Shown piece by piece: positions 1 to 24,178 of a stretch of DNA of 24,178 nucleotides. The position numbers were made by a program, and so were the translations under genes. Position 1 is the first letter of the stretch. The number at the start of each line of letters is the position of its first letter. This DNA is from Candidatus Azambacteria bacterium RBG_16_47_10. Lineage in GTDB: Bacteria; Patescibacteriota; Minisyncoccia; GWC2-36-17; WO2-46-25. The notes beneath the pieces are model-generated. The model was not told where the DNA came from, ran no database searches, and saw only the letters and a program-made list of their open reading frames with translations. Where the stretch lies: contig MEYI01000036.1 in the NCBI GenBank assembly GCA_001773975.1, positions 13,750 through 37,927 on the forward strand, read 5' to 3'.

Positions 1-1193
1 TAGGGCTTGATCACACTTCCCGCGCCGGTGCCAAGTTTGCTGGTAAGACCGGTGATCGAATCTTCCAGGCGCTTCATCGGCGCTTTAAGCGCGTCAGTGG
101 AAAGTTGAGCTATCTGTTCCGCAGGCGTGACAATTTTGCATTTAATTTCACCTCCTAGTCTTTGCCAATATCCCTTAAAGTCATCTACGGTCATTGGTGA
201 TAGAGAAAGCCCTTCTATTGCTTCTTCAGCTGATTTTCCAACATAAGGGCGGTATTTTTGATTTTCAAACTCTCTTTCTTCTGCAAATAAACCAGCATCT
301 TCTTCGGTGAATTCTGGAAGAGGAGATGAGGATGCTTCTATTTGACTGACGATTGAGCGCGCTTGAACAGAGCCCCAGTCCGGAGGTTTCGTAATCGTGC
401 ATTTTTCTTGCGAGAGAAAGCCTTTGCCTATGGCCATCTTTGTTGTTGCCTCCGCGCTTTTTTCTGCTTTTATGGCATCCATTTCATCCGCAGTAGTAAG
501 CAGTATGCCGACATCATTGTTTTCTTTCCTTGAAAGTTCAATGAAAGATTGCCATCCTCCCTGAGTGAAGTCCTCTTTAAATTTCTGCAGTCCTGCTGCC
601 ATGCCGGTAAATGTACATGCCACTTTTTCATCAAATTTTTGCTGTGCATATGGCCCGGTAAACGCCACCTTAAGCTTAAACTTAAGGAAATTTGCATTAC
701 ATAGCGTAGTGGGGTCTACATTTAAAATAGCCCCCGCAAGCACCCCGCCCGCTTCATCAAGCGCGTCGGTAAGGAATTTTCCAGGGTCTTGGAGAACTCG
801 TATCTTTCCCTTCCCTCCGCCGTTGATCCACGCAACGATGTCGTTGGTAATCTTGGCGAGAACCTGATGCATCATGACAAGGAGTAGGGAGGAAACAAGT
901 TCTGCAACGACGCCGTCATTTTTTTTGAATTGCTCCCATATCTGGAACAACCAGTTTTTTTGAGTATCAGCTACTTCCAACGCCGCTATTTTTGCCTGTA
1001 GCACATTGGACTGTGTTTTTAAAACATTATTCTGAAGTTGCAGGATAGAGCCAGCAGGCCACTCAATAACAAACTGGGCATTGGCTTCGTGTGGCGCCAT
1101 TAAAACGGCAAAAAATGCCAGATTTGCTATCAGCACGAAAACAAGCAGAGAACAAATACCTTTTCGTATAATTAAAAAATTTAAGAAAGACAT
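1..1193 (-). CDS. CPR-type large secreted/membrane hypothetical protein; 3' end runs off the window; absent from the ORF track
   Basis: Hand translation from ATG at 1193 is stop-free to base 1 (397 codons): MSFLNFLIIRKGICSLLVFVLIANLAFFAVLMAPHEANAQF... There is an N-terminal hydrophobic segment ending in ANA (signal-peptide-like), followed by ITNDIVAWINGGG..VLQDPGKF, LCNANF, GFLSQEKC and KCKIVTP. The ATG directly follows the upstream TAA (TAAATG). Confidence 0.85.
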   Translation of the reverse strand, partial: MSFLNFLIIRKGICSLLVFVLIANLAFFAVLMAPHEANAQFVIEWPAGSILQLQNNVLKTQSNVLQAKIAALEVADTQKNWLFQIWEQFKKNDGVVAELVSSLLLVMMHQVLAKITNDIVAWINGGGKGKIRVLQDPGKFLTDALDEAGGVLAGAILNVDPTTLCNANFLKFKLKVAFTGPYAQQKFDEKVACTFTGMAAGLQKFKEDFTQGGWQSFIELSRKENNDVGILLTTADEMDAIKAEKSAEATTKMAIGKGFLSQEKCTITKPPDWGSVQARSIVSQIEASSSPLPEFTEEDAGLFAEEREFENQKYRPYVGKSAEEAIEGLSLSPMTVDDFKGYWQRLGGEIKCKIVTPAEQIAQLSTDALKAPMKRLEDSITGLTSKLGTGAGSVIKP

Positions 1194-2147
1194 TTAATAC
1201 GACGCTATCTTTGTTAGGAGTTGTTCATCCCATAAACGAACCATATCAAGCGCTTGAGGGTATGTTTCTATGGCAGCTGCAGCTTTTGCGGGGTCTTCCG
1301 AAGCATTTTTCACACTATCGAGAACAGTGGTCAACAATGAAAAAATAGCAATATAATTTTTGTGCATTTCAGCAAACTCTGAAGGGGCAACAACTTCTTT
1401 TAGTGCCACCACTGTTTTTTTATAATCATTTATTAATAAAGTGATTTTTTCTGTGTTTTTTGTTTCAACTGTTTCTTTTATGATGTTTCCCTCGGATGCA
1501 TTAAGCCCTCCGCTTTCTTCAAAAAGCATTGCTTGTGAAAGTTGAAAAACATATAAAACAACCGATTCTTTTGTGGCGGGAACCAAAGATATTTTAATTT
1601 CAGTGTCTTTTACTTCTGGGAGCGCAAAATATTCCTTCGCGCGAAGACCGATCTGCGCAAGCGCTTCATCCATAAGGTCTTGGTTGTACGGGAGATTCGG
1701 ATCGTTCGAGATATCTTCAAGCGAAGATCCTTGTGCGGGCGCGATCTCACCCGATGATATCTTTTGTGTGAGTATTTGTGCGAGATAGGTGGTTAAATTT
1801 TTCGGCAAAGGACGCGGCGTATTCGTATCGGTTCCTTCAAGCGCATCATTAGGCGCCGGGATAAGAGGGTCATAGCCGGAGGCAACCTCTTCGCCGTCCA
1901 AATAGCCGTCGCCGTCCGTATCCGGATTGCGAGGATCTGTTTTATATGTTTCTTCCTGCCAGTTTTTCAGACCGTCGCCGTCCGGATCGGCATCCGGTTC
2001 AGAAGCAATAGGAAATAACACCTTTTTTCCTTCAGTGAGTACCTGTGCGCCGATGCCTTGAGTACGCAAAACGATGACTCCGCCAATAAAAATCCCCAGC
2101 AACAAAACCACGGGGATGACGAGTTTTTTTCGCCGTTCTTTATCCAT
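1194..2147 (-). CDS. Membrane-anchored protein with bacterial TSP3-like (DxDGDG) calcium-binding repeats
   Basis: Likely start is MDKERRKK (ATG 2147) rather than 2267, because the longer version crosses a terminator and a promoter. Basic N-terminus, one TM helix, then DADPDGDGLKNWQE..TDPRNPDTDGDGYLDGEEV..GYDP. Confidence 0.8.
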   Translation of the reverse strand: MDKERRKKLVIPVVLLLGIFIGGVIVLRTQGIGAQVLTEGKKVLFPIASEPDADPDGDGLKNWQEETYKTDPRNPDTDGDGYLDGEEVASGYDPLIPAPNDALEGTDTNTPRPLPKNLTTYLAQILTQKISSGEIAPAQGSSLEDISNDPNLPYNQDLMDEALAQIGLRAKEYFALPEVKDTEIKISLVPATKESVVLYVFQLSQAMLFEESGGLNASEGNIIKETVETKNTEKITLLINDYKKTVVALKEVVAPSEFAEMHKNYIAIFSLLTTVLDSVKNASEDPAKAAAAIETYPQALDMVRLWDEQLLTKIASY

Positions 2148-2162
2148 AGATATAATGTGTGT

Positions 2163-2171
2163 ATTATACCA
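2163..2171 (-). promoter_or_regulatory. Extended -10 promoter (TGGTATAAT)
   Basis: TGnTATAAT on the minus strand, 15 nt upstream of ATG 2147; no clear -35. Confidence 0.6.
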
Positions 2172-2223
2172 GACCGCATAGGAAATACCTATACTTTTTA
2201 CTTGTGTATATCTAAAAAAGCGG

Positions 2224-2264
2224 AAAAAGAAAAAGCGCCGACCGCAAGTATATGCGATCGGCGC
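2224..2264 (-). terminator. Intrinsic terminator after the lipoprotein gene
   Basis: Minus strand GCGCCGATCGCA-tatact-TGCGGTCGGCGC (12-bp stem, one G-U) followed by TTTTTCTTTTT; lies 7 nt after the stop at 2272. Confidence 0.8.
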
Positions 2265-2271
2265 CAATTTT

Positions 2272-2793
2272 TTACTTTCCCCACCGGAATTTTATATCCG
2301 GGAGGATCTTGCTCCCGCAAGGGCCCACGTAAAATGGAATATGGGTTTTCTCTGCCCCAAATGGCAGGTTTGAAGATTTGTAGAACGAGGATATGACGAC
2401 AACGGCGTCATATGACTCCCCGTAATAGGTATTGTTGTACCCATCTGTGCGGAACGAGAACGTTCTCTCGCCCATGTAGAAACCGGCATCTTCCCCGGTA
2501 TCAGCGGTGCCTATGATCTTGTAGGCATGAGCGACGCCGTCGAACTTTCCGGCGCACTCAGTGTTGAAGATAATCGCCTCACGGGGTCCTAACCACCCCG
2601 TTTTCACTCCTTCAAGCCGTACCCGATACGGAGATTCGTTCCAAAGCAGGACGCGCAGATGCGATGAGTCCGTGATCGTGATCCGCGTCGTTTCGATGGC
2701 GGTGCATCCGGTGAGCGAGCCTGCCAGGATAAAAAGCAGGATGACAATCCACGGCAAAACAATGTCTTTAAGCATCCTTTTCAGAATTTCCAT
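2272..2793 (-). CDS. Putative lipoprotein of unknown function
   Basis: 173 aa; hydrophobic stretch ending in lipobox LTG-C30; strong SD (GAGGAGG) upstream; has its own promoter and terminator. Confidence 0.75.
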   Translation of the reverse strand: MEILKRMLKDIVLPWIVILLFILAGSLTGCTAIETTRITITDSSHLRVLLWNESPYRVRLEGVKTGWLGPREAIIFNTECAGKFDGVAHAYKIIGTADTGEDAGFYMGERTFSFRTDGYNNTYYGESYDAVVVISSFYKSSNLPFGAEKTHIPFYVGPCGSKILPDIKFRWGK

Positions 2794-2860
2794 AATTCCC
2801 TCCTCGTATGAAGACGATGTCTTCGGTTTATGCGATTTTAAAAGGTCACTCTAGATCGCT

Positions 2861-2889
2861 ATTGTATCAGAAAATACATATTTTGTCAA
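2861..2889 (-). promoter_or_regulatory. Near-consensus sigma70 promoter
   Basis: TTGACA-17 nt-TACAAT with TG extension (TGaTACAAT). Confidence 0.8.
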
Positions 2890-2900
2890 TAATAAAAGCC

Positions 2901-2928
2901 AAAAAACGCTTAGTTTAAAGCGTTTTTT
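2901..2928. terminator. Bidirectional-type intrinsic terminator
   Basis: AAAAAACGCTT-agttta-AAGCGTTTTTT perfect inverted repeat downstream of the 207-aa ORF. Confidence 0.65.
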
Positions 2929-2954
2929 GTAAATACCAGTCGTTTTTACCCGGT

Positions 2955-3578
2955 CTAGTGACCCGAGAGCTTGTATTGGAAGATAAACGGAGTATCCTTT
3001 CCTGATGTTGGGTCGCTATAGAGACCTCCAAACTGCACCATGCCTTTATCAACGAACACCTTGCTCCATACTTTGTTAGGTGTCATATCGACGATCGTTT
3101 GGAGTTTTGCGCGTTCGCTTGGATCTGTTTCATTCGGGAGAAGGGTATCGCGGATATGATCGATCGCTTTTTCAGCCATGCTCTCCCCTTCATCAATGGT
3201 TTCAAACGCTTCCTGCGCTTTATGATGCGTCGTTTTTTTCTCGGGTGAGCTTTTTTGCACATGCTCTGTGGCGTTATCAAGCTCATCGAACATATTTTTG
3301 TTCCCCGCATATGCTTCTGTTCCCGCGGCAAATGTGCCGGCAAGCGCAGCGGCGGCAATAGCCGCTTTTCCCCATGATGGGCTGGTTTTTTCTTCCGTTT
3401 TCTCCTCGGGAGACGGCCAAAGTTCTTCAAGAAGTTCCTCCCCTGTTTTTTCTTCCGATTCCGGGGCGTCCCCTTCTGTTTCCACTGATATCTCTTCGGG
3501 AGATTCCAATGTGTTCATTTTTTCCTCGATATTTTCCTCCCCCTTCTCTTCGTTTGGTTCAAAATTTTCAAATCCCAT
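2955..3578 (-). CDS. Hypothetical protein with Glu-rich N-terminus and internal Ala-rich hydrophobic segment
   Basis: 207 aa; about 65 acidic residues' span, then WGKAAIAAAALAGTFAAGTEAYAG; promoter upstream and terminator downstream. Confidence 0.75.
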   Translation of the reverse strand: MGFENFEPNEEKGEENIEEKMNTLESPEEISVETEGDAPESEEKTGEELLEELWPSPEEKTEEKTSPSWGKAAIAAAALAGTFAAGTEAYAGNKNMFDELDNATEHVQKSSPEKKTTHHKAQEAFETIDEGESMAEKAIDHIRDTLLPNETDPSERAKLQTIVDMTPNKVWSKVFVDKGMVQFGGLYSDPTSGKDTPFIFQYKLSGH

Positions 3579-3604
3579 AGATATTGCGCTAATTGTATAC
3601 GGCT

Positions 3605-3613
3605 ATTATAGCA
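3605..3613 (-). promoter_or_regulatory. Extended -10 (TGCTATAAT) overlapping the rsmA stop codon
   Basis: rsmA ends ATG CTA TAA t, creating TGCTATAAT 26 nt upstream of ATG 3578. Confidence 0.5.
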
Positions 3614-4403
3614 TGGTGCGTAGATTTTCGGCGAGCGCGGTCCATTGTGCGAGCGTAAGCTGTTCCGGGCGGGTGTTTTGGTCGATGGTGAGAGCTGTAA
3701 ATGCCTCGGTGAGAACCTCTTTAGATATTTTGAGTTTTGTAGCAAGATTGCCGACTAGTTTTTTTCGAGGCGCTGAAAAGCCTGCTTTCATCACGGTAAA
3801 GAAGGTGTCGGGCGCAAGCGAAGGCGGCTTTGTATGAGGAATGATCTCAATAATTGCCGAATCTACCTTCGGTGCCGGAGAAAACGACCCACGGGACACA
3901 AAAAACAGTATTTTCGGCTCCGCATAGAATTTTACCGCGAGCGAAAGAATACTTTCTTTCCCATCGCGCGCGGTAATGCGCTGTGCCACCTCCTTTTGGA
4001 TCATCAGGAGTATGCGCTGGGGCTTTTCTTCTCGTTCAAGAAGTGTGCGGATCAGGGCAGATGTCAGATAATAGGGGATATTTGCGACAACGCTATAATT
4101 TTCCGGCAACGAAAGTTCATCTTCTTTAAGTAGGCGCATGATGTCGCCATCAATAACATCGACATTGGCGATATGCTTTTCTGCGAGCGTTGTTTGGAGC
4201 GCCTCAATGAGCCGTTTGTCTTTTTCTACGGCAATGACGCGCTGTGCGTGTGCGGCAAGCGGGAGTGTGATCGCGCCAAGCCCCGGGCCGATCTCAAGGA
4301 TCGTATCCTGCGGTGTGAGCGCGGCAGCTGCAATTATTTTTTCTATAACTCCTTTATTTGCAAGGAAATTCTGTCCCAGCCGTTTGTTTGCGGCTATTTT
4401 CAT
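3606..4403 (-). CDS. rsmA: 16S rRNA (adenine1518/1519-N6)-dimethyltransferase
   Basis: LGQNFL, LEIGPGLG SAM-binding motif, VVANIPYY, FSPAPKVDSA, RKKL, RPEQL. Confidence 0.97.
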   Translation of the reverse strand: MKIAANKRLGQNFLANKGVIEKIIAAAALTPQDTILEIGPGLGAITLPLAAHAQRVIAVEKDKRLIEALQTTLAEKHIANVDVIDGDIMRLLKEDELSLPENYSVVANIPYYLTSALIRTLLEREEKPQRILLMIQKEVAQRITARDGKESILSLAVKFYAEPKILFFVSRGSFSPAPKVDSAIIEIIPHTKPPSLAPDTFFTVMKAGFSAPRKKLVGNLATKLKISKEVLTEAFTALTIDQNTRPEQLTLAQWTALAENLRTML

Positions 4404-4928
4404 TTATTTTCCGCTTGCGATCACCTGTGCGATCGGAGATGAGTTCTGGAGATTTTGCCAGAAAAGAATGTTTTTATGAGAGATATACATCGCGTCTTCC
4501 GGCATATGCATGTCCTGTGTCAGTTTTTTGACCGTCGTCTGCGTTTTCATTTCCGCAGACCCCTCTGCTGCCGGCACTTGTGATTTTTCAAGGTAGTGAG
4601 CGTTTGTCAGGCGCCATGCGTCAAAGCCGTTTCGTGAAAGCGTGCCGAAATATACTTGGCCATTCGTGAGAAAAACCGCCTGCACCTTATTCTTCATTGA
4701 TTTTTCCGTGTATGAAGAGTTAGACAGGTGGAGCGACCTGTCGCACCATGCGAGTATGGTGAGCACGAATACGAATGCGATTATTGCCGCAACAATACGG
4801 AGCGGTCTGCGCCCGAAGCAATGGGTACGGCATATGCCCCTCCCTGTTGTACATGTATTTTTATCTGCACATACGCATTTGTCTGCGCATACACATGATG
4901 ACGATGATTGCGGTGTTGTTTCTTCCAT
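4404..4928 (-). CDS. CPR-type single-TM protein with Cys-rich N-terminus
   Basis: 174 aa; Cys-rich N-terminus, TM helix, then QAVFLTNGQVYFG, a motif I recognise from conserved Patescibacteria hypothetical proteins; its stop abuts the rsmA start. Confidence 0.8.
   Translation of the reverse strand: MEETTPQSSSSCVCADKCVCADKNTCTTGRGICRTHCFGRRPLRIVAAIIAFVFVLTILAWCDRSLHLSNSSYTEKSMKNKVQAVFLTNGQVYFGTLSRNGFDAWRLTNAHYLEKSQVPAAEGSAEMKTQTTVKKLTQDMHMPEDAMYISHKNILFWQNLQNSSPIAQVIASGK
4860..4895 (-). repeat. 18-bp imperfect tandem duplication encoding CVCADK x2
   Basis: Minus strand TGTGTATGCGCAGACAAA / TGCGTATGTGCAGATAAA; differences are synonymous. Confidence 0.85.
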
Positions 4929-4960
4929 AAAAATAAAAAGAGATTACTTGGTATGAAATC

Positions 4961-4969
4961 AGTATAGCA
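4961..4969 (-). promoter_or_regulatory. Extended -10 (TGCTATACT)
   Basis: TGnTATACT about 32 nt upstream of ATG 4928. Confidence 0.55.
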
Positions 4970-5017
4970 TATTTTTTCCTTGCAAGAGCAAGGGCAAAAC
5001 GGAATCGTTCAGGTGAG

Positions 5018-5227
5018 GTGCTATCATGCTCATCTTTTCTTTTATCTTAACCTGCCCGCCATATGCCTAACACCTTATTCCCCTGATATTCCATATGTCT
5101 CTCATTATGCCGTGGTTCACGAATTTCCAAATGACAGGCAATTGGCAGGCGGGCGGAAGCGCAGCCTGCCTGTTTTGATATGATGGGGGGCGTGAGTGGA
5201 TTAAAGAAAAGATGAGCATGATAGCAC
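5018..5227. repeat. 210-bp element bounded by perfect 25-bp inverted repeats (MITE-like, invertible or structured RNA)
   Basis: GTGCTATCATGCTCATCTTTTCTTT (5018-5042) is the exact reverse complement of 5203-5227. Internal hairpin GGCAGGC..GCCTGCC. The repeat is certain; its function is not. Confidence 0.85.
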
Positions 5228-5252
5228 TAGCCATGAGAAGAGCGAAATGCAG

Positions 5253-7184
5253 CTACCACTCGATGTCGATGATGCCACTCTCAAAATCATCGCGGCTGAC
5301 GGACGGGCCGCCTTCATACACGGAGAATGAAACAAGACGCTCCGGAATGTCGAATAAGAAGCGCGATGGGGGATTTGATTGCGTTTGTCCGTACACCGTT
5401 CGCGCGCGCGCATAGGAAAGCCACAGGTTTTTTTTCGCGCGCGTGATCGCCACATAACAGAGTCGCCGCTCCTCTTCCATTTCCGCCGGTGATTGTTTAC
5501 TGCGCGAATGCGGGAAAATATTGTCTTCCATGCCGATGATAAACACCGAACTGAATTCAAGCCCCTTTGCCGCATGCATGGTCAAAACATGCACCGCTCC
5601 GCCACTTCCCTCTTCGTTTTCGCGCGCGACAAGCGCCGCATTATCAAGAAATGTCGTGAGTGCGACCTCGGGTTTCTCTTCATCATGATATGACGCGGCA
5701 GAAATAAGTTCGTGGATATTTTCAATGCGCGACGCGCCTTCTTTCTTGTCCTTCGCAAGATATTCTTCAAGTCCCGAGCGCTTCAATATCATCTTGATGA
5801 ATTTAGAAAGCGGCATTGTTGCGCGTTCTTCTTTTAGGGCATCGATGAGCGTGAAAAATTCTTCGATATGCGCGGTGCGTTCCCCGCGGGCAAAAAAACG
5901 ATCAAGCGATACTTTGCCGATGCCCCGCGGAGGCAGATTGATGATGCGCTTTAAGCTCACCGTGTCGCGCGGATTTGCGATGACGCGCAGATACGCAAGC
6001 ACATCTTTAATTTCCTTTCGTTCATAGAATTTCAAGCCCCCGATGACTTTGTATGGAATGCGATAGCGCAAAAATGTTTCTTCAATAGCGCGTGACTGCG
6101 CATTCGTGCGATACAAGACTGCGACATCAGAAAACGATTCGGCGCGACGCGTGCGTCCGAGTTCCATGATCGTGCGCGCGACAAATTCCGCCTCTTTTCG
6201 TTCATTGTCTGTGACGACAACGCTGATCTTTTCGCCCGCATCGTTGCGCGTGAAAAGATTTTTTTCTTTCCGCATTTTATTTTTACTGATCACTGTGTTT
6301 GCTGCCGATAGTATGGTTTGCGTGGAACGATAATTTTCTTCAAGCACCACTACTTTCGCATCGGGATATTCTTTTTCGAAATTAAGAATGTTCGTGATGT
6401 CCGCCTGGCGCCATCCGTAGATCGCCTGGTCGAGGTCGCCGACCGCGCAGATGTTGCGATATTTTTTTGCAAGCAATGTTACGAACTGATATTGCGCATA
6501 GTTGGTGTCCTGGTATTCATCGATGAGAATATAGCGAAATTTTTCCTGATACTGCGCCAGGATGTCGTCATGTTTTTGCAGGAGCTGTACGCACATCATG
6601 ATCATGTCGTCGAAGTCGACAGCATTGTGTTCGCGCAAGCCGTCTTGATACGCGAGATACACGCGCGCCGCCATGCGGTCGAATGGTTCTGTTGATTCGT
6701 CGGCAAATGTTTCCGGAGCGACAAGCCGGCTTTTCAGCGTTGAGATGGTGTGTAAAAAAGAACCCGGAGTGAACTTTTCCGTATTGATCTCCATTTTTTC
6801 ACAGATCTCTTTAATAAGCGATTCCTGGTCCCGGGTGTCAAAGATGACGAACCCGTCTTCCAGACCGCACTCTTTCGCGTGGGCGCGCAAGATGACGAGA
6901 CATATGGAATGAAAGGTGCCTATGGAAAGCGCGGCGGAAGAGAGCGGAGAGTCTCTAAGAAGGCGATGCACGCGTTCTTTCATCTCCCCCGCCGCTTTGT
7001 TGGTGAATGTCACGGCAAGGATGCGGTCGGGCGTGGCTATGCCGCGCGCGATGATGTGCGCGATGCGGTGCGTGAGTACCATGGTTTTACCTGATCCCGC
7101 TCCCGCGATCACGAGTACCGGCCCTTGTATCGCGGTTACCGCCTCGCACTGTTTTTCATTAAGATTTTTAAGTAGATCGATCAT
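5253..7184 (-). CDS. pcrA: ATP-dependent DNA helicase PcrA/UvrD (superfamily 1)
   Basis: VIAGAGSGKT (Walker A), VTFTNKAA, LIDEYQDTN, NYRST, LTMHAAKGLEF, EEERRLCYVAITRAK. Confidence 0.96.
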   Translation of the reverse strand: MIDLLKNLNEKQCEAVTAIQGPVLVIAGAGSGKTMVLTHRIAHIIARGIATPDRILAVTFTNKAAGEMKERVHRLLRDSPLSSAALSIGTFHSICLVILRAHAKECGLEDGFVIFDTRDQESLIKEICEKMEINTEKFTPGSFLHTISTLKSRLVAPETFADESTEPFDRMAARVYLAYQDGLREHNAVDFDDMIMMCVQLLQKHDDILAQYQEKFRYILIDEYQDTNYAQYQFVTLLAKKYRNICAVGDLDQAIYGWRQADITNILNFEKEYPDAKVVVLEENYRSTQTILSAANTVISKNKMRKEKNLFTRNDAGEKISVVVTDNERKEAEFVARTIMELGRTRRAESFSDVAVLYRTNAQSRAIEETFLRYRIPYKVIGGLKFYERKEIKDVLAYLRVIANPRDTVSLKRIINLPPRGIGKVSLDRFFARGERTAHIEEFFTLIDALKEERATMPLSKFIKMILKRSGLEEYLAKDKKEGASRIENIHELISAASYHDEEKPEVALTTFLDNAALVARENEEGSGGAVHVLTMHAAKGLEFSSVFIIGMEDNIFPHSRSKQSPAEMEEERRLCYVAITRAKKNLWLSYARARTVYGQTQSNPPSRFLFDIPERLVSFSVYEGGPSVSRDDFESGIIDIEW

Positions 7185-7224
7185 TATGTGTTGGTTTTTA
7201 CGGAAAAAATAGGATTAAAGACCT

Positions 7225-7233
7225 TGTGGATAA
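7225..7233. promoter_or_regulatory. Consensus DnaA box
   Basis: TGTGGATAA (reverse complement of TTATCCACA) between the divergent pcrA and M23 genes. Confidence 0.6.
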
Positions 7234-7247
7234 CTTTGCTGGATTCG

Positions 7248-7276
7248 TTGACTTTTAGCCCCCCCGGTGGTATTAT
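7248..7276 (+). promoter_or_regulatory. sigma70 promoter for the LysM/M23 gene, with a C7 run in the spacer
   Basis: TTGACT-17 nt-TATTAT with TG extension; C7 at 7259-7265. Confidence 0.7.
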
Positions 7277-7296
7277 AGATACGGTTTTGACATCCT

Positions 7297-8598
7297 ATGA
7301 TTTGGCAAGAGTGGCCGCAGAGAAGCAGTATTTCTACGCTTATTTTTACTCAGATCAAAAATTTTTTCTCCGCTCTGTGGAGAAAAATCAATAGTACTCG
7401 ATCCAAATTCCCTGTACTCTCTACCGGGAATAGCTTTTTTTATGTGTTATCGCGCCTGAAAAACAATGTTTTTACGGCGTTTTTTGTTATTATGGTGCTT
7501 TTTGCATCATTTTTCAATATCGGCGATATGGGAGGCGCTCTTTCTGAAGCAACGATCTCCGTATTACGATCACATGAGGCATATGCGTATAAAGAGGTGG
7601 CGCAAAGGGCGGTTCAGGTTCGCGCCGCGACAGCCGATGCTCTGTATGATGCATCATTTAACGACGCCGAAGGAGGACGAGGCGGTCTGGATGATGAGGA
7701 AACGAGCGAGTATGCGTATCCCACAACAAAAGATGATGCGCTTGTTGCCGATTTTTCACCCCTGACCATCGATCAAAACCAGACATCACGCGATCAGATC
7801 ATATATTACGTTGTTGAAAGCGGTGATACGGTATCGGATATCGCGACGCGGTTTGGCATCGAATCCCCGACATTATTGTGGGCGAATGATCTTTCTGGCG
7901 TGGACTATATTCGTGCGGGCCAGCGGCTGGAGGTTTTGCCTATTGATGGCGTGAAATATGAGGTGAAGAAAGGAGACACGATCGGTGCGCTCGCGCAAAA
8001 ATTCAGCGCGCAAGAAGATGAGATTATCACATATAATCATTTGCCCGCGGATGGCGCGCTCCGCCCCGGAGATGCATTGATCATCCCGGATGGGCGGATG
8101 CCGCAGCCAAAACCAGCGCCTCGTCCGACCGCTATCGCGCGCGCATCGACCCCTTCACAGTCGGCGGCACAGACCGCTTCGAATAAATATTTTATCTTCC
8201 CGACGTCGGGAAGGAAATCGCAAGGGTATCACGGGAACAATGGTGTGGATATCGCAAATCAGTGCGGAACGCCGATCTATGCGGCGGCGGACGGTATAGT
8301 GACCGCTGTATTAACAACAACATCGCGCGCGCGCACCGGGTCTGCGGTATATGGCGGGTTTGGCAATCATGTCCGCATCAAGCATGCGAACGGTTCGGAA
8401 ACGCTGTATGCGCATCTTGAAAATATTTATGTTTTCAAAGGGCAGGAAGTGAAACAGGGATCAATGATCGCATTAATGGGCGGCGGATTTGAAGCAGTGA
8501 ACGGACGATGGGTGCGCATGGAAGGTGCGGGTAAATCGACCGGATGTCATTTGCATTTTGAAGTGCATGGTGCGAAAAATCCGTATTTGGTTAGGTAG
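7297..8598 (+). CDS. LysM-repeat M23 family peptidoglycan endopeptidase (start uncertain; may be downstream near 7444 or 7492)
   Basis: TM segment, two LysM motifs (YVVESGDTVSDIATRFG; YEVKKGDTIGALAQKF), Pro/Ala linker, M23 domain (YHGNNGVDIA, GTPIYAAADG, GNHVRIKH, LYAHL, STGCHLHFEV). Confidence 0.92.
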   Translation: MIWQEWPQRSSISTLIFTQIKNFFSALWRKINSTRSKFPVLSTGNSFFYVLSRLKNNVFTAFFVIMVLFASFFNIGDMGGALSEATISVLRSHEAYAYKEVAQRAVQVRAATADALYDASFNDAEGGRGGLDDEETSEYAYPTTKDDALVADFSPLTIDQNQTSRDQIIYYVVESGDTVSDIATRFGIESPTLLWANDLSGVDYIRAGQRLEVLPIDGVKYEVKKGDTIGALAQKFSAQEDEIITYNHLPADGALRPGDALIIPDGRMPQPKPAPRPTAIARASTPSQSAAQTASNKYFIFPTSGRKSQGYHGNNGVDIANQCGTPIYAAADGIVTAVLTTTSRARTGSAVYGGFGNHVRIKHANGSETLYAHLENIYVFKGQEVKQGSMIALMGGGFEAVNGRWVRMEGAGKSTGCHLHFEVHGAKNPYLVR

Positions 8599-8684
8599 AA
8601 TCTAGAATACAGAATACAGAATCTGGAAGCGGGTACCCCCCCCCGCTTCTTTTAGTTTCCCGTTTCTTATTTCTAGATTCTATC
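8594..8684. repeat. Inverted heptamer arrays around a GC hairpin
   Basis: ggtagaa-tctagaa-tacagaa-tacagaa-tctggaa (8594-8628), a core, then ttttagt-ttcccgt-ttcttat-ttctaga-ttctatc (8650-8684). Confidence 0.8.
8626..8653. terminator. Hairpin terminator between convergent M23 and comM genes
   Basis: GAAGCGGG-tacccccc-CCCGCTTC followed by TTTT. Confidence 0.6.
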
Positions 8685-10205
8685 CTGGTCCCGCTGTTGG
8701 TATTGCAGTGCTTCTGCAATGTGATGAGAAAGGATCGCAGACGATCCTTCAAGATCGGCGATCGTTCGCGCAAGCTTGATGATCTTGTGATATACGCGCG
8801 CAGAAAAGCGAAGTTTGTCCATCGCCGCTTTTAATACCGCGAGCGATGCGGGATCAAGCGGGCAATATGCTGTGATATGGCGAGGAGACATATCGGCGTT
8901 AAGAGAAATGGTATCGTGTGAAAACCGTTCCATCTGGATGTGCCGTGCGGCGGCGACATTTTCCCGCACCCGTGCGCTTTCACTTTCCCCCGTTTTTCCG
9001 GAAAGCTCTTTATGTGTGACGGGAGGAACATCGACATGAATATCGATGCGATCTGCGATGGGGCCTGATATTTTTTTCTGGTATGCGATGACGGAGTGCA
9101 TGGAGCAGGTGCACTCGCGCTGAGCGGAGCGATAGTATCCGCACGGGCATGGGTTTTTTGTGGCAATGAGGATGATGCGCGCGGGGTATGTGAATGTTCC
9201 GTGCGCGCGGGATATCGTGATCGTTTTTTCTTCCAAGGGCTGGCGAAGCGCTTCAATGACATTGCGTTGAAATTCCGGGAATTCATCGAGAAATAATATG
9301 CCGTTGTGTGCAAGCGTTATTTCCCCGAGTTGTGCGTGCTTTCCTCCGCCGATCAGCGCGACATCCGATGCGGAATGATGCGGGGAGCGAAACGGTCGGC
9401 GCATAATAACGGCATTTTCTTCTCCAAGCGCGCCGGCAACGCTGTACACCTTTGTGGTCTCTATCGCTTCTTCTTCCGTCATGTCGGGTAAAATGGAAAC
9501 CAGTGCTTTTGCCAGCATGGTCTTTCCCGATCCGGGCGGTCCGGATAAAAGGACATTGTGTCCACCTGCGGCCGCAATGGCAAGTGCGCGTTTTGCATGC
9601 TCCTGACCTTTGATATGGGAAAAATCATATGCGTCATCGTGTTCATGCACGGGTGCCGGAGGTCGTACGTGAGCGATCTTTGGAATTGTTCCTTCTGTGA
9701 GGTATGCGATGCACTCGGCGATCGTGGCGACAGGAACAAGCGTGATGCCCGATATCAGTGCCGCTTCCGGCGCGTTATGCGCGGGAAGGATGACCGTGGA
9801 AAATCCTTTTTGCTTTGCATGCGCGACAATGGTAAGTGCGCCGCGTATCGGCCTGACAGTTCCGTCGAGCGCGAGCTCGCCGACCGCAAGCGTCCCGGAC
9901 GCGTTGCACTGTAATTGATCCGATGCGCACAGATAGCTCAGCGCGATCGGGAGGTCATATGCCGCCCCCTCTTTTTTAATATCTGCCGGCGCGAGATTAA
10001 CAACGATCTTTTGGTTCGTTTTTTTCGGATAGGCAAATCCGGAATTTTTCAGCGCGGCATTGATGCGGTCTTTTGATTCATCGACCGATTTGTCGGGAAG
10101 ACCGACGATGGTAAAACAATGGAGACCGTGCGTAATGTCGGTCTCCACGGTTATGATGCGGGCGTCTATGCCATGTACTGTCGCAGAAAAGATGTGCGCG
10201 GGCAT
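8673..10205 (-). CDS. comM: YifB/ComM family Mg-chelatase-like AAA+ ATPase
   Basis: IVGLPDKSVDES, VNLAPADIKKEG, GELALDG, GPPGSGKT (Walker A), LFLDEFPEF (Walker B), NPCPCG, ISGPIADRIDI, ARTIADL. Confidence 0.95.
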   Translation of the reverse strand: MPAHIFSATVHGIDARIITVETDITHGLHCFTIVGLPDKSVDESKDRINAALKNSGFAYPKKTNQKIVVNLAPADIKKEGAAYDLPIALSYLCASDQLQCNASGTLAVGELALDGTVRPIRGALTIVAHAKQKGFSTVILPAHNAPEAALISGITLVPVATIAECIAYLTEGTIPKIAHVRPPAPVHEHDDAYDFSHIKGQEHAKRALAIAAAGGHNVLLSGPPGSGKTMLAKALVSILPDMTEEEAIETTKVYSVAGALGEENAVIMRRPFRSPHHSASDVALIGGGKHAQLGEITLAHNGILFLDEFPEFQRNVIEALRQPLEEKTITISRAHGTFTYPARIILIATKNPCPCGYYRSAQRECTCSMHSVIAYQKKISGPIADRIDIHVDVPPVTHKELSGKTGESESARVRENVAAARHIQMERFSHDTISLNADMSPRHITAYCPLDPASLAVLKAAMDKLRFSARVYHKIIKLARTIADLEGSSAILSHHIAEALQYQQRDQDRI

Positions 10206-10211
10206 TTGTCG

Positions 10212-10312
10212 GGCAGAAGTGGAAAGGTGAAAGTTAAAAGTGGAAAGTTAGAATCTGAAAGCAAAATCAGTGATCCCTGCATTCTTCTAGATTCTGACTT
10301 CTAGATTCTGCC
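10212..10312. repeat. Inverted heptamer arrays upstream of comM
   Basis: ggcagaa-gtggaaa-ggtgaaa-gttaaaa-gtggaaa-gttagaa-tctgaaa (10212-10260), a 24-nt core, then ttctaga-ttctgac-ttctaga-ttctgcc (10285-10312). Confidence 0.8.
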
Positions 10313-10315
10313 CCC

Positions 10316-10630
10316 TTAGCATTGCGTATGCGTGCGCGCCGCAGGGTTTGCTTCAAGCCGAGCTTCATCGATCGCCTGCCCGCATGCTTCACAGGTGCCA
10401 TATGTTCCTTTTTCTATGCGTTCAAGTGCCGCGTCGATATCTTCAAGGCTGTTTCCGATCGTGCGATCCATCGATAACTCGATATCGTGCGCCTCCACCT
10501 GATCTGCTTCTTCTTCAGGAAAGAAGTGATCTGCATTATCGAATTCGTCTTCCTTGGCGTTTTCTTTTTGTTCCGCTCCAAGCTTTGTTTTTTCGTCACG
10601 AAGCAGTTTTTCAAATCGAGATGTGTCCAT
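10316..10630 (-). CDS. DksA/TraR-family zinc-finger protein with C2HC variant finger
   Basis: Likely start is MDTSRFEK (ATG 10630). Coiled coil, then LEDIDAALERIEKGTYGTCEACGQAIDEARLEANPAARTHTQC. Confidence 0.85.
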   Translation of the reverse strand: MDTSRFEKLLRDEKTKLGAEQKENAKEDEFDNADHFFPEEEADQVEAHDIELSMDRTIGNSLEDIDAALERIEKGTYGTCEACGQAIDEARLEANPAARTHTQC

Positions 10631-10707
10631 AGTGAATGATATTAGATTCTTTTTAGCACGCTTGTAGTATACCGTAAAAAAATAAGAAGTTCCATTATGT
10701 GCCCGTA

Positions 10708-11634
10708 TCAGCATGACGGATGCGTAATGCCGAGCGCGCGAATACGGCGCTCGTAACGGTCCATCACCGCCTTGTTTTTACTGTGCGGATAATGAAGGAG
10801 TATGGCGTCGTCGCGTAAAATGAAATGCGCTGTGTCGCCTCCCCCCTTTATTTTTTGTTTAAGGCGGCGCATTTGCCATGCCTTGAGCCACTGTTCAATA
10901 CGGTCGCCAAACGCTCCGGATAACGGCGCTGCGATTATTTTTGAGATCATCCGTAATATCGCGACGCGCGGAAAGCGCGATTGTTTTTCCGGATAGCGAA
11001 GATGACGAGCGATCCATTTGTTCTGAGTAAAAAAGCGCGCAAATGCATCATGGTCAAACAACGGCAATGCGCGCGCGAACATGTGTGCCGACGCTATATT
11101 TTGCACGGGCGCTTCCGCATCATGCGCGAGAAAATAATTAAAGCACAGCTTTTCTCCGGTGATCGCATTGTCGCGGCGGCGCAAAAAAAGTGCGGCAAGC
11201 GCAAGCGACAGTGCGCGCACGGTCCATAGTCTCCCATGGCGCGCGATGCAAAAAATGTCGACATCGCTTTTGGATGTTGCATTATTCATGGCAACAGAGC
11301 CGGTGATCGCCATGGTGTGCGCAAACGGGATCGTTTGTAAAAGGAGCAGCGGGATAGTATTGCAAGCGATCTTTTTTACCGATGCGGCTTCCCGCTCCGG
11401 GATCATATGAAACGCATGCGCATGTGAGACAAGCGCGTAACGGTCTTGTTTTGCGCGAATAAGATTATTTTTAAGAAGATACGTATATGCACTCGGAAAA
11501 GCATCGGCTTCATGGAGCGCTGATCCCACGTGTACATACGCGGCAATATCATTGTGAGGAAATGCGGGACACGCCTCCGCTTCAGCGAGCGCCAATGTTG
11601 AAAGAATGGATGTGTGCAGTGCATCTCTTGTCAT
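10708..11634 (-). CDS. Pol-beta-superfamily nucleotidyltransferase-domain protein
   Basis: ITGSVAMNNATSKSDVDIFCI = GS-x10-DxD; also GRLWTVR and KLCFNYF. Confidence 0.75.
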   Translation of the reverse strand: MTRDALHTSILSTLALAEAEACPAFPHNDIAAYVHVGSALHEADAFPSAYTYLLKNNLIRAKQDRYALVSHAHAFHMIPEREAASVKKIACNTIPLLLLQTIPFAHTMAITGSVAMNNATSKSDVDIFCIARHGRLWTVRALSLALAALFLRRRDNAITGEKLCFNYFLAHDAEAPVQNIASAHMFARALPLFDHDAFARFFTQNKWIARHLRYPEKQSRFPRVAILRMISKIIAAPLSGAFGDRIEQWLKAWQMRRLKQKIKGGGDTAHFILRDDAILLHYPHSKNKAVMDRYERRIRALGITHPSC

Positions 11635-11657
11635 AGGAGTACGAGATCACTGAAAAA

Positions 11658-12947
11658 TTATTTTTTCGACTGTCCCGCTTTATCAAGAAGCGCGAAGATC
11701 ATGTCTTTTGATGTCGCGACAATGAAGTGTGTATTCGATACCGCCCAATCAAGCGAGATATCGGGGCTCGGCATATTTACATAGCGTTTATAGAATGAGC
11801 CGTATGTGTTTGTTGAAAAAGAGGTATCCGCCGGTTTTTCATACATTTTTTCTATATACAATCCGGTAAGATCGGTGAGCATTGCCGGTTCCCATGCGAG
11901 TGCCGCCGATTTCACTGTTGTTTTGTTGGAGATCGCGGATGCAAAGCCGTAGCGCATTGTCTCCGCGCTCTTGTATCCGATAAGATCGGTGCGCTGTGCG
12001 AGTGATTGCAGTGATTGCGGCACGGCAAACCCGAGCAGATCGCCAATTTCAGCGCCGGAAAGATAGCGCGATTCTGTTGGCGTTGCAAACGTGAATATAT
12101 AGCGGATCGTTGTCGTGCTATCGGTTATCTTCGCGTTCTCCGCCGTTAATTTCTCAAGCGCTTCATTTTTATTGATCTCTGATAATGCGATCGTTACCGT
12201 GTGGTCAAGTGAAAGGACTGCCTCTGGAGCAATGGATTGTTCAACGGGTGCTGGCGGAGGAACAGGGGCCGGTGGAGGAGGAATGACCGGTTCCACGACA
12301 GGAGGGGTGGTTGTTGCCGCGGGCTCTATTGCCGGCGTGGTTGTTGCGGGTTCTTCGATCGGCTGCGGCTTCGGTTCTGTGACCGGGAGCGGTTCCGGTA
12401 CCGGAACAGGAATGGGTTGCGGCTCTATTGGCTGTGGTGCCGCCACCGGTTTTTCCGGTATTTGAACGATTACCTCAGATTGTGTGGCGCGCATAAAAAA
12501 CCACCAATATCCCGCCGCTCCCCCACCGATGAGAAGCAGAAGGACAATAGAAAGGATGATCGTTGTTGTGCCCAATCTGCTTCCTTGCGTTGGGATGCGC
12601 ACCTGAAATTGCGGTGTTGCAGCAGGAGTTTCCATTTGGGTTTCCGGAAGAGAAAACGGCTGATCGCGATCAGGAATGGTTTCAACCACCTCCCTGAATT
12701 TGTCAGGAGATGCTCCGTCGTTTGGCAATGATGTCGACCCGCCTTGGCTCGGCGAGACAGGTGGGATGAATTGAGAAAAAGGTCTTCGTGCTTCTTGCTC
12801 TTTAATAAATGATGCCGGATCCATCTTTGATCGTGCGACATCTTCCTGCATAGTATGGGTAAAAAGTTTCTTGTCGCCGACGATCGGCAATTCTCCCGGC
12901 GGTGTATTATGTGTTGGTGTTTGCCCCCCTGTGTTTTCCTGCGCCAT
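11658..12947 (-). CDS. Single-TM surface protein with Pro/Thr-rich stalk and CPR-type C-terminal domain
   Basis: 429 aa; TM IILSIVLLLLIGGGAAGYWWFF; PEP/ATTTP low-complexity linker; C-terminal FYKRYVNMPSPDISLDWAV..FIVATSKDMIFALLD. Confidence 0.85.
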   Translation of the reverse strand: MAQENTGGQTPTHNTPPGELPIVGDKKLFTHTMQEDVARSKMDPASFIKEQEARRPFSQFIPPVSPSQGGSTSLPNDGASPDKFREVVETIPDRDQPFSLPETQMETPAATPQFQVRIPTQGSRLGTTTIILSIVLLLLIGGGAAGYWWFFMRATQSEVIVQIPEKPVAAPQPIEPQPIPVPVPEPLPVTEPKPQPIEEPATTTPAIEPAATTTPPVVEPVIPPPPAPVPPPAPVEQSIAPEAVLSLDHTVTIALSEINKNEALEKLTAENAKITDSTTTIRYIFTFATPTESRYLSGAEIGDLLGFAVPQSLQSLAQRTDLIGYKSAETMRYGFASAISNKTTVKSAALAWEPAMLTDLTGLYIEKMYEKPADTSFSTNTYGSFYKRYVNMPSPDISLDWAVSNTHFIVATSKDMIFALLDKAGQSKK

Positions 12948-13175
12948 AGAAAAATAATAAATAGTAACCCTGTATTCTTATTCTACTCTTTTTCAGAAAA
13001 TAGAAAAAGACCCTAGGTCTCGTTTGATTGTTGTTTGAAATGTTTGGAGACTTTTGGGTCTTTTGGTTTTGCTGGATTTTTTAGAGATCCATTACTCTTA
13101 TTTTGTTTGTAATGTGCATGTGTCGTCCGTTCGGATTGTGAGAGAAATATATATCCTTGGAACTTCACCGAATTC

Positions 13176-13205
13176 ATTATACCGCGTTTGGTGAATAGGG
13201 GTCAA
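13176..13205 (-). promoter_or_regulatory. sigma70 promoter with adjacent DnaA box
   Basis: TTGACC-18 nt-TATAAT on the minus strand; DnaA box 9 nt upstream of the -35. Confidence 0.6.
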
Positions 13206-13214
13206 AACACTACC

Positions 13215-13223
13215 TGTGGATAA
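13215..13223. promoter_or_regulatory. Consensus DnaA box
   Basis: TGTGGATAA; a 1-mismatch copy (TGTGGATAT) is at 13496-13504. Confidence 0.6.
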
Positions 13224-13364
13224 CAGGGGGACTAAAATAAAATGCTCTCCGTTGTGGTGAAGAGCATTTGGGATGGAAGGTATAGCCTCCCACTCCATTT
13301 TCAAGAGGCTTTTGGCCTCCGAATATATGTATGGTATAAGCGACAAAAAGAGAAGTCAATATAG

Positions 13365-13490
13365 TTAGGACTTACGCACATGGCGAACTTCTTTGTTACA
13401 CTTCAGAAAAAAACGCTCACCGTATAGCACATACGTCTCGCATTATTTTCCTCGTGCGCCGCGAATTTCATCCATGTGCGTAAGTCCTAA
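13365..13490. mobile_element. 126-bp MITE-like element with perfect 19-bp terminal inverted repeats
   Basis: TTAGGACTTACGCACATGG (13365-13383) is the exact reverse complement of 13472-13490; no transposase ORF inside. The repeat is certain; mobility is inferred. Confidence 0.55.
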
Positions 13491-13496
13491 TAATAT

Positions 13497-13709
13497 GTGG
13501 ATATCGGCATGGTTATTTATGAAAAAAACTGGGATACTATATGTAAGGGTGCGCGCGATGATGCGTGTGCCGAGCACGATACTCAAACACCAACGGGGGT
13601 GTGTAATGAAGAAAACGTGCCGTATCAGCTGTACCGCCTGCGGATGCGCAGGTACCTGTCCTCTCTGCGCAGCGAAATAAGCAGGGAAAAGAAAAAGGCC
13701 GCGGAATAA
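13497..13709 (+). CDS. Small hypothetical protein (70 aa; start may be ATG 13509)
   Basis: Gene-like codons with G/C third positions in the 3' half (ctg tac cgc ctg cgg atg cgc); stop lies in a bidirectional terminator. Confidence 0.45.
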   Translation: MDIGMVIYEKNWDTICKGARDDACAEHDTQTPTGVCNEENVPYQLYRLRMRRYLSSLRSEISREKKKAAE

Positions 13710-13723
13710 TCCGGGGCCTTTTT
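13692..13723. terminator. Bidirectional intrinsic terminator between the small ORF and pnp
   Basis: AAAAAGGCC-gCGGA-ataa-TCCGg-GGCCTTTTT. Confidence 0.8.
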
Positions 13724-13742
13724 GCTTTCACAGAGAAAGTGA

Positions 13743-15857
13743 TTATGCGGCAGGGGTTTCTTTTTGCATCGTTGCTTTGCGGGAGAGATTTAAGCGTCCC
13801 TGCGAATCGATTTCTACGAGCTTGACCGGAATGACATCACCGATCTTCACCGCTTCATCAGGATGGTTCAAGTATTTATCGGATAACTGCGATACGTGCA
13901 CCAGTCCTTCGGTTCCGGGGAAAATCTCCACAAAAGCGCCGAAATCCATGATTTTTTTCACTGTTGCTTGGAATACCTCCCCTACTTTCGCCTCACGGGT
14001 GATATTGTTGACCCATTCAACCGCTTTTTTCGCGGATTCCTGGTCTACCGATGTGATGAATACCGAGCCATCATCCTCAATGTCGATAGCCACGCCGGTC
14101 GATTTAATGATCTCATTGATCACCTTACCGCCGGGGCCGATGACATCCCTGATCTTATCGGGATTGATCTGAAGCGTGATGATGCGCGGCGCGTATTGGG
14201 ACATCTCTTTGCGCGGCTCGCTGATAGTGGTAAGCATAACATCCAAGATCTCAAGACGTGCCTTTTTTGCTTGGATAAATGCATCTTTAAGCATCTCGCC
14301 GGTGACGCCATCAACCTTTACATCCATTTGCAGGCCGGTAACGCCCTGTGCGGTTCCCGCGATCTTTAAGTCCATGTCGCCATGGTGATCTTCCGGCCCC
14401 TGAATATCGGTGAGCACCTTGTAATTTCCTTTCGCGTCTGACATAAGCCCCATCGCGATGCCCGCGGCGATGCCTTTGATCGGCACCCCGCCGTCCATAA
14501 GCGCGAGTGATGAACCGCACACGGATGCCATCGATGATGAGCCGTTTGACGACAATGTCTCGGATACGAGCCGTATCGTGTACGGGAAGTCTTTTTGTTC
14601 CGGGATCAAACGGGCAAGTGATCGTTCTGCGAGCGCGCCGTGGCCGATATCGCGTCGTGATGGACCGCGCATCGGGCCGGTCTCCCCTACGGAATATGAC
14701 GGGAAGTTGTAATGATGCATGAATCGTTTCATGCCATCTTTCGTTTCCATCGTGTCGATGATCTGCTGGTCGCTCGGCGAGCCAAGCGTCAGCACGGACA
14801 ATACCTGCGTTTCTCCGCGCATGAATATGCCGGAGCCGTGCGTGCGGGGTAAAAATCCGACGATGCTCGACAATGCGCGTAACTCATCCAGTTTTCTGCC
14901 GTCCGGTCGTTTCTCGTGATTGATAATATTGTCATGAACGATCACATCGACTTGTTCGTCGAATATCTTCATTCCCGCCTTTATTTTTCCGGCATCATCA
15001 GGATGTTCTGTAGCGATATATTCTTTCAATACGCTTTGTACGGCGGCGATATCATGCGCTCGCTGTTGTTTATTTTCCTGATAGAGCGCGGCATTGAGTT
15101 TATCATGAAGAAATGCGACGACCGCGTCGTGAAACGACGGATCGATCTCCGCGACCGGCGCGGCAACCTTGGCAACACCGATCTCTTGTACGATAGAAGT
15201 TTGGAATGCCACCAATTTTTCAATATATGACTGCGCAAGCGCGAGTGCTTCCATGAGCGCGTCCTCCGATATCTGATCGGCATCGCCTTCAAGCATGTTT
15301 ATTTTTCCATCTACGCCCGCAACGACGATATCGCAATCTGCTTTTGCGCGCTCTTCGTAGGTCGGATTCAGTTCGAAAACACCGTTCACGCGCGCAACGC
15401 GTACTGCGCCGAGTGGCCCGCTCCATGGAATATTTGACGTTGCGAGCGCTGTTGATGCGGCGATCATCGCGATAACATCCGCGTCATTTTCTTGATCAAA
15501 AGAAAGCACGGTCGCCACCACTTGCACCTCATTGCGGATGCCATGATTAAAGAGCGGACGGAGACAGCGATCAATAAGTCGCGCGGTGAGTATCGCTTCC
15601 TGCGATGCTTTTGCTTCTCGCTTAATAAAGCGCGATCCGGGGAGTCTGCCCGCCGCGTAAAATCGTTCTTCGTATTCTACGGAAAGAGGGAAATAATCAA
15701 TGCCTTCACGCGGATTTTTGCCCATGACCGCTGTTGCGAGCACGACCGTATCGCCGCATGAAACCAATACTGAACCATTCGCTTGTCCTGCAAGCGCAGT
15801 TTTTCTCACGACAACTGTTTTGTTGCCAAGAGACAAGGAAAACTCTTTTGTTTCCAT
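13743..15857 (-). CDS. pnp: Polyribonucleotide nucleotidyltransferase (PNPase)
   Basis: Two RNase PH domains (ARLIDRCLRPLF; RTHGSGIFMRGETQ; HHYNFP; SSNGSSSMASVCG; GDMDLKIAG), KH (IRDVIGPGGKVI) and S1 (DFGAFVEIFPGTEGLVHVSQL). Confidence 0.98.
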   Translation of the reverse strand: METKEFSLSLGNKTVVVRKTALAGQANGSVLVSCGDTVVLATAVMGKNPREGIDYFPLSVEYEERFYAAGRLPGSRFIKREAKASQEAILTARLIDRCLRPLFNHGIRNEVQVVATVLSFDQENDADVIAMIAASTALATSNIPWSGPLGAVRVARVNGVFELNPTYEERAKADCDIVVAGVDGKINMLEGDADQISEDALMEALALAQSYIEKLVAFQTSIVQEIGVAKVAAPVAEIDPSFHDAVVAFLHDKLNAALYQENKQQRAHDIAAVQSVLKEYIATEHPDDAGKIKAGMKIFDEQVDVIVHDNIINHEKRPDGRKLDELRALSSIVGFLPRTHGSGIFMRGETQVLSVLTLGSPSDQQIIDTMETKDGMKRFMHHYNFPSYSVGETGPMRGPSRRDIGHGALAERSLARLIPEQKDFPYTIRLVSETLSSNGSSSMASVCGSSLALMDGGVPIKGIAAGIAMGLMSDAKGNYKVLTDIQGPEDHHGDMDLKIAGTAQGVTGLQMDVKVDGVTGEMLKDAFIQAKKARLEILDVMLTTISEPRKEMSQYAPRIITLQINPDKIRDVIGPGGKVINEIIKSTGVAIDIEDDGSVFITSVDQESAKKAVEWVNNITREAKVGEVFQATVKKIMDFGAFVEIFPGTEGLVHVSQLSDKYLNHPDEAVKIGDVIPVKLVEIDSQGRLNLSRKATMQKETPAA

Positions 15858-15970
15858 TTATTTTTGAGAAGGATGAGCGAAGCTCGAAATCCAAAACCGT
15901 AACGAAAAAAACAGTGTTCGCGCTATGGTTTTGTATTTTGAGTGCCCGCCGCTTCCCCGCTATTTAATAA

Positions 15971-16489
15971 TTATTTTCTATTACTTGTACGAATAAGATA
16001 TTTCTGCGGGTCGGCGCACAGATCGATGAAATCATCCGCCGCTTCCTGCAGTTTGCCCGATGCGCTTTTGCCGAATGCAACCACCTCCACCTGCTTTCCC
16101 ATGCTTTGCAATTGCTCAACGAGCGGAAGAAAATCCCCGTCTCCGGAACACAACACGATAGCATCCATGCCGGGCGCGAGGCGCAACGCGTCTACGGCGA
16201 TGCCGACATCCCAATCCCCTTTCTTTGCGCCGCCGTAAAACGTCTGGAGTTCTTTTTCTTTTGTTTCGATGCCGAGTTTTGTGAGTGCTTCAAAGAATGT
16301 TTTTTCTTCGCCCGTTTCAGTGCTGATGACGTACGCGATCGCCCGCACCAGCTGGCGCTGTGCGAGCGCGTTTTTTACCACCTCCTTGAAATTCACTCGG
16401 GCATGATAGAGATTCTTTGCCGAGTAATAAAGGTTTTGAACATCAATGAAGATGCTGACTCGCTGTTGTTTGTGTTTGATGACAGGCAT
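15971..16489 (-). CDS. NYN domain (LabA/DUF88, PIN-like) nuclease
   Basis: IFIDVQNLYY, KKGDWDVGIAVD, LCSGDGDFLPLV, KLQEAADDFIDL. Confidence 0.92.
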   Translation of the reverse strand: MPVIKHKQQRVSIFIDVQNLYYSAKNLYHARVNFKEVVKNALAQRQLVRAIAYVISTETGEEKTFFEALTKLGIETKEKELQTFYGGAKKGDWDVGIAVDALRLAPGMDAIVLCSGDGDFLPLVEQLQSMGKQVEVVAFGKSASGKLQEAADDFIDLCADPQKYLIRTSNRK

Positions 16490-16496
16490 TCCCTGT

Positions 16497-16763
16497 TTAT
16501 TTTCTGAGACCGAGTTTTTTTATGATCGCGTTGTAGCGCTTCGTATCGGTGTGATTGAGGTAGTCCAAAAGCGCTTTTCGTTTCGAAACCATTTTCAAGA
16601 GCCCTCGTCGTGAATGATTATCTTTCTGGTGCGTCTTGAGGTGGCTGGTCAATTGGGAAATTTCTTCCGTAAGCAAACTGACCTGGACCTCAGGGGATCC
16701 GGTATCGGTTTCGTGCGTCTGCACATCCTTGATGATCTTTACTTTTTCTTTAGTAGATATCAT
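16497..16763 (-). CDS. rpsO: 30S ribosomal protein S15
   Basis: [47 protein letters not shown]. Confidence 0.98.
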
Positions 16764-16790
16764 ATATATAGCGATATAACAACGAGAGCT

Positions 16791-16819
16791 ACTATATCAT
16801 ATCCCCTTTCAAATTGCAA
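16791..16819 (-). promoter_or_regulatory. sigma70 promoter of the rpsO-NYN-pnp operon
   Basis: TTGCAA-17 nt-TATAGT with TG extension. Confidence 0.7.
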
Positions 16820-16900
16820 GTATTTGGCGCGGAGACGGGTTTCTTGACATAAAAGGAGTTTTTATTGCCCCCCTCATTTTTTGTCTATGATTAAAGGGGG

Positions 16901-16906
16901 TATAAT
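16901..16906 (+). promoter_or_regulatory. -10 box giving a probably leaderless recombinase mRNA
   Basis: TATAAT followed 6 nt later by ATG 16913. Confidence 0.5.
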
Positions 16907-16912
16907 GATGCC

Positions 16913-17833
16913 ATGAAGAAATTCATTGATGATTTTTTGGAATATTGCGAGATCGAAAAGAACCGTTCGCCAAAAACGTTGGAAAATTACCGCCGGTATC
17001 TGGTTCATTTTGCCGATTTTGCGCATATCACGCATCCATCGGAGATCACGGCGGAGATGGTGCGGCAGTATCGTCTCGCGCTCCATCGTTTTACTGACGC
17101 GCGCGGCGCGCGTCTGAAAATGAATACGCAGATGTATTATCTGATCGCATTGCGCTCATTTTTGAAGTTTTTGCATAAGCGCGACATACAAACGCTCGCG
17201 CCGGAAAAAATAGAGCTCGGCAAGGTGCGCGAGCGGGAGATCGATTTTCTTGATCCTGATGAAATGAACCGGTTGCTTGGCGCGCCCGATGGCGGTGATA
17301 TTTCCGCAGTACGCGACAGAGCGATGCTGGAAACATTGTTTTCCACGGGGCTGCGCGTGTCGGAGCTGTGCGCGCTTAATCGCTCCAGCATCAATCTGAA
17401 AACGGGCGAATTCGGCATTATCGGGAAGGGCGGGAAATTACGTATCGTATTTCTTTCCGATCGCGCAAAAGATGTACTTGAGAGATATGTGAAAGAGCGA
17501 ACGGATATTGATGATGCGTTGTTCGTGTCACATGGAAACGGTGCAGAGCGCAACACGTCCGTGACACGGCTGACACCGCGCTCGGTCCAGCGCATGATAA
17601 AAAAACATGCCGCAAAAGCGGGCATCATAAAAAAAGTGACACCGCATCAGCTGAGGCATTTCTTTGCGACCGATCTCTTGCAGGGCGGAGCGGATATTCG
17701 TTCGGTGCAGGCGATGCTCGGACATGCAAGTATTACGACGACACAGATCTATACGCACTATACCGACAGCCGTCTCAAAGAGATACACAAAAAATTTCAC
17801 GACACGAAGCGAGCCGGCGAGCGCAACAATTAA
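16913..17833 (+). CDS. xerC: XerC/XerD-like tyrosine recombinase
   Basis: SAM-like N-terminal domain (NRSPKTLENY), STGLRVSEL, GKGGKLRIV, TPHQLRHFFAT, MLGHASITTTQIYTH; catalytic R-K-H-R-H-Y present. XerC versus XerD cannot be resolved by eye. Confidence 0.88.
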   Translation: MKKFIDDFLEYCEIEKNRSPKTLENYRRYLVHFADFAHITHPSEITAEMVRQYRLALHRFTDARGARLKMNTQMYYLIALRSFLKFLHKRDIQTLAPEKIELGKVREREIDFLDPDEMNRLLGAPDGGDISAVRDRAMLETLFSTGLRVSELCALNRSSINLKTGEFGIIGKGGKLRIVFLSDRAKDVLERYVKERTDIDDALFVSHGNGAERNTSVTRLTPRSVQRMIKKHAAKAGIIKKVTPHQLRHFFATDLLQGGADIRSVQAMLGHASITTTQIYTHYTDSRLKEIHKKFHDTKRAGERNN

Positions 17834-18441
17834 GCGTATAAAAGAAGAGAACCGAGGTTGAGATACGGGGCAATAGTGCCAGCGTACAGAAGCGTTATTG
17901 GAATTGCATATAACAGCGCATCGGTAAGCACGATGCGCGTGTCGGCACCATGGCGAAGCGACGCGATGCCGGAAAGAAAGACCGTCAGGATAACCGCGGT
18001 TCCAAGATATACGATAAAGTATGGCCATCCGGTGGCAAGTGCCGCAAATACAAAGATATATTTATCTTCTTCCGCAAATAGCTCTCCCGCAAACGATTTA
18101 TTTGTCCATAGAGCGGCATAATACATGCCTACGCCGGCAATCACCGACACGGCGAAAGGAAACGCATAGTGCAAAAACATAAGGCGTATAAACCAGTCCC
18201 ATGATTGGTTTGGTGGCAGAAGAAGGCTTCCCATCGGATCAGCGCGAAGTAGAAAATATCCCGCTATGATCTTAAGCGCGAGCATCCCTGCAAGAAACAG
18301 AGCAAACCAAAGAACGATCTTTTTAAGCGCCTGCGCGGTAAGCGCTCCGCGTATGTGCTTTCCATACATGAACGCGAGAACTCCCACGCTTATGATAAGC
18401 TCTCCATAGGGGATGATAGTGGTAAGAATTGTCGATATCAT
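17830..18441 (-). CDS. Polytopic membrane protein with weak A24 prepilin-peptidase-like C-terminal motif
   Basis: 203 aa, about 5-6 hydrophobic segments; LFAEEDKYIF..ALATGWP resembles the A24 GxGD..L....G...GW motif. The CDS is confident; the family assignment is weak. Confidence 0.7.
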   Translation of the reverse strand: MISTILTTIIPYGELIISVGVLAFMYGKHIRGALTAQALKKIVLWFALFLAGMLALKIIAGYFLLRADPMGSLLLPPNQSWDWFIRLMFLHYAFPFAVSVIAGVGMYYAALWTNKSFAGELFAEEDKYIFVFAALATGWPYFIVYLGTAVILTVFLSGIASLRHGADTRIVLTDALLYAIPITLLYAGTIAPYLNLGSLLLYA

Positions 18442-18447
18442 ATCGAA

Positions 18448-18456
18448 AGTATATCA
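18448..18456 (-). promoter_or_regulatory. Extended -10 (TGATATACT), probably leaderless
   Basis: 6 nt between TATACT and ATG 18441. Confidence 0.6.
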
Positions 18457-18466
18457 GAAAATAATA

Positions 18467-18721
18467 TTATATGCGATCAAGATCTCTTTCTTTCAGTGCG
18501 TGCGTAATGATCCGCGATGCTTTGCCGGCAAATGATGCATACGTATTTTCGAGTTCGGCGTTCACAATGGCGGGGTCTCCGGTCACATGAAGCACATCGC
18601 CATTTTCCGCTACGGTAAGACCGGGTATTGTGCGTGCGCGCGAAAGTGCGGCAGTGGCACCCAGGAGCGCCATGTGTTTTTGTACGAGCAATGTGATGAA
18701 ACGAGTATTTGCGGGGATCAT
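18467..18721 (-). CDS. Small conserved-looking protein translationally coupled to the receiver gene
   Basis: 84 aa; TAATG stop/start overlap at 18719-18723; LLGATAALSRARTIPGLTVAENGDV..VTGDP resembles small CPR proteins I associate with signalling loci. Confidence 0.65.
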   Translation of the reverse strand: MIPANTRFITLLVQKHMALLGATAALSRARTIPGLTVAENGDVLHVTGDPAIVNAELENTYASFAGKASRIITHALKERDLDRI

Positions 18722-19140
18722 TATTGTTTTTTATCAAGCGCTTGTGCTATTTTTTGCGCGATGTCATGAAGTGACATTTTTGTTTTTTCAAAAAATGCAT
18801 GCGCTCCCAGCTCCAGTGCGCGGCCTTTATGTTCTGCGCCACTGAGGTTTGTAAACACAAAGACCGTTGCGCGTGCGCAGTGCGGCTCGCGCCGCACTTC
18901 TTCGAGGACGGTAAACCCGTTTTGTTTCGGGAGAAGAATATCAACAACAATGACATCCCATGGTTGTTGATGTATTTGCTGGATCGCCTCTTCCCCATCT
19001 TTTGCCGCCGCCGCCCTAATATCCATGCTGGCGAGTTTTAGCATGAGCGCATCACGCGTTGGTTCGTCGTCTTCGACAATGAGAACGCGTGCGCTGGATG
19101 TTTTTATGGAAGGTGATCGTTTTTGCGGCATATTACGCAA
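18721..19140 (-). CDS. Stand-alone response regulator receiver (REC) protein
   Basis: VLIVEDD, phosphoacceptor VVDILLP, VFTNLS, GAHAFFEK; no output domain. Confidence 0.93.
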   Translation of the reverse strand: MRNMPQKRSPSIKTSSARVLIVEDDEPTRDALMLKLASMDIRAAAAKDGEEAIQQIHQQPWDVIVVDILLPKQNGFTVLEEVRREPHCARATVFVFTNLSGAEHKGRALELGAHAFFEKTKMSLHDIAQKIAQALDKKQ

Positions 19141-20494
19141 GTGGCTTTCCTCTTCTTTTTTCTTGAATTCCTTGATACGGGATAGTGAAATAAAATGTAG
19201 ACCCCTCTCCCTCTTTTGAAGTAAACCACAGTTTTCCGTTCCAAAGGGAAACGAGTGAATTGGCGAGCGAGAGTCCGAGCCCTGTTCCTTCAGGAACTTT
19301 TTTCACGGCGTTGTCGGCGCGGAAAAATTTTTCAAACACCCGCGCGTGTGCCGAAGCGGGAATACCGATGCCGGTATCTGTCACTGATACGGTTGCTTCT
19401 TTCTCTCCGGCGGCAAGTGAAATGGTTGCCGTTCCTTTTTCCCGTGAGTACCGGATCGCATTGCCGACGATATTTGTCATAACTTCGCGAAGCATTGCGG
19501 GATCAATAGAAATGGAGGGAATGGATGGCACGGGTTCATTGAGGATAAGCGCCACCTTGTCTTTTTTCGCGATCGGAGCGAGTTCCTCAATGATGGTTTT
19601 TGTAAAATCGTCGATGGTAATAGGCTGGGGATTTATCTCAAGCGCTCCTCCTTCGACACGTGCAATTGATAAAAGCAGATTAATGGTGTCGCCGAGACGA
19701 CTTGCTCCTCCGGCGATCTGCTGTACGAATTTTGTCTGGGCTTCGTTGAGCGTACCCATCCCCTTTTCCATAAGTAATTCCGTGTACCATCGTACCGCGG
19801 TAAGCGGGGTGCGCAGCTGGTGCGATGCGAGCGACATGAAATTCCTCCGCGCTTCATCAAGCACTTTTTCTTCCGTGGCGTCGCGGAAAACAATGATCAC
19901 GCTTTTTACCCCCTTTTCTTGCACAAGCGGAGAAATGGTGAATGAGACGGGAAATTTTTCCCGCCCGGAAGTTTGGTAATAGAAATTGTCGGTAACTGAT
20001 GCGGTGGTTGTCTTTCCCAACGCGAACGCACGTGTTGCAGGACGGTTTTTGTCAGCAATGAGCTCATCTCCCTGCCATACCATGACGACAGTCCGCATAT
20101 CTTTTCCTTTCGCGTCTTCAGCGCGAAGCCCAAGCAGTGCCGCCGCTTTTGCATTGATCAGCGTGATACGGAATATTTCATCGATAAGCAAAAGGCCTTC
20201 GCCCATTGATGCGATAATAAGGTCAAGGTGACTTCGCTGTTTTTCAAGTTCTTCTTCAAGAGCGCGCGCATCCTCAAGGATATTGAGCATTGCAATCTCA
20301 TTTTCATGCAGCTCCGATTCTTTCGTGTGCCATTGCAGTTCACGCTCGCGCATTTTCTGCTCTAGCAAGCGGTTCTTTACATAGTTGGTCGCTTTAAGAA
20401 GAGTGAGTTTTTCTTCATACGAAAGCACCAACCGTTGTTTTTCGATATCGGTGACCGGTGTTTCCATGGCATGTGGATTTAGATGATCTTGCAT
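19133..20494 (-). CDS. Soluble PAS-domain sensor histidine kinase (start 20494 or 20467)
   Basis: No TM segment; coiled coil with AMLNILED; PAS (IIASMGEGLLLID..INAKAAALLG); H-box ASHQLRTPL; NIVGNAIRYS, DTGIGIP, FFRA, GTGLGL. Confidence 0.95.
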   Translation of the reverse strand: MQDHLNPHAMETPVTDIEKQRLVLSYEEKLTLLKATNYVKNRLLEQKMRERELQWHTKESELHENEIAMLNILEDARALEEELEKQRSHLDLIIASMGEGLLLIDEIFRITLINAKAAALLGLRAEDAKGKDMRTVVMVWQGDELIADKNRPATRAFALGKTTTASVTDNFYYQTSGREKFPVSFTISPLVQEKGVKSVIIVFRDATEEKVLDEARRNFMSLASHQLRTPLTAVRWYTELLMEKGMGTLNEAQTKFVQQIAGGASRLGDTINLLLSIARVEGGALEINPQPITIDDFTKTIIEELAPIAKKDKVALILNEPVPSIPSISIDPAMLREVMTNIVGNAIRYSREKGTATISLAAGEKEATVSVTDTGIGIPASAHARVFEKFFRADNAVKKVPEGTGLGLSLANSLVSLWNGKLWFTSKEGEGSTFYFTIPYQGIQEKRRGKPLA

Positions 20495-20976
20495 TCAATG
20501 AGACACACTTCGTCCCCAAGTCCCCCAATGCATTTTATTTCATCCCCGATTATTTTTTTACCCGGATACAGGTTTTCCAAGGCGCCGGCAACGATACCTG
20601 CCTCGAGTTGGCAAATAGGTTTGCCCAATGGAGGCGTGATGCCGTCGCATGTCATGCATTCGGCGATCGCAAGATGCGCGACATTCGGCGAGGTTACGGA
20701 AAAATTCAGCTTGCCGATCTTGAGCGCAGTGAGTTGACGATGGATATCTTCATGGGTTTTTATCGGAAGCATATTGCCGATATTTTTTCCTAAGAAATAC
20801 GAGATGGTCGGCGTTTCATCACCCAAGATCTTATAGAGACTTACCACACGCAACAAGCGCCACAGCACCACGGGGACATCCGGCCCCACGGTAGGACGCC
20901 GAGGGAGAAGACTGCTGATATCAAGATCTGCCGGATTGCGAGCGAATTCTTTGAAATTATTATTTTCTGGAGGCAT
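20479..20976 (-). CDS. Stand-alone V4R (4-vinyl reductase) domain protein, 4-Cys type
   Basis: ECMTCDG..GKPICQLEAGIVAGAL..DEIKCIGGLGDEVCLIEC matches the V4R pattern C..EAG..AG....E..C...G...C; N-terminal RPTVGPDVPVVLWRL. Confidence 0.85.
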   Translation of the reverse strand: MPPENNNFKEFARNPADLDISSLLPRRPTVGPDVPVVLWRLLRVVSLYKILGDETPTISYFLGKNIGNMLPIKTHEDIHRQLTALKIGKLNFSVTSPNVAHLAIAECMTCDGITPPLGKPICQLEAGIVAGALENLYPGKKIIGDEIKCIGGLGDEVCLIECKII

Positions 20977-20985
20977 AAGAAATGG

Positions 20986-22416
20986 TTAGTGTTTCTGATC
21001 GAGCTTCCCGATCTCTTTTTTTAATTCCACCATTTTCAATTCCCGTCCGACGGTCAGTCGTTTGAATTTCTCCAGCTCTTCTATTTTTTTCTGCAATTCG
21101 ACCGTGCGTTCGGTGGCTGCTTTCTCAAGCGTTTCTTTTATCTTTTCAAGTTCCGCGGTGCGCTCTTTTACCCGCTTTTCAAGTGTTATGTTTACACCTT
21201 TTAATTCCATCTGCGCTTTTTTCAATTCCGTTTCCGATTTTTCAATGCTACTGATCATTGCGTTGAATGTTTCAGCGATCTTCCCGATCTCATCATGTGA
21301 CGAAATAGTCGCGCGAGCGGTGAGGTCGTGCTCTGTGATCTTTTTTGCCGCCTCGCCGATGCTTTCAAAATTTCGTAAAAGCATAGAATTTAGAAGAAGT
21401 GTTCCGAGCGCGCCCACGATGATCGCAATAATGCTGCTGATAAAAAAGCGGAATTCAAACTGTTTAAGCGGCATCATGATCTCATCTCGTTCCGCTTCCA
21501 CGATCAAAATGGCATTATCGCGGTGGAGGCACATGGAAGCGCCGATCACCGGGATGTTTCGATAATTGAGATATGTTCCGGAGATCTCCCTGTTTTCATC
21601 AAAACACTTTTTGATCGGATCGGTATCGATGTGCAGCTTTAAAATCGCATCAGAAACAAAGCGTGATGGCGTAATACGAAGACGATCTTTATTTACCACA
21701 TACACCTCCGCGGTTTTATAATGTTCAAATAGCGCTCGGCCCGAGGGAGCTCCCTCACCCAGTTGCAGTGAGCCGTTAAGGAGATTGCCAAGGTCGTTCG
21801 TGTTTGTGAAGTGCAAAAGCATGACAGCATCCAACGGCGTTGTCTTTTTTGTTTTCTCATCCTGAATAAAAAGCCGGGATACCACATGGATCATAGGATC
21901 CATACCCTCGTCCTCTTCAAATACAAGATTAGTAAGAAATGCCGTGGGAGAAAGAGATGTGATCGCCTCGCTGAATCGATGCGCTTGAAATTCCTCTTCC
22001 TCCTCCTTTTCATTGAGCCCCAATCTGTTTTCTTGGGACGATGCGACGATGATGCCGTTGCGATCGAGGATATCAATAATGCTTATCGTCGGATCGTACG
22101 GTAATTTTTTATGAACAAAATAATCGGTGAGCTGGTTGCGCAGCGCAGTGCGTTCTTCTCCTTCGGGAAGCGCGATGAGCCGAGCTGTTGTTGTGCGAAT
22201 ATATCCGTCTGAGCTCCAGTCAACGGTGCGCGTTTGCATTGAATTAAAAAACGAGTAGTATGCTCCTTCGCTTGTTTCCGCGATGTCGCGGAAATTGTCG
22301 GCCGCCTGTTTTTCAAAATACGCGCCAAAATAACTATGGAAATAAAACAAAACGCTTCCCATCAGCGCAATGATGATGCCGATAAAAAGAAACGAAAACT
22401 TTGTTTTGAATTTCAT
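20986..22416 (-). CDS. Membrane sensor (extracytoplasmic Cache-like domain + HAMP + S-helix) lacking a catalytic output domain
   Basis: TM1 at the N-terminus, about 290-aa extracytoplasmic region, TM2, HAMP (DLTARATISSHDEIGKIAETFNAMI), VKERTAEL/TERTVEL, ending ELEKFKRLTVGRELKMVELKKEIGKL. Confidence 0.9.
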   Translation of the reverse strand: MKFKTKFSFLFIGIIIALMGSVLFYFHSYFGAYFEKQAADNFRDIAETSEGAYYSFFNSMQTRTVDWSSDGYIRTTTARLIALPEGEERTALRNQLTDYFVHKKLPYDPTISIIDILDRNGIIVASSQENRLGLNEKEEEEEFQAHRFSEAITSLSPTAFLTNLVFEEDEGMDPMIHVVSRLFIQDEKTKKTTPLDAVMLLHFTNTNDLGNLLNGSLQLGEGAPSGRALFEHYKTAEVYVVNKDRLRITPSRFVSDAILKLHIDTDPIKKCFDENREISGTYLNYRNIPVIGASMCLHRDNAILIVEAERDEIMMPLKQFEFRFFISSIIAIIVGALGTLLLNSMLLRNFESIGEAAKKITEHDLTARATISSHDEIGKIAETFNAMISSIEKSETELKKAQMELKGVNITLEKRVKERTAELEKIKETLEKAATERTVELQKKIEELEKFKRLTVGRELKMVELKKEIGKLDQKH

Positions 22417-22422
22417 ACGCTA

Positions 22423-24171
22423 TTATTGTATCACGGGCTCTGATGTTTGCACACTTTTTGGATGAGCTGCCGATGCAAGCGGAAGAGAGAAATAAAAGGT
22501 CGTTCCCCTTCCCTCTGCCGATTCGAAACGGAGCTTACCGCCGGATGCTTCCGCGAGCTCTTTGGAAATATACAGGCCGAGACCGGTACCCTCCATTTTT
22601 GTGATATTGTCGGCGCGGAAGAATTTTTCAAATATCCTGTTTTTTTGAAATTCAGGAATGCCGTAGCCGTTGTCTGCAATGGTAAGAAGAGCGTTCTCGT
22701 TTGCAAGCGAAAGCGTCAGTGTGATCTTCCCTTCCTCCGGCGTGTATTTTGATGCGTTTGTCAGCAGGTTTTGAAGCACCTGCCAAATAAGTTTCGGGTC
22801 GGCACTGACGCGCGGGAATGAATCGGGTCTTATAAATTCAAATTTTTGCTTTCGTTTTACGAAATTTTGCTCCACTTCAGGAAGCATGCTCTTAATAAAT
22901 TCGATGATGTTCGTCGGTGTCGGTTGGTTCTGCATCTTCCCCGCCTCAATGCGCGATACGTCCAGAAGGTCGTTGACCAACGTGATGATGCGTTCGTTGG
23001 AATTGTAAACATCAAGTAAAACGCCGCGTTGTTTTTCCGGCAGTTCCCCGAGATCGTTATTAAGCAGCATTTCCATAAACCACTTCATGGATGATAGCGG
23101 CGTGCGCAATTGATGCGACGTGATGGAAATGAATTCCGTTTTCATGCGGTCAACTTCTTTTTCTTGTGTGATATCGGAGAATACGAATGTGGTGCCGATG
23201 ACAGCTCCCTGTCCGTCATGGACAGGGTTCCCCATGATCTTGTAAATTCCGCCGTGTGTTTCCAATTCGGATAAGAGTTGTGGTTTTTGTGAACGGATGA
23301 TCTGTTCCGCGGCGCTGCGGAAATCAAGCTTGCCGTAGAGCGCTTGTACGATGTCGAGCATCGATACGGTTTCTTTTCCCGTGAGCCCGAGAATTTCGCG
23401 CGCTTTCTTGTTTATGATCATGATCTCCTGTTTTGCGTTCACCATGATCAGTCCTTCGCTGATCGACGCGAGCATGGAATTCGTTTTATTTTTCTCTTCT
23501 AAAAAAAGGCGTTGTATGCGAGAAACAACTTCCCCCGCTTCTTCGGCGACCGCATACAATACGCCGATCGCCGCCTCAGTGTAATAGTGCGGTTTTGTCG
23601 AGGCGGCCGTAATAAGTCCCGCTAATTTTTTATCGACAAATACCGGAACACTAAAAAACGAGCGTACCGGCTCCCGAGCATCTTCATCGTATGCAAGACC
23701 GAAGCACAGCGAACGCATCTGCTCCTCGCGTATCGGCGCGCCGGTAAGTGTGGCAAGGGCATCCATCATTTTTTTCTTCGCATTCTCCGCGAACGCCTTG
23801 TTTGCCGCGGCGCCGAGATGACATCGAAAGAATACTTCGCCATTTTCCCCGAAGGTAATATATGAAAGAGCGTTATATGCAACTATGCGATTGAGCGATT
23901 CCGCGATGATCTGCACCGCCTCTTGTTCATCAAGCGACACACTGATGCGTTCAAAAATTTCTTTGAGCACCGCGGCGCGATATGTTTTGTGCGCGATCTG
24001 CCGGTCATCGGATGAAAGACGATGCGCTATCTCGGTGAGAGCACTGCTTTCGTTGTCTGCCGATGCAAGTACCGCGGCATATTTTTTTCGTACCAAGCCA
24101 TCGGCCATCGTTTCAAAAGAGTGTGCCCGCTGGAGTATGGCAAACAGCGTGCGGAAGGAAAGCGTAAACAT
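22423..24171 (-). CDS. GAF-PAS sensor histidine kinase (may extend past the window end)
   Basis: GAF-like region (RSFFSVPVFVDKKLAGLITAAS..YTE), PAS (MLASISEGLIMVN), H-box TSHQLRTPL, NLLTNASKY, DNGYGIP, GTGLGL; the frame stays open to base 24178. Confidence 0.95.
   Translation of the reverse strand: MFTLSFRTLFAILQRAHSFETMADGLVRKKYAAVLASADNESSALTEIAHRLSSDDRQIAHKTYRAAVLKEIFERISVSLDEQEAVQIIAESLNRIVAYNALSYITFGENGEVFFRCHLGAAANKAFAENAKKKMMDALATLTGAPIREEQMRSLCFGLAYDEDAREPVRSFFSVPVFVDKKLAGLITAASTKPHYYTEAAIGVLYAVAEEAGEVVSRIQRLFLEEKNKTNSMLASISEGLIMVNAKQEIMIINKKAREILGLTGKETVSMLDIVQALYGKLDFRSAAEQIIRSQKPQLLSELETHGGIYKIMGNPVHDGQGAVIGTTFVFSDITQEKEVDRMKTEFISITSHQLRTPLSSMKWFMEMLLNNDLGELPEKQRGVLLDVYNSNERIITLVNDLLDVSRIEAGKMQNQPTPTNIIEFIKSMLPEVEQNFVKRKQKFEFIRPDSFPRVSADPKLIWQVLQNLLTNASKYTPEEGKITLTLSLANENALLTIADNGYGIPEFQKNRIFEKFFRADNITKMEGTGLGLYISKELAEASGGKLRFESAEGRGTTFYFSLPLASAAHPKSVQTSEPVIQ
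22425..22433 (-). promoter_or_regulatory. Extended -10 (TGATACAAT) overlapping the kinase stop codon
   Basis: 8 nt upstream of ATG 22416. Confidence 0.45.
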
Positions 24172-24178
24172 AACAAGG

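Follow-up and report, generated by a model that had tools for sequence, protein, structure and literature searches.

A double-Cache receptor without a catalytic domain and a soluble kinase encoded beside it: a candidate multi-protein sensor kinase in Candidatus Azambacteria

H-NOX proteins with HnoK-type kinases, LuxP–LuxQ and TorT–TorS are partner-sensor systems, and CheW bridges chemoreceptors and CheA. An ODP di-iron sensor is associated with a chemoreceptor in Treponema denticola, as outlined in PMC7666581. In the literature, the term split histidine kinases denotes systems in which DHp and CA, or the halves of CheA, reside on separate proteins (PMC3591291; Hik36–Hik43, PMC7656254). The S-helix is a heptad coil with an ERT signature, and terminal or trans-acting forms of it are unmentioned in the paper that described it (Anantharaman, Balaji and Aravind, 2006; PMC1592074).

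The window analysed here is a 24,178-nucleotide stretch of Candidatus Azambacteria bacterium RBG_16_47_10, whose genome is 84% complete. A cluster of six closely spaced, co-oriented ORFs occupies positions 18467–24171 on the minus strand, and the tight packing reported in the initial annotation is confirmed, with spacings of +6, +9, -16, -8 and -1 nt. In this order, the cluster encodes the kinase HK1 (22423..24171; GAF_2, PAS, HisKA and HATPase_c by Pfam), a receptor without a catalytic domain (20986..22416), a stand-alone, cysteine-rich V4R/DUF2507 protein (20479..20976; Pfam), the soluble kinase HK2 (19133..20494; N-terminal LNILED coil, PAS_9, HisKA and HATPase_c by Pfam), a stand-alone receiver, REC (18721..19140; PF00072, 139 aa), and ORF84 (18467..18721; 84 aa, without Pfam match). 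All the features below are likewise on the minus strand. The core of this locus is, in our judgement, fairly probably a multi-protein sensor kinase in which, as we infer, the C-terminal motif of the receptor (TAIL) docks onto the HK2 coil in trans.

The receptor consists of TM1, a double-Cache ectodomain, TM2, HAMP, two ERT S-helix heptad units and the terminal TAIL. HAMP (21241..21390; residues 343–392; PF00672) is its sole Pfam match (41.6 bits versus a cut-off of 25), and no kinase, cyclase or MCP domain was found in Pfam and NCBIfam searches, in agreement with the initial annotation. Matches to NCBIfam kinase models are far under the cut-offs and are confined to residues ~234–454, mostly HAMP and linker. 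Classification as a HisKA-type sensor histidine kinase was rejected because the protein has no DHp/HATPase_c and stops 7 residues past TAIL; classification as a methyl-accepting chemotaxis protein, the name that some databases give to homologues, was rejected because MCPsignal is absent. The extracytoplasmic sensor domain (21457..22326; residues ~31–320) had been called Cache-like, and this holds: the AlphaFold2 model of the receptor (pLDDT 87) matches the solved double-Cache domains of PscC, Mlp37, DctB, KinD and TlpC (Foldseek E ~1e-7, probability 1.0) as well as models of full-length dCache–HAMP chemoreceptors (E 1e-13). The order of secondary-structure elements, a long N-terminal helix and two PAS-like alpha/beta modules between the TMs, also fits a double Cache. 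The match to the dCache_1 Pfam model (E 0.093, 12.7 bits) is under the 45-bit cut-off, and the ectodomain is assigned to double Cache by its predicted fold, not by the sequence model. Cys271 is invariant in a 21-sequence alignment and nearly so in a 59-sequence alignment, and Cys296 is invariant in the former only. Full-length homologues are present in all four congeners (51–53% identity) and in a second family (33–37%), and dozens of HAMP-only homologues of 430–490 aa occur in Patescibacteria.

Like the chemoreceptor–CheW–CheA system, this locus and its relatives combine kinase-less, dimeric Cache/HAMP receptors that have a conserved helical tip with a separate soluble kinase, several receptors per kinase, and a lone CheY-like receiver as the probable output. 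Unlike that system, the source genome, at 84% completeness, has no match to MCPsignal or CheW (PF00015 and PF01584), the kinase is of the ordinary HisKA/PAS type, the proposed contact is made by a short coil at the protein end instead of a hairpin tip, and no methylation system came to notice.

The helix that follows HAMP carries KERT at residues 416–419 and TERT at residues 435–438, and ERT is present in the family consensus. It has the ERT signature of an S-helix but is not flanked on both sides by signalling domains within one protein: TAIL plus 7 residues follow, and nothing more, and the same layout is seen in all 85 surveyed tail ORFs, where TAIL lies 18–40 residues from the protein end. 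Besides the two ERT units, the invariant TAIL Arg at a core 'd' heptad position, like the Arg of ERT, and the placement of sensors upstream and kinases downstream match the described S-helix and its polarity rule (PMC1592074). The difference is that the receptor helix runs out into a distinct conserved motif at the protein terminus, and a separate protein carries the downstream domain.

TAIL (ELEKFKRLTVGRELKMVELKKEI; 21010..21078; residues 447–469 of the translation) has the consensus ELEKF-x4-VGRELKM-x-ELKKEI, in which Glu449, Arg458, Glu459 and Lys466 are invariant; the VGRELKM core begins 21 residues before the receptor C-terminus. TAIL is the best-conserved stretch of the receptor family and near-invariant across it, whereas the preceding S-helix is variable in length. 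A profile search matched 13,909 protein clusters at E<=1e-3, and the motif is C-terminal in nearly all of the best 150 of these 13,909. The long carriers with recognisable domains that were scanned are pure sensors, such as dCache–HAMP–PAS–PocR–PAS and 7TM–dCache–HAMP, and TAIL is also placed after REC in small proteins. In heptad analysis, conserved hydrophobic residues of TAIL fall at outward-facing b/f positions, which suggests a second helix-packing surface. We propose that TAIL is the docking or output element of the receptor.

HK2 is a HisKA-type kinase (HisKA 55.6 bits, HATPase_c 99.0 bits, H-box SHQLRTPL), and its LNILED coil segment (20222..20341; residues 52–91 of the translation, core AMLNILED) is the proposed partner surface for TAIL. 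In alignment A3 of LNILED segments, the A, N and D are invariant. Only one of the five kinases of the source genome, HK2, has the motif, and the genome encodes a single TAIL protein and a single LNILED kinase, whose genes are separated by V4R alone; the HK2 motif lies 0.7 kb downstream of TAIL on the same strand, with REC next. We define the TAIL-sensor/LNILED-kinase module (a definition set here, not taken from the literature) by two parts: a protein that lacks catalytic domains and has a VGRELKM-type motif no more than 40 residues from its C-terminus, and a kinase bearing an A-x-LNILED coil whose gene lies collinear with and at most about 3 kb downstream of the first, with lone REC genes after it; the source locus has both parts.

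Several lines of genomic evidence point to a specific link between TAIL and LNILED. A kinase is encoded at most four genes downstream of 52 of the 85 tail genes, and LNILED is present in 39/44 kinases downstream of tail genes versus 8/22 other kinases of the same loci, leaving five downstream kinases that lack it. In a class sample of 301 genomes, 38 have both motifs, eight TAIL only, four LNILED only and 251 neither; in a phylum sample of 401 genomes, the corresponding numbers are 39, 5, 2 and 355. Thus, an LNILED kinase is present in 38/46 and 39/44 TAIL-positive genomes, respectively, and no LNILED match in 8/46 and 5/44, a strong association in both samples whose Fisher values overstate significance because the counts include related genomes. 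Among the genomes with both motifs, 32/38 (class sample) and 32/39 (phylum sample) have them collinear, with TAIL upstream of LNILED at a distance of up to about 3 kb, and the pairing is found across phyla, in bacteria and archaea. Multiple tail genes often precede a single kinase gene. Natural fusions, for which the initial annotation had recommended a search, are also present: in P0070 the same sensor and HAMP are joined straight to an ATLNLLED–PAS–kinase, and the G096 kinase is a single chain that runs from TM, coil and TAIL to AMLNILED, PAS and kinase, with a Pro-rich linker of 24 residues separating TAIL from AMLNILED. Receptor, V4R, LNILED kinase and REC also occur together in the genus and in locus L051, where identity is only 36–38%, which answers the question of co-occurrence.

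The receptor and the soluble kinase had been interpreted as the two halves of a split kinase. This part of the interpretation does not stand, as the receptor is a member of a very large sensor class with a dedicated terminal motif. As in the split histidine kinases of the literature, two genes together encode a single signalling unit; there the catalytic core is split, whereas here the HK2 core is complete and the sensor is separate. The notion of a six-gene unit is not borne out either, since HK1 and ORF84 are lineage-specific. HK1 is a HisKA-type kinase (HisKA 61.0 bits, HATPase_c 103.3 bits, H-box SHQLRTPL), and a motif scan of the source genome found no LNILED in it. The window edge is the contig end, and the HK1 ATG is only 7 nt inside; longest-ORF calls in congeners have ~43 extra N-terminal residues, and the HK1 start here is putative. 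In G001, G003 and G004, HK1 is encoded upstream of the receptor; G007 has an HK1-type kinase with ORF84 and no receptor, and no receptor homologue was found in the genus of G007. HK1 is a neighbour and a lineage-specific addition, not a core part. ORF84 is present in 9/10 genomes of the source's bacterial family, always directly after a kinase or REC gene (HK2 in G001–G004, the HK1-type kinase in G007). Its AlphaFold2 model (pLDDT 88.7) is a small alpha/beta protein, with fold matches only to uncharacterised small CPR proteins and to additional domains found in ODP or REC proteins, and with no Pfam match even at E<=10. Assignment as a HalOD1 output domain (PF18545) was rejected at the level of the sequence model; only a single structural neighbour of that name in AlphaFold DB points this way (TM 0.86, E 2.5e-3). 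ORF84 is a real, family-specific accessory protein outside the widespread module.

REC is a stand-alone (CheY-like) receiver (Response_reg 69.3 bits, no output domain) in which the acidic pair, the VIVVD Asp and the conserved Thr and Lys are all present; TTG was called as its start, and an ATG three codons inside may be the true start. In 35/52 surveyed loci, the kinase gene is followed by one, two or three lone REC genes, and REC is likely the phospho-acceptor of HK2.

The V4R protein scores above the cut-offs of both V4R (PF02830; 36.4 vs 31 bits) and DUF2507 (PF10702; 42.9 vs 35 bits), and is not an H-NOX protein by Pfam. It is the sole V4R of the source genome, occurs in every congener for which data exist, and is the best-conserved protein of the cluster, with 64–68% identity in congeners versus 49–55% for its neighbours, and 53% versus 36–38% in L051. 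We propose that it serves either as a cytoplasmic input for a ligand, a metal or a redox signal, or as a coupling subunit. Its earlier reading as an added input gains support from the hemerythrin, ODP, FIST, NIT or solute-binding proteins that occupy the same slot at other loci. The arrangement resembles the partner-sensor systems, in which the gene of a small ligand-binding protein adjoins that of the transducer under its control, and ODP, hemerythrin, FIST and solute-binding proteins stand at sister loci; those systems consist of sensor and enzyme, whereas here there is an extra membrane receptor with its own terminal motif. The high conservation of V4R counts against our main reading, as it would suit an optional sensor less well than an obligatory coupler. 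A small V4R-type protein might bridge receptor and kinase, much as CheW does for chemoreceptors and CheA, with TAIL as the V4R-binding site and no direct TAIL–kinase contact, and a ~200-aa family in the slot of at least 11 loci, between tail gene and kinase, shares the pattern C...EETKC...GD..HEY with the V4R C-terminus. However, hhalign relates this family to V4R only weakly (probability 1%), the slot is often filled by proteins unrelated to V4R, partly periplasmic binding proteins, and the tail gene directly precedes the LNILED kinase with no gene between at many loci (L059, L064, L077, L079, L085, L089, L091, L109 and L131). The G096 kinase links TAIL and LNILED in cis without V4R. Such bridging is rather unlikely.

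TAIL might instead act negatively, as a decoy: by resembling a kinase helix it could tie up HK2, the HK2 catalytic domain or the receiver, with no activating signal passed on. A view of TAIL as a His-less pseudo-H-box falls under this explanation. The short likeness of its G-R-E-L-K to S-H-E-L-R would suit this. DivL–CckA is a precedent for inhibition of a kinase by a sensor-like protein via helix contacts. Such inhibition is known also from RetS–GacS, as outlined in PMC5992135. Against this, a profile of 85 tails aligned to one of 54 DHp H-box regions with a probability of only 0.2%, the Phe-to-His/Arg spacing is off by one residue, and Met occupies the phosphatase Thr/Asn position. This decoy explanation is distinctly unlikely, and apart from the mimicry it overlaps the docking of TAIL on HK2, as genomic data are blind to the sign of regulation. 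The likeness to RetS–GacS (outlined in PMC5992135) and DivL–CckA lies in a sensor that does not itself phospho-signal and modulates another kinase via helical contacts; both keep DHp/CA-like folds, whereas the receptor has none and TAIL has no profile similarity to DHp.

The docking reading also has to accommodate the TAIL-positive genomes without LNILED, the downstream kinases lacking the motif, and the orphan receptor orthologues of a neighbouring family (G011 and G015), which have no adjacent kinase. The orphans and the genomes with TAIL alone, together with the pilin, PilB, PilC and PilM genes near several module loci, would agree with a receptor that is a membrane scaffold or a regulator of pili or cell-envelope proteins, its adjacency to the kinase reflecting co-regulation only. 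The TAIL–LNILED link is strong and specific across phyla and domains, both elements occur in single chains (P0070 and the G096 kinase), and TAIL follows every kind of input domain, REC included, all of which speaks against such independence, a very improbable reading. Artefact or decay, with the receptor as a sensor kinase cut short by frameshift or truncation or as a pseudogene of C48, its full-length paralogue in the same genome (944 aa; same sensor, HAMP, PAS and kinase), is refuted by the same protein end point in all congeners and dozens of homologues, by the final 35 residues being its best-conserved part, by the lack of stops or frameshifts, and by the unrelated V4R gene that starts 9 nt downstream. 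Overall, the initial interpretation is partly supported: co-occurrence, a genuine receptor, fusions, the TAIL–LNILED link and the occupants of the V4R slot speak for it, and the six-gene unit and the two kinase halves fall away.

In the docking reading, the TAIL of the receptor dimer would dock on the A-x-LNILED coil of HK2, probably as a four-helix bundle. Ligand binding would rearrange HAMP and S-helix, and this change would be passed in trans to HK2, while V4R would either stabilise the complex or add a second input from the cytoplasm, in the form of a small molecule, a metal or a redox signal. HK2 would then phosphorylate the lone REC, which may act by contact with other proteins, type IV pilus ATPases possibly among them; this pilus output is a lead only. 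We found no paper describing TAIL-sensor/LNILED-kinase wiring. The TAIL–LNILED pairing probably allows signals from separate sensor proteins to converge on a single kinase.

Six co-oriented ORFs occupy the minus strand at 18467–24171, with spacings of +6, +9, -16, -8 and -1 nt; the ORF calls, spacings and Pfam assignments thus confirm the six tightly packed genes described in the initial annotation. These are HK1 (22423–24171; Pfam GAF-PAS-HisKA-HATPase_c), the receptor (20986–22416; Pfam HAMP and nothing else), V4R (20479–20976; Pfam V4R/DUF2507), HK2 (19133–20494; Pfam PAS-HisKA-HATPase_c), REC (18721–19140; a lone receiver by Pfam) and ORF84 (18467–18721; 84 aa, no Pfam match). The host genome bin comprises 676 kb in 49 contigs and is 84% complete, and the window is the final 24 kb of a 38-kb contig. 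By the database names of its close homologues, it belongs to Patescibacteria and is near Candidatus Azambacteria. HK1 starts only 7 nt from the contig end and the longest-ORF calls for HK1 in congeners have about 43 more residues at the N-terminus, so that the 5' end of the operon may lie beyond the available sequence.

In domain searches of the receptor, DHp, ATPase, cyclase and MCP domains are absent, which upholds the earlier view of a membrane receptor devoid of a kinase, cyclase or MCP domain. The ectodomain, originally called Cache-like, is correctly named by fold, the Pfam sequence model scoring below cut-off. In an AlphaFold2 model built from 59 homologues (pLDDT 87), TM1 extends into a long helix, two alpha/beta modules come next, TM2 continues into HAMP, and a single unbroken helix spans residues 376–468. 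In Foldseek searches, the receptor matches the solved double-Cache ligand-binding domains of PscC, Mlp37, Mlp24, DctB, KinD and TlpC (E about 1e-7) and full-length dCache-HAMP chemoreceptor models (1e-13). The possibility that the receptor is a kinase truncated in this assembly is ruled out by its full length in all four congeners (51–53% identity) and by dozens of HAMP-only relatives of 430–490 aa in Patescibacteria; in another family of the order, identity is 33–37%. The same genome also encodes the "unsplit" counterpart of the receptor, a 944-aa paralogue (locus L043, G000:C48:1497-5138) consisting of an N-terminal extension, the same dCache, HAMP, PAS and kinase, and followed by two lone receiver genes. 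In a neighbouring family, receptor orthologues at two loci (L039, G011:C6; L040, G015:C53) have no adjacent kinase; three small ORFs (~106, 88–99 and 200 aa), conserved as a set, lie ahead of them instead.

The most conserved part of the receptor in alignments of 21 and 59 sequences is its final 35 residues, ELEKF-x4-VGRELKM-x-ELKKEI, in which E449, R458, E459 and K466 are invariant in both alignments; the two preceding heptad units with the ERT signature of the signalling helix (S-helix) are variable and frequently deleted. A 39-column profile of this tail, searched against 1.84 billion representative proteins, matches 13,909 clusters with E<=1e-3, of which 636 reach E<=1e-10. Among the best 150 of the 13,909 matches, the tail is almost always at the extreme C-terminus, and in a survey of 80 genome loci it starts 18–40 residues from the end in 85/85 ORFs. 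No catalytic domain was found in any of the 10 tail carriers scanned, and 7 of 8 long carriers (541–1014 aa) are pure sensors by domain scan, with architectures such as dCache-HAMP-PAS-PocR-PAS, 7TM-dCache-HAMP and PAS arrays. In two receptor relatives (P0033, P0071), an inserted GAF, or PAS and GAF, separates HAMP from the tail. Carriers occur in Patescibacteria, DPANN archaea, Omnitrophota, Elusimicrobia, Aminicenantes, Methanosarcinales and others. Small REC-tail proteins of 171–174 aa are encoded directly upstream of LNILED kinases (see below) at L136:3059-3583 (G182) and in locus L082, and because of this arrangement the tail may also convey a phosphorylation signal of one two-component pathway to another kinase.

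Searches of Pfam (E<=10) and of PDB sequences assign the tail to no family and no solved structure, yielding chance coiled-coil matches only, as does a Pfam search with the HK2 N-terminus. In the heptad register of the tail, the invariant Arg is placed at core position "d", as is the Arg in the ERT signature of the S-helix, and conserved Val, Leu and Ile occupy outward b/f positions, which would form a second hydrophobic seam open to a partner. Two alternative origins for the tail were considered. That the tail and the kinase coil are copies of a single repeat is unsupported (hhalign probability 13%), as only the preceding coil aligns. Homology of the tail to a His-less DHp helix 1, i.e., a pseudo-H-box, is rejected by comparison of 85 tails with 54 DHp regions (hhalign probability 0.2%).

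Several lines of genomic evidence connect the tail with a particular class of soluble kinase. The N-terminal coil of HK2 carries the sequence AMLNILED about 25 residues ahead of PAS. In the 80-locus survey, a kinase gene on the same strand lies at most four genes downstream of 52 of the 85 tail genes, and a motif of the form [LMIV]N[ILMV][LM][ED]D after an invariant Ala (LNILED motif) is present in 39 of the 44 distinct kinases so placed. It is present in only 8 of the 22 remaining kinases of these loci, most of the eight belonging to loci that the strict tail pattern missed. Profile searches for both motifs were performed in a class sample of 301 genomes and a phylum sample of 401 genomes, six of which are shared with the class sample. 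Both motifs, the tail alone, LNILED alone and neither motif were found in 38, 8, 4 and 251 genomes of the class sample and in 39, 5, 2 and 355 genomes of the phylum sample, respectively. The tail lies upstream of LNILED on the same strand within about 3 kb in 32/38 (class) and 32/39 (phylum) double-positive genomes, and the exceptions are mostly split between contigs. The resulting odds ratios are in the hundreds, and as the sampled genomes are related and hence not independent, weight is placed on the recurrence of the result in many families and not on p-values. The host genome encodes a single tail protein and, among its five kinases, a single LNILED kinase, with V4R alone between them. Elsewhere, multiple tail genes often precede one kinase, and three do so in locus L068. 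The near-invariance of the tail makes paired covariation between tail and LNILED uninformative.

Natural fusions provide further evidence. P0070 (803 aa) joins the same sensor and HAMP directly to an ATLNLLED-PAS-kinase, the tail being absent. A 487-aa kinase of genome G096 contains, in a single chain, TM, coil, tail, a 24-residue proline-rich linker, AMLNILED, PAS and kinase. Besides P0070-type direct fusions, such a cis tail–LNILED fusion was found in one of about 700 genomes, and a word-index search for others returned the query alone. By Rosetta-stone logic, the two fusions favour a direct link between tail and kinase, functional and probably also physical, and the flexible linker of the G096 kinase suggests that the two helices pack side by side rather than forming one continuous helix. 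The core idea of the initial annotation, a sensor-kinase system divided between the receptor and the soluble PAS kinase, is largely borne out by the co-occurrence and fusion searches which it had proposed; pairing of the two through coiled coils is its putative mechanism.

The genome has no second V4R gene, and V4R is the best-conserved protein of the cluster: identity with congeners is 64–68%, compared with 49–55% for its neighbours, and in a distant locus with the same module (L051) it is 53%, compared with 36–38% for the other proteins. In other loci, the slot between tail sensor and kinase is occupied by hemerythrin, FIST, NIT, di-iron ODP (alone or as NIT-HAMP-ODP), periplasmic solute-binding proteins of four families, or a ~200-aa family having a C...EETKC...GD..HEY pattern in common with the V4R C-terminus. 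As the slot proteins elsewhere are all ligand binders, V4R is read as an added cytoplasmic input for a small molecule, metal or redox signal. Given its high conservation, V4R may alternatively act as a CheW-like coupler. The ~200-aa family (signature HP..C ... EETKC..GD..HEY; no Pfam match) recurs, at times as tandem copies, in the interval separating a tail sensor from its LNILED kinase (L080:8353-8952, L122:8347-8955, L138:3071-4281 and others). It may be a V4R/H-NOX-like co-sensor; its likeness to V4R is limited to the shared Cys/EETKC pattern, the hhalign probability being 1%.

HK1 and ORF84 are lineage-specific additions outside the widespread module. HK1 lacks the LNILED motif in a motif scan of the genome and precedes the receptor in this genus only; in another genome (G007), an HK1-type kinase is present and the receptor is not. 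ORF84, found in 9 of 10 family genomes, is a genuine gene and always lies directly 3' of a kinase or REC gene, whether the receptor is present or absent. Thus, of the originally proposed six-gene unit, the receptor/V4R/HK2/REC core stands, and HK1 and ORF84, which both occur independently of the receptor, do not belong to it. Structural relatives of the ORF84 model (pLDDT 88.7) are confined to small, uncharacterised CPR proteins and to extra domains in certain ODP/REC proteins; in the Atlas, the fold appears as an extra domain in ODP-family and GGDEF/ODP/REC proteins of other phyla (TM 0.68–0.75 by query), and may represent a small signalling adaptor domain. Assignment of ORF84 as HalOD1 or H-NOX-like finds no sequence support, including for the one structural neighbour named "halobacterial output domain", and PDB structural matches are non-significant (E>1). 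Local irregularities of the module were also observed. In a congener (L042:754-1422; G003:C13), HK2 is only 222 aa, comprising coil and PAS without the kinase core, and is followed directly by ORF84, the REC gene being missing; this could be due to decay or a frameshift, or to a fault in the assembly. Small selfish-looking genes, a PD-(D/E)XK PDDEXK_3 gene and a 23S_rRNA_IVP-family gene, lie within the module at L037:8094-8495 (G001, a congener) and L051:9544-9915 and leave it undisrupted.

With regard to output, the host genome encodes five histidine kinases and nine receiver domains. The receiver frames are of stand-alone size (126–193 aa), except for one 282-aa frame with two receivers, and no OmpR-type (Trans_reg_C) or NarL-type (GerE) DNA-binding domain was found in this 84%-complete genome, a pattern like that of archaea (PMC5847659). 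This combination points to post-translational control, plausibly of type IV pili. Pilin, PilB, PilC or PilM genes lie beside the module in several distant loci. The genes 3' of REC genes were considered as outputs and discarded, being mostly housekeeping genes (holA, fpg, dnaG), save PilB in three loci. Elsewhere in the host genome, genes for a PilB-type and a PilT-type ATPase flank a lone receiver gene (G000:C22:6398-8854), and a small kinase and receiver are encoded directly upstream of a second PilB (G000:C44:171-3351), an organisation which suggests that receivers in this genome act on type IV pilus motors. Type IV pili of patescibacterial epibionts probably serve host contact and DNA uptake. 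A pilus-directed post-translational output, raised as a possibility in the initial annotation, is thus plausible. Just downstream of the cluster, ORF203 (17830–18441, minus strand; 203 aa, no Pfam match) encodes a polytopic membrane protein, found in the same position in congeners (44–46% identity). Its Atlas model resembles those of prepilin peptidases (Peptidase_A24), with TM 0.60 normalised to ORF203 and 0.50–0.72 normalised to the matches, the best match giving 0.72; ORF203 may be a divergent pilin-processing protein.

In textbook two-component sensing, sensor and kinase reside on one polypeptide, and to our knowledge the recognised exceptions involve either a binding protein or an inhibitor. 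Chemoreceptor–CheW–CheA units have a similar logic, but searches of the 84%-complete genome found neither CheW nor an MCP signalling domain. The partner-sensor systems H-NOX/HnoK, ODP and LuxP–LuxQ are likewise similar in logic, but their defining parts are absent from the cluster. In the "split kinases" of the literature it is the catalytic core that is split, whereas here the core is intact. The closest concept described so far, the S-helix, is defined between two domains of one protein (PMC1592074), whereas that of the receptor terminates the protein. Motif-string and topic searches of the literature found no description of the tail/LNILED wiring.

Overall, the locus is a well-preserved case of a very widespread and apparently undescribed wiring of kinase-less sensors to kinases, whose physical mechanism we infer. 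There is about an even chance that the VGRELKM tail and the LNILED coil constitute a general non-covalent plug-and-socket code, by which interchangeable kinase-less sensors assemble on one soluble kinase. The tail would be the element on the sensors and the LNILED coil that on the kinase; the sensors would include Cache-HAMP, 7TM and PAS/PocR-array proteins and REC-tailed relay proteins, whether or not accompanied by a small co-sensor of V4R type, hemerythrin or ODP. If so, thousands of output-less sensors with a conserved tail, each tied genomically to a kinase that bears the matching coil, would represent a different design, in which several receptors are integrated on one kinase like Lego bricks, extending a chemoreceptor-array-like logic to ordinary two-component systems. 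This would account for very many proteins that at present have no annotation beyond "HAMP domain-containing" or are mislabelled as chemotaxis proteins, and would offer a natural docking pair for rewiring sensors in synthetic biology. Such a code, hitherto undescribed, would be widespread in Patescibacteria, with their small genomes, as well as in DPANN archaea, Omnitrophota, methanogens and others.

Follow-up and report, generated by a model that had tools for sequence, protein, structure and literature searches.

A conserved C-terminal helix of a kinase-less receptor in Candidatus Azambacteria as predicted docking element for a separate histidine kinase

Sensor proteins without an output domain are a long-standing annotation puzzle. 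In dimeric receptors, the four helices of HAMP, two per protomer and each pair arranged as AS1-connector-AS2, relay the signal. In modular polyketide and non-ribosomal peptide synthases, matched C- and N-terminal helices serve as docking domains and specify non-covalent assembly. As defined by Anantharaman, Balaji and Aravind (2006, PMC1592074), the signalling helix or S-helix is a heptad helix of about 40 residues whose positions c-d-e bear an ERT signature. In the H-NOX/HqsK and NosP/VpsS systems, stand-alone sensors that are often co-cistronic with the kinase control its autophosphorylation (PMC6769237). The locus described here features a sensor with a conserved C-terminal tail and a kinase with an N-terminal motif, NILED. 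As far as could be found, split sensor-kinase systems built on these two elements have no published description, and the literature and family-model search yielded neither a paper nor a Pfam or NCBIfam model for the tail or the NILED motif.

The window, i.e., the whole stretch of DNA analysed, comprises 24,178 nucleotides of contig MEYI01000036.1 from Candidatus Azambacteria bacterium RBG_16_47_10. The relevant features are:

18721..19140, minus strand: stand-alone receiver (response regulator), 139 aa, overlapping the end of the PAS kinase gene (Pfam PF00072)
19133..20494, minus strand: soluble PAS kinase, 453 aa, with an N-terminal coiled coil containing one NILED unit, PAS 89-208, HisKA 215-283 and HATPase 331-441 (Pfam); predicted partner of the tail
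20234..20317, minus strand: NILED unit of the PAS kinase, residues 60-87 (SELHENEIAMLNILEDARALEEELEKQR), directly before PAS (alignment, HMM matches, core identical in the orthologue)
20479..20976, minus strand: stand-alone V4R/DUF2507 protein, 165 aa, starting 9 nt past the receptor stop (Pfam)
20986..22416, minus strand: receptor gene, 476 aa (ORF and translation), with TM1, double-Cache (tandem PDC) extracytoplasmic domain, TM2, HAMP, S-helix coiled coil and conserved tail
20986..20988, minus strand: TAA stop of the receptor, 19 residues past G457, at a family-conserved position and identical in the orthologue
21001..21108, minus strand: conserved tail block, residues 437-472 (RTVELQKKIEELEKFKRLTVGRELKMVELKKEIGKL) (conservation in 309 distinct tails, invariant columns, profile search, dN/dS)
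21019-21051, minus strand: tail core V456-G457-R458-E459-L460-K461-M462-V463-E464-L465-K466 (G457 at 21046-21048)
21103..21165, minus strand: two S-helix ERT signatures, E418-R419-T420 at 21157-21165 and E436-R437-T438 at 21103-21111 (translation, conservation columns)
21241..21390, minus strand: HAMP domain of the receptor, residues 343-392 (Pfam PF00672, E 1.6e-10)
22423..24171, minus strand: upstream GAF-PAS-HisKA-HATPase kinase, 582 aa (Pfam); not a predicted docking partner

The receptor has no enzymatic output domain. HAMP is its sole Pfam match, and the region downstream of HAMP gave no HisKA, HATPase, MCPsignal or cyclase match at E<=1. Nor does it classify as a methyl-accepting chemotaxis protein, because MCPsignal is not matched and the polypeptide ends 84 residues past HAMP. 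In the AF2 model (mean pLDDT 75.7) residues 376-475 form a single unbroken helix, and a Foldseek search with this model retrieved double-Cache sensor domains (DctB, PctA, Mlp24 and KinD) with E values from 1e-7 to 1e-4. Translation of 20986-22416 on the minus strand gives EELEKFKRLTVGRELKMVELKKEIGKLDQKH followed by the stop as the C-terminus; the last residues of the 476-aa protein are KERTAELEKIKETLEKAATERTVELQKKIEELEKFKRLTVGRELKMVELKKEIGKLDQKH, with TAA directly after. The preliminary description of this region, which dealt with 20986-21130 and thus with the last 47 receptor codons plus the stop, had noted two S-helix motifs after which the receptor ends, and both ERT signatures as well as the C-terminus were recovered in the translation.

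Conservation along the receptor peaks in the tail, whose consensus reads ..ERTkELq.KIeELEKF.kLtVGRELKMvELKkEI..L. In a set of 13 full-length relatives with identities of 22-99%, V456-K466 accounts for 11 of the 16 invariant columns. Over the whole gene dN/dS was 0.088; it dropped to 0.047 in residues 446-476 and to 0.021 in the tail core. The a/d heptad register continues unbroken from the S-helix to the receptor end, and R437 of the second ERT lies exactly 21 residues, i.e., three heptads, before R458. The additional conserved hydrophobic residues of the tail (L-3, V-1, L+3 and V+6) occupy positions g/b/f/b, which are exposed in a two-stranded coil, and the polar non-core residues G, R, E and K are near-invariant across bacteria and archaea. 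The distance from the glycine to the stop is 11-44 residues in 109/109 ORFs from 84 loci, and the orthologue stops at the very same residue as the receptor. Judged from these sequence data, the tail is a helix kept by selection and not the remnant of a decayed kinase. This is what had been proposed beforehand, namely a conserved, non-phosphorylatable element rather than decay, together with a check on the constancy of the stop, which came out in its favor.

Tails of this kind are widespread. At E<=1e-3 a 52-position tail profile matched 15,657 representative clusters, of which 2,132 remained at E<=1e-10, almost always at the extreme C-terminus, with a median of five residues after the match in 344 tail domains. 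The receptor scores 73 bits with the tail HMM and falls within the definition of a tailed protein, its core at residues 456-466 of 476 lying within about 45 residues of the C-terminus in a protein without kinase domains. A word search returned 69 matches, in all of which (69/69) the motif is located 15-51 residues from the protein end. HAMP, dCache, PAS, GAF, flavodoxin-like and CHASE4 domains precede the tail in this set, and HisKA or HATPase was present in none of the 69 proteins. Similar RELKMxELK tails in other CPR proteins, mentioned in the preliminary description, were indeed found as database matches, and the homologues do not run on into HisKA/HATPase.

With S-helix proteins, the receptor shares the coiled coil after HAMP, two ERT copies, a tail in the same a/d register and the placement of G-R-E 21 residues past E-R-T with both arginines at 'd'. 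It differs in that the S-helix resides between two signalling domains, whereas the receptor helix ends the protein, the next gene following 9 nt on, and in its terminal signature F..LtVGRELKMvELK.EI..L, which is absent from PMC1592074.

A kinase gene is located about 0.5 kb downstream of the receptor on the same strand, from which it is separated by one V4R gene. Close to its N-terminus, within residues 61-86, this kinase carries the motif "A-L-L-N-I-L-E-D", here in the form IAMLNILEDA. Hydrophobic residues occupy heptad positions g, a, b, d and e of the NILED core, and no solved structure was found to carry NILED at E<=10. In the organism's own 676-kb genome there is exactly one tail ORF and one NILED ORF, and both belong to the same operon. 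In 46 of the 51 loci that have a downstream kinase, the first such kinase contains a NILED-type unit N-terminal of the H-box (42 by pattern plus four NIV[ED]D variants), and 30 downstream kinase genes begin within 100 nt of the stop of the tail gene. The upstream GAF-PAS kinase gave no NILED HMM match at E<=10. Both kinases had originally been put forward as partners of the receptor; the downstream PAS kinase, which carries NILED, is retained, and the upstream one, which does not, is dropped. A promoter and terminator scan of the operon gave counts at chance level.

The linkage extends to the distribution among genomes. Of 301 Patescibacteria genomes, 29 contain both motifs, compared with a chance expectation of about 3.8, while eight contain only the tail, two only NILED and 262 neither. 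For 151 genomes of one archaeal phylum the corresponding numbers are nine, eight, zero and 134. Note that Fisher p-values for such tables overstate independence, because genomes within one phylum are related. Where both motifs occur, they lie within about 3 kb of each other on the same strand in nearly all genomes. Tails without a NILED match were encountered in 8/37 tail-bearing Patescibacteria genomes and 8/17 archaeal ones, numbers that do not equate to clear NILED absence in view of the short NILED model and the many incomplete genomes.

Many of the linked kinases are minimal: two to five NILED units with an exact period of 21 aa lead straight into DHp and CA, such that nothing else in them could receive input. 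In a Geobacter genome, up to seven tandem tailed genes reside upstream of one NILED kinase. A fixed stoichiometry of one NILED repeat per tailed sensor was considered and rejected: five repeats accompany one tail in one genome (G303), two accompany one tail in another (G301), and a third (G302) has one NILED match and eight tails. Tail and NILED also occur on one polypeptide. Protein P0216 (L086 655-2118) is composed of TM, coiled coil, LTVERELRLAELKKQI, a 25-aa loop, DAMLNILEDARE, PAS, HisKA and HATPase, and P0124 has an internal tail followed, after about 27 aa, by LAMINLLEDAQ. The search for further fused relatives of P0216 recovered none besides P0216 itself, and this fusion is therefore rare. 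Finally, phenylalanine occupies tail position -2 in 9/9 tails beside NIV[ED]D kinases and T, A, V or S is present in other tails, a co-variation that may stem from a single lineage event.

The same separation of sensor and kinase onto two polypeptides is seen in H-NOX/HqsK and NosP/VpsS. Those systems rely on globular, family-specific contacts, whereas tail and NILED would constitute a short portable helix pair serving many input domains, including those of membrane receptors. By analogy, the helix-loop-helix layout of the tail-loop-NILED fusions recalls AS1-connector-AS2 of HAMP; however, the tail has no HAMP profile match and the two helices normally reside on different proteins. The resemblance to synthase docking domains is likewise one of analogy only, short matched helices being placed where one protein ends and the next begins, while sequences and process are unrelated and the tail/NILED pair must also transmit a conformational signal.

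Since tail genes adjoin NILED kinases, the tail most likely plugs a separate sensor into the kinase. We put the probability at roughly 60% that the tail forms the output end of a sensor lacking a kinase and docks onto the NILED helix of a separate histidine kinase. Direct contact between the two, the geometry of the bundle and the direction of signal flow are what we infer. The tail would be a specialised end segment of the S-helix coiled coil, through which the dimeric receptor would dock on the N-terminal NILED helix of the kinase, probably as a small heteromeric helical bundle, and conformational changes in Cache and HAMP would reach the kinase without a covalent link. In the window, the receptor (20986-22416) would thus feed the PAS kinase (19133-20494), which in turn would phosphorylate the stand-alone receiver (18721-19140). 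The V4R protein encoded between receptor and kinase, a small accessory sensor without conservation across the tail family, would be an additional co-sensor for small molecules or redox state.

Structure prediction for the complex of receptor and PAS kinase gave an ipSAE of 0.36 versus 0.01 for the best control, a weak pass by calibration: the mark is reached by 51/78 solved complexes and 2/108 mismatched pairs, few true complexes are found at <=0.60, and a pairing with such a score is wrong more often than right if it was not already likely. On the kinase side, the predicted interface of this weakly passing model spans residues 52-98 and covers the NILED unit. On the receptor side, the confident interface comprises residues 397-451, i.e., the S-helix up to EELEK, without the GRELKM core (457-472). 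We do not count this prediction as evidence for the specific contact.

The preliminary description had regarded the tail as a pseudo-H-box. On this view it would derive from DHp helix 1, the phospho-acceptor His being replaced by Arg or Gly, and would form a DHp-like heterodimer directly with the DHp of a true kinase. The tail does resemble HisKA (PF00512) DHp helix 1 in its 'ELE.F' junction, its helical nature and its place after the S-helix; by eye, ELEKF-KRLTVGRELKM looks akin to ELEAF-SYTVSHDLRAP of the kinases adjoining many tails, and ELE.F, T-V and [DE]-L-[RK] can all be matched with a one-residue gap. The likeness ends there, as the tail possesses no phospho-acceptor His, no second helix (the receptor ends 19 residues past G457, the family 11-44 past the Gly) and no CA domain. 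The receptor has no HisKA match in Pfam at E<=1, whereas both neighboring kinases match at 1e-15 to 1e-17, and the tail profile retrieved no DHp chain from the PDB at E<=10. In hhalign, the probability stood at 0.4% for 63 DHp domains and at 1.1% for the ELE.F.Y.VSHDL subfamily; only the 'L...ELE.F' junction aligned, the aligned columns ending at the Phe that precedes the H-box. For R458 to come to lie over the His, a one-residue indel relative to the shared ELE.F is required, which shifts the helical register, and in the ungapped alignment it is G457 that meets the His. HisKA homology beyond the junction was thus negative in Pfam, in the PDB profile search and in both hhalign runs, and the profile comparison that had been suggested for verifying the pseudo-H-box turned against it. 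As G-R-E is located exactly three heptads past E-R-T with both arginines at 'd', a modified S-helix unit is the better reading of the tail, and the element that co-varies in the partner kinases is NILED, not DHp. We consider descent from a DHp helix quite improbable.

Alternatively, the tail might be a docking helix with another target, such as the PAS or CA domain of the kinase, the receiver or small sensors like the V4R protein, NILED being a lineage marker of the same two-component operons. The omission of the tail core from the confident predicted interface would fit, as would the frequent presence of small sensor genes between tail gene and kinase; V4R is the gene directly after the receptor in this operon and in the two closest ones. 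Yet the intervening genes differ from locus to locus (V4R-like of about 200 aa, FIST, hemerythrin, ODP, solute-binding, Fe-ADH), and phmmer and jackhmmer comparison of the window's V4R with the ORFs of 84 other loci returned nothing significant, which led us to discard V4R as a conserved partner. Kinase genes starting within 100 nt of the tail gene, minimal kinases with no additional domain and the short-loop fusions of tail and NILED also speak against another target, making it rather unlikely. A further explanation would have the tail do no more than stabilize the coiled coil of the receptor homodimer, with the signal leaving via another surface or the receptor serving as a decoy or scaffold. 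The a/d heptads running to the C-terminus, the one long helix in the model and the capping often needed at coiled-coil ends agree with such a role, but near-invariant polar non-core residues in bacteria and archaea exceed the needs of a cap, the extra conserved hydrophobic residues sit on the outer face, and a cap would leave unexplained why tails are so tightly linked to NILED kinases in both gene order and phyletic distribution. A mere cap is, in our opinion, very improbable.

Docking of the tail onto NILED would have several consequences. The chances are about even, in our estimation, that tail and NILED form a general, portable plug-and-socket that wires many sensors into one kinase, daisy-chained by NILED-tail adaptors, in bacteria and archaea alike. 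If docking is correct, a conformational signal can cross a non-covalent helical junction, and a compact connector of about 35 plus 21 residues would be at hand for coupling arbitrary sensors to kinases in synthetic biology. The pair would represent an unrecognised layer of two-component architecture, usable for rewiring sensors to kinases. For the organism studied here, the predicted wiring leads from the Cache/HAMP receptor via the PAS kinase to the lone receiver and not to the upstream GAF-PAS kinase. For the thousands of tailed proteins, among them a large part of the sparse signalling repertoire in CPR bacteria and DPANN archaea, the tail would predict which kinase a sensor feeds and thereby assign a pathway.

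The region 20986-21130, read in the preliminary description as a His-less H-box, corresponds to the last 47 codons of a receptor ORF that resides in the following operon.

Features of the receptor and its operon (window coordinates)
20986-22416, minus strand: receptor ORF, 476 aa, translation ending in RVKERTAELEKIKETLEKAATERTVELQKKIEELEKFKRLTVGRELKMVELKKEIGKLDQKH followed by TAA
Receptor residues 343-392: HAMP, the sole Pfam domain detected
19133-20494, minus strand: PAS kinase; residues 61-86, SELHENEIAMLNILEDARALEEELEKQR, form a NILED unit (A-L-L-N-I-L-E-D helix) directly before the PAS domain
18467-18721, minus strand: 84-aa ORF overlapping the stop of the receiver gene
Operon order, minus strand: GAF-PAS kinase, 6-nt gap, receptor, 9-nt gap, V4R, 16-nt overlap, PAS kinase, 8-nt overlap, receiver, 84-aa ORF

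No HisKA, HATPase, MCPsignal or cyclase domain was detected in the receptor by Pfam (E ≤ 1). An AlphaFold2 model (13 relatives, mean pLDDT 75.7) consists of an N-terminal membrane helix, two alpha/beta modules, a second membrane helix, HAMP and a single unbroken helix comprising residues 376-475. According to Foldseek, the extracytoplasmic part resembles the double-Cache sensor domains of DctB, PctA, Mlp24 and KinD. HAMP as the only Pfam domain, the model and the Foldseek matches therefore identify the protein as a Cache-HAMP receptor whose coiled coil simply stops. In full agreement with the original observation, ORF, TAA stop and Pfam concur that it ends after the S-helix without a kinase domain.

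When residues 425-476 were used as query in a word-indexed search, 69 proteins were retrieved. Their N-terminal domains were HAMP, dCache, PAS, GAF, flavodoxin-like or CHASE4, the motif was located 15-51 residues from the protein end in all 69, and none contained HisKA or HATPase. A profile of 52 positions built from 62 tails and searched exhaustively against 1.84 billion representatives matched 15,657 clusters at E ≤ 1e-3, which beyond the strong set probably include generic S-helix matches, so that the 2,132 clusters at E ≤ 1e-10 are the safer count; in almost all of the best 150 the match is C-terminal. The exact word GRELKMVE occurs at 388 loci in species-representative genomes, and 80 of these are distributed over Patescibacteria, DPANN archaea, Thermoplasmata, Methanosarcinales, Geobacter, Desulfobulbales, Thermodesulfovibrio, Bacteroidetes, Thermoguttaceae and others. 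Internal tail domains were found in 10 of 344 cases, mostly in proteins with an additional terminal copy. The position of the stop is conserved: it follows 11-44 residues after the Gly of the motif (G457 in the receptor, from which tail positions are counted) in 109 of 109 tail ORFs, and the receptor orthologue at locus L088 (79% identity, same operon) likewise comprises 476 aa. Invariant columns cluster in V456-K466 among full-length relatives sharing 22-40% identity. Against the L088 orthologue, dN/dS, which is approximate because dS is saturated, was 0.088 over the whole gene, with 0.047 within residues 446-476 and 0.021 within 446-470. Because of its C-terminal conservation, invariant core and low dN/dS, the tail is, judged from these sequence comparisons, kept by selection and not decaying, and the earlier proposal of a conserved docking helix rather than decay is supported.

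The assignment of this helix as a pseudo-DHp fared differently. By eye, ELEKF-KRLTVGRELKM overlays ELEAF-SYTVSHDLRAP with Arg over His, as had been proposed, only if a one-residue gap is introduced; the ungapped overlay puts G457, not R458, over His. Homology of the tail to HisKA is not supported. No HisKA profile match was obtained with Pfam. Among PDB chains with DHp domains, none was matched by the tail profile at E ≤ 10, and hhalign gave a probability of 0.4% against 63 DHp domains from the fetched loci and of 1.1% against ten kinases of the ELE.F.Y.VSHDL type, with 12 aligned columns of which the last was Phe. ELE.F, which tail and kinases do have in common, is the usual coiled-coil junction, and nothing computed supports a possible shared ancestry of the tail with a truncated kinase. 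A heptad analysis accounts for the tail better. The a/d register is continuous from the S-helix to the end (V-23, R-20, L-16, K/R-13, L-9, F-6, T/A-2, R+1, M+5, L+8, I+12, L+15, L+19), and the Arg of G-R-E occupies 'd', exactly three heptads past the Arg of E-R-T, which has likewise been assigned to 'd' in the S-helix (PMC1592074). Given the unbroken register and the matching Arg, we read the tail as a specialised S-helix unit at the protein end. The S-helix has been described as an element placed between two domains and not in a terminal form (PMC1592074), whereas in the receptor the helix ends the protein.

A histidine kinase is encoded downstream of the tail gene in every context examined, either directly or past small sensor genes, and the N-termini of these kinases bear a second conserved motif with the consensus kEL..tQ.A-L-L-N-I-L-E-D..Ea. 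N12 and D16 are invariant in an alignment with the window's own unit as first row, and A-3 is conserved at 93% in 75 pattern-selected instances. The shortest tail-associated kinases consist of just 2-5 NILED units, repeated every 21 residues exactly and followed without a break by DHp and CA. At L004 7011-8060 (identical to L024 6181-7230), L053 6175-7194 and L063 6195-7247, the N-terminus is purely four to five such tandem units, which lead directly into the DHp. An HMM search detected no NILED unit in the window's upstream GAF-PAS kinase. Neither Pfam-A nor NCBIfam holds a model for tail or NILED, and no PDB chain matches either.

Of 51 loci where a kinase lies downstream, 46 have a NILED-type unit in the first such kinase (42 by pattern, four as NIV[ED]D variants); by pattern, the unit is present in 24 of 30 kinase genes starting at most 100 nt past the tail-gene stop, and in one of five upstream kinases. 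In the 676-kb genome containing the window, tail and NILED are each limited to a single ORF, and both ORFs belong to the same operon. Among 301 Patescibacteria genomes, the tail was found in 37 and NILED in 31; both occur together in 29 versus 3.8 expected by chance (NILED alone 2, tail alone 8), although the nominal p-values overstate the association, since genomes sharing ancestry are not independent samples. The archaeal phylum to which locus L035 belongs gave, over 151 genomes, 17 with the tail and nine with NILED, and all of these nine also have the tail. Almost every genome with both motifs places NILED downstream of a tail, no more than about 3 kb away and on the same strand. Neither this proximity nor the recurrence of the pattern in archaea hinges on the nominal p-values. 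We consider tail and NILED functionally coupled (probability about 0.85).

The number of NILED repeats does not follow that of tailed sensors (five versus one in genome G303), and the wiring is many-to-one: in Geobacter sp. OR-1, for instance, seven tailed genes in tandem precede a single NILED kinase. There, seven tail genes reside on one strand within 16 kb (contig C48, 29-51 kb; L069), followed by a single NILED match in an 849-aa open frame, the clearest many-sensors-to-one-kinase case seen. At four loci the kinases are of the NIV[ED]D type, and all nine tails there have Phe at position -2 instead of the T, A, V or S of other tails. These loci (L022, L049, L051, L072) stem from Geobacter, Desulfobulbales and Thermodesulfovibrio, their kinases read A-L-M-N-I-V-[ED]-D-L-N.KT and the adjacent tails ..LFVGRELKM... 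The pairing is suggestive and may reflect compensatory co-variation or a single transferred lineage event.

Rosetta-stone fusions set both helices side by side in one polypeptide. P0216 (L086 655-2118) combines TM, coiled coil, LTVERELRLAELKKQI, a 25-residue Pro-rich loop, DAMLNILEDARE, PAS, HisKA and HATPase in one chain. In P0124, an internal tail is followed by about 27 residues, LAMINLLEDAQ, PAS domains and another tail at the C-terminus. The long receptors P0073, P0082 and P0151 contain an internal tail, an inserted domain (PocR in P0082 according to Pfam), an A-A-[LM]-x-L-A-E-D helix resembling NILED by eye, PAS domains and a further tail at the C-terminus; a sensor domain can apparently be accommodated between the two helices of the pair. 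In L017 7908-8660 and P0211, the tail follows NILED exactly 28 residues (four heptads) on in one continuous helix; such proteins may serve as adaptors, accepting one tailed sensor and offering a tail of their own.

Docking onto NILED of the downstream PAS kinase is the best explanation of the tail, which would thereby couple the kinase-less Cache/HAMP receptor to that kinase. Outside positions a and d, conservation in the tail extends to L-3 (g), V-1 (b), L+3 (f) and V/I+6 (b), which in a two-stranded coil would form an exposed hydrophobic stripe beside the invariant G-R-E. In the NILED core, positions g, a, b, d and e surrounding the invariant Asn are hydrophobic, with E-D following. A receptor dimer and a kinase dimer would pack both segments into a short heteromeric bundle, in which the NILED helix would take the place of the covalent signalling helix of ordinary kinases, directly before PAS or DHp. 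Complex prediction with two copies each of receptor 396-476 and kinase 36-100 yielded an ipSAE of 0.36 versus 0.01 for the best control, graded as weak support, a mark that 51 of 78 solved complexes but also 2 of 108 mismatches attained; passes with scores up to 0.60 are mostly unreliable. The confident interface (receptor 397-451, kinase 52-98) includes NILED and leaves out the GRELKM core. Direct contact between tail and NILED is somewhat favoured.

The window operon is tightly packed, contains no internal promoter or terminator above chance, and is conserved in two relatives. The 84-aa ORF is probably a real gene, since an 82-aa ORF lies at the equivalent place in each of the two related operons (L088 8708-8956; contig of P0004). 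Across the family, as a comparison of loci showed, tail genes are not regularly accompanied by the V4R protein. Elsewhere, the slot between tail gene and kinase is filled by V4R-like proteins of about 200 aa, FIST, hemerythrin, ODP, solute-binding proteins or Fe-ADH, which look like interchangeable small co-sensors. The family of about 200 aa recurs in CPR loci (L001 6328-6924, 7510-8115 and 8149-8799; L011 6188-6796; L018 6216-6833; L023 2505-3113 and 3150-3749; L029 3384-5879, four copies; L040 6160-7405), has no Pfam match or at most a faint one to V4R/TRAPP, ends in C..KGD.YHEY..W and resembles a divergent small sensor of the V4R type that is tied to tail/NILED systems. CPR locus L002 6444-7829 (identical to L064) encodes hemerythrin and an ODP-type di-iron (Lactamase_B/ODP) protein in this slot, which suggests oxygen or iron sensing into the same NILED kinase.

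Kinases without a sensor of their own that are controlled by co-cistronic stand-alone sensors are known from H-NOX/HqsK and NosP/VpsS (PMC6769237), which, unlike the tail/NILED pairs, share no common docking motif. Neither the motif strings nor the underlying concept turned up among 8.4 million papers. As far as could be found, tail and NILED constitute an undescribed variant of signalling by separate sensor and kinase, with a very wide distribution.
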